The notes under the pieces were generated by a model that was not told the DNA's origin, did not search any database, and worked only from the letters and a program-made list of their open reading frames with translations. A program made the position numbers and the translations under genes. This document shows positions 1-64,000 of a stretch of DNA of 64,000 nt, in pieces. Origin of the DNA: Macrostomum lignano (lineage: Eukaryota). Each line of letters begins with the position of its first letter. Position 1 is the stretch's first letter. The stretch is from positions 62,001 through 126,000 of the forward strand of contig NIVC01001187.1 in NCBI GenBank assembly GCA_002269645.1, given 5' to 3'.

Positions 1-105
1 CTCAGGACATCGCTAACCTCAGGGCTGCTCAGGACATTGCTATCCTTCCTAAAATCCATTCAATCCGAAATCTATGAGGTCACTCGGTAATTTCCATCGA
101 CCTAC

Positions 106-7721
<7,616 letters not shown>

Positions 7722-8388
7722 GAGGAAGCGCAGCTGACAGTTCGGTGCTGTTTTGGAGTTGAGTAGCAAGGCGAGATCTCGCTATGGGAATTTGCTGGTT
7801 TGAATCAAAGCTTCGATTGGCTTGCGAGAGTTGCTGAGCCAAGTCGGACTGCAGAAGCTCGGGCTGGGCGGCCCTCTGGCAGCTAAATAGCCTGGCGCGG
7901 GGGCGCGGGGGCGTCGGCGCCAGATGCCACCAGCTGCTGTCACAAGCACTTCAAAGAGAAAAAACTTTCTCGCTTCGAAAACTTTACCGATCGGATTAAA
8001 TTTAGGATCAAAATTAAAATGTGAAAACTGCTGACAGGCAAGTTTCTTGAAGAAATAACGGAGGAGCAACAACTTGAAGCAGATTACAGCAGAAAGCTTG
8101 CAACACTTTGGGAGCAAAATCTGAAGTGGGTGCTCAGCTGGACAACCAGAATATTCTTGTCGAGTGGTCAAAGTCGAAGCCGCTTGCTTCCGCAATCCGG
8201 AGCTGAAAATCCAGCATTAATCAGCTCTGCCGGACTCGAGTGGGTTACTGGGACATTCGCTGCCATCAGCAACAATTTTGCTTCTTCAACTGTTGAAGAT
8301 TAGTGCCCCTAATCCGACCTTGGGAATTTGCGTCACAGAAAAAAATAAATTTTAGTCCAGGTAAGTTTTCACCTTCATAGCTAGATCT

Positions 8389-9345
8389 TCAGTTTCCACC
8401 ATCTCTCATTGGATTCTGGCAGTTTCCACCATCTCTCATTAGATTCTGGCAATTTCCACCATCTCTCATTGGATTCTGGCAGTTTCCACCATCTCTCATT
8501 GGATTCTGGCAGTTTCCACCATCTCTCATTGGATTCTGGCAGTTTCCACCATCTCTCATTGGATTCTGGCAGTTTCCACCATCTCTCATTGGATTCTGGC
8601 AGTTTCCACCATCTCTCATTGGATTCTGGCAGTTTCCACCATATCTAATTGGACTCTGGCAGTTTCCACCATCTCTCATTGGATTCTGGCAGTTTCCACC
8701 ATCTCTAATTGGATTCTGGAAGTTTCACCATCTCTAATTGGATTCTGGAAGTTTCCACCATCTCTCATTGGATTCTGGCAGTTTCCACCATCTCTAATTG
8801 GATTCTGGCAGTTTCCACCATCTCTCATTGGACTCTGGCAGTTTCCACCATCTCTCATTGGATTCTGGCAGTTTCCACCATCTCTCATTGGATTCTGGCA
8901 GTTTCCACCATCTCTCATTGGATTCTGGCAGTTTCCACCATCTCTCATTGGATTCTGGCAGTTTCCACCATCTCTCATTGGATTCTGGCAGTTTCCACCA
9001 TCTCTCATTGGATTCTGGCAGTTTCCACCATCTCTCATTGGATTCTGGCAGTTTCCACCATCTCTCATTGGATTCTGGCAGTTTCCACCATCTCTCATTG
9101 GATTCTGGCAGTTTCCACCATCTCTCATTGGATTCTGGCAGTTTCCACCTTCTCTCATTGGATTCTGGCAGTTTCCATTGTCCCTCAGTAGATTCTGGCA
9201 GGTTCCATTGTCCCTCAGTAGATTCTGGCAGGTTCCATTGTCCCTCAGTAGATTCTGGCAGGTTCCATTGTCCCTCAGTAGATTCTGGCAGGTTCCATTG
9301 TCCCTCAGTAGATTCTGGCAGGTTCCATTGTCTCTCAGTAGATTC
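8389..9345. repeat. 30-bp intergenic minisatellite, left part
   Basis: CAGTTTCCACCATCTCTCATTGGATTCTGG units grading into CAGGTTCCATTGTCCCTCAGTAGATTCTGG units; interrupted by the LINE. Confidence 0.95.
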
Positions 9346-9588
9346 GCACGCGAAGGCGTATTCAGCATGCCAGTGAAGTATGAGACAGACTAGGCCCATG
9401 GGCTAAGGTCTGCGATGCTTCACGCCTGCCCCTATCTTCAGCAGGTCAAGGCTGGTGGGAGGTCTGCACCCTCTATTTGCCTCTGGCAGCCGCAGACCCC
9501 CCCCCACGCTGTCTCGCAAGTCGACCCAGGGTACTCGTCCCCGCGTGTGTTCAAGGCAGTCCCTAGGGCTGCTGGACAGACTGGGCTC
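9346..9588 (+). ncRNA. HDV-like self-cleaving ribozyme (predicted) at the LINE 5' end
   Basis: P1 GCACGCG 9346-9352 / CGCGTGT 9542-9548 with G1-U wobble; P3 GGG 9529-9531 / CCC 9539-9541; L3 TACTCGT; P1.1 A9533,C9534 / G9549,T9550; P4 GGCAGTCC 9555-9562 / GGGCTGCT 9566-9573; J4/2 C9577-AGA; P2 CCCA 9525-9528 / TGGG 9582-9585. Confidence 0.82.
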
Positions 9589-9863
9589 CGGCGCTGGCGA
9601 CCCTATCCAGTGGCTTCGGCCGAATTTGGGTATGCGGGTCTGGCTCGCCAACCTGCAGGCCGTGGTACTGCTCAACGTACTCTCTAATGCCTAAGGTGTT
9701 GACCGTGCCGATGGGCTGGAAGGCCGGGGAGTAGTCCGGTCGCAAGCGGTCCCCCTCCTGGTGTCGGGCCAGCCTTGAGGGTGCTATTGGCCTACTGCCC
9801 GGTCAGGTGGAGCGGCCGGGTGGGTACCGCGCCCCTTTGAGGGTAGCCCACCAACCTTTTATC

Positions 9864-11369
9864 ATGGCCTTCGAGCCGACTATGGATAAACAAGCTATTT
9901 CTAGGGACGGGGACCCTTCTAAACCCCAACCTCAGTCCGAAGGACCGGCCGGCCCTGCTGGCAGATCCCAACCGACTGATTCAACTGTGGCAAAGGAAGG
10001 ACCGGCTGGCTCTGCTGGCAGATCCGACCAGAGCTACCAAACTCAAAATACCCTAAGACCTGCCAGCTCCGCTGGTGGATCTAAGGGAACCGCGAGCTCT
10101 GAGCCTAAAGGACCGGCCAAATCTGGCAGATCCGATGAAGCTCAGCGGGCTCGGCTTGAGCGCAAACGCGCTAAACAACGCGCCAAAAGGCAGGCCAAGA
10201 AGGGAGCTGCGGGGGCCAAAGCGGCGGCGTCCACCATGGATGCTGAAGCGACTGGAGTCCCAAGGCAACCAGGCGGGCCGGCCGGTGGAAGCTCCAGTAG
10301 TTCAGCGGCGGCGCTCCCTGGAGCTGCTGCCGCGGCTGCTGAGGCCGAAACCACGGCGCAACAAATGGCCACTGCCAACAAGGAGGTTCCTTCGGGAGCT
10401 ACCTTTGCGGCGAAGGCCAAGGCCAAAATCCCGGGAGTGATCATCCAAGGTCGCGACCAGGACTGGACCACTGATCAGCTTCAAAAAGTGTGGAGTGCTG
10501 TTGACTCCTATCTGATTGAGCTGACTGTCGAGGAGGGAATCTCCATCGGCGTTGAGCGGATGGTGCTGCGAAGCACATTCGTTCTTATTGCTCCTAGCAG
10601 CGAGGAGGACGCTCGGCGGCTGCTCCAGCGGCTACCGACGGTCTCCTTGGATGCTGACCTTGGTGGAGCTCTTTTTCTTCGCGAGGGCCAGCGTCCAAAG
10701 ACGATACCCTATGTGGTTTTCGTCCCTGCTAAGAGCACCGCAGCTGGACCAGACGTTATTCGCCGGGTCCTACTGCGTCTGAACCCCGACCTCCCTGCTA
10801 GTGGACTGGTGTATCACCGCAAAGTCCGCAGGGGGGAGACGGGCAACTCAATTGTCCTCGGCCTTTCCAGCACTTGGGCGAGTCGGTACCCTAATGGATC
10901 CTCTTTCCAGCTGGGTGCCCTCAAGCTCAAGTTGCGCCGAGGAAAGTCTGCCAAAGGGAAGGCTACTGCCAACCCCGGCATCTCCGGCAAGAGCGGGGCG
11001 CAGTCTAAGGCCCAAGGAAAGGCGCAAGCCGATCCCAAAGCCAAAGCTGCATCTCGCCCCTCTGCTAGCAGCAGTTCGGCGACCGCGGTAACGGCTCCGG
11101 CCGAGCCCCGGGAACCAAACCTGCCAGTCGGAGAAGGAGTTGAGGACGAGGCCGGGTCTTCGGAATCCGAGCTCTCCTCGGCCACCTTGGTGGGGTCTGA
11201 AGGTAAAGATGCAGGTGAGGAAGCTTCCTCCATCCTGTCATCGGAGCCTGAGGACTCTGCTGGGGGGGCCGGTGGGGGTGAGGAGGCCATGGACGTCGAC
11301 CAACTCCCATCTCCCAGTCAAGCCCCAGCGGCCTGGGACGAGGACGATCTGTTGTCCAAGTCTCCTTGA
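9864..11369 (+). CDS. LINE ORF1 (gag-like; basic/low-complexity ends, central DUF4780-like domain)
   Basis: Open frame 9807-11369, first ATG at 9864. Central segment VFVP...PDVIRRVLLRLNPDL...IVLGL...FQLG resembles LOA-type ORF1s. No CCHC knuckle seen. Confidence 0.8.
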   Translation: MAFEPTMDKQAISRDGDPSKPQPQSEGPAGPAGRSQPTDSTVAKEGPAGSAGRSDQSYQTQNTLRPASSAGGSKGTASSEPKGPAKSGRSDEAQRARLERKRAKQRAKRQAKKGAAGAKAAASTMDAEATGVPRQPGGPAGGSSSSSAAALPGAAAAAAEAETTAQQMATANKEVPSGATFAAKAKAKIPGVIIQGRDQDWTTDQLQKVWSAVDSYLIELTVEEGISIGVERMVLRSTFVLIAPSSEEDARRLLQRLPTVSLDADLGGALFLREGQRPKTIPYVVFVPAKSTAAGPDVIRRVLLRLNPDLPASGLVYHRKVRRGETGNSIVLGLSSTWASRYPNGSSFQLGALKLKLRRGKSAKGKATANPGISGKSGAQSKAQGKAQADPKAKAASRPSASSSSATAVTAPAEPREPNLPVGEGVEDEAGSSESELSSATLVGSEGKDAGEEASSILSSEPEDSAGGAGGGEEAMDVDQLPSPSQAPAAWDEDDLLSKSP

Positions 11370-11408
11370 TGGCCCTGGGCTCTAGCCAGATATTGCATTT
11401 AATACAGT

Positions 11409-14400
11409 ATGACTAAGCTCCACGCTGCCAAAGGAGCGACATTCTGTCTGCAAATAAATTTACAGCATTGCGTATCTGCGTCAGTAAATCTGATGAAGAT
11501 TGCTGAGCTGTACAGGCCAGGCCTCATCCTGATCCAGGAACCCTGGATGCGCAACGGTAAGTTGCCCAACATTCCCTCTGGCTACTCTGATTTTTATGTG
11601 TGTGGCCCGGGGAACAGCCGCCCTAGAGCGGCTATCCTCGCTGCTAGCCATCTCCAGGCTTGGCTGAGGACTGATCTCTCTGATGGAGACCTTTGCGTCA
11701 TCCAATCTAATCATTTCTCTCCGCGTACGTGTCTTGTTGCCTCGGTTTATATCCCAGGCGACAGAGACCCTGCTCCCGAGAGTTTACTGCGCCTTGCGCA
11801 GTACTGCGAGTCCCAGAACGCTGAGCTGTGCTTAGGGGGCGACCTCAACGCGCACCACAAGCACTGGGGCAGCAAAGATACCAACACTAGAGGAGAGGAG
11901 CTTCTGGCCCTCATCTCTAACACAAACCTCATGCTCTGCAACCGCGGCAGCACTCCTACCTTTAATAATGGCAGATGGACCGAGGTCCTCGACGCCACAC
12001 TCGTTACCCCAAGACTCTTTGACAGAGTCAAGGAGTGGAGAGTCTGGTCTGAGGAGCCCTCCCTGTCTGACCACTGCTTTATCGCCTTTAACATCGCGGA
12101 CACTAAAACCCAGTCTCCGATCACTTGGAGACGCAATATCCGCAACACTGATTGGGCGGCCTACAAGGCTGCCCTTGATCTGCACCTGCAGGAACTCACG
12201 GACTTACGTCCGATTGAGACCTGCGAGGATGTGGATCATATGGCTGAGACGCTGACAGGTTGCATTATTGCAGCCTACGAAGCGGCTTGTCCTGCTCGCG
12301 CCTACAGAGGCAAGACCTCGGCGCCGTGGTGGAACCCGGAGCTGGGGAAACTCAGGCGGAAGGCCAAAAGCCTTCATCGCCGTGCCATGAAGACCGGAAA
12401 CCCGGAGGACATGGAGCTTTTCCGGCAAGCCTCCCGCAATTTCAAATCTGAAGTGCGCAAGGCCAAGGAATGTAAGTGGCGCCAATTCTGCAATGAATTG
12501 GATCAAGACAGACCTACTTCTAGGCTTGTCAAGGCCCTTACAATGGACAAAATGTCCAAATTAGCCATGATAAAAAAGATGATGGCTCTCTTACTAAAGA
12601 CCCTGAAGAAGTGCTTCAGCATATGCTTAGCACATTCTTCCCGAGGGTACCTACTGCTAGACCGGAGCCCAACCATTCGATGGATGGAGCCACCCTAGCG
12701 GCGGGCATTGTCACTGAAGACCTAATCGCTCGTGCGGTCAGAACCTTCAAACCCTTCAAATCTCCTGGACCTGATGGTATCTACCCTGTTCTCCTTCGTG
12801 AAGCAGCCAAGATACCCTCGTTCCTGAGACTCACCCGCAATCTTATGCGGGCCTCTATCCAGCTGGGATACGTTCCCAAAAGCTGGACTGAAGCTCGAGT
12901 AGTCTTTATTCCCAAACCTGGGAAGGGTGACTACCAAAGCGTCAAGGCCTTCCGGCCAATTAGCTTAACGTCAGCAATGCTTAAGCTCACTGAGAGGCTT
13001 ATTCTCTGGCGGCTGCTCTCCTGCGAGCTGACAGCGATGCCCCTCAGCAATAATCAGCACGCCTTCCGTACCGGGAGGTCGACTGACAGCGCCCTGCATG
13101 CGATTGTCGAAAAGATTGAACGGGCGGTACTGGGTGACGGTTACGCCCTGGCTCTCTTTCTTGACATTGTTGGCGCCTTCGACAACGTTATCTTTGAAGC
13201 GTTTCAGAGGGCCCTTCAAAATCGCAAAGCTCATGCTACCCTCATACGGTGGATCATGTACATGATCTCCAACCGTACGGTCACTGCCCAACTTCTTGGG
13301 CAAACTGCCTCCACCAGAGTCTGTAAGGGTGGACCCCAAGGCGGAGTCCTCACCCCGACGCTCTGGAACCTGGTCATGGACGCTCTTCTGAGTGACTCCC
13401 GACCTGACCCCGTCTTCAAAGTCGGGTATGCTGATGACGTCACGGCCATTGTGGCAGGACCGTCTCCCAGCACGCTCAGGGATCTGATGCAGAGCTTTAT
13501 CCGCAAAGCAGAATCCTGGGCCAATGACAATGGTTTGGAACTCTCTGAGCCCAAAACCGTTGCCATTATGTTTACCAGCAGACTACGCTGGAACATACGT
13601 CCTCTGCAGCTCTACGGCAGAGATATTGCCTTCGCGCACCAGACCAGATGTCTCGGGGTCACACTTGACCACCGGCTCAACTGGTCCTTCCACGTGAAAG
13701 CAAAAGCTAAGCGTGCCTCAGCCATCCTGGCCCAGCTCCGACGAGCACTTGGCACTTCTTGGGGTCTATCCCCAAAGCGGCTTTGGTGGATCTATACTTC
13801 CGTAGTTAGACCTGCCATTACGTACGCCTCTGTTGTCTGGGTTAGCGCTACCCAGGTCAAAAGCCATGCAGACCTGCTCAACACGATCCAAGGCAGAGCG
13901 TGTAGGCTCATCTGCAACGCCACCAGGTCCACGCCCTTTGCTGGCATGGGGGCCTTTCTTAATCTTCCGCCTCTTGACCTCTTCATCAGGGGTGAGGCGG
14001 CTAGAACGACGCGGCGTCTAATTGATGCCGACGTCAAATTCATTTACATGAGAGCACCTGCTAAGCGGAACCTTGTCCCGCATAGCGATCTGTGCCTCAA
14101 CTTTCTCAACGAGTGTCAGGCCAATCGCGTCTTCACCGATGGCATTGCCTCAACGCTCAACCTGAGACAGCGCTACTCCGTAGCTATCGACTCGCGCGAT
14201 AACATCAATGACCATTGGAACCCTGGTGAGCTTCATTGCTACACCGACGGTTCTAAGCAGTCAGCCAACACCGGCTTTGGTGTTGGAATCTTTCTGAACG
14301 GGAGGGTCATCGCTACCCACGCTCAATACACTGGGGTCAACTCCAGTGTTTTCCAAAATGAAGTTCTGGCCATCAGCTCCTGCACTGCAGAGCTTCTCGC

Positions 14401-15148
14401 CACTGGCGTTACTGGTAAGAACATCATTTTCCATTCGGACAGCCAAGCTGCCTTGCACGCCATCAGTGGCTGCAGCACCAACTCTGCTACAGTCCTTGAC
14501 TGTATCAAACTCCTCAATGTGTTGGGTTCCGCCAACAAAATTACCCTTAAGTGGGTTCCGGGGCATGTGGGGATCCGAGGAAATGAGTTGGCTGACACCC
14601 TTGCAAAAGTTGGTGCCTCCGGCTCCTCTCTCGGCCCCGAACCTCTTGTCCCGATTCCTGGCTGTGTCATCGACTCGCGCATCAAAGCGTGGATCAGGAC
14701 TCAGCACCGCTCGACTTGGGCGAACCGCACGAACTGCAGGCAATCCAGAGGCGCTGTCCCTCAGCCCTCTCACCAGCTCCGGAAGCTCCTCTTGCGCCTC
14801 TCGCGCAGAGACATCCGGGCTGCCACCATGACCCTCTCTGGTCACGGCTGCTTCTCCAGGCACCAGTACCTGCAGGGCAACGCCACCAACGCCACCTGTA
14901 GTTTCTGCAACTCAGGTGACGAAACCGCTGAGCATTTCGTCAGCATCTGTCCCGCCTTCACGCGGGCCAGACTCACTTACCTCGGGCCACACACATCTAT
15001 TACTGAAGCGTGCAAACCCGAAAACTTTAATCAGCTCATGCGCTACCTTCGGGCCACCCGCAGGGCTGAACTCTCCTTTCCAGAGAGCACCATAGCTGCT
15101 GGCGACACTGGGGGACCTCCCTGGGCGGCGCCAACCCTCCGTCCATAG
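11409..15148 (+). CDS. LINE ORF2 (AP endonuclease - RT - RNase H - CCHC), split by one frameshift at ~12572-12578
   Basis: APE: LIQEPW, GGDLNAHH, SDH. RT: KSPGPDG, RPISL, QHAF, LDIVGAFD, GPQGGVL, YADD. RNase H: YTDGSK, NE, HSDS, WVPGH. C-terminal CSFC...H...C. A -1 shift restores IKKDDGSLTKDPEEVLQHML. Confidence 0.92.
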
Positions 15149-15246
15149 CGACGCGTCGGCCGTTCAGGGACTAGCGGAATGGGCGCCCGCGCCTTCCCGC
15201 TGTGTCCCCTCCGGGACAGCCCTGCAGCTAAGTCAAGTAAGTCAAG

Positions 15247-15560
15247 TCTCAGTAGATTCTGGCAGATTCCATTGTCCCTCAGTACATTCTGGCAGGTTCC
15301 ATTGTCCCTCAGTTGATTCTGGCAGGTTCCATTGTCCCTCAGTAGATTCTGGCAGGTTCCATTGTCCCTCAGTAGATTCTGGCAGGTTCCATTGTCCCTC
15401 AGTAGATTCTGGCAGGTTCCATTGTCCCTCAGTAGATTCTGGCAGGTTCCGCTGTCTTTAAACAGATTCTGTGAGTTTCCATTGTCCCTCAGTAGATTCT
15501 GGCAGGTTCCGCTGTCTTTAAACAGATTCTGGCAGTTTCCGCTGTCTTCCAACAAATTTC
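15247..15560. repeat. 30-bp minisatellite, right part (continuation after LINE)
   Basis: Same CAGGTTCCATTGTCCCTCAGTAGATTCTGG unit resumes after the TSD and then decays. Confidence 0.93.
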
Positions 15561-15849
15561 AGCAGTTTCCGCTGCATCAAATCAAATTCCAGAAGCTTTC
15601 GTTAACTTGGCTTCTCTCCCGGCAGCAAGAAGTTTACTCTTAAAGCCCTTTCCTAATTAACTGCCATATGCAGTTTAGGAGATTTTCATGTAAATCAGGA
15701 AAACACAAGCTGAAAAAACAATGAGATACAGTTTCTTTTGTAGAGCAGACATAAAAAATGCAGTTCATAGACACAAATGTATTTTTTCATTTTCAGATAC
15801 ATAATGGTATTACAACTCAACCAGGCAATATTAAGTAGGATGCAGCAGT

Positions 15850-18569
15850 TCAAGGAGTCGTCCCAGACTCCGCCGCATCAGTCTTCCCAGCCTCCGCCGC
15901 ATCAGTCTTCCCAGACTCCGCCGCATCAGTCTTCCCAGACTCCGCCGCATCAGTCTTGCCAGCCTCCGCCGCATCAGTCTTCCCAGACTCCGCCGCATCA
16001 GTCTTGCCAGCCTCCGCTGCATCAGTCTTCCCAGACTCCGCCGCATCAGTCTTGCCAGCCTCCGCCGCATCAGTCTTCCCAGACTCTGCCGCATCAGTCG
16101 TCGCAGCCTCCGTGCCCGCGGAGTGCGCGACCACCTCGCTGAGGTTGTACTTGCGGTAGCGGCGAAAGTTGCGCAGCAGGCTGAGGCACGTGACCCGCTG
16201 CAGCACGTTGACATCGATGACAACGCTGGCGCGGTCGTGGTCAACTGACCAGTCGGGGCTGACAGATTTCACAGCGGTGAAGACCCGGTTGATGACATCC
16301 TGACGCTCCAGCTTGTCGAAGTTGCGCGCCTTGAAGTGTACCGTGAAAGTCGGCTTAGCGGCTGTTGGCCAGAGGGTGGGCGGAGGCGCATCTTATTCGG
16401 CTGCGTGGATACAGAGGACAAGGTGTACTTTAACGTGCGTAACCAATATTTGGATGCTGTCAACCGCGAGCTTCTGAGATTCTCCCGCATGAACTTCCCC
16501 CATTTTTTAGTTTTTCTTGAGAATCGCGATGGGAGAATCTCGTGGGAGAATCTCAGTGGGAGGATCTCTGGGGAGAATCTTGGTGGGAGAATCTCTGTGG
16601 GAGAATCTCAGTGGGAGGATCTCTGGAGAGAATCTTGGTGTTATAATCTCTGTGGGATAATCTCTTTAGGACAATCTCGGTGTGAGAATCTCTGTGGGAG
16701 AATCTCGTGGGAGAATCTCGTGGGAGAATCTCAGTGGGAGGATCTCTGGAGAGAATCTTGGTGGGGGAATCTCAGTGGGAGGATCTTTGTGGACAATCTC
16801 GGTGTGAGAATTTCTGTGGGAGAATCTCAGTGGGAGGATCTCTGTGGAGAATCTCGTAAGAATCTCTGTGGGAGAATCTCGGTGTGAGAATCTCGGTGGG
16901 AGAATCTCGGTGTGAGAATCTCGGTGTGAGAATCTGTGGGAGAATCTCAGTGTGAGAATCTGTGAGAGAATCTCAGTGTGAGAATCTGTGAGAGAATCTC
17001 AGTGGGAGGATCTCTGTGGAGAATCTCGGTGGGAAAATCTCGGTGTGAGAATCTCGGTGTGAGAATCTCGGTGTGAGAATCTCGGTGGGAGAATCTCGGT
17101 GTGAGAATCCCGGTGTGAGAATCTCGGTGGGAGAATCTCGGTGTGAGAATCTCGGTGTGAGAATCTCTGTGGAGAATCTCGGTGTGAGAATCTCTGTGGA
17201 GAATCTCGGTGTGAGAATCTCTGTGGAGAATCTCGGTGGGAAAATCTCGGTGTGAGAATCTCGGTGTGAGAATCTCGGTGTGAGAATCTCGGTGGGAGAA
17301 TCTCGGTGTGAGAATCCCGGTGTGAGAATCTCGGTGTGAGAATCTCGGTGTGAGAATCTCGGTGTGAGAATCTCGGTGTGAGAATCTCGGTGTGAGAATC
17401 TCGGTGGGAGAATCTCGGTGTGAGAATCCCGGTGTGAGAATCTCGGTGGGAGAATCTCGGTGTGAGAATCTCTGTGGGAGAATCTCAGTGGGAGGATCTC
17501 TGGGGAGAATCTTGATGGGGAAATCTCGGTGTGAGAATCCCGGTGGGAGAATCTCGGTATGAGAATCCCGGTGTGAGAATCTCTGTGGGAGAATCTCAGT
17601 AGGAGAATCTGGGTGGGAGAAGTTCCTGGGGGAAATCTCGTGCTCGTGACTACCAAAAAAAGCGGGCCAGCTTACCTGTGACTCGATCAGCAGCCACGAA
17701 GGCGGTCCACAGCGACTCGAAGGCCTCGCCGATGTCCTGCAGGCCGGAGGCGCAGGTGGCCTCCACCGGCAGCAGCCGCAGGATATGGCGGCCGCCGACG
17801 CCGCGACTGCCGTCGCCTCGGGCGGCCGCCGCCACAGCCGCTTCAAAGACAGCGTCGGTGACATCGAAGAGCCACGGCAGGCGCGAGTCCGGCAGCGAGA
17901 CGCCGACGAATACGCAGTTCGGCACCTGCGCGAATTAGCCGGCGGCGTGAGGTCAGCGATATGTATCGAAAACTATCATGAGCAGGCGGTGGGAGTTAGG
18001 GGTGGAAGGTCGCGGCCTGGGACGGTTCGCAGGGGGGGGGGGTGGGGCTGTGTGCACTGCCACAAGCTGACCAGAGGCAGGGAGGGGAAGAGCAGTCATG
18101 CCCAAGTCCGCTGACTCCAGATTTCTAGGCTCGGCGTTGACTATTAGAAAGTCCGCGGCAGGAGGCAGAATTGCCTCAGCGCCAGCAGTGAGTCTCACTC
18201 GGCGTCAACACTCGCCTTAGTCGGCAGGTGCTCGCACGGCTGCGCAGCGGCCGCCCGGAGGCCCAGCCCGCCGCCGCGAGCCCGCTCCCGCTCCAGGCAC
18301 CGCTGGATGTCATCCTCAGCGTTGTCGCCATCATCAGCATCTTCCTCGGCGCCTTCGTTGTCTTCAGCTGGATCGTCAGGCAGGAAAGTGTCCAGCAGGT
18401 CGAGGGCCTCGCCGACGCACTCGCGCTCCCGCTTGTTGCAGGTGACCAGCAGGCCGCGCCAGCCAGCGGTCAGCAGCTGCTGGCGGCCGCCCCGCGGCCT
18501 CTTGGCGGCCAGAGCGGCCTGCCGGCGGTAGGCGGCCTTCCGCTTGCGCTTGTCCAGCTGGCGGTCCGA
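15850..18569 (-). CDS. THUMPD1: THUMP domain-containing protein 1 (Tan1 orthologue, tRNA ac4C adaptor); no genomic ATG found
   Basis: Exons 18569-18216 (GC donor), 17925-17676, 16361-15850. Motifs GWRGLLVTCNKRERECVGEA, NCVFV, TFTVHFKARNFDKLERQDVI and CLSLLRNFRRYRKYNLSEVV match THUMPD1. Confidence 0.88.
16520..17640. repeat. 14-bp intronic minisatellite (GAGAATCTCGGTGT)
   Basis: Tandem degenerate units in THUMPD1 intron 17675-16362. Confidence 0.94.
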
Positions 18570-18747
18570 CTGAATCGCAATCGCGGAGGGGCGGTGGGAG
18601 ATTGCACGCCTGTATTGCTACTAATTTAAGTAGGCTATCTCGGTTTTCTGTTCACTTGCGAAAAACAGCAAGGATTTGCGCTCGCTGGGCCACTGCATGG
18701 CCGGTTTGTAGTTAATTGCATTGTAGATTTTTATTAACATCAACTGG

Positions 18748-19120
18748 ATTGGTTTCCCTAATGGTCATAGATTGGTTTCCCTAATGGTCATAGATTGGTT
18801 TCCCTAATGGTCATGGGTGATTGGTTTCCCTAATGGTCATAGATTGGTTTCCCTAATGGTCATGGGTGATTGGTTTCCCTAATGGTCATAGATTGGTTTC
18901 CCTAATGGTCATGGGTGATTGGTTTCCCTAATGGTCATGGGTGATTGGTTTCCCTAATGGTCATGGAAGATTGGTTTCCCTAATGGTCATGGGTGATTGG
19001 TTTCCCTAATGGTCATGGGTGATTGGTTTCCCTAATGGTCATGGATGATTGGTTTCCCTAATGGTCATGGAAGATTGGTTTCCCTAATGGTCATGGAAGA
19101 TTGGTTTCCCTAATGGTCAT
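18748..19120. repeat. 23-25-bp minisatellite (GATTGGTTTCCCTAATGGTCATG) between CACYBP and THUMPD1
   Basis: Tandem copies visible. Confidence 0.93.
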
Positions 19121-19515
19121 GCCTGAACGGAAGTGATCATGACTTACTGGTTTCCCGAACGGGATGAGGACAAAAATAGTCGGTTTAATTGGCCTAAATT
19201 CAATTCTAAAGCAGGTCAAGTCTGTAAAAGACGCAAATCACAACAGACCAGATTTACAACAAACAGCAAGCCTAAAAGCGGCCTGGCACTTCCACCGGAC
19301 AAGAATTCAAATTTCCAAAGGCGCCATACTGACGGGCCGCCAGCAACTGTAACTTTATTACGGCTGACACGATTGAAGCAACATAGAAAACATTAACTGA
19401 CACGAATTCGCATGCAGACGCGATTTCAGTAGAAAATAATTGGCTGAATAGAAAATAAACCACAGAGGTGGTCTTGAATAAACTAAGACTCCAAACACTC
19501 CAGCGGCCCTGCAGT

Positions 19516-22500
19516 TCAAAGTCCCGGATCGCCCGCGCCTCGCTTGCTCTGCGACTCCGAGAACGCCTTGGCGATGGTCCGCTTCATCTCGTCGTCGCCC
19601 TCCTCGTACATCTGGCGCATCAGCCCCATCATGCTGGCGCTGGGGTCCTCGTCAGCGCCCGGCGCCTTCTTGCTGCTGGCCGCCTTCTTGGCTTCGCTGG
19701 CCCGCCGCTCGTGCTCGGTGACGAATTCCCACCTGCAGTGCGAAATGGGGGAGGCTCACCTGACTGCCTGGGTGCATATGGTCATGGCCCTCTGCCTGAG
19801 TGCATATGGTCATGGCCCTCTGCCTGACTGCATATGGTCATGGCCCTCTGCCTGACTGCATATGGTCATGGCCCTCTGCCTGACTGCATATGGTCATGGC
19901 CCTCTGCCTGACTGCATATGGTCATGGCCCTCTGCCTGACTGCATATGGTCATGGCCCTCTGCCTGACTGCATATGGTCATGGCCCTCTGCCTGAGTGCA
20001 TATGGTCATGGCCCTCTGCCTGACTGCATATGGTCATGGCCCTCTGCCTAACTGCATATGGTCATGGCCCTCTGCCTGACTGCATATGGTCATGGCCCTC
20101 TGCCTGACTGTATATGGTCATGGCCCTCTGCCTGACTGCATATGGTCATGGCCCTCTGCCTGACTGCATATGGTCATGGCCCTCTGCCTGACTGCATATG
20201 GTCATGGCCCTCTGCCTGACTGCATATGGTCATGGCCCTCTGCCTGACTGCATATGGTCATGGCCCTCTGCCTGACTGCATATGGTCATGGCCCTCTGCC
20301 TGACTGCATATGGTCATGGCCCTCTGCCTGACTGCATATGGTCATGGCCCTCTGCCTAACTGCATATGGTCATGGCCCTCTGCCTGAGTGCATATGGTCA
20401 TGGCCCTCTGCCTGACTGTATATGGTCATGGCCCTCTGCCTGACTGCATATGGTCATGGCCCTCTGCCTGACTGCATATGGTCATGGCCCTCTGCCTGAC
20501 TGCATATGGTCATGGCCCTCTGCCTGACTGCATATGGTCATGGCCCTCTGCCTAACTGCATATGGTCATGGCCCTCTGCCTGACTGCATATGGTCATGGC
20601 CCTCTGCCTGAGTGCATATGGTCATGGCCCTCTGCCTAACTGCATATGGTCATGGCCCTCTGCCTGAGTGCATATGGTCATGGCCCTCTGCCTGACTGCA
20701 TATGGTCATGGCCCTCTGCCTGACTGCATATGGTCATGGCCCTCTGCCTGAGTGCATATGGTCATGGCCCTCTGCCTGACTGCATATGGTCATGGCCCTC
20801 TGCCTGACTGCATATGGTCATGGCCCTCTGCCTGACTGCATATGGTCATGGCCCTCTGCCTGAGTGCATATGGTCATGGCCCTCTGCCTGACTGCATATG
20901 GTCATGGCCCTCTGCCTGACTGCATATGGTCATGGCCCTCTGCCTGACTGCATATGGTCATGGCCCTCTGCCTGACTGCATATGGTCATGGCCCTCTGCC
21001 TGACTGCATATGGTCATGGCCCTCTGCCTGACTTCATATGGTCATGGCCCTCTGCCTGACTGCATATGGTCATGGCCCTCTGCCTGACTGCATATGGTCA
21101 TGGCCCTCTGCCTGACTGCATATGGTCATGGCCCTCTGCCTGACTGCATATGGTCATGGCCCTCTGCCTGACTGCATATGGTCATGGCCCTCTGCCTGAC
21201 TGCATATGGTCATGGCCCTCTGCCTGACTTCATATGGTCATGGCCCTCTGCCTGACTGCATATGGTCATGGCCCTCTGCCTGACTGCATATGGTCATGGC
21301 CCTCTGCCTGACTGCATATGGTCATGGCCCTCTGCCTGACTTCATATGGTCATGGCCCTCTGCCTGACTGCATATGGTCATGGCCCTCTGCCTGACTGCA
21401 TATGGTCATGGCCCTCTGCCTGACTGCATATGGTCATGGCCCTCTGCCTGACTGCATATGGTCATGGCCCTCTGCCTGACTTCATATGGTCATGGCCCTC
21501 TGCCTGACTTCATATGGTCATGGCCCTCTGCCTGACTGCATATGGTCATGGCCCTCTGCCTGACTGCATATGGTCATGGCCCTCTGCCTGACTGCATATG
21601 GTCATGGCCCTCTTCTGCCTGACTGCATATGGTCATGGCCCTCTGCCTGACTGCATATGGTCATGGCCCTCTGCCTGACTGCATATGGTCATGGCCCTCT
21701 GCCTGACTGCATATGGTCATGGCCCTCTGCCTGACTGCATATGGTCATGGCCCTCTGCCTGACTGCATATGGTCATGGCCCTCTGCCTGACTGCATATGG
21801 TCATGGCCCTCTGCCTGACTGCATATGGTCATGGCCCTCTGCCTGACTGCATATGGTCATGGCCCTCTGCCTGACTGCATATGGTCATGGCCCTCTGCCT
21901 GACTTCATATGGTCATGGCCCTCTGCCTGAGTGCATATGGTCACGGCCCTCTGCCTGACTGCATATGGTCATGGCCCTCTGCCTGACTTCATATGGTCAT
22001 GGCCCTCTGCCTGACTGCATATGGTCATGGCCCTCTGCCTGACTGCATATGGTCATGGCCCTCTGCCTGACTGCATATGGTCATGGCCCTCTGCCTGACT
22101 TCATATGGTCATGGCCCTCTGCCTGACTGCATATGGTCATGGCCCTCTGCCTGACTGCATATGGTCATGGCCCTCTGCCTGACTGCATATGGTCATGGCC
22201 CTCTGCCTGAGTGCATATGGTCATGGCCCTCTGCCTGAGTGCATATGGTCATGGCCCTCTGCCTGACTGCATATGGTCATGGCCCTCTGCCTGACTGCAT
22301 ATGGTCATGGCCCTCTGCCTGAGTGCATATGGTCACGGCCCTCTGCCTGACTGCATATGGTCATGGCCCTCTGTCTGAGTGCATATGGTCATGGCCCTCT
22401 GCCTGAGTGCATATGGTCATGGCCCTCTGCCTGACTTCATATGGTCATGGCCCTCTGCCTGAGTGCATATGGTCATGGCCCTCTGCCTGACTTCATATGG

Positions 22501-23171
22501 TCATGGCCCTCTTCTACCTGAGTGCATATGGTCATGGCCCTCTTCTACCTGAGTGCATATGGTCATGGCCCTCTTCTACCTGAGTGCATATGGTCATGGC
22601 CCTCTTCTGCCTGACTGCATATGGTCATGGCCCTCTTCTACCCGAGTTTATGTCCCACAGCCAAGCAAGCATGGACCCACCTGTTGCAGGCGGCCTTCCG
22701 CAGGCTCAGAAGCACCTGATCGGACTTGACCTTGAACGAGCAGCTGTCCGGCAGGATGCGGTCGTACAGGCGGGGAATTCGCAGCTCCCTGTCACGACCG
22801 TTCAGGCCGCGAACCCGCAGCAGCACGGAGTTCTCGGTGAACTCGGCCGTCACGGCGTCCTTGTCGAGGCTGCCCACCCCGGACAGGCCCTCGGACACAT
22901 AGAGCTTGCAGAATTTGTCCGAGTCGTCCCAGGCGTAGGTTTTGATCTCGGTGGTGAAGGACCTGTCCGACTGGCTGGCGGCCGAGCCGGCCGACTTGCC
23001 CGCTGGCTGGTCGCCGCCGGCGGCCTCTGCGGCAGCGGCCAAGTCCGTCTCAATGCGGCGAATCTGCAGGTCCAGCAGGTCCTGCACCCGCGGCCGCTGG
23101 CTGCTGGCGCGAAGTTCGCGCAGCTCCTGAAGGTCGAGCCTCTGATTTTCCAATGCAGCGGCTGATGACAT
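19516..23171 (-). CDS. CACYBP: Calcyclin-binding protein / Siah-interacting protein
   Basis: Exons 23171-22681 and 19732-19516. N-terminal helical domain, CS domain (IKTYAWDDSDKFCKLYV...KVKSDQVLLSLRK), SGS domain (DPSASMMGLMRQMYEEGDDEMKRTIAKAFSES). Confidence 0.93.
19775..22640. repeat. 28-bp intronic minisatellite (GCATATGGTCATGGCCCTCTGCCTGACT), about 100 copies
   Basis: Highly homogeneous array filling the CACYBP intron. Confidence 0.97.
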
Positions 23172-23516
23172 GGTGGCTGAGCTGTTTGGTCTGCAGTGGC
23201 CAGATAAGTTTAGTCTAACAGTTTGCTCAATACAATACTACACTGATCTAGGTATTTGAGCATCTTATACTTAATAACATTTTTTCATACACTAAAAATG
23301 ACATACATATAACCGATTGTACAACCCTCTGAGATTCTATATGAACTTTGGTTTGTTCAAGCCTTACAACCAAAGTTAAATGCAAATTATAATTTCGCAA
23401 AGCAGTTTTTAAGAGAACTCTTTTTATTTTTGGAATTCAGAGTTTTATCAATATTATTTTTCCTGTACTGTTGTAATCTTTTTGAATATTAAAGAAAATT
23501 TTCAAAATAACTACAC

Positions 23517-24135
23517 CAAAGGTCAGCAACCTTCTCCACTTGAGGGCCAGATGAGGTTTTCAGTTCAAGTACATGGGCCACAGGTCGCCCCTATTACCCC
23601 GCCCCTCCCTGGGTCTTTACCCTCCAAAATCCCCCATGGGTCTCTGGTTGCACCACTGATGCGCTAAAATATAATTTGATGCTGAAGACACAGAATTAAA
23701 AACAAGTTTATAATAATTTGATGCATTCTTAGAAAGTTTGATTCTATTGCACAGTCAGCCCAATCAATGCACTAAATTTGTATCCCCATTGTTGGCTAGC
23801 TACCACCTCACTTTCCTTTGCTGCCAGTTACCCTATTTCTATTCTATTCAAAATTTTGAACTGATATGCTGTCTTTCTTTGAAAACTTTAAAAACAGACT
23901 TTGTAAACAGCCACTCAGACTTAGTCTGTGTCTCATTACAAATTTATAATTAAAATTGACAATTGGGCAGAGAGAAATTCCTTATTTTCAATGCACAAAA
24001 CTTTTATGGGCCAAAAAATGAAGTTGATTACAATGGTGCAGGCCAGATTATAATAATGAAGATAGAAGAAGTTTGTAGGCCGCATAGAAAGTCTGCGGGC
24101 CAGATCTGGCCATGGCCAAAGGTTGCCAACCCTTG
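23517..24135. mobile_element. hAT-type MITE
   Basis: Imperfect TIRs CAAAGGTCAGCAACCTT / AAGGTTGCCAACCCTTG; perfect 8-bp TSD AACTACAC (23509-23516, 24136-24143). Confidence 0.85.
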
Positions 24136-25173
24136 AACTACACAATACCCATATAGCTTATTTATAGTAATATCAAAAGAATATTGCTTAAAATTATATT
24201 TTAGCTCATATAATTTAAATAAACCTATAGTGGGATAAAATGAATACAAATCCTAAAACAAGAGTTCCAGGCACATATAAATGGATAAATATAATTTTAA
24301 AAGACAAAAAATAGACATTATTATAGCTAATATAATTCTAAATTCCAAAAATTTAAACTTTATAAATAATAAACCTATCCCACAAAAGCCAGATTGATTT
24401 TTATTGGAAATAGTATAAAGCAACAATCACTAAATAATGACATCAAATATACTTTTATAAATTTAAAGTTCTATTATATTAAAATTTCTTGCTATATCCA
24501 TAGCTATAGCCATATTTCAAATTTTTCCTATAGCCTATCTATATCTATAATTAGTGAATTTTCTACTTCTTATTCTTGCTAAGTGCCACTGGCTAGTAGT
24601 ATACTAACTATAACAAGAAAGTTATATCATAGATGGGTCATTAGGACCTCTTGCTACTAGCTATTATAGTTGCAAAAATGCAACATTGAAAAGTGTTTTG
24701 TAGGTAATGTAGAACATATCTGATGTTCAATACCCATTAACTTGATTGTCCTTTTCAATATTTTCTTTCTTCTTTCTTTCCTTTCTCAGTTCTCTCTATG
24801 TCTTTCTCTTCTTTTCTTTTACCACTTTTCTTTCTTTTCTTTTTCTCCTTTCTTTTTTGCTTTTCTTCTCTCTTTTTCTTTCCTTTTGCCCCTCTCTTTT
24901 TATGTTTAAGTAACCAATAAAATAACAAAATCTTCTATGTTTAATAAGATCTTTTGTAAGAGTTATGGTCTACTTATAAATGTGTTCTTAAGAATATAGA
25001 ATAGGCCCATCAAAAGCATTGAATTATTTTCAATATAGCCTCTTTAGTAGTAGTAAATACTAGGCAGCCTCTTTATTGGTATTATTTATCTTAATTTAGG
25101 CCTCTTACTATCCCAATGTGCATGCATTATCAAAATTTCTACTGTTTAGATCCTTATCCTATGGACTTGAGAG

Positions 25174-25705
25174 TAGGGATTGCAATCCCAGGATCCCAGG
25201 ATCCTGAAATCCTGGGATTGGGCCTAAATTTGGGACTCTAAATCCCAAGACAATTTTTGCTAATATTTTACAAAAAATGCTATAATATAAACATAATTAG
25301 GCCCACAACTAGTTTATTATATTGTGCTAATTTCCATTAATTGCCTCATGTCATGTGGCACCTTTTTAAACCCCACATCACAGATTCAAATATGAAATTA
25401 ATTCCCATTTAAATTTTGATATGATTTGCTTCTTTATTACTAATTAGTATATTTATACTATTTACTTCAATAGGTCACAAGATAATGCTGTTTTTCATTT
25501 ACAAATAGATCATTAGGCCTATCTCTATAGCATAAGAATAAAAAAAGTAAGCAAAAACGCATTTAGCACATATTTTGCCTTAAAATTTCAACCTGGAAGC
25601 ATAAAAATCTGTATTATTCTGATCCCGGGATTCAATCCTAGGATTGGCCAAATCTGGGATTAAATCCCAGGATCACAAAAATCTGGGATATTGTAGCAAT
25701 CCCTA
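25174..25705. mobile_element. hAT-type MITE
   Basis: TIRs TAGGGATTGC / GCAATCCCTA, subterminal GGGAT/ATCCC motifs; 8-bp TSD CTTGAGAG / CTTAAGAG (7 of 8 match). Confidence 0.8.
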
Positions 25706-27579
25706 CTTAAGAGCTCCTTTGCATTTGAAAATGAAAATATTTATCTCAATTTTAGCCCTATTAGGCCTACCCTAATTATTATAATATGGATATGGAAAAT
25801 TCTTTATTGCTTGAGTTCCTATTCTTGGGACTTAAGAGCTTATTGGAACTGCTCTTCTGTTTCAAATAAGGGGGGCTACACTAATCTATTATGCTATAGC
25901 CTACAACCTACAAGGCAAATAAATATAGCAATAGACCTAGGTAGGCTAGCTAACAAAATCTCATAAAAGCTTTGAAATTTAAAACATTCATATATTTCAA
26001 AAGTATTTTTACTGATCTACCCCTACATAGGCCTATCAAAGCAATGGCTTCAATGGTAATTGGTATTTTATGTCTTAAGTCTTCAAGTTATTGAGTGATC
26101 TAGATATAAGAGCTTAGTGAGGTATTTTAGTATTTAGGCCTATAAAAAATTGTTCTTATAGGCCTAGGCCTAACCATATTTATATCTATATGATCTGTCT
26201 AAAAACCTTTATATCCATGGCTTCTTATTGCCATATCATAGCAGACTAGTGGAACTTTAATTGAATTTAAAGATAAAATTGCAACATAGTGCCTTAGTGG
26301 GGCGGCTGGGGCCTACATTAATTAGCTACAAAAATATTGAAAAATACTGAAAAATCTGAAAAAATGAAAAATCTAACCCAGGCCGACTCCATAAAAGTCT
26401 GAAAGGCTTGAAAACATAAAAAGTTAATTATGTCACCCACGTGGTTTCCCTAGTGTACCTATTACGCAAATGATAAACCAAGACCACTCCACACCCACCA
26501 ACCCCATTCCTTCGGAAAAAGGAAAATTCTAGAAAAATAAGTACAATACAACATAGCAAAGTAATACTGGCTAATTTATTATTTAATTTTTTTACTTGAG
26601 AAAGTACTTATAAGAGAGCAGTTTGCAAATTTTATGTTGATGTACGAATATTTTTGATAAAAAGTCAGGAAAAGCGAGTCAGGCTAAATTTTAAACAGTA
26701 CTTTTATATGAAATTATAAATTAGTGTTTCGGATATCGGATTAGGAACACACCCGACGACAACCGGCTAGCCGGGCCAAAAGCTTACAAAATCATCGGGC
26801 TAACCGGCAGGAAAGCGCGCTCTCGAGCTCTCGCTTCTCCCGGCTAGACGGGCCCAAAGCGCGCTCCCATACAATCAAATGGGAGTGTATCAATTGAAAG
26901 CTTTTAACGGGTGTTTAATAACAATTTGCAGTATAAAAATCGACGTTTGTTAATATTAATTCGCTTGCATGTAATTTGAAAACAAAATTTACAGGAATGA
27001 GCTAGGGTTCCTGTGTTCAACGTTCAACAAAAGCTTTTAAGGCATATTTGTTGTGCTACTGTGCATTGCTGTGCTGGCCTATGCACTAGACTAAACAAGT
27101 GAAGGCTTCGTGTACAAGATAAATGAAAGGAGCTTTTCTGAAATTTCTTGTGCATTATTATGTTATTGCTTAAGTAATTTTGTTCTATAGTTTAAGCTTG
27201 TCACGTGTCAGTTAATTAATAATACAGGCATTTGAAATATAAATGTAGGTCTAATATTTTGAGAAGTAACTTATAAGCTGCTTTTATTCAATTATAAAAA
27301 GGCTTCAATTCAATTAAATTCTATTTATTTAGCTATAGCCCTATGTGTGTAGGAAAGCCTATTGAGCACTAAGCCTGGGCCTAGCTTATTGACTGACTTG
27401 GACTTAATGAATAGATTTAGCTAACTTACTAGATAAGAGCCTTAAAATTTTTGTTTTTTCTATCTATCTACTTTATGTATACCAATAGGCCTAGACTAAA
27501 TAGCAAACTATAAAACTAAGCCTACAATATTTTACATGTATATCAAATACCTGATGTTTGACTTATTTTCCTTTCCTTA

Positions 27580-29260
27580 GTTCCCCTCTCCCCTAACCTT
27601 GGATTTCCTCCTTCTAACCCTGGCTTCCCTTCCTTGACCTTGGCTTCCCTCCCCCTGACCCTGGCTTCTCTCCTTACTGACCTCTGGCTTCCCCTTCCCT
27701 GACCCTGGCTTACCTCCCCTGACCCTGGCTTCTCTCCTCCCCTGACCTTGGCTTCGCTCCCCCTGACCCTGGCTTCCCTCCCCTGACCCTGGCTTCTCTC
27801 CCCTTGACCCTGGCTTCTCTCCACTTGGCCCTGGCTTCTCTCTCCCTGACCCTGGCTTCCCTCCCTTGACCCTAGCTTCTCTCCCCCTGACCCTGGCTTC
27901 CCTCCCTTGACCCTGGCTTCTCTCCCCCTGACCCTGGCTTCCCTCCCCTGACCCTGGCTTCCCTCCCCTGACCCTAGCTTCTCTCCACTTGGCCTTGGCT
28001 TCTCTCCCCCTGACCCTGGCTTCCCTCCCCTGACCCTGGCTTCTCTCTGCCTGGCCCTGGCTTTTCTCCTTACTGACCCCTGGCTTCTCTCCCCCTGACC
28101 CTGGCTTCCCTCCCCTGACCCTGGCTTCTCTCCCCTTGACCCTGGCTTCTCTCCACTTGGCCCTGGCTTCTCTCCCCCTGACCCTGGCTTCCCTCCCTTG
28201 ACCCTAGCTTCTCTCCCCCTGACCCTGGCTTCCCTCCCCTGACCCTGGCTTCCCTCCCTTGACCCTAGCTTCTCTCCCCCTGACCCTGGCTTCCCTCCCC
28301 TGACCCTGGCTTCCCTCCCTTGACCCTTGCTTCTCTCCGCCTGGCCTGGCTTTTCTCCTTACTGCTGACCCCTGGCTTCTCTCCCCTGACCCTCGCTTCC
28401 CTCCCCTGATCCTGGCTTCTCTCCCGCTGGCCTTGGCTTCCCTCCCTTGACCTTGGCTTCTCTCCCCAGACCCTCGCTTCCTTCCCCTGACCCTGGCTTC
28501 CCTCCACATGGCCCTGGCTTCTCTCCCCCTGACCCTGGCTTTCCTCCCTTGACTCTAGCTTTTCTTTCCCTGACCCTGGCTTCTCTCCGCCTGGCCTTGG
28601 CTTCCCTCCCTTGACCCTGGCTTCACTCCCCTGACCCTGGCTTCTCTCCGCCTGGCCTGGCTTTTCTCCTTACTGACCCCTAGCTTCTCTCTCCCTGACC
28701 CTGGCTTCCCTCCCCTGACCCTGTCTTCTCTCCTCCCCTGACCCTGGCTTCTCTCCGCCTGGCCTGGCTTTTCTCCTTACTGACCCCTAGCTTCTCTCTC
28801 CCTGACCCTGGCTTCCCTCCCCTGACCCTGTCTTCTCTCCTCCCCTGACCCTGGCTTCTCTCTTTACTGACCCTGGCTTCCCTCTCTTGACCCTAGCTTC
28901 TCCCCCCCTGACCCTGGCTTCCCTCCGCCTGGCCTGGCTTCTCTCCTTACTGATCCCTGGCTTCTCTCTCCCTGACCCTGGCTTCCCTCCCCTTACCCTG
29001 GCTTCTCTCCTTACTGACCCCTGGCTTCTCTCTCCCTTGACCCTGGCTTCACTCCCCTGGCCCTGGCTTCTCTCCCCTGACCCTGGCTTCCCTCCCCTGA
29101 CCCTGGCTTCTCTCCTCCCCTGACTCTGGCTTCCCTCCCCTGACCCTGGCTTCCCTCCCCTGACCCTGGCTTCCCTCCCTCTTGACCCCTGGATTCCCTC
29201 CCTCCTGACCCCTGTTTCCTTCCCTCTTGACCCATGGCTCCCTCTCTTGTTCGCCCATGG
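27580..29260. repeat. ~20-bp pyrimidine-rich array (CCCTGACCCTGGCTTC...) in the left foldback arm
   Basis: Degenerate tandem units; reverse complement of 36480-38070. Confidence 0.92.
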
Positions 29261-31934
29261 CCCTCCTTCTCCCATGGCTCGCTCCCTTCTTTTTTAAACA
29301 TCTCTCCTGACCCCTCTTGACCCGTAACTTCTGCCCTGCTCTGCCCTCTTGCTCTGACGTCTGCTGTCTGCTCTACCTTGCTCCTTTGCCCCCTGCTTTT
29401 CTGTCCTCTGGTTTTCTGCCCCCTGCTCTGCCCCCGCTGCTTTGCTCCCTGCTGTCTGCTCTACCCTGCTTCTCCGCCCTCTGCTAAAGTAGTCTCGTAT
29501 TAGTACCAAGAAGCACAGCTTATTGAAAGCACATTCTTCCTTCAGAAAAAGCTACCGGTGAAGCCCAGCTGCTGTCCCATTGGCACCTTTGCTTTTGCCT
29601 CTGGTGCGATTGGCCTAGCAACAAACAAGCAGCTGTTTGTTCACAAGCAGCTGTTCACCCACAAAAGCTATCCAAGCGCGAGCTTTCTAACTATATATGT
29701 GCACACTGAGCTGAAATTAGTTTGTACGTACCGCCACTATGAGTTCTGATACGCTGACATCTGGTGCAACCGTTACGGCCGGGTCTGCCGCTGGTTCCGC
29801 TTAAGCAGCCGCCTCAAACATCGCTGCTGCAGCCGAAACTGAAGCTGGCTCCGCCAAAGCTATTTTTTAATTCGACAATTCTTTTAACATTTAGATCACC
29901 GAATTCTGTTAATACATGTTCAGATCTTGTAAAGCTCAACAAAAGCACCCATTTGTCATCGCCCTTTTCCAATATTGCTACTCGCATTACTCCCTGTGCA
30001 ATGGGAGCCACACTCGACGTTTTTGGTGTCGTGTTTTTAGGTTGTTTATGGGTGGATTTTCTATTTGTAAAAGCATTTTTCGACTCAATGCAGTTTGTAG
30101 CATCGGAGTTTCATATATTTTTGCTGTGATTTCTGGGAGACATTTTTTCGAGACGATACTGCTCTGTGACAGGGTGGTGTTCAACGTGTGCCATTTTAAT
30201 TCAATCCTTGATCACAAAGCTCGGAGCAAGTGCCACTAGACTTCAGTGTCAGGCTTTCAGTTTAAGCAAATAATCCAAAATAATTTCGGCTGTACCATTG
30301 TGGACCAACAATGACCAACCCCTTACGAGTATACTGTCAAAATCCTGTTGTTTTTACAGGTTCTTATATTTCTACAAGGAACTGACAGGTGTCTTTTGTT
30401 GTTACCGCCAATTAATTTTTTTAAACATTACTGCTCTTCATGAAGACGCGTGCAAAAAATACAGATAACTTTCATGTTACATACAGTTATGACCAGGAGC
30501 TTTCCGATTTTAGTTGGTCATATAATTTTGTCGAAAACTTGGTTTTGTGTTTCTGGAGTATTTCTTAAATAGCATGCGCTCCGCAAAATTTTGTTGATTT
30601 AGCTTTACACTCCAGAAGTAAAATTTTCTCAGTGAACTCACATTTTATTTCGCTCTTAGTGGTGCAGCTTAAGCATGTTTCGAATGCTCCCAGCAAGCTG
30701 CCGAGAGTTCCTGCACTGGCAAGAAAGGACGCTGCCTTGGTGTAGGGCGCTGAAGTGAACAAAAGTGCGCTCGATCGTCAGCGGTGCACATTTGCTGCAT
30801 GGGCATTCAGTTTTGTGCTGAGCGGTGACGTACGCTTTTTTGAGGGCTCTGCAGTCCAGGCGGCGTCATGAAGGAGGGAGTGGGTGCTCCTGCTTCTGAG
30901 AAGCCCTCAGAGTACTCTGGAGTGAGAGTTCTGCTTCTCACATTCGATGTAGTTGAATAGTTCCCGCATGCTAGAATATGCACTGTGCCCTTTGACAACC
31001 ATTGTTATATAAGGTCTTGGTTGCAAGCTTGGTGCTCCTGAATATAGACCATGAAATGTCTGTTAATGGTGTCTTAGTAAAAGTGCTCAAGAGAGAAATC
31101 TTCATGCGATTCTGATGAGCGCTCACCCTGGTGGGCCATGGGTATTCCGGCTATAGTGGTTGCATGGAGCAAACCTGAGGCAGGGGTCTAGCAAGGAAGA
31201 CTCACTTATTGTGTATTAAAAATTTACGCATATTCATACATGTAGGGTCGAATTGGGCTTTCAGCAACGCAGGGGAAGCGGCAAAATAAGGGGGGGGGGG
31301 CTCGCAGCAGTCTACTGATTCAGTCGGACTGCTAGTCTGGGGAGCTGTCAAAACAGCCGATGCGCGGTGCACCACTGCACCAGCTGCCGATGCTGCTTCA
31401 GTCGCCTACCAACCTGTTCGCGCTGCCAGGAGCGAACTACAAATTAAGTTTTTCCGCTCGATCCAAGTCATGTGACGAAACCCGGGGGCTGCCTGAGAAT
31501 ATCTGTGTAAACCTCTGGGCTCTAGCGCTGAAAATTACCAGCCGCCATGCATGCCTCACATGGACTTCTCCACCTCTGGATGCTGTTTTGTAGCTGACGT
31601 TGCGGTCAAGTTTCAATTATCTCGACAGCGTGGGCCCGGGTTGTTTGTTTGCCGAAGGGCGTGGCCGCCTCTGCAGTCACTTGTGCAGGAGTACACCCGA
31701 AAAACTCGACACTACTAGAAATGGCACGTACATGTACATGTAACACTCTAATGGACTCTATGCGAGGAGGCATACAAGGGACGGTTTACTTGTAATCAGT
31801 GCTGGAAATGAGGAATTTAAAGACTTTTGCATAAGGGGGATCTTTAGTTGGTGGGCGACTCTATAGGAAATGAAGCTGGGGTTCCCGGCGGGGACCGCGG
31901 TGGTTCGGTCTCGCGGGAAAACAAACAATAATAA

Positions 31935-32240
31935 AACAAATTTGTATCACCGCGCCGGCCTGGTGCGTCCAAGCGACCTGTTGCGCCGTCGGCGACTCCA
32001 GCTGGCAGGCCACATCATCCGCGCCGAATCGTACTGGCCAAAGCCGGTGCAGGAGGTGCTGCTGCTGACGCTGCAGGCACCGGCCCTACCGGCGGGGACA
32101 GGCGCGCACTCGGCGTTTCGACTCGACTAGCTGCCTGCTGGCTGATGCTGGCGCCCCGGAGCCGGCGGCGTGGCGTTCATTCGCGACCTGGCCTTGAGGC
32201 GCGCCGTGTGACGCTGACTGCGTATTCTGTTGTTGTTGTT
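31935..32240 (+). mobile_element. 5'-truncated RTE-like LINE fragment
   Basis: Encodes LYHRAGLVRPSDLLRRRRLQLAGHIIRAES (post-RT region typical of RTE/L2-like ORF2) with frameshifts; ends in a (TTG)n tail. Confidence 0.6.
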
Positions 32241-33659
32241 CTGGTACGTGGCGGCTATGCCTTTTGGCGTGTACCTATAAAAAACCCGGATCGGCCGCTA
32301 GTTTTGTTCAGGGGAGCTTGACCACTAATCAAGCATACACCATCAACAGCCGAGAGTGTTCAACTAAATTACAGCAGGATGCATACTATAGAGAGCGAGT
32401 TCTAGGGAGTCTTCACTGGAATCAGTGTGTAATCGCTGAAAGAAAGGAGATTGCGAGCATTTTCATTAGAACGACATGTTTCGCCTAACTTTAGGCATCA
32501 TCGGGCAGATTGGAATTTATTTAATTTAAGTCAAAACGTAGAGTATAAATACATTTCAGTGGCAGATAGTCAGTGATGCACAAGATTGTAATAACGCAAT
32601 TGTACTTCTTCGTACGTACGTATGGTCAAGTCACTTGGCTATTATTCTGTTACATGTAATTTCTAGCTCATGTAACTGTATAAATGATGCATGGGATGTA
32701 CGTATATGATACATGTGTAGATCACAGTTTGTGTGTTCCACAAGTCATAAATAATGTTACCAATATGGCATGATAAACATGGCCATGTACATGTATGCGC
32801 CTTATTGTAGGTAGAAACTGTGTTCAGGTATATTCTATTGTATGTCAATACATTTTGCACTTACATGTATAGTCGTAGAGTTCACGTCCTGGAAAGCAAT
32901 TACTCGTAGCACATGTGCATGAAGCTGTGATTCTTATTTTAAAGAAGATTCTTAACCAAATTTCTTAACAGTCCAGAGGTGCACGCACTAAATTCAGGGA
33001 ACGGCAGGAGTCGCATGCGGACGTCCGTTCTGTCTTCCGTGTACTTCTACATGTACGTATATAAGAAATTCCATTGAAGCCATTCAGAATCGCTTCCGTA
33101 CTTTATTGGTGCTCTCCCAAGTGCTAATGACACCTCCTCGCTACGCCCCAACATTGGCACCTACACAGAACACACTAACACCTAACCTCATCTTTTAATG
33201 AGTTGCATAGCGCTATGCGTGATAAAGTACTGTACGAGTAACGCAAGTTACCATCGATAATAATCTCAAAATTCTATCCCTTTTCTAACAGCCCGAAATA
33301 CATGAACTCGATCAAATATATCGACGAGCTACAGTGTATAGTGCATGTATATCGATTTATACCACTTTCTAGAATGTATCCTATTGTACACCACACCACT
33401 CAGCACCCACCACACCACATTACTCAATGCAGGTACATTATATCGCAGAAGTCACATAAACGCTGGAAGAAATATTTATTAAATTGTTAGAAATCGACAG
33501 TAACTCGTACATGTACAAGGGTACATACGTAATTGTATGTGGCGCTTTCATCAATAAGGCTTTTTAGCATGTCTTAGTTTTTTAAACAAACGAACTAAAA
33601 CAAGTTTATTAGAGCATACTTAAGGTCTTAAAAATAGCGTCACACAGCTATATTCCCCT

Positions 33660-34110
33660 AGTACAGGAAGTTCCCAAAGCACTTCTCTGGCTAGAGTTGG
33701 CGCTAGAGGAACTCGCTAAGATGGGACTCAAAAAAGGTCGTCACTAGCGCCATGCTGGCTGCAAAACTTCGCCCTCACGAGTGCCCAGGTGCCTTTGATG
33801 TTGTTTGTGGGCACAGTTGGATCGTTCGAATCAACGAAATGCAGACAGTGATTGACAAACACCTGGGGAAGCGCACTATATACCTGCCAGCCGTCAGTTA
33901 AAATGCGTGTCCCAGGCAACACACTGCTGAATAATCTGACTCAGCAGAACGGTTGGGTACTTGTACCATCATGCATTTGCGTGTACCTTGCTCGACCATC
34001 CCAAGCACCCAGTGGCCTTCGCGGTAAGCTCCCTGGTGGTATTTGCGATGAAAAAATTGGACTCATCCACTTCAACTTCTCTTCCTTTTATTGGCTTTTT
34101 TATTGCAAAC
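33660..34110 (-). pseudogene. Decayed Merlin/IS1595-family DDE transposase
   Basis: Across frameshifts: EVEVDES, RKYHQG...GHWVLGMVE, LPGTRILTDGWQVY, VNHCLHFVD...TNNIKGTW, ESHLSEFL*R. These are the ISXO2/Merlin motifs. Confidence 0.8.
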
Positions 34111-34459
34111 AAAAAAGAACAATTATTTCTCAGTTTTCGTACAACATATCCTTTATTTTTTTCTCGCTTATCGCACATTCCATTGTCAGCTGCTAGTATT
34201 TTCTCTGTCGTTTGTCAAAAAATGGCACAATTCAGGTACACTAAATGGCACACTATAATAAAAAACGAGAAAAGAACACGGACAATTCGATTTAACAATT
34301 CCACAAGACTTAGCAACAGCCGCAAAAACCAACGTACCACGACGTGAACACCTACAAGTCAACTTATGATTTTTTGACCAAAATATAAAATATGCAGAAG
34401 GTACAAGTGGTCAGTTCAGCCACACTGTTAGAGCGCGACGACAGTCCTTTGGTCAAACC

Positions 34460-35645
34460 TCTCAGCTCTCAACTTCCGCCACCTTCCCGCTCTCAGCTCA
34501 TGCTACCTTCCCGCTCTCAGCTCATGCTACCTTCCCGCTCTCAGCTCCCGCCACCTTCCCGCTCTCAGCTCCCGCCACCTTCCCGCTCTCAGCTCCCGCC
34601 ACCTTCCCGCTCTCAGCTCATGCTACCTTCCCGCTCTCAGCTCCCGCCACCTTCCCGCTCTCAGCTCATGCTACCTTCCCGCTCTCAGCTCCCGCCACCT
34701 TCCCGCTCTCAGCTCCCGCCACCTTCCCGCTCTCAGCTCCCGCCACCTTCCCGCTCTCAGCTCATGCCACCTTCCCGCTCTCAGCTCCCGCCACCTTCCC
34801 GCTCTCAGCTCATGCCACCTTCCCGCTCTCAGCTCATGCTACCTTCCCGCTTTCAGCTCCCGCCACCTTCCCGCTCTCAGCTCATGCTACCTTCCCGCTC
34901 TCAGCTCCCGCCACCTTCCCGCTCTCAGCTCATGCTACCTTCCCGCTCTCAGCTCCGGCCACCTTCCCGCTCTCAGCTCCCGCCACCTTCCCGCTCTCAG
35001 CTCATGCCACCTTCCCGCTCTCAGCTCCCGCCACCTTCCCGCTCTCAGCTCCCGCCACCTTCCCGCTCTCAGCTCATGCCACCTTCCCGCTCTCAGCTCC
35101 CGCCACCTTCCCGCTCTCAGCTCATGCCACCTTCCCGCTCTCAGCTCATGCTACCTTCCCGCTTTCAGCTCCCGCCACCTTCCCGCTCTCAGCTCATGCT
35201 ACCTTCCCGCTCTCAGCTCCCGCCACCTTCCCGCTCTCAGCTCATGCTACCTTCCCGCTCTCAGCTCCGGCCACCTTCCCGCTCTCAGCTCCCGCCACCT
35301 TCCCGCTCTCAGCTCATGCCACCTTCCCGCTCTCAGCTCCCGCCACCTTCCCGCTCTCAGCTCCCGCCACCTTCCCGCTCTCAGCTCATGCCACCTTCCC
35401 GCTCTCAGCTCCCGCCACCTTCCCGCTCTCAGCTCCCGCCACCTTCCCGCTCTCAGCTCATGCTACCTTCCCGCTCTCAGCTCCCGCCACCTTCCCGCTC
35501 TCAGCTCATGCTACCTTCCCGCTCTCAGCTCCGGCCACCTTCCCGCTCTCAGCTCCCGCCACCTTCCCGCTCTCAGCTCATGCCACCTTCCCGCTCTCAG
35601 CTCCCGCCACCTTCCCGCTTTCAGCTCCCGCCACCTTACCGCTCT
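34460..35645. repeat. 24-bp minisatellite (CCGCTCTCAGCTCCCGCCACCTTC and variants)
   Basis: About 49 units inside the foldback interior. Confidence 0.95.
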
Positions 35646-36479
35646 CCTCGCCTCTGCCAAAATTAGATATGGCTTGTCAATGCATGGCTTTTGTGTTATG
35701 GCTATGGGTGATTTGTGAAACCTCACTAACGGTGATCGGAAGTACTAATGCATGCATATGTGCATGCATAGAGTACATGAGCAAGAAACTAACAAGTTAT
35801 GGATAAAAGTAGAGCAAGGGTAAAAGGTACAGATAAACAAAGTTAAAAAATTGACTGTAAATAAAGCTAACATGAACTGTCAATGATACGAATTTCCATT
35901 TGCTGACAGCTCAAGACAAAATCCTTTTAACGACCGTTCCATTCTGAGCTAACTTTGATACGATCACCGCATTGCTGAAGGTTATGGTACGCTTTGCACC
36001 GACTGTAGCGGTGTTCGAGGCGGCTGCTTAGGCAGAACCAGCGGCAGTCCCGGCCGCAGCATCGTTGTTCGAGACGGTGACCAAAGCAAAGGTGCCAATG
36101 GGACAGCAGCTGGGCTTCACCGGTAGCTTTTTCTGAAGGAAGAATGTGCTTTGAATAAGCTGTGCTGCTTGGTACTAATACGAGACTACTTTAGCAGAGG
36201 GTGGAGAAGCAGGGTAGAGCAGACAGCAGAGGGCAGAGCAGGAAGCAAAGCCGTGCGGACAGAGCAGAGGGCAGAAAACCAGGAGGCAGACCAGGGGGGA
36301 AAGAGCAAGGAGGCAGAGCCACTGGTCAGGAGTGAGGGAAGCCATGGGTCAGTAGAGAAAGCCATTGGTCAGGAGAGAGGGAAACAAGGGTCAGGAGTGA
36401 GGGAATCCAGGGTTCAGGAGAGAGGGAGCCAAGGGACAGGAGGGAGGGAAGCCACGAGTCAGAAGGGAGGGAATCTACA

Positions 36480-38070
36480 GGTCAGGAGGGAGGGAAACTG
36501 TGGGTCAGGAGGGAGGGAAGCCAGGGTCATGGGGAAGAGAAGCGAGGGTCAAGGGGAGAGAAGCCAGGGTCAGGGGGAGAGAAGATAGGGTCAGGGGGAG
36601 AGAAGCCAGGGTCAAGGGAGGGAAGCCAGGGTCAGGGAAAGGAAGCCAGGGTCAGGGGGAGAGAAGCCAGGGTCAAGGGAGGGAAGCCAGGGTCAGGGGA
36701 GGGAAGCCAGGGTCGGGGAAAGAAGCCAGGGTCAGGGGAAGGAAGCCAGGGTCAGAGCAGGGAAGCCAGGGTCAGGGGGAGAGAAGCCAGGGGTCAGTAA
36801 GGAGAAAAGCCAGGCCAGGCAGAGAGAAGCCAGGGTCAGGGGAGAGAATCCAGGGCCAAGTGGAGAGAAGCCAGGGTCAAGGGAGGGAAGCCAGGGTCAG
36901 GGTAGAGAAGCCAGGGCCAAGTGGAGAGAAGCCAGGGTCAAGGGAGGGAAGCCAGGGTCAGGGGGAGAGAAGCTAGAGTCAAGGGAGGGAAGCCAGGGTC
37001 AGAGGAGGGAAGCCAGGGTCAGGGGAGGGAAGCCAGGGTCAGGGGAGGGAAGCCAGGGTCAGGAGGGAGGGAAGCCAGGGCCAGGCAGAGAGAAGCCAGG
37101 GTCAGGGGAGAGAACCCAGGGTCAGGGGAGGGAAGCCAGGATCAGGGGAGGGAAGCCAGGGTCAGGGGGAGAGAAGCCAGGGCCAAGTGGAGGGAAGCCA
37201 GGGTCAGGGGAGGGAAGCCAGGGTCAGGGGAGGGAAGCCAGGGTCAGGGGAGGGAAGCCAGGGTCAGGGGAGGGAAGCCAGGGTCAGGGGAAGAGAGAAG
37301 CCAGGGTCAGGGGAGAGAAGCCAGGGTCAAGAGGAGGGAAGCCAGGGTCAGGGGAAGGAAGCCAGGGTCAGGGGGAGAGAAGCCAGGGCCAAGTGGAGAG
37401 AAGCCAGGGTCAAGGGGAGAGAAGCCAGGGTCAGGGGAGGAGAGAAGCCAGAATCAGGGGAGGAGAGAAGCCAGGGTCAGGGGGAAAGAAGCCAGGGCCA
37501 GGTGGAGAGAAGCCAGGGGTCAGTAAGGAGAAAAGCCAGGGCCAGGCAGAGAGAAGCCAGGGTCAGGGGAGGGAAGCCAGGGTCAAGGGAGAAAAGCCAG
37601 GGTCAGGGGAAGGAAGCCAGGGTCAGGGCAGGGAAGCCAGGGTCAGGGGGAGAGAAGCCAGGGGTCAGTAAGGAGAAAAGCCAGGCGAGGCAGAAAGAAG
37701 CCAGGGTCAAGGGAGGAGAGAAGCCAGGGTCAGGGGAGGAGAAAAGCCAGGGTCAAGGGAGGAAAGCCAGGATCAGGGAATTGAAGCCAGGGTCAGGGGG
37801 ACAGAAGCCAGGGCCAAGTGGAGAGAAGCCAGGGTCAAGGGGAGAGAAGCCAGGGTTAGGGGAAGGAAGCCAGGGTCAGGGGAGGAGAGAAGCCAAGGTC
37901 AGGGGAGGAGAGAAACCAGGGTCAGGGGAGAAGAGAAGCCAGGGTCAGGGGAGGTAAGCCAGGGTCAGGGAGGGAGAAGCCAGGGGTCAGTAAGGAGAGA
38001 AGCCAGGGTCAGGGGGAGGGAAGCCAAGGTCAAGGAAGGGAAGCCAGGGTTAGAAGGAGGAAATCCAAGG
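36480..38070. repeat. ~20-bp purine-rich array (GAAGCCAGGGTCAGGG...) in the right foldback arm
   Basis: Inverted counterpart of 27580-29260. Confidence 0.92.
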
Positions 38071-38901
38071 TTAGGGGAGAGGGTAACTTATCTAGTAAGT
38101 TAGCTAAATCTATTCATTAAGTCCAAGTCAGTCAATAAGCTAGGCCCAGGCTTAGTGCTCAATAGGCTTTCCTACACACATAGGGCTATAGCTAAATAAA
38201 TAGAATTTAATTGAATTGAAGCCTTTTTATAATTGAATAAAAGCAGCTTATAAGTTACTTCTCAAAATATTAGACCTACATTTATATTTCAAATGCCTGT
38301 ATTATTAATTAACTGACACGTGACAAGCTTAAACTATAGAACAAAATTACTTAAGCAATAACATAATAATGCACAAGAAATTTCAGAAAAGCTCCTTTCA
38401 TTTATCTTGTACACGAAGCCTTCACTTGTTTAGTCTAGTGCATAGGCCAGCACAGCAATGCACAGTAGCACAACAAATATGCCTTAAAAGCTTTTGTTGA
38501 ACGTTGAACACAGGAACCCTAGCTCATTCCTGTAAATTTTGTTTTCAAATTACATGCAAGCGAATTAATATTAACAAACGTCGATTTTTATACTGCAAAT
38601 TGTTATTAAACACCCGTTAAAAGCTTTCAATTGATACACTCCCATTTGATTGTATGGGAGCGCGCTTTGGGCCCGTCTAGCCGGGAGAAGCGAGAGCTCG
38701 AGAGCGCGCTTTCCTGCCGGTTAGCCCGATGATTTTGTAAGCTTTTGGCCCGGCTAGCCGGTTGTCGTCGGGTGAGGAACATTATTACGACCGGTGGACG
38801 ATGTAAGGTAGGTGCTAGAATGCGCAGTAAAGAAGTATGCTAAAACCGCAATGTAAATTGTTTAGGTGGAATTCACATTGGTTTCCTTTAACTTCCTTTA
38901 A

Positions 38902-39653
38902 GGCAGTGCTTATCCCCACGGTACCGTAGGAATAATTTCTGTCTTATTCCAACGGTACCGTGCGAATAATTTTCTGCTTATCCGCACGGCACACTGAGGA
39001 GATGGCTGCCCTATCTTTTATATATGTGCCGTGGGAATAATTTTCTGCTTATCCGCACGGCACACTGACGAGATAGTTGCCCTATCTTCTACAAAGTAGT
39101 AGTAGTAGCAAGAGAATTTGGCTCAGGCAATTAGCCTGTTTGGCCAATATATTATAGAGCTATGTATTTGGCTCTATAAGCCGACGTGGGGGAAGTTCAG
39201 TACATACGATTTGAGTGCAGTATAACAACATAACTTGGCTTGAACATTTGTTCTAAAGAAATAAAGATTTAACGACTTTTCTATGAGAAAGAATTTTTTT
39301 GTGTAGTAACAAATGATTTAAATTAAATTAACTCTAAGAATTGTTTATTATTTAAATTTATTGTATCCTCAGTTCAAATTCCCTTTCAATAAGCTATAAA
39401 CTATTCACGCACAGCATATATATGTAGCAGATAGGGCAGCTAGTTAAGCAGAGGGAATAAAACAGAGGACGTGTAGGCAGCTATCTCGTCAGTGTGCCGT
39501 GCAGATAAGCAGAAAATTATTCCCACGGCATATGTAGAAGATAGGGCAGCTATCTCCTTAGTGTGCCGTGCGGATAAGCAGAAAATTATTCGCACGGTAC
39601 CGTTGGAATAAGACAGAAATTATTCCTACGGTACCGTGGGGATAAGCACTGCC
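38902..39653. mobile_element. MITE with ~180-bp TIRs and 9-bp TSD (Mutator- or Merlin-type)
   Basis: GGCAGTGCTTATCCCCACGGTACC / GGTACCGTGGGGATAAGCACTGCC; TSD TTCCTTTAA at 38893-38901 and 39654-39662. Confidence 0.88.
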
Positions 39654-41293
39654 TTCCTTTAATTGTACTTAAGAATAGTATCGCCAACAAGGACTATTCA
39701 AATAGACAGCCAGGAAACGGACTGAAACCTCGTGCAGAATCCACAGTGGAATGATAACCGTAATAAACTAATGAACTAAGTGGAATGAACTATGGATTAT
39801 ACTAAATTTAGGTAAAATGCATATGCAGGGTAGCAGAAGTGCACTATGAACTATATATATAATCTTACAACAATAATTTATAAAGCCTTCAAAATTTGAC
39901 AAAACTGCTACCATAGTAGGCCCCTACCTACTAAAGAGAAAATTATGGAAATATTTTCACCACCTATCGGCCATATTATTCATGAAAGAACCTATACTTA
40001 CTACTTTGAGTAAGCCTAATAAATGCTACTATTTTTAGTTAAGTTTGCCTCTATAAAATCATACTAAAATTTCATTATATATCCTTTTCATGTTCACATT
40101 GCTGTATAGTAAATAGGTATAGCAGCGATTTCTTAGTTTCCCGCATTTAATTATAACCCCCATCCCTCAACCACCCTTGAATAGAGGGCGAAATAATTCC
40201 GTAAAATAATTAAACGCGGGAATCTTCAAGATTGCCGGTATAGCTATAGTATAGGCCTATGTATTTAGAATTACAATTTTTTATTCCAATATTTTGCATT
40301 TTTATCTTTAAGTTAATAGATTCCACAATTTATTCCACAATTTACCATTCCACTATGGATTCTACATTTTTTATTCTATTCTATTCTAATTTTACTACAG
40401 ATTCTACATTTTATTGGGTAGGCCTAGGCCTATCCTCCATAGTCCCGATCATGCTGGATGCATACCCCAACAAGAATTGAATAATTACAAATGCATGCAA
40501 AAAATTTAATACATGTCTATTCTTAAAACTATGCCAGTGTGGTGACAATAAATGACTTTTACATTGTGACCATAAATTACCTTTTCTGAATTGCATAATG
40601 AACCTTTTGAAAAATAATTTGGTTCATTTTTTGTCATTTTTTTATTTTTCATTTTTTGACACTACTATAGGCCCCCTAGTACTATTTATAGTGGAAAATT
40701 AATACATACAAAGATTTGTTTAAATGCTTTATTACAGGCTTAAAAAACCTGGAAGGCTTGATATTTATGCTTAAAATGAACCCATTTTCATCTTTTTTCT
40801 ACTTTATAATAACTCTTCCATATGATTCTATGAAGTGCAGGCCAGGTATGCATGCACACTATTTTTTAGGAGTGATGCACGCCAACTTTGCACACTTACT
40901 TTTGGCATGCAAGGTCAATGCATGTCTAAATTTTTGTGTATATACCATATGATCTGGAGTATGTGGTACCCTATTGATATTCCTAAAAACCTATGTCAAT
41001 ATCTTTTTAAGCTTTTTGGTTAGAAAACTAGGGACAGGGTCCTGCTAATTTTATATTGAATATACTATATAGGGCCTAATTGTATTTCCTATGAATATAA
41101 ATATTAAAAATGGCATGGTTTGGCTTATTCCTTGGTTTTATGAATCTATTTTATAATTCTTAGCTAACTATAGGGGTTTATATCAATTTATATATAATAA
41201 TATAGCAAATTTCAGCCAATTAAGCTAACTGGTAACTGGTCTAGCTAAGGTAAGTCCAACTAAGCTGCAAAAATGCCAACCTAGAAAATAGTA

Positions 41294-42086
41294 CAAAGGG
41301 TGTTTCAAAAGTAACAAGAATTTTGTTATAACTTTTGATTGGATAAACATATGAACTTGAAATTTTCACCTAATATGAACAACTAATAGCTTTATATTTT
41401 AAGCCTTATATAGCTGTATGCAATTATGTAATTGTATATGAAGGTCCATGCCTCGATATTGAAGATTACAATTTTTGTCTGGCAAAAAGACTCAAAAAGT
41501 TTAAAATTTAAAGGCTTTTAAACTTTTGCTGCTAAATTTGGCTACTTCTCATAAGGGCCCACTCTTTCTGCTTTCTATATGGGCAAAGTTGCTTGGGAAT
41601 AATCTTGCAGTTTTGAGCTGCATAGCATTCCTGATTAAAGCTGCAATTTCTGACTTATGTGGCCACAGAATATTCTGTGAAAGTGGCTCAATTTTTTCCA
41701 ACTGAGACTATAGATGGTCCAAAAATCTGTAAGTTTTTTTAGAGGAGGAAATTAACAAAACTGGTGCATTGCTGCGAGAAGGGTATCTAGATAAATGGCA
41801 GCTTTGTAGAGCTTGCTGAAATTGCTGAAGAAATGAAAAATGGTGCTGGATTTTTGACTTGATGAACACATTCAAACTTGGTTACTTTTGTCTTTTGCCA
41901 TAGACAAAAATTGTAATTTAAAATTTTGAGGCATGATCTTTCATTTAGGATTACACAGTTGCGTGCAGCTATATAAGGCTTAAAATATAAAGCTATTAGT
42001 TGTTCATGTTAGGTGAAAATTCCAGGTTCATACTCATCCAATCAAAAGTTATAACAAAATTCTCGTTACTTTTGAAACATCCCTCG
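41294..42086. mobile_element. Tc1/mariner-type MITE
   Basis: ~130-bp imperfect TIRs (CAAAGGGTGTTTCAAAAG / CTTTTGAAACATCCCTCG) flanked by TA. Confidence 0.8.
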
Positions 42087-42829
42087 TAGTACCTAATTAG
42101 ATGACAAGACATTTATTCTTAATCATATAATTATATATAGTTACGAGGCCTACTTTGCCATTTACCCAAAATTATAATAATTTTTGCTTTATTTGGGGTT
42201 TTTCATAAGTTAAATAGCATTTTTGGTCAAAAAGTAAATCATTATAATTTAATTTACTGACCTCTACAATTTAAAATTGTAGAGGTCAGTTTGGCATTAG
42301 GCCTAATGAAACATCAAATTTTAGGGTTATATTGTCATGGAAAAATATTATATTTTTTATTGATTAATGTAATTTTTTATTTTTGGTATGTATCATATAC
42401 CAAAATATTAAAATTGTATGTTAAAAACCCAAAATCACTTTTTGTACTGCAACATATATTCCAAATTTCTTGATTGATAGACATCTGTTTTCTAAATTGG
42501 ATATTTTGTTAAATATACAATAAATTGTCTCTTTTTTGTTGATATTTTTTACATTGTGCTTTAAAATGTAAAAAATATGTTTAAGTGAAAACTAAGTTGC
42601 ATGGCTAGTATAAATGGAGAAGCTATATATATAAACTAGACTATGAATCTGACTATCAAAAAATGAAAATAAATTACCATATTATAATTACAGTTTATAT
42701 TTAGTGTTATAGCTAGGGGGGCATGATCATAAAAATATATAGAATGACTTCAATTTCATTTTAAATTATTATGCTTTATTGTTTCATTTTGTTTAATTCA
42801 ACTTTTTGGTTTAAACTTTGCTGCCAGGC

Positions 42830-45800
42830 ATGGCCCATCGCTACAGAGAGGGCGAGTATGACATCCGCAAGGATGAGGACCAGGAGGCCAAGGAGGCCGA
42901 GTGCCTTCAGCTGCTGGTCTCTGCTGGCTACTTCCGTGCCAGAATCCGTGGCCTCTCCGCCTTCGACAAGCTGGTAGGCGGCCTCTGCTGGTGCGTGCAG
43001 GGCTGCAGCGTTGACATTGACGCCGACCTGCTGTTCCACGAGGGCTCCAGCATCGGGCAGAAGATCGCCCTCACAGAGAAAATCGTGCGAGCCCTCCGCA
43101 GGATGCGCTGTCCGCACGCCATCGAGCCGCACCAGATCCAGGGCCGCGACTTCGTCCACGTGTTCCCCGTGGTGCAGTGGCTGGTCACCCAGGTGATCGG
43201 CAGGCGGGACCAGATGACTGCCGACTGGCGCCAGTTCGCTGTTGAGCAGTACCGCCTGCTGCAGCCCAGCGCTGCTCACCAGCCCGCCAGTCAGCCCGAG
43301 CTGGCTGCGGCCGCGGCGGCGCTCGCGGATCGGCGGGCGCAGCTGAAGGCGGCGTTTCCAACTCAGCGGCGGCTGCGCAAGCCGGCCGCGTATCGGGGCG
43401 CGCAGGTGCCGGAGGAGACGCAGGTGAGCATCTTCTAGGCTGGGGATGCGGCACTCTGAGCCCAGGTGTCAGAAATGCCCCTCTGAGCCCAGGTGTCAGA
43501 AATGGCACTCTGAGCCCAGGTGTCAGAAATGCCACTCTGAGCCCAGGTGTCAGAAATGCCACTCTGAGCCCAGGTGTCAGAAATGGCACTCTGAGCCCAG
43601 GTGTCAGAAATGCCACTCTGAGCCCAGGTGTCAGAAATGGCACTCTGAGCCCAGGTGTCAGAAATGGCACTCTGAGCCCAGGTGTCAGAAATGCCACTCT
43701 GAGCCCAGGTGTCAGAAATGCCACTCTGAGCCCAGGTGTCAGAAATGCCACTCTGAGCCCAGGTGTCAGAAATGGCACTCTGAGCCCAGGTGTCAGAAAT
43801 GCCACTCTGAGCCCAGGTGTCAGAAATGGCACTCTGAGCCCAGGTGTCAGAAATGGCACTCTGAGCCCAGGTGTCAGAAATGCCACTCTGAGCCCAGGTG
43901 TCAGAAATGGCACTCTGAGCCCAGGTGTCAGAAATGGCACTCTGAGCCCAGGTGTCAGAAATGGCACTCTGAGCCCAGGTGTCAGAAATGGCACTCTGAG
44001 CCCAGGTGTCAGAAATGGCACTCTGAAGCCAGGTGACAGATTACAGAAATGGCACTCTGAGCCCAGGTGTCAGAAATGGCATGGGATTCCGCTATCAAGA
44101 GATCCTCAAACTTGTCGGCCAGGTGCGAACTACTTTGCTAGAGTACAATGGCGGACTCGGCACAGGGGTCACCGGTGCAGGAACTGGTGCTGCTGGCGCC
44201 ACAGGTGCTGGTGGAGCCGGTAGCGGTGCCGCCTCGGAGCTCGCCGAGATGGGCGAAGCCGGGCAGCAAAAGCGGCTGGCGGCCAGCCTCGTCGGCACCA
44301 TCGTCGGCCTGCAGTCGGCCGACATTCAACGAGCCCTGCTGGACTTCGGGGTCAAGCAGACGGAGCTGGCACAGCAGATGGAGAGCCTTCGGCAGCTGAG
44401 CCCCGAGCAGCAGCAGCGGGTGCGCGATGGCATGGAGGAGCGGCTGGAAACCGCGAGGTGAGCCGTCTATGAGACTCCATCAGTGCTCACACAGCCTGTA
44501 AGACTCCATCACTGCTCACACAGCATGAGACTCCATCACTGCTTACACAGCCTGAGACTCCATCACTGCTCACACAGCCTGAGACTCCATCACTGCTCAC
44601 ACAGCCTGAGACTCCATCACTGCTCACACAGCCTGTGAGACTCCATCACTGCTCACACAGCCTGTGAGACTCCATCACTGCTCACACAGCCTGTGAGACT
44701 CCATCACTGCTCACACAGCCTGTGAGACTCCATCACTGCTCACACAGCCTGAGACTCCATCACTGCTCACACAGCCTGTGAGACTCCATCACTGCTCACA
44801 CAGCACTGACGCTGTCCTCCCCGCAGGCAGCAGGCGGAGCAGGCGGCAGAGCGAGAGCGGGCAGCTCGCGAACGCCGAGATGTCGAAGTCGCTCGAGTTG
44901 CCGCGGCCGAGCAGCAGCGCGCCGATTTCGCGGCGCAACTATCGGCGCTCGGCGCGGTGGCGCAGGACCCGCGTGCCGCGGCCCGCCTTGACCGCCTGGT
45001 GGCGGCAGCCGAGGAGCTGCGGCAGCGCGAGGCCGAGCAGAAGGCGACGCTTCGGGCCGAGGCGGCCGAGCTGGAGGCTGAGCTGGCCAGGCTGCGGGAC
45101 CGGGCGGCCGCTGCCGGCGACGTTGAAGCCGAGGCGGCGAACAGCGAGCGCGTTGCCAAGGCAACCGAGCAGGCGGCTGCGGCGGCCGAGCGGCTGGCGG
45201 CGGCCCGCGCCCAGCTGGCCGAGGCGAGCCGCGCCTGCGCCTCGCTGCGCCGCAGAATTGATGAGTTCCCCAGCCAGGTGAGGTGTATTATCAGTCTCCA
45301 ATGACCAATTCCCCATGACCAACATGACCCGATCTCCATGATCAATCTCCCCATGAACGATCCATATGACCAATCTCGTGAACAATCCCTATAAACAATC
45401 TCCCCATAACTAATCTCATCATGACCAATCTCATCATGACCAAATCTTCTATGACAAATCTCATCATGACCAAATTCCCCATGACCAAATTCCCCATGAC
45501 CAATCTCATCATGACTAATCTCATCATGACCAATCTTATGACTAATCTAATCATGACCAATCTCATCATTACCAATCTCATCATGACCAATCTCATCATG
45601 ACCAAATCCCCCATGACAAATCTCATCATGACCAATCTTATCATGACCAATCTCATCATGACCAATCTCATCATTACCAATCTCATTATGACCAATCTCA
45701 TCATGAACAATCTCATCATTACCAATCTCATCATGACCAATCTCATCATGACCAATCTCATCATGACCAATCTCATCATTACCAATCTCATCATGACTAA

Positions 45801-46237
45801 TCTCATCATGACCAATCCCCCAGGAGGAGGCCAGCCAGTACATGCGGCGGCTGCTTGAGCTGGCTGAGCAGGCGGCCACACTGCACCGTCAGACCAAGCA
45901 GTTCTACTGCCTGTACAACTCTGCCTGCTCGCTTCGCGAACTGCTGGAGCGCGAGATCCAACTGCTGACATCGGTGGAGGACAACTACAGGCAGACGGAG
46001 CGGTCACCGGCAGGCAGGCAGGAGCTGGCCGGCCAGCTGGAGAAGATCGTGGAGAGCGCCAGGCAGAACCAGAGCCAAGCAGAGCGGCGGCTGACCACGG
46101 AGAAGGCCAAGCGGGACGGCCTGAACTCTGAGTACCTGCGGCTGGTGGAGAGCGAGCGGCGGTATAACAAGCTGGTGAAGGACTTCAGGGCCGAGGCCGC
46201 CAAGAATGAGCGGCTCAGTGCCCTCAGCGCGGCGTAG
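42830..46237 (+). CDS. CCDC93: Coiled-coil domain-containing protein 93 (CCC/Commander complex)
   Basis: Exons 42830-43423, 44123-44457, 44827-45277, 45824-46237 (597 aa). LLVSAGYFRARIRGLSAFDKLVGG, CPHAIEPHQIQG.DF..VFPVVQWLV, IDEFPSQEE, TKQFY.LYN, NE.L at the C-terminus. Confidence 0.95.
43450..44080. repeat. 27-bp intronic minisatellite (CTCTGAGCCCAGGTGTCAGAAATGGCA)
   Basis: CCDC93 intron 1. Confidence 0.95.
44470..44805. repeat. 27-29-bp intronic minisatellite (GTGAGACTCCATCACTGCTCACACAGCCT)
   Basis: CCDC93 intron 2. Confidence 0.94.
45300..45815. repeat. 15-bp intronic minisatellite (ATGACCAATCTCATC)
   Basis: CCDC93 intron 3. Confidence 0.93.
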
Positions 46238-46244
46238 CGTCTTA

Positions 46245-46497
46245 ACTCATTCACGCTGTCTGATTCACTCATTCACGATGTCTGATTCACTCATTCACGC
46301 TGTCTGATTCACTCATTCACGCTGTCTGAATCACTCATTCACGATGTCTGATTCACTCATTTACGATGTCTGATTCACTCATTCACGATGTCTGATTCAC
46401 TCATTCACGAAGTCTGATTCACTCTTTCAAGCTGTTTGATTCACTCATTCACGCTGTCTGTTTCACGCATTCACGCTGTCTGATTCACTCATTCACT
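46245..46497. repeat. 22-bp minisatellite (TCACTCATTCACGCTGTCTGAT) just after the CCDC93 stop
   Basis: Tandem copies in the probable 3' UTR. Confidence 0.92.
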
Positions 46498-47122
46498 AAT
46501 TTGGCACATTTGATCGCAGGCTGTGAAGCCTGACTCGTACATGATTATTCAGTCATATTCGGTGCAGTGATGTACAATAATTCCCCCTGAGTATACCTGT
46601 AGTCATCGCTTACAAAAATGTATGTTAATAAGATTTTCTAATTAGAATTATCACTATACTCGTATGTCTACTTTCTGTGATCACCAAACTGCTCCGTGAT
46701 TTGCGATGCCAACGCAGTTATTGAGAATAAAATTCAATTGATGCTGAGCAAGTGCTGATCGACATTGTGAATGTCTGATTGCTGCAGAAATCAAATTTCT
46801 TTCCACTTGTGAGGTTTTCCATTTCATACTCGTAATTTACTCAGAGGTGCGGCCTCTCATAACAGAGCTCAGTTGCATCATCATCATGTATTTGTGCGGC
46901 CAAATTGACTCTAAGCAATGTGGTTAAGCGTGTCGAATACAGGATAGCCAAGATTGGAATAAATATATGAAGACTAATTCAAATAGATTGTTCATACGGC
47001 TGTCTATGTTAACTGTACCGGCTATATGTACAAATTTGTCTTTGTGGTGATTGTGGAGCAGACCGTAAGCTATATAATTCGACTGCCATGTCGCCAATAG
47101 AGCAGGGTGTACTTTAATCAGC

Positions 47123-50100
47123 TCAGGCGGGCACCATCCGGTTCTCCCGGGCGCCCAGGTTCTCCGTGCGCAGCCGCTTGGTCTCGTAGTAGAGGTCCTT
47201 GAAGTACTTGGACTTCGCTAGGAAGCGCCTGGCCGAGTCGATCTCCTTGGCCAGCCGGCTCAGGTCGTCGCCCTCGAATGCGGGCAGGTTGGGGTACTCG
47301 GGGTCGTCCAGCTGCGACTCCTCCAGCAGCCGGTGGGCGAACAGCTTGGCGTCGAATTCCTCCACAACCTTGTGGTAGCGGCCGCCGGTCTCCGAGGCCA
47401 GGCACTGCAGGAAGTTGTTGGCGGTGGCGTCGCAGCAGTTGAAGCTGATTGTGTGTATGGCGATGTTTCTGCCTGCGTCCAGGCGGTTGATGCTGCGCAG
47501 GATGGTGCTGGTGGAGGTGTCCGGTTTGCCGTCCGTCAGCAGGTAGATCGCGTCCACCGGCTCCCTGGAGCAGATTCGGTTGTGGTTGCATTTTTATGGC
47601 ATATTTGATATGAGCGGTGAGGAACTGGCTGATACAGGTGAGGAATTGGCTGATGATACAGTTGAGAAACTGGCTGATACAGGTGAGGAATTGGCTGATG
47701 ATACAGTTGAGGAACTGGCTGATACAGGTGAGGAACTGGCTGATGATACAGGTGAGGAACTGGCTGATACAGTTGAGGAACTGGCTGATACAGGTGAGGA
47801 ACTGGCTGATGATACAGGTGAGGAACTGGCTGATACAGGTGAGGAACTGGCTGATACAGGTGAGGAATTGGCTGATGATACAGTTGAGAAACTGGCTGAT
47901 ACAGGTGAGGAATTGGCTGATGATACAGTTGAGAAACTGGCTGATACAGGTGAGGAACTGGCTGATGATACAGTTGAGGAACTGGCTGATACAGGTGAGG
48001 AACTGGCTGATGATACAGGTGAGGAACTGGCTGATACAGTTGAGGAACTGGCTGATACAGGTGAGGAACTGGCTGATGATACAGGTGAGGAACTGGCTGA
48101 TACAGGTGAGGAACTGGCTGATACAGGTGAGGAATTGGCTGATGATACAGTTGAGAAACTGGCTGATACAGGTGAGGAACTGGCTGATGATACAGTTGAG
48201 AAACTGGCTGATACAGTTGAGGAACTGGCTGATGATACAGGTGAGGAACTGGCTGATGATACAGGTGAGGAACTGGCTGATGATACAGGTGAGGAACTGG
48301 CTGATGATACAGGTGAGGAATTGGCTGATGATACAGTTGAGAAACTGGCTGATACAGGTGAGGAACTGGCTGATGATACAGTTGAGAAACTGGCTGATGA
48401 TACAGGTGAGGAACTGGCTGATACAGGTGAGGAACTGGCTGATACAGGTGAGGAACTGGCTGATGATACAGTTGAGGAACTGGCTGATGATACAGGTGAG
48501 GAACTGGCTGATGATACAGCTGAAGAACTGGCTGATGATACAGGTGAGGAACTGGCTGATACAGGTGAGGAACTGGCTGATACAGGTGAGGAACTGGCTG
48601 ATGATACAGGTGAGGAACTGGCTGATAACACAGGTGAGGAACTGGCTGATACAGGTGAGGAACTGGCTGATGATACAGGTGAGGAACTGGCTGATACAGG
48701 TGAGGAACTGGCTGATACAGGTGAGGAACTGGCTGATGATACAGTTGAGGAACTGGCTGATGATACAGGTGAGGAACTGGCTGATACAGGTGAGGAACTG
48801 GCTGATGATACAGTTGAGAAACTGGCTGATACAGCTGAAGAACTGGCTGATGATACAGCTGAAGAACTGGCTGATGATACAGGTGAGGAACTGGCTGATA
48901 CAGGTGAGGAACTGGCTGATACAGGTGAGGAACTGGCTGATGATACAGGTGAGGAACTGGCTGATGATACAGCTGAAGAACTGGCTGATGATACAGGTGA
49001 GGAACTGGCTGATGATACAGCTGAGAAACTGGCTGATGATACAGCTGAAGAACTGGCTGATGATACAGGTGAGGAACTGGCTGATACAGGTGAGGAACTG
49101 GCTGATGATACAGGTGAGGAACTGGCTGATACAGGTGAGGAATTGGCTGATGATACAGGTGAGGAATTGGCTGATGATACAGGTGAGGAAATGGCTGATG
49201 ATACAGGTGAGGAACTGGCTGATGATACAGGTGAGGAACTGGCTGATGATACAGGTGAGGAATTGGCTGATGATACAGGTGAGGAAATGGCTGATGATAC
49301 AGGTGAGGAACTGGCTGATGATACAGGTGAGGAACTGGCTGATAATACAGGTGAGGAACTGGCTGATGATACAGGTGAGGAACTGGCTGATGATACAGAT
49401 GAGGAACTGGCTGATACAGGTGAGGAACTGGCTGATGATACAGGTGAGGAACTGGCTGATGATACAGGTGAGGAACTGGCTGATGATACAGGTGAGGAAC
49501 TGGCTGATGATACAGGTGAGGAACTGGCTGATGATACAGGTGAGGAACTGGCTGATGATACAGGTGAGGAACTGGCTGATGATACAGTTGAGAAACTGGC
49601 TGATACAGGTGAGGAACTGGCTGATACAGGTGAGGAATTGGCTGATGATACAGTTGAGAAACTGGCTGATACAGGTGAGGAACTGGCTGATGATACAGCT
49701 GAAGAACTGGCTGATGATACAGGTGAGGAACTGGCTGATGATACAGGTGAGGAACTGGCTGATAATACAGGTGACGAACTGGCTGATGATACAGGTGAGG
49801 AACTGGCTGATGATACAGGTGAGGAACTGGCTGATGATACAGGTGAGGAACTGGCTGATGATACAGGTGAGGAACTGGCTGATGATACAGGTGGAACTGG
49901 CTGATGATACAGGTGAGGAACTGGCTGAGTCAGGTGGGGCACTGGCTGAGTCAGGTGGGGCACTGGCTGAGTCAGGTGGGGCACTGGCTGAGTCAGGTGG
50001 GGCACTGGCTGAGTCAGGTGGGGCACTGGCTTAGTCAGGTGGGGCACTGGCTGAGTCAGGTGGGACACTGGCTGAGTCAGGTGGGGCACTGGCTAATGGC

Positions 50101-53100
50101 CGCTCACTTGGTGGCGAAGGCGGCCTCCAGCGCCTCAAGCGTGGCCGTGTTGCCCATGGACTCCAGCCGGTCAATCCAGGCCACAGCGGCGTGGCAGCTG
50201 TCCTCCTCGGCGGGCTCCAGGCCGGGGCTCCAGGCGCGCAGGCCGCTGCTGAAGGCGATGAGATTGAAAGCCACCCGGAACTTGTACAGCTGCTCCCAGA
50301 CCAGCGCCTTGAGCGCCAGTTTCAGCTCCTCCATGTACGGCGCCATCGAGCCAGAGACGTCGACAAGGAAGACCGCCCGGGTCTCCACCACGACGCCGAA
50401 GAGCCGCCGGCTGCCTGACAGCAGCCAGTGCAGCCGCTGCAGGTAGCGCTTCAGCGCACGGACGCATTCCGCATCGTAGGACTGCAGCTCCACGGGCGTG
50501 TACTGCAGGTGCTTGGTGACGCCTCTCACGTTCACCGTGGGGAACAGGCCGCTGCAGTACTTGGCCGACACCGTCTTGCCCAGCGGCTTCACCAGCTTCT
50601 CCTCGTGCCGGCAGTCCGGCCCGGAGACCAGGCGGTACAGGTCCAGGCCCAGCTTGGCCAGGCTGTACCGCTTGAACCAGGCCTTGGACGTCACCTGGTC
50701 CTCCTTGTCCGGGATCTCCGCCCGGCCCACCGCCTTGCGGACGGACTTGCCGCCCTGGTAGTCGGAGATCACCTGGCCCTTGCGGTTCCGCTCGCCCGTG
50801 TAGAAGGCCGACTTCACGCAGCGCCGGTTCAGGCGGACGCTCTCGAGCGGCTCCGCCTTGACGGAACTGGCGGCACCCGGCCGCAGGCCGAGCGCCTTCG
50901 GCACCGGCGGCTCAGAGTCCAGCGCGTCGCGCACGAACGACTGTCGGGCCAGGCTTTTCGCCGTCGGCTTCGGTGGAGGCAGCGCCTTCGGCTTGGCGCC
51001 GCCTCCCCCGCCTCCGCCGCCGTCGCCTCCGCCGCCGCCATCGGGATCGTCGTCGCCACCGGACTCCGGGCCGCTGCCCCCGCCAAGGGCCTTGGGGTAT
51101 TTGTCGGGGAACATCTCCTCGTACTTGGAGCGGACGGCATCGATGAGCGTCTTCGCCCGGCGCGAGAAATTCACGGCCTTGTCGATCTCCGACATGATAA
51201 GCCGGATGTCGTCGGACTCGATGATGCCGGTCTCGCGGAACCAGTGGAACCGGCCGCCGGTGCAGTGCGCCAGGAAGCGCAGCGAGTCGGCGGTCTTGGT
51301 GATGCTGGCGTACCTGCCGGGGATGGCGCCGTCCTTGTCGTAGTCATCCACGTTGAACAGCACGCAGTGCAGCCGCAGGTCCCGGCCGACGGCCTTCTCC
51401 TCGAGGTAGGCGCTCACCTGGAATAGTTTGTTGCGTGGAGTGGAGGAGAAGTAGCGGACTGCCAAGCGCACTTCCAAAACACACCAGTCAGCCCAGTGCC
51501 TGGCACCCCAGCCAGCTCCAAAACACCCCAGCCCGGTGCCTGACTGACACCCAGCCAGCTCCAAAACACACCAACCCGGTGCCTGACTGACACCCAGCCA
51601 GCTCCAAAACACCTCAGCCCGGTGCCTGACACCCCAGCCAGCTCCAAAACACCTCAGCCCGGTGCCTGACACCCCAGCCAGCTATCAGTCACTGCAGCCC
51701 CAGATCCTCAGCGGCAATCAGGCTCGAATATCCTAATCCGAAACTCACCTGCTCGGCGCCCTGGTCCGGAATGCCCGAGGTGAACAGGTACAGGCCCTCC
51801 GGGTACACGCGGTGCTTCTCCTCCTCCTCGTTCTCCAGCACCTTCCGCAGGGCGCCCAGCAGGTTGCGTGAGCCGGCGCACTCGAGTCCCAGAATCCACT
51901 TCCAGCCGGCCTGCAGCGAGGCTTCGCTGACCTTGACCATGGTTTTGCTGAAGAAGCGAACCTCACTACCGAACGCAACCAAGTTGAAGTAGTCTTTGTT
52001 CGACATCTGCTGCTCCATCAGCATCCGCATGGAGTGCTGGATGTGCACCAGGTAGTTCACGTTGGCCGCCGACATGTCCAGCAGGAAGAGCATGTTCCTC
52101 TCCACGATGGTGCCGAAGATCTTCCTGCTGGAGCTGGCCAGCCAGTTGATGCGCTGCTCGTACAGCTTCACCAGGTGGCCCAGCTGCTTCTGGTACTCGA
52201 ACAGCTGCGCCAGGTCCACGTGTACATTCTTCACCGAGCCGTCGTGCCAGGGGAACTGGGCCATGACCTTCTCGTGCACCTGAGATTGCACCGTCTTGCG
52301 GATGATCGGGACGAAGCCCTCGCAGTAGGAGTAGGCGTTGGGCGCGAGGATCTGGTACAGGTCCATCTTGTTGGCCTTCAGCCCGTTCTCCATCAGCCAG
52401 TCGATGCTGCTGGCCGGCTGGAACTTGGCCGGCTCCACCTTCAGCGGCTCGTCATGGCCGGGCGGCCGGGGCAGGAAGCGGGACTGCGGCAGCTTGTCGA
52501 CCTCCATGCTGATCTCGTTCATGATGCTGACCAGGGTGCTGTCCAGCATCCCCTGCCGCATCTCGCCGATCTTCTTCAGCACCTCCTGGGTGGTGTCGAT
52601 CTCTTGCAGCAGGCCGCTGATGTCCGATGAAGCGTAGATGAGCTCGTCCGAGGTGGCCGAGTAGCAGTGGAAGCGGCCGCCGGTGACCTCGGCGAGGCGG
52701 CGCAGGCCGGAGTTGCTGATCTGGCTGGCGCAGTCGAAGGCCACGGTGTGCAGCCGAAGGTCGCGCCCGGCGCTCAGCTGGAGGGCGAAGTCTTCGAGAA
52801 TGTCGGCCGGCTGATCCGGCGTGGAGCCTACGACGATGAGAATGGAGTCAACGCCGCGGAGTCTGGAGAGATGGCGCAGCGCCTTGAGCAGGTTGCAACC
52901 GCCGGCAGCCTGCGATGGCGAGGTCAATTCGGGTCAAAGCTCAGTGCTTATTTAAAAACTGGCAGTGAGTTTTACAATGCTGTTGGGTAGCGTTTGACAT
53001 TTTTTCAACCGTTTATTCGTTACGAAGCGACTTTTATCAATTGTGCAAAACCCTTGCTGTGTTTTCAGCAACGACTTGTCAATGAGACTTGCAGTACGAC

Positions 53101-55139
53101 ACATCAATACAGGTGCTAAGGCATATCCAGACAAGTTCTAGGACACATCAAGACAGGCACTAAGACACATCCAGACAGGCACTAAGACACATCCAGACAG
53201 GCACTAAGACACATCCAGACAGGCACTAAGACACATCCAGACAGGCACTAAGACACATCCAGACAGGCACTAAGATCCAAGGCATGCTGAGACGGAATCC
53301 AAGTTCGTTGGTGTACTCAACGAATTCTTCGGAAACGGCCTAAAAACTTGTTCGATCAGCATTTTTCCATTCTAAATGAGCAATTCGGAATCGAGCCCCT
53401 GTCCTCACCTGTCTGGTCATGGCGAACATCTTGGCCTCCTCCAGAGTTCTGCAGTTGACGTCCATGACGTTCGGCCAGAGCAGCTGCAACTCCGTACCGA
53501 AGGACATCATGTACACAGACTGCTTGCTGGACAACTGCTCGTCGATGAGGTGCAGCAGCGCCTGCTGGAGTGTCTCAGCCCGGCCGAAGCTCATGTTGGC
53601 GTCCGAGCAGTCTACGCAGACGGCGACCCGCTCGCCTTGGACGAGGCCGAACAGCTTCCTGGAGCCGCGGAGGCACCACTTGATGCGCTCGGTGTAAGCC
53701 TGCACGGCTTGGTGCAGCCGGTACTCGAACTGGATGACGTCGGCCGCGTCAAACTGCAGGTGCGGCATCGGCTTGCCGGTCTCCGCGTCCGGCTTCGGCT
53801 TGGTCAGCTTGCCGAGCTGCACGAGGTCCTTCACGGTGAGGCGCAGGGCCTCCACGCTGTGCCTCTGCAGCCACTCCTGGGTGCTCTGCTGCTCGGCGGC
53901 GCCAACCTCCAGTCCGGAGACGCGCAGCAGGTCGTGCGTCTGGTCGATCTGCGTCACCATCAGCTCGTGCGGCGGCACCGAGTTGGCCGTGGGCACCGGG
54001 CGCCAGCGGGCGGCCCCCTGCGGAGCAGCGTAGGCGGGCATTCGATAAAGTGTTCGCAAAGACTTATTCATCATGGGGATCGATCCCTGAGGGGATGATT
54101 TATCTGAAGCATTTTCTTTAAATGAACCAACAAGTTGAATGGCGTTCAGCCCAAGTTTCTCACCTGGACATCGTCCCGCAGCAGCTTCTCGCCTTCGTAC
54201 TTTGCGTTGGTGTTGCGCATGAGGAACATGTTGAGCGCCTCCAGCATGGCCTGCTGCTCCTGGCCGCTGCTCCGCTCACCGCGATCCAGGGCAACGCGCA
54301 TCAGCCCCGGCTCCGGCTTCTTGCCGGGCGTCGGCTTCTTCTGTCGCTGGTGACGGCGCCAGCTCGCGTCATCTTCCTCTTCGTCATCTTCTTCCTCCTC
54401 CTCCTCTTCCTCGTCCTCTTCCTCGAACAAGTCATCGGGTTCCGCCGCCTCATCTTCTGCGCGATCCGACAAATTAAAACAAACAATACGTTATTTACGC
54501 TCGTACTAGTTTAATTATTTTTAACAGTAAAAGTAATTTAATGACAAAAGTTTCTGGACATAGGTGTATGTGCTCAATTAGCAGTTTTAGTTATTCTATA
54601 TTTAAAATCCGGTCCTTCACTGTATGCTTCTTTCGATTGAAGTACATTTTAGGTAGAAGTTCATGCAATGCTCAATATTTTTTATCAATACGACCAAAAT
54701 GTTATGCAAATAGATTAAAAGCATTAAAACATTAGAATATTGCAAAAGCCTGTAGCAAAGATAGTGTATTAATATTTCAATTTTCCTAAAAGTTACTTAA
54801 ATTTCGACTTATACAAGTACACTATGTTGGCTTAAAATGCAAGAAAAATCGAGCAGAGAAAGTATCATTTTTTGCTGTAAATTTATGCTTAAGCTTAAAT
54901 AGTCATGAAATAAATAGATAAAGTCTATAAATAATATAATTAAAAGGAAATGTTTCAATGTATCCATGTAGATATGCTATGCCTACTAGTAAAATAAGTT
55001 TCAGGTTTATAGATTTTATATTATTTATATATTAACTCGTAAAGAGGTTATATATAAGGTGTGAAGGTTTAAGAAAACAAAAAAGCTAAAAAAGTAAAAA
55101 ACGGTTACCTGCTCTCCTTGCTGCTTGGCGTCGAAGCAT
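47123..55139 (-). CDS. VWA3A: von Willebrand factor A domain-containing protein 3A
   Basis: Phase-consistent exons 55139-55109, 54456-54164, 54017-53409, 52909-51749, 51417-50108, 47564-47123 (~1281 aa). LMVTQIDQTHDLLR, LYQILAPNAYS, FPWHDGSVKNVHVD, HIQHSMR, GRFHWF..TGIIESDDI and IYLLTDGKPD match VWA3A. Confidence 0.92.
47610..50097. repeat. Compound intronic minisatellite: 21/24-bp (TGATACAGGTGAGGAACTGGCTGA) then ~21-bp (GGCTGAGTCAGGTGGGGCACT)
   Basis: VWA3A last intron; switch of unit near 49925. Confidence 0.96.
51490..51685. repeat. ~40-bp intronic minisatellite (CCCAGCCAGCTCCAAAACACC...GGTGCCTGACAC)
   Basis: VWA3A intron 51748-51418. Confidence 0.88.
53140..53275. repeat. 22-bp intronic minisatellite (GACAGGCACTAAGACACATCCA)
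   Basis: VWA3A intron 53408-52910. Confidence 0.9.
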
Positions 55140-57356
55140 TTTCAGTACGGGAATACGAACAAAGCTCCGTGTTAAGCTAAAAATATTTGACCTGACGCTA
55201 ACACTAACGAATTTCAATATGCATTCATTTAACGAACGTCAAAATTATGCTACTATTGATGCTAAATTGAAGAAATCATATTTCTATGGAATACAAATAT
55301 GCAACGCAAAAAACCTGGACTAAAACAACTATGATCACATTTAATAAATATTATCTTTAATTTTTAAAAATATTTTTACGAAAAAGTTAAATAATAAAGC
55401 TAGCACTTATTACTTTTGTTTAATTCGTTTGTCATTAACGGTGTTTAACTTTAGGTTCCAGCTTGCAGTACTTGTAACAAAACTGCTAAGTTAAACCGAT
55501 TATGATTGTTTTTATAAAAAATTATGTCGTTTATCGAAAGGATCTTTAATGCCGAAATCAATTGAGCCCTCCAATTTACACGCCTTAATTAATTATTTAA
55601 TATAAATGGAGAGACGAAAAAACGAAAGTGTCTGGCATGAGAAATTATTATGATTAAAAATATTGGTTCGTGGTTGGAATCTCTTGACAGTGTAAAAAAG
55701 CATTTTTTGTTCCAGCCTGGCAGTGAAAACATATATAGGGACAAAGAGGAAACATGCATATCACAGATTACATGCATATCACAGATTACCTGCATGTTTA
55801 CTTTAAGCTGACCATGCGCGATTGCTCGAATTATTCGATATTATACATTTCAAAGACGAATTAGCGTACATAACTTTATTGCATGCACACTAACAGCTGT
55901 AGTCAAGTATGCTAAAACAGATTTTTTTCTGGATTTGCTATCCATTTCTGCATTTGTTTATTCATTTATTGTATGCTATTCAAAACGTACGATCAGTAAT
56001 GATCATTCTTTAATGTTCCTGCATGGCGCTCTTTTTTACTTTCAGTAGGCAATCATGGCCTTGAGAATATTAAAATTGAGTGCAACTCGAGAATTGTTGC
56101 TCATGCAGCAACTCCCTTTAAGCCACATACTCATACATGTATTTATAATTACACGATGTATATAGAAGTCCTCACGGTGGGAGAATGCCACACTGTGGAC
56201 GAGTTAAAATTGCCTTTCCAATGGCTGTGCACTTTTGCAAGCACATGCTGTCCTCTATCGCTGCGTTTGCTCTAAGCTGTAGCTTCTTTATCTAGTAAGA
56301 CAAGACTGCTGCGTGTCTTTTTAGTTCTCGAGTTTTCCGCTTGCCAGTCTGCATGGCTTGTTGCTGCCAGAGAATTTCGCAAAAAGCATGCAGCTGCTTT
56401 CTCCGACTGCAGCTGTGTTGTAAAATTGTAAACTGAAAAACCGGTTGTAGAGTTTCAACCAGAGTTCCGACCTGCAACGTGCGACCTCCGACGCTGCCTT
56501 CTAAAAGACCCTTAAGGCGTATATTTGTTTTAGTTGTATGTAATTGAGTTATAATTGCAATGCGCATCTGGTTTCTTGCCGCACAATTGTTCCGTTGGCT
56601 TTGGCAGCCACGAACTCTTAGCGGAGCGGCACTGTAGGCGGCCGAATAGTTTATGAAACCCGAGTTGAGCCCAAAGTCGCAGTCGCTCCACTAGCTCAAA
56701 TGATGCCATTCAGAATCGAGATTTTCTTTCGCTGCAAGAAAGAACAAGCGCGATGTCCACACGGAGCAACTGCATGAATGAGCTGACAGGTGGGCGCTTG
56801 GGCTCGCTGCTTTAATACTGTTCTTTCTTCTCTTGCTCAATTATGCTATAAGCCGAGGCCGATGTTAAACTCGGGTCTCATCTCGAGAAAGGCAAGCAAC
56901 AACAACGCGACGATGAGTGCCGAGTGCGGCGAGCAGACTTGAGTCAAGCGCTCATTAAAAAGGCTTCCCAATAGAGATAGAGCAGTCATACCGCGCTGAG
57001 ATAATTCCTTACAATGTTATTTTTAGAAAGCGAAACGGACTGCATATTAAGCTGCTTTTCAATAAAAGTACAGAATCGCATTTCACGAACATAGCTCGTA
57101 CTCAGAGTATCAGATATGAGTTAGAACTGCAGGGACTAAAGTGGCACCCGGTAACCAAAGCGTCACTCAGGAACCAAAGCGTCACCCAGAGAGCGCATTC
57201 ATTAACAGCTAAAAGTGTCAGAGGCGCAGGTGCAGCATTCACAGAAGTACAATATGACAGAAAACATACGAGTACGTGGTTAAAAATGTGCAGTTGGAAT
57301 ACTAATCGAAGAGTAGGTGGGCAAAAGCACAGCTTTGCAGTGAATACTATAGCGCA

Positions 57357-59244
57357 TCAGGCGCGGAGTCCAGGCAGGCAGCAGGCGATGGCCAGAGCCA
57401 CGACCACCTGGCGAAGGTCGATCGCCGGCCTGGTGCCGCTGTTGCAATAGCTGCGGTCCCGGCAGCAGCTGTAGCAGGTCTGCCCGGCGTTATCGCAGAG
57501 GTCGCGGGCGGTCGACTGCGGCTGGCGGGCGCACGTGGTGGTGTCCATGCAGCCCTGAGATTGCATAGTTTGGCGAATGAGATTGAGACAGATAATGGTG
57601 CTGCTGTTGGAGTGACCAGGTAGGTGAGGAAGTGCTCAGGGATTGTATATAGATGGAGGAGTGATCAGGTACTGTATATAGGCGGAGGAGTGATCAGGTT
57701 GAGGAGTGATCAGGTTGAGGAGTGATCAGGTTGAGGAGTGATCAGGTGGAGGAGTGATCAGGTGGAGGAGTGATCAGGTGGAGAAGTGATCAGGTGGAGG
57801 AGTGATCAGGTGGAGGAGTGATCAGGTGGAGGAGTGATCAGGTGGAGAAGTGATCAGGTTGAGGAGTGATCAGGTGGAGGAGTGATCAGGTGGAGGAGTG
57901 ATCAGGTGGAGAAGTGATCAGGTGGAGGAGTGATCAGGTTGAGGAGTGATCAGGTGGAGGAGTGATCAGGTGGAGTGATCAGGTGGAGGAGTGATCAGGT
58001 GGAGGAGTGATCAGGTGGAGGAGTGATCAGGTGGAGGAGTGATCAGGTGGAGAAGTGATCAGGTGGAGGAGTGATCAGGTTGAGGAGTGATCAGGTGGAG
58101 GAGTGATCAGGTGGAGTGATCAGGTGGAGGAGTGATCAGGTGGAGGAGTGATCAGGTGGAGGAGTGATCAGGTGGAGGAGTGATCAGGTTGAGGAGTGAT
58201 CAGGTGGAGGAGTGATCAGGTGGAGAAGTGATCAGGTATTGTATACAGGTGGAGGAGTGATCAGGTGGAGAAGTGATCAGGTACTGTATACAGGTGGAGG
58301 AGTGATCAGGTGGAGAAGTGATCAGGTACTGTATACAGGTGGAGGAGTTATCAGGTACTGTAGGTGATGGAGAGATCAGGTACTGCATGTAGGTAGAGTG
58401 ATCAAGTGAAGCAAGAAGCAGTCGGGGATGCGAGTTGATTTCACAAAATTTGATCGCATCCTCACCATGGAATATTTCTCAACCACCCCTGTCATTGAGC
58501 CGGCTGTCTCTGCCTTGTAGCAGGACTCGCTGCCGGAGCAGGTCTCAGTGCGCGAAAGGCAGACGCTGAGGTCGCGGGAGTTGCTGCACTTGTAGCAAGT
58601 CAGGCCGTCAGCAGTCTGCCCATCTGGAGGCAGAAATATTCAGCGAGGAGAGCGCGAGATATGCATGGCAAGTGCAAACAGTCCCAGACCTCCGCTTACT
58701 CTCCACTGCTGTTCTTGAAGCAGACAGGGGTAGAAATGCTTCTGGGGGCTCGGCCGGAGAGAGGTTGAAAAGTAGGAAACGAGAAGTATGGCTGGAGGGG
58801 ATACCTGGCTGAGCAGAGGCTGGGGTTTGGTCCCATTGTCACGTGACAGAGGTTTTAGGAAGGTGGGCGATTCCTGAATAATTAATTCGCCCGCTATAAA
58901 ACCGCAGCTGTGTTTGCACTGCTCTACAGGCTTGAGCAGTTGTTTTGAAACTTAGCTTGCCGCAATTCAGCTGCTCAGCCTCATCAGCCCATCAGAATTT
59001 CAGAGAGGCTGATGATGACGCGGTGTGAAGTTTGATGGAAGAGAGAAGCCACGTCTAGCATAGCAGGCACTGTTTCACAGCGAGCATCATGAAAACGAGT
59101 CCTCATCCAGGTGAATTAAAGCGGCAACATGCAGCTCTGTATATTGGCCATGGGGGTTCCGTACTCACGGCAGAGAAGGGCCATCGATGCCAGAATGAGC
59201 AGCGGCAGCAGCGCACAGCCAGACGCCTCATCGACCACTATCAT
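57357..59244 (-). CDS. Ly6/uPAR three-finger protein, predicted GPI-anchored (143 aa)
   Basis: Exons 59244-59169 (signal peptide), 58623-58466, 57554-57357. LTCYKC start, GCM, CC...CN end, hydrophobic C-terminal tail; 12 Cys in the mature domain. Confidence 0.88.
57610..58390. repeat. 16-bp intronic minisatellite (GAGGAGTGATCAGGTG)
   Basis: Ly6 intron 58465-57555. Confidence 0.95.
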
Positions 59245-59895
59245 CCGGAGCCTCTTCAGCCGCAGCGCTATTAGGCAACTAAAACTTGAGACCGAATTCC
59301 AAAATATGAGTCGTTGGCTTATGCAGGTTTCAGTGCGCTCAGAGCATTTGTGAGAAGCGCGCCGGTGCAGGGGTCTATAAAGTCTCTATCCTCTCCAAAA
59401 CTGCCATTTGCTTTCTCATTGGCTCAGTGCATTAAAGCTCCCTGTAAACACTTCTCCCTGTGAGCACAGCTCAGTCCAACCATCGGAGCGCGTACATGAG
59501 CTGTGCATGAGCAGTACAATAGACTTTTTGAGTGCTGTTTGCTTAGCGAATTGTATATCCTCGGATTGCCTGCCTGCTTGCTGCTTAATAAAGGAGGCAA
59601 CTCGCAATTTCACAGCAGAGATAACGGGCCCTAATCATACTGCAGGTAGCAGGCATTGCTGACAGAAAGAAATCTGCAGGAAGCATGAGCCACTTCCAGT
59701 GCTGGGCAGAAATTAACTTAGTCGAGAAAAAGAATACACTGTACGAAAACGAAAATTGATGCGAAATAACCGATTCCAAGTTTATTGTTAAAGTTATGAG
59801 CAGTGCTCACCTTAAAATTTGTTAATATTAATAATGTAGTCTAAATCTGCAGTAAAAGCACAAGACAATGGAAAACTGACACCATAAATCATAGA

Positions 59896-60957
59896 TCAGC
59901 AGATACCGCAGGAACCACCTTTGCTCCACTCCTTGCCGCCTCCACCGCTGCTGCTTCCGTGACTGCTCCACTCCTTGCCGCCTCCACCGCTGCTGCTTCC
60001 GTGACTGCTCCACTCCTTGCCGCCTCCACCGCTGCTGCTTCCGTGACTGCTCCACTCCTTGCCGCCTCCACTGCTGCTGTTTCCGTGATTGCTCCACTCC
60101 TTGCCGCCTCCACCGCTGCTGCTTCCGTGACGGCTCCACTCCTTGCCGCCTCCACCGCTGCTGCTTCCGTGACTGCTCCACTCCTTGCCGCCTCCACCGC
60201 TGCTGCTTCCGTGACTGCTCCACTCCTTGCCGCCTCCACCGCTACTGCTTCCGTGACGGCTCCACTCCTTGCCGCCTCCACCGCTGCTGCTTCCGTGATT
60301 GCTCCACTCCTTGCCGCCTCCACCGCTGCTGCTTCCGTGACTGCTCCACTCCTTGCCGCCTCCACCGCTGCTGCTTCCGTGACTGCTCCACTCCTTGCCG
60401 CCTCCACCGCTGCTGCTTCCGTGACTGCTCCACTCCTTGCCGCCTCCACCGCTGCTGCTTCCGTGACTGCTCCACTCCTTGCCGCCTCCACCGCTGCTGC
60501 TTCCGTGACTGCTCCACTCCTTGCCGCCTCCACCGCTGCTGCTTCTGTGACTGCTCCACTCCTTGCCGCCTCCACCGCTGCTGCTTCCGTGACTGCTCCA
60601 CTCCTTTCCTCCTCCACTGCTGCTGTTTCCGTGACGGCTCCACTCCTTGCCGCCTCCACTGCTGCTGCTTCCGTGACTGCTCCACTCCTTTCCTCCTCCA
60701 CCGCTGCTGCTTCCGTGACTGCTCCACTCCTTGCCGCCTCCACCGCTGCTGCTTCCGTGACTGCTCCACTCCTTGCCGCCTCCACCGCTGCTGCTTCCGT
60801 GACTGCTCCACTCCTTGCCGCCTCCACCGCTGCTGCTTCCGTGACTGCTCCATTCTTTTCCTTCACTGCTGGCTGGATATCCGAAGGCTTGATCCGTTCC
60901 GCAGGCTACAGCAGTCAGACAAAGGACTAGAAGATACAGCCTTAGTCTCTTCGCCAT
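59896..60957 (-). CDS. Secreted Gly/Ser/His/Trp tandem-repeat protein (22 x KEWSSHGSSSGGGG), 353 aa
   Basis: ATG 60957, signal peptide MAKRLRLYLLVLCLTAVACG in frame with the 42-bp repeats, C-terminal GSCGIC-stop. The unit variant GGA GGA GGA AAG is silent in this frame but not in the overlapping AAAVEAARS frame. Confidence 0.75.
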   Translation of the reverse strand: MAKRLRLYLLVLCLTAVACGTDQAFGYPASSEGKEWSSHGSSSGGGGKEWSSHGSSSGGGGKEWSSHGSSSGGGGKEWSSHGSSSGGGGKEWSSHGSSSSGGGKEWSRHGNSSSGGGKEWSSHGSSSGGGGKEWSSHRSSSGGGGKEWSSHGSSSGGGGKEWSSHGSSSGGGGKEWSSHGSSSGGGGKEWSSHGSSSGGGGKEWSSHGSSSGGGGKEWSNHGSSSGGGGKEWSRHGSSSGGGGKEWSSHGSSSGGGGKEWSSHGSSSGGGGKEWSRHGSSSGGGGKEWSNHGNSSSGGGKEWSSHGSSSGGGGKEWSSHGSSSGGGGKEWSSHGSSSGGGGKEWSKGGSCGIC

Positions 60958-62061
60958 TACTAAGCAGTTCTTTTGAATCCTAGCTAGAAGCAAATAGAAA
61001 AAGATGCAGCTCTAACCATGCCAATACTCTACTTGGTCGTCAGGGTTAAATAGTCTGCTTAGCTCGCCGGCACGTTGACCACACTGGTTTACTGCACGTG
61101 ACAGCTTTCTAAAAGCTTTTCCGAAACCCAATTCCACTTCGGCCAAAGGTTTGCAAATTAACTTTAAAAGAAGCGTCTCTGCTGGAATGGAATTTCCCTC
61201 AATGGAAAACCTGCTTTGTTCACGTCTGGGAGTCTTGTTTGACCGGTTTAGCGGAAAATACGCCCGTAAGCAGCAGCTAAAATGCTCGTTATACTTCCAA
61301 CTTTTTTCACCTGCCGTTCCAGATTTGTACTCGTATTTTGGCGAGTTGCTTGCTCTGCTTCAATCTTCTTAGTAATTTGTCACGCTTTACCGGACGCTTT
61401 AGGACCCTTTGCCGGAAATGCTTCCGGAGACCGGCAATTAGACAGATTTCTCGACAAACAATGTCTATGGCGAACCCCCCATTCAGCGCTATGCAAAAGA
61501 CAAATCTTAGCAAAATCCGTTTAGAAAGCACATCTGTAGTTTGAGCGTTGCAGTTCTCGAATAATCTTGCTTTTTCAAACTTTCAACTAACTTTTGAGTT
61601 CACCTCAATCGAAACGATTCACACACTTGCTTGATTTGGACTTCGGAAGTGCGCTAGGCAGTGAAATGTTGGGAATTTAGTGCTAAAAAACTGAAAACTT
61701 GCAGTCTCGCCAATTGCAGTCTCGCCAACTTGCAGTCTCGCGACATTGTCACGATTTAAGCGTCTTTCAGTTTTCATGTACCTGTTCAATGTTCATGCAT
61801 GGTTTGCCCAAGGACGACTCTTTAAGTCATCATTGGGTTTGCCTGCAGCTGTTTCATCAACGCAAACTGCTTATTCGTATGCCAGACTTCCACAACTTTG
61901 AGCTCGCCTTTCAAAAACAGAGATACCACTTCTCGAGGCAGTGTTCCCAAAGTCGAAATAAGTAGACGCGTCTGCCTTAATGTATCAAGTAGGAGATACG
62001 TGGCCATTTTTCTCAATTATTTAGCTGTCTATAGGATCAGACGGCATGAATTCAAATTATA

Positions 62062-62340
62062 CGAGGGGTGTCCCAAAAGTTCCCGGAATCTTTGCCCCAG
62101 CTCCTCAGTACCTTGACCAATTTTTATGGTTTATGTGTCAAACTAAAGATAATTTTTCAACGAAAAAACTTGTCATTTGAATTTCCTTTCTATCTGGTTT
62201 CGGTTAGGAGTTACACCAGGAAATGTGAAGGAATGTCAGTACCAGTGTTACACACCCAGAATGCTCAATCAGCGATTTTATGTAATTAAACTGCGTAGAA
62301 ATAGATATTCATACAAACTAAGTAGCCATAGACTATTACT
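62062..62340 (+). mobile_element. Left end of a decayed mariner element
   Basis: TA + CGAGGGGTGTCCCAAAAGT mariner-like TIR followed by a degenerate QR.YVIKL N-terminus; no right TIR found. Confidence 0.45.
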
Positions 62341-62638
62341 CAAATGTGCAGCACAAGACCGCCTAACTTATTAAGTCAGTAACATTTGAGTAATAGTCTA
62401 TGGCTACTGTTGGGCTGCGCCCTTCCAAAAATCAGTTTTTTTGCAAAATTCAACTTTGAATTCGTCATAAAGATGTGGAAACGTCTATGGATGAAACCAG
62501 TAAATTGCTGATTAGATCTAGTGGTGCCAGCGCTTGCTTCTTTTTCATGAAGGTTTTGCGTCTTTATGCCTTGAAATTGATTGTTCTATCTATCTTGGAT
62601 TCTCTTACGATTTAACTGGCTGAAGCCTAGCTTTAGAA

Positions 62639-63030
62639 CAGGGGTCGGTGAACTTTTACCACAATTAAGACCAGATAAAGAGTCCAGACCATTGCTGCGG
62701 GACAGATGAGAGTGGAAGGGGGTATAGCGGAGAGAGATGAAAAGGAGATGAGATGAGAGAAGAGTGGTGAACTTTGAGATAGATGCGATGGGAGAGAAGA
62801 CAAGAGGAGAGAAGGAGAGGAGAGAGAGATCAGATAGGAGGAAAGAGGAGAGGGGATATACGTGGAGAGGAGAGATGAGAAACGAGGGAGAGGGGAAAAA
62901 GAGAGGAGGGGAAAGAGAAGAGCTAAGAAGACACAAACTTTGAGCGGGCATTGCTATTGTAAAGTTTTAAAGGACCCGAGGGCCGGATAGAGAGGCTTTG
63001 CAGGCCGCATGTGGCCCGAGAATTGCCCGC
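62639..63030. mobile_element. Degenerate hAT-like MITE fragment
   Basis: Starts CAGGGGTCGGTGAACTT and has GGGCCG/GGCCGCATGTGGCCCG subterminal motifs near 62980-63020; no TSD or clean right TIR. Confidence 0.4.
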
Positions 63031-63692
63031 AGACGAATTCCCACCGAGATTTGCCTGAGGAGACAACACCCGAATTTTATCATTTCAGCTGCTAAATATT
63101 AAAAGTAAAATAGACAGCGACAGATAATTTGTATTTTTACAATTGATTAAAATAGAGTTTATCAATTAAATAGTTCAACTTCATATTTTAAAGGTAATTA
63201 CATGCGCATAATTGTTATGATACAGACAATAAAAGATGCTAATACTCTGTGGTAAAATGTGCTAAATACCAGTAAATTAGAGTTACTGAGCAAAATTAAT
63301 GACTAAGGGGTCACATTACATTGCCTGTACACAAGCTGATCAAATGTAGCCACAATGCAATGCAAACCAGTCGTAACAGTATGTTATTACAAAGGGAATT
63401 TACCCAAAGAATATTAGCTTCTGTGCCCAACATTCAAAGGGCATGCGTGGGCTTTCAATCCGCATCTTTTTTGAAACAAAAAAGCAAATTCTTGTGCCCT
63501 CAAGACTCTGACATTTTTGGTACCAAAGACTGGTATCCCTAATAGGTACAGCTGCAATCTGCATATTCCAACAGCTTTGATTGCTGGCTATTTGAAAACT
63601 TGGCTGTAATGTGAGGAACAAAATATAAGACAAACTTCGTGTGAGTTGCTTCATTGCTTGAATCGGTGCATTCGGATACAGCAGAAAAATTT

Positions 63693-64000
63693 CTAGAGGG
63701 CCCGAGAGGACTGTCCATTGCTGCCGCAGCTCAAGCAGAAGCCGCTAGTGGAGCCGCAGCGACAGCGAGGACAACAGAAAGGCAGCCGGGCTGAGTGCAC
63801 CTTCTCCAAGTGGCTCATCAAGTTAATCTTCTGAACAAAGCCTTTATGGCACATTGAGCAGTGAAAGTCCTTAGCAACCAGGTGAATCTTTCTGTGTGTG
63901 TGCAGGTTGGCCTGCTGACTGAACTTCCGGCCGCAGAGGTCACAGAAGAACGGCTGCTCACCTGTGTGCACTCGCTCGTGGTCCAGTAGGTTGACTCTCT
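63693..64000 (-). CDS. C2H2 zinc-finger protein, 3' end (starts beyond right edge)
   Basis: HERVHTGEQPFFCDLCGRKFSQQANLHTHRKIH...CSMCHKGF...HLEKVH: tandem C2H2 fingers with a TGE-P linker. Confidence 0.88.
   Translation of the reverse strand, partial: RVNLLDHERVHTGEQPFFCDLCGRKFSQQANLHTHRKIHLVAKDFHCSMCHKGFVQKINLMSHLEKVHSARLPFCCPRCRCGSTSGFCLSCGSNGQSSRAL

What the first reader, a model, noticed from the sequence alone, without database searches (positions are those of the whole stretch)
18560..19516. Probable operon CACYBP -> THUMPD1 in which the spliced leader supplies the start codon
The THUMPD1 frame begins right after an acceptor (GATTCAG|TCG GAC CGC, 18569) and has an in-frame TAG ~48 nt upstream. 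I found no ATG-bearing exon of the right phase in the ~950 bp up to the CACYBP stop; the GTAAGT-ended candidate exon at 19148 has no in-frame ATG. Flatworm spliced leaders end in AUG, which can act as initiator. SL-AUG plus this exon gives MSDRQLDKRKRKAY..., 372 aa, matching the expected length and basic N-terminus. The same-strand, closely spaced housekeeping pair fits polycistronic transcription resolved by trans-splicing, which would make this gene's translation dependent on the SL.
Basis: partly seen in the sequence, partly recalled or inferred. Interest (0 to 1): 0.72.

Follow-up and report, generated by a model that had tools for sequence, protein, structure and literature searches.

The report
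Flatworm gene whose start codon is trans-spliced
In this stretch of the flatworm Macrostomum lignano genome, the THUMPD1 gene has no start codon of its own and almost certainly gets its AUG from the spliced leader; the mechanism is already known in flatworms and the gene pair is already annotated as one transcription unit, so this is a clean example, not a new kind of thing.

Summary
It is an instance of known biology.

- **Source:** the window is Macrostomum lignano Mlig_3_7 (contig NIVC01001187.1). Both genes lie on the minus strand.
- **The THUMPD1 frame:** it opens at 18569, directly after ...GATTCAG. Two in-frame TAGs lie 48-54 nt upstream. The whole 371-codon frame has no in-frame ATG.
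- **The spliced leader (SL):** the published 35-nt M. lignano SL ends in ATG. Joined at 18569 it reads MSDRQLDKRKRK..., 372 aa.
- **Orthologues:** they start MSD.../MS.../MD... and reach the same basic motif within 5-9 residues, so nothing but the Met is missing.
- **Public data:** Mlig006645.g2 (THUMPD1) is flagged TRANSSPLICED and listed in GenBank as 'partial', starting at this very Ser. CACYBP is Mlig006645.g1. By the authors' naming rule, both are genes cut from one transcriptional unit. Two near-identical paralogous loci have the same layout.
- **Spacer:** the stop-to-acceptor spacer is 946 nt, or about 571 nt without its 26-nt tandem repeat. That is under the published 1-kb operon threshold.
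- **Still open:** no SL reads, TSS data or protein evidence could be inspected here. Two weak cis donors (GCAAGT, GTGAAC) 86-90 nt upstream remain a minor rival. An internal promoter is not excluded.
- **Precedent:** SL-AUG initiation was shown in Schistosoma in 2006.

The parts
22681..23190 (-). CACYBP (Mlig006645.g1, PAA71039.1) exon 1. It starts after a likely SL acceptor, CTGCAG|ACC, at 23191/23190. Its own ATG is at 23171 in a GCCACCATG context. The donor AG|GTGGGT is at 22681/22680.
   Evidence: Pfam gives Siah-Interact_N, CS and SGS. The acceptor matches the published [T/C]TNCAG trans-splice motif.
19733..22680 (-). CACYBP intron of 2948 nt. Nearly all of it is a 28-nt tandem repeat (19764-22636, 102 copies).
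19516..19732 (-). CACYBP exon 2 coding part (SGS domain). The stop TGA is at 19518-19516.
   Evidence: The spliced model equals PAA71039.1.
19354..19359 (-). AATAAA poly(A) signal of CACYBP, 157 nt after the stop. The inferred 3' end is near 19335.
   Evidence: This stretch is 100% conserved in the three paralogous loci. The poly(A) site itself is inferred, not seen.
18570..19515 (-). Intercistronic region, which is also the outron of THUMPD1. It is 946 nt long, holds 23 ATGs, and has no long ORF.
18747..19121 (-). 26-nt tandem repeat (14.9 copies) inside the intercistronic region. Its expansion alone explains the 1419-nt and 3039-nt spacers at the two paralogous loci.
18618..18623 (-). Two in-frame TAG stop codons, 48-54 nt upstream of the THUMPD1 exon.
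18570..18600 (-). Trans-splice acceptor: a C-rich pyrimidine tract, CTCCCACCGCCCCTCCGCGATTGCGATTCAG, with AG at 18571-18570.
   Evidence: It is identical in the three paralogous loci. It matches 5 of 6 positions of the [T/C]TNCAG motif.
18216..18569 (-). THUMPD1 (Mlig006645.g2, PAA71038.1) exon 1. It starts in phase 0 with TCG GAC CGC (SDR) and ends at a GC donor, AAG|GCGAGT.
17676..17925 (-). THUMPD1 exon 2.
15850..16361 (-). THUMPD1 exon 3 coding part: the THUMP domain end plus a 24-nt coding repeat. The stop TGA is at 15852-15850. The published transcript length of 1213 nt leaves 97 nt of UTR in total, so the 3' end would be near 15753 if the 5' UTR is only the SL.
18655..18740 (-). Rival feature: a possible short cis exon. 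ATGs are at 18740, 18721 and 18698. The weak donors TTC|GCAAGT (18660/18659) and CAA|GTGAAC (18656/18655) are in phase 0 with the acceptor.
   Evidence: No transcript support is known.

Best explanation
The window is a piece of the Macrostomum lignano genome. CACYBP and THUMPD1 lie head to tail on the minus strand.

Proposed mechanism: THUMPD1 pre-mRNA is cut at the acceptor AG at 18571-18570 and receives the 35-nt spliced leader. The last three bases of the leader, AUG, land directly in front of TCG GAC CGC. This creates the only in-frame start codon of the mRNA, giving MSDRQLDKRKRK..., 372 aa. Trans-splicing also removes an outron that carries 23 upstream ATGs and two in-frame stops. Translation of this protein therefore depends on trans-splicing.

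The gene is most likely the downstream cistron of a two-gene transcriptional unit (CACYBP then THUMPD1) made from the promoter upstream of CACYBP. The unit would be resolved by polyadenylation of CACYBP near 19335 and SL addition at 18569.

Status of each step:
- Shown here: the sequence anatomy, the identity with the deposited models, and the fit to orthologue N-termini.
- Taken from published data: the TRANSSPLICED flag, the SL sequence, and the shared transcriptional unit.
- Inferred: the exact SL site, use of the SL AUG by ribosomes, and the absence of an internal promoter.

My confidence is about 0.85 for the SL-AUG start and about 0.6 for true co-transcription.
For: - Organism and gene identity.
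- SL sequence ending in ATG, and the acceptor motif.
- Mlig006645.g2 is flagged TRANSSPLICED. Its 1213-nt transcript against a 1116-nt CDS leaves only 97 nt of UTR in total.
- The deposited CDS of all three paralogues is 'partial' and begins at the Ser right after the AG. Gene 5' ends in that annotation are set by mapped SL reads.
- The frame has zero in-frame ATGs in 371 codons. The chance is about 0.001 at the orthologues' internal Met frequency of 1.8%.
- In-frame TAG TAG lies upstream.
- SL plus exon gives a 372-aa ORF from the SL's only ATG.
- Fourteen orthologues align from their residues 2-13 and begin MSD/MS/MD followed by the KRK motif.
- Operon: CACYBP = Mlig006645.g1 and THUMPD1 = Mlig006645.g2. 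The same g1/g2 pairing is found at Mlig012469 and Mlig027504. The naming rule is stated in the legend read.
- Spacer: 946 nt, of which 375 nt is tandem repeat. The repeat-adjusted length of about 571 nt is under the 1-kb criterion of PMC8629364.
Against: - I could not inspect SL-containing reads, RAMPAGE/CAGE, T-fill or Ribo-seq data. The exact SL site is inferred from where the deposited CDS starts.
- The SL AUG sits in a poor Kozak context (T at -3, T at +4).
- Two weak cis donors 86-90 nt upstream are in phase with upstream ATGs. This gene does use a GC donor elsewhere.
- The spacer is long for an operon. The published mode is about 100 nt after repeat removal.
- A TATA-like/AATAAA stretch lies at 18735, so an internal promoter feeding a short outron is possible.
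- Transcriptional units assembled by StringTie/TACO can merge neighbouring genes through read-through or repeat-derived reads.
- The three paralogous loci are 99-100% identical here, so they are not independent evidence.
Confidence: 0.75

Rival explanations
1. THUMPD1 is SL trans-spliced and uses the SL AUG, but it is a monocistronic gene. It would have its own promoter in the spacer, for example in the 177-nt unique segment 18746-18570 or in the tandem repeat. The shared transcriptional unit would then be an assembly artefact of read-through or repeat-derived coverage.
For: - About 60% of trans-spliced M. lignano genes are not in operons.
- The spacer is roughly 390-570 nt even after repeat removal, well above the ~100-nt mode.
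- An A/T-rich TAATAAAAA stretch lies at 18735.
- THUMPD1 is in the 'Neoblast, stringent' list. CACYBP was not found in the stored part of that table, but the file was truncated, so this is only a weak hint.
Against: - The published annotation keeps both genes in one transcriptional unit at all three loci, including the one with a 3-kb spacer.
- The pair meets the published operon criterion.
- No promoter evidence is available.
Confidence: 0.3
2. The start codon comes from a short cis-spliced 5' exon just upstream. One option is ATG 18698 (or 18740)...TTC|GCAAGT, a GC-AG intron of 90 nt. The other is ATG 18721...CAA|GTGAAC, an intron of 86 nt. Both would be spliced to the same acceptor, giving MQWPSERKSLLFF-SDRQ... 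or MQLTTNRPCSGPASANPCCFSQ-SDRQ.... This could be the main form or a minor form next to the trans-spliced one.
For: - Both donors are in phase 0 with an open ATG-initiated frame.
- Intron 1 of this gene uses a GC donor.
- Parasitic flatworms share acceptors between cis- and trans-splicing.
Against: - The donors are weak: the exon side is TTC or CAA, and GTGAAC lacks the G at +5.
- Several such candidates are expected by chance in 944 nt.
- RNA-seq-based models of all three copies start at the acceptor, are called partial and are flagged TRANSSPLICED.
- A 1213-nt transcript leaves no room for a sizeable 5' exon plus a normal 3' UTR.
- Orthologues have no such N-terminal extension; they begin 5-9 residues before the KRK motif.
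Confidence: 0.07
3. The locus is a non-functional or non-AUG-initiated copy. Either the lack of any ATG reflects a decaying paralogue, or translation starts at a near-cognate codon such as the CTG at codon 5.
For: - The ORF has no Met.
- M. lignano carries many duplicated genes.
- The SL AUG has a weak Kozak context.
Against: - Three copies keep an intact 331-379-codon frame with the THUMP domain.
- The gene is expressed and neoblast-enriched.
- It appears to be the only THUMPD1 type recovered for the species.
- The SL AUG lies 5' of any near-cognate codon and in frame.
Confidence: 0.03

Closest known systems
[quoted passage not shown]
   Same: - The flatworm SL ends in AUG.
- The acceptor places that AUG in frame with an ORF that has no usable genomic AUG.
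- The resulting N-terminus matches orthologues.
   Different: - The species is different: a free-living macrostomorph.
- Here the ORF has no Met codon at all.
- Translation from the SL AUG has not been tested experimentally for this gene.
Macrostomum lignano operons / multi-gene transcriptional units (Wudarski et al. 2017, PMC5730564; Ustyantsev and Berezikov 2021, PMC8629364)
   Same: - Two same-strand conserved housekeeping genes.
- The downstream gene is SL trans-spliced.
- Both are annotated as g1 and g2 of one transcriptional unit.
- The repeat-adjusted spacer is under 1 kb and is inflated by a tandem repeat, as those authors describe.
   Different: - The spacer is at the long end of the operon class.
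- This pair is not discussed individually in those papers.
- No direct precursor or TSS data were available here.
Caenorhabditis elegans operons resolved by SL2 trans-splicing
   Same: A polycistronic precursor is resolved by 3'-end formation of the upstream gene together with SL addition to the downstream gene.
   Different: - M. lignano has a single SL type with no SL1/SL2 specialisation.
- Nematode spacers are about 100 nt.
- Nematode SLs do not end in AUG, so they do not donate an AUG start codon in this way.

Membership tests
SL-AUG-initiated flatworm mRNA (Cheng et al. 2006 class) | The organism's spliced leader ends in AUG. | tested here: met
   The organism is identified as M. lignano. 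The published [37 protein letters not shown], ends in ATG.
SL-AUG-initiated flatworm mRNA (Cheng et al. 2006 class) | The mRNA is SL trans-spliced at the acceptor in question. | tested here: met
   A published table flags Mlig006645.g2 as TRANSSPLICED. The deposited CDS starts at the first base after the AG in three copies. The reads themselves were not seen, so the exact site is inferred.
SL-AUG-initiated flatworm mRNA (Cheng et al. 2006 class) | The SL AUG is in frame with the conserved ORF, with no stop in between. | tested here: met
   SL plus exons gives an uninterrupted 372-aa ORF from the SL's single ATG.
SL-AUG-initiated flatworm mRNA (Cheng et al. 2006 class) | There is no genomic in-frame AUG that could give a full-length protein. 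| tested here: met
   None of the 371 codons is Met. In-frame TAG TAG lies upstream. Orthologue N-termini align to residue 1.
SL-AUG-initiated flatworm mRNA (Cheng et al. 2006 class) | Ribosomes actually initiate at the SL AUG. | not testable with these tools
   This needs Ribo-seq, N-terminal proteomics or a reporter assay.
M. lignano operon (criterion of Ustyantsev and Berezikov 2021) | The genes are adjacent on the same strand, with no intervening opposite-strand gene. | tested here: met
   Only short spurious ORFs lie between them.
M. lignano operon (criterion of Ustyantsev and Berezikov 2021) | The downstream gene is SL trans-spliced. | tested here: met
M. lignano operon (criterion of Ustyantsev and Berezikov 2021) | The repeat-adjusted intergenic distance is below 1000 bp. 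| tested here: met
   946 nt from stop to acceptor, minus the 375-nt tandem repeat, gives about 571 nt. Measured from the AATAAA it is about 410 nt.
M. lignano operon (criterion of Ustyantsev and Berezikov 2021) | A single precursor transcript spans both genes. | tested here: inconclusive
   The public names Mlig006645.g1/.g2 mean one assembled transcriptional unit. The transcript itself was not inspected, and short-read assemblers can merge neighbouring genes.
M. lignano operon (criterion of Ustyantsev and Berezikov 2021) | There is no independent promoter or TSS in the spacer. | not testable with these tools

The most novel reading that the evidence does not exclude
THUMPD1 in Macrostomum has lost its genomic start codon. 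A trans-splice acceptor sits at exactly the ancestral Met position: orthologues read M-S-D..., and here it is SL-AUG|TCG GAC. The protein is otherwise Met-free. Output of this neoblast-enriched factor (in other animals THUMPD1 is the NAT10 partner for tRNA ac4C, from general knowledge) would then be obligatorily gated by SL trans-splicing. That would give the worm a switch that couples translation of a stem-cell gene to trans-splicing efficiency. The locus would also make a natural, very clean reporter for SL-dependent initiation in a transgenic flatworm.
Probability: 0.2. Interest if true: 0.45.

Novelty: new member of a known kind. Interest (0 to 1): 0.27.

Why it matters
It matters mainly for annotation and as a teaching-grade example.

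- **Annotation:** GenBank lists this protein and its two paralogues as 'partial'. It is most likely complete once the SL-encoded Met is added. Any pipeline that trims the SL including its ATG will mislabel such genes. The Macrostomum community has already noted this trimming problem (PMC10468722).
- **Experimental use:** the ORF has no other AUG, and the outron carries 23 upstream ATGs plus in-frame stops. The locus would therefore be an unusually clean substrate for testing SL-AUG initiation and outron 'sanitising' in M. lignano, where transgenesis exists.
- **Limits:** it does not open a new question. SL-AUG initiation, flatworm operons and the trans-spliced status of this gene are all published.

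Tried and rejected
- **SL RNA gene in the window:** I searched for the SL sequence with up to 5 errors on both strands and found nothing.
- **First homologue search:** the word-indexed protein search returned only the window's own protein, because low-complexity words swamped the candidates.
- **Second homologue search:** a search with exons 2-3 returned nothing at all, not even the identical GenBank protein. I treat this as a tool limitation, not a biological result. The exhaustive HMMER search supplied the orthologues instead.
- **SL-bearing transcript contigs:** I hoped to find them through exact-protein look-up. Only the NCBI genome contigs carry the protein, and the form with the added Met is not in the collection.
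- **Paralogue comparison:** the three loci are 99-100% identical around the acceptor and in the 3' UTR, so they carry no conservation signal. One copy has a G-to-A change that creates an upstream ATG, but it is out of frame.
- **Co-expression check:** I looked for CACYBP in the neoblast expression table. It is absent from the stored text, but the file was cut on storage, so this is inconclusive.
- **CACYBP-THUMPD1 fusion:** splicing from the CACYBP exon 1 donor would be out of frame (phase 2 onto phase 0), so I rejected it.
- **The GTAAGT near 19148:** I rejected it as a 5' exon donor because no ATG-opened frame reaches it.
- **Operon list:** no supplementary operon list of PMC8629364 is held.

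Full report
**What the window is.** The assembled THUMPD1 protein is 100% identical to GenBank PAA71038.1, 'hypothetical protein BOX15_Mlig006645g2, partial [Macrostomum lignano]'. It is encoded on contig NIVC01001187.1 of assembly GCA_002269645.1, which is Mlig_3_7. Window coordinate x corresponds to contig position 62000 + x. M. lignano is a free-living flatworm in which about 30% of genes are SL trans-spliced. Its single 35-nt spliced leader is CGGTCTCTTACTGCGAAGACTCAATTTATTGCATG, ending in ATG (PMC8629364).

**Check of the observation.** Both genes are on the minus strand.

- CACYBP has two exons, 23190-22681 and 19732-19516. Its own ATG is at 23171 and its stop at 19518-19516. A 2.9-kb intron between them is filled by a 28-nt tandem repeat. 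Pfam finds Siah-Interact_N, CS and SGS.
- THUMPD1 has three exons: 18569-18216, 17925-17676 and 16361-15850. Its translation equals PAA71038.1 exactly. Pfam finds the THUMP domain.
- The first exon begins directly after ...GATTGCGATTCAG, which is preceded by a C-rich pyrimidine tract. The 60 nt upstream read LN**QYRRAISHRPSAIAIQ in frame, with two TAGs at 18623-18618 and no ATG after them.
- The 944 nt up to the CACYBP stop contain 23 ATGs. Sixteen of them sit in a 26-nt tandem repeat (18747-19121). None opens more than 39 codons.
The 371-codon frame contains no Met codon at all, and all 17 ATGs of the mature CDS lie in frame +1. At the 1.8% internal Met frequency of 14 orthologues, a Met-free frame of this length has a chance of about 0.001.

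**Does the SL supply the start codon?** Four lines of evidence converge.

1. Appending the published SL to 18569 puts its only ATG in phase 0. This gives MSDRQLDKRKRKAAY..., 372 aa.
2. Supplementary Table 2 of Grudniewska et al. 2018 lists 'Mlig006645.g2, Mlig027504.g2, Mlig012469.g2' as THUMPD1, {Length: 1213} {TRANSSPLICED}, class 'Neoblast, stringent'. In that annotation, gene 5' ends are set by the TBONE pipeline from SL-containing reads mapped after the SL is trimmed (PMC5730564). The CDS is 1116 nt, so only 97 nt of UTR remain in total. That fits a transcript starting at the acceptor.
3. All three genomic copies were deposited as 5'-partial CDSs beginning S[D/G]RQLDKRKRK, at the first base after the AG. 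An ORF caller reports this when the SL, including its ATG, has been trimmed. If the transcript model reached further upstream, the open frame would have been extended towards the TAGs.
4. An exhaustive HMMER search found 863 relatives. Fourteen representative orthologues align from their residues 2-13 to residues 2-9 here. They begin MSDENKRGQKRKKK, MSDRNSAKRKAK, MSEKRGKKRPK, MDNRESKKRKK and similar. The M. lignano frame lacks exactly one residue, the Met, at the position where the SL AUG lands.

I rate SL-AUG initiation at about 0.85. The part not shown is that ribosomes use this AUG. Its context (T at -3, T at +4) is poor by vertebrate rules. No other in-frame AUG exists, however, and the mechanism has experimental precedent in Schistosoma (Cheng et al. 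2006, as cited).

The claim that no ATG-bearing exon of the right phase exists is not strictly true. A systematic scan for ATG-opened frames ending at a phase-0 GT or GC found two candidates close to the acceptor.

- ATG 18698 or 18740 ... TTC|GCAAGT, a GC donor with a 90-nt intron.
- ATG 18721 ... CAA|GTGAAC, with an 86-nt intron.

This gene's intron 1 really does use a GC donor, AAG|GCGAGT. I know this because the model using it equals the deposited protein. I still rate the rival low, at about 0.07, for three reasons. The donors are weak on the exon side. None of the three RNA-seq-based models includes such an exon. Orthologues have no 13-27-residue N-terminal extension.

**Is it an operon?** CACYBP is PAA71039.1, BOX15_Mlig006645g1, and THUMPD1 is BOX15_Mlig006645g2. 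The legend of Supplementary Figure 5a of Wudarski et al. [quoted passage not shown] The public annotation therefore already treats this pair as one precursor transcript. The same g1/g2 pairing occurs at two paralogous loci, Mlig012469 and Mlig027504.

The stop-to-acceptor spacers are 946, 1419 and 3039 nt at the three loci. Pairwise BLAST shows the whole difference is copy number of the 26-nt repeat. It is flanked by a 394-nt and a 177-nt unique segment that are 99-100% identical among copies. Repeat-adjusted, the spacer is about 571 nt from the stop, or about 410 nt from the AATAAA at 19359-19354. That is under the 1-kb threshold Ustyantsev and Berezikov used, although well above their ~100-nt mode.

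CACYBP itself probably receives the SL at CTGCAG|ACC (23191/23190). This site is a perfect match to the published YTNCAG motif, and the 241-aa paralogue model starts at the first full codon after it.

Caveats:
- I could not see the precursor transcript, the RAMPAGE data or the T-fill data.
- Short-read assemblers can merge neighbouring genes.
- The paralogues are too similar to count as independent evidence.
- An A/T-rich stretch with AATAAA at 18735 could belong to an internal promoter or to an alternative CACYBP poly(A) site.

I put true co-transcription at about 0.6.

**Comparison with what is known, and novelty.** Every component is established.

- All reported flatworm SLs end in AUG, which can serve as the initiator. 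[quoted passage not shown]
- M. lignano operons and transcriptional units are described.
- The ATG at the end of the Macrostomum SL is explicitly called a translation start codon that causes annotation problems (PMC10468722).
- This very gene is tabulated as trans-spliced.

I did not find any statement that this gene's start codon comes from the SL, and the accession is still labelled 'partial'. A full-text search for Mlig006645 found no paper. I therefore class it as a new member of a known kind. It is a neat and unusually clean example: a Met-free ORF with the acceptor exactly at the ancestral Met position. It is not surprising to a specialist.

**Verdict.** Interest is low to moderate (0.27).

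Noticed in passing
window 23171-23191 (- strand): CACYBP seems to be SL trans-spliced too, at CTGCAG|ACC. There the SL AUG is out of frame and would open a 47-codon upstream ORF overlapping the real start. The real start sits in a perfect GCCACCATG context. So within one unit, the SL AUG would be a start codon for one gene and an upstream AUG to be bypassed for the other.
   Followed up: partly
window 18207-18216 (- strand): THUMPD1 intron 1 uses a non-canonical GC donor (AAG|GCGAGT) with a normal CAG acceptor at 17926. The model built with it equals the deposited protein exactly.
   Followed up: yes
window 15856-16112; L002 and L003 equivalents: The C-terminal tail of THUMPD1 is a 24-nt (8-aa, AESGKTDA-like) coding tandem repeat. 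Its copy number differs among the three paralogues (371, 379 and 331 aa). It also produces a spurious weak Cornifin Pfam hit.
   Followed up: partly
window 18747-19121 and 19764-22636; L002, L003: Tandem repeats dominate the non-coding parts of this gene pair and vary strongly between near-identical paralogous loci. The 26-nt intercistronic repeat has about 15 copies here, against roughly 33 and 95. The CACYBP gene spans 3671 nt here, against 2143 and 2173 nt, because of the 28-nt intron repeat. Both repeat units contain the ATGACCAT core.
   Followed up: partly
contig NIVC01001187.1: window locus vs L003 (record 24399-47098): A second CACYBP-THUMPD1-VWD gene block lies about 30-40 kb away on the same contig in inverted orientation (Mlig027504 g1/g2). 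This is a large inverted segmental duplication just outside the window.
   Followed up: no
window 9807-15148 (+ strand): A seemingly intact non-LTR retrotransposon lies between THUMPD1 and the next minus-strand gene. It has a 520-aa ORF1-like protein, then an APE-type endonuclease ORF (11409-12698) and an RT + RNase H ORF (12611-15148).
   Followed up: partly
window <7721 (- strand) and 50104-54074 (- strand): Downstream of THUMPD1 is a large VWD/C8/TIL (mucin or von Willebrand-like) gene. Further along the window, three long ORFs carry VWA_3 domains, probably exons of one gene.
   Followed up: no
window 18735-18730 (- strand): A second AATAAA lies 165 nt upstream of the THUMPD1 acceptor, just after the tandem repeat. 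If it were used as an alternative CACYBP poly(A) signal, the effective intercistronic distance would shrink to about 140 nt, near the published operon mode.
   Followed up: no
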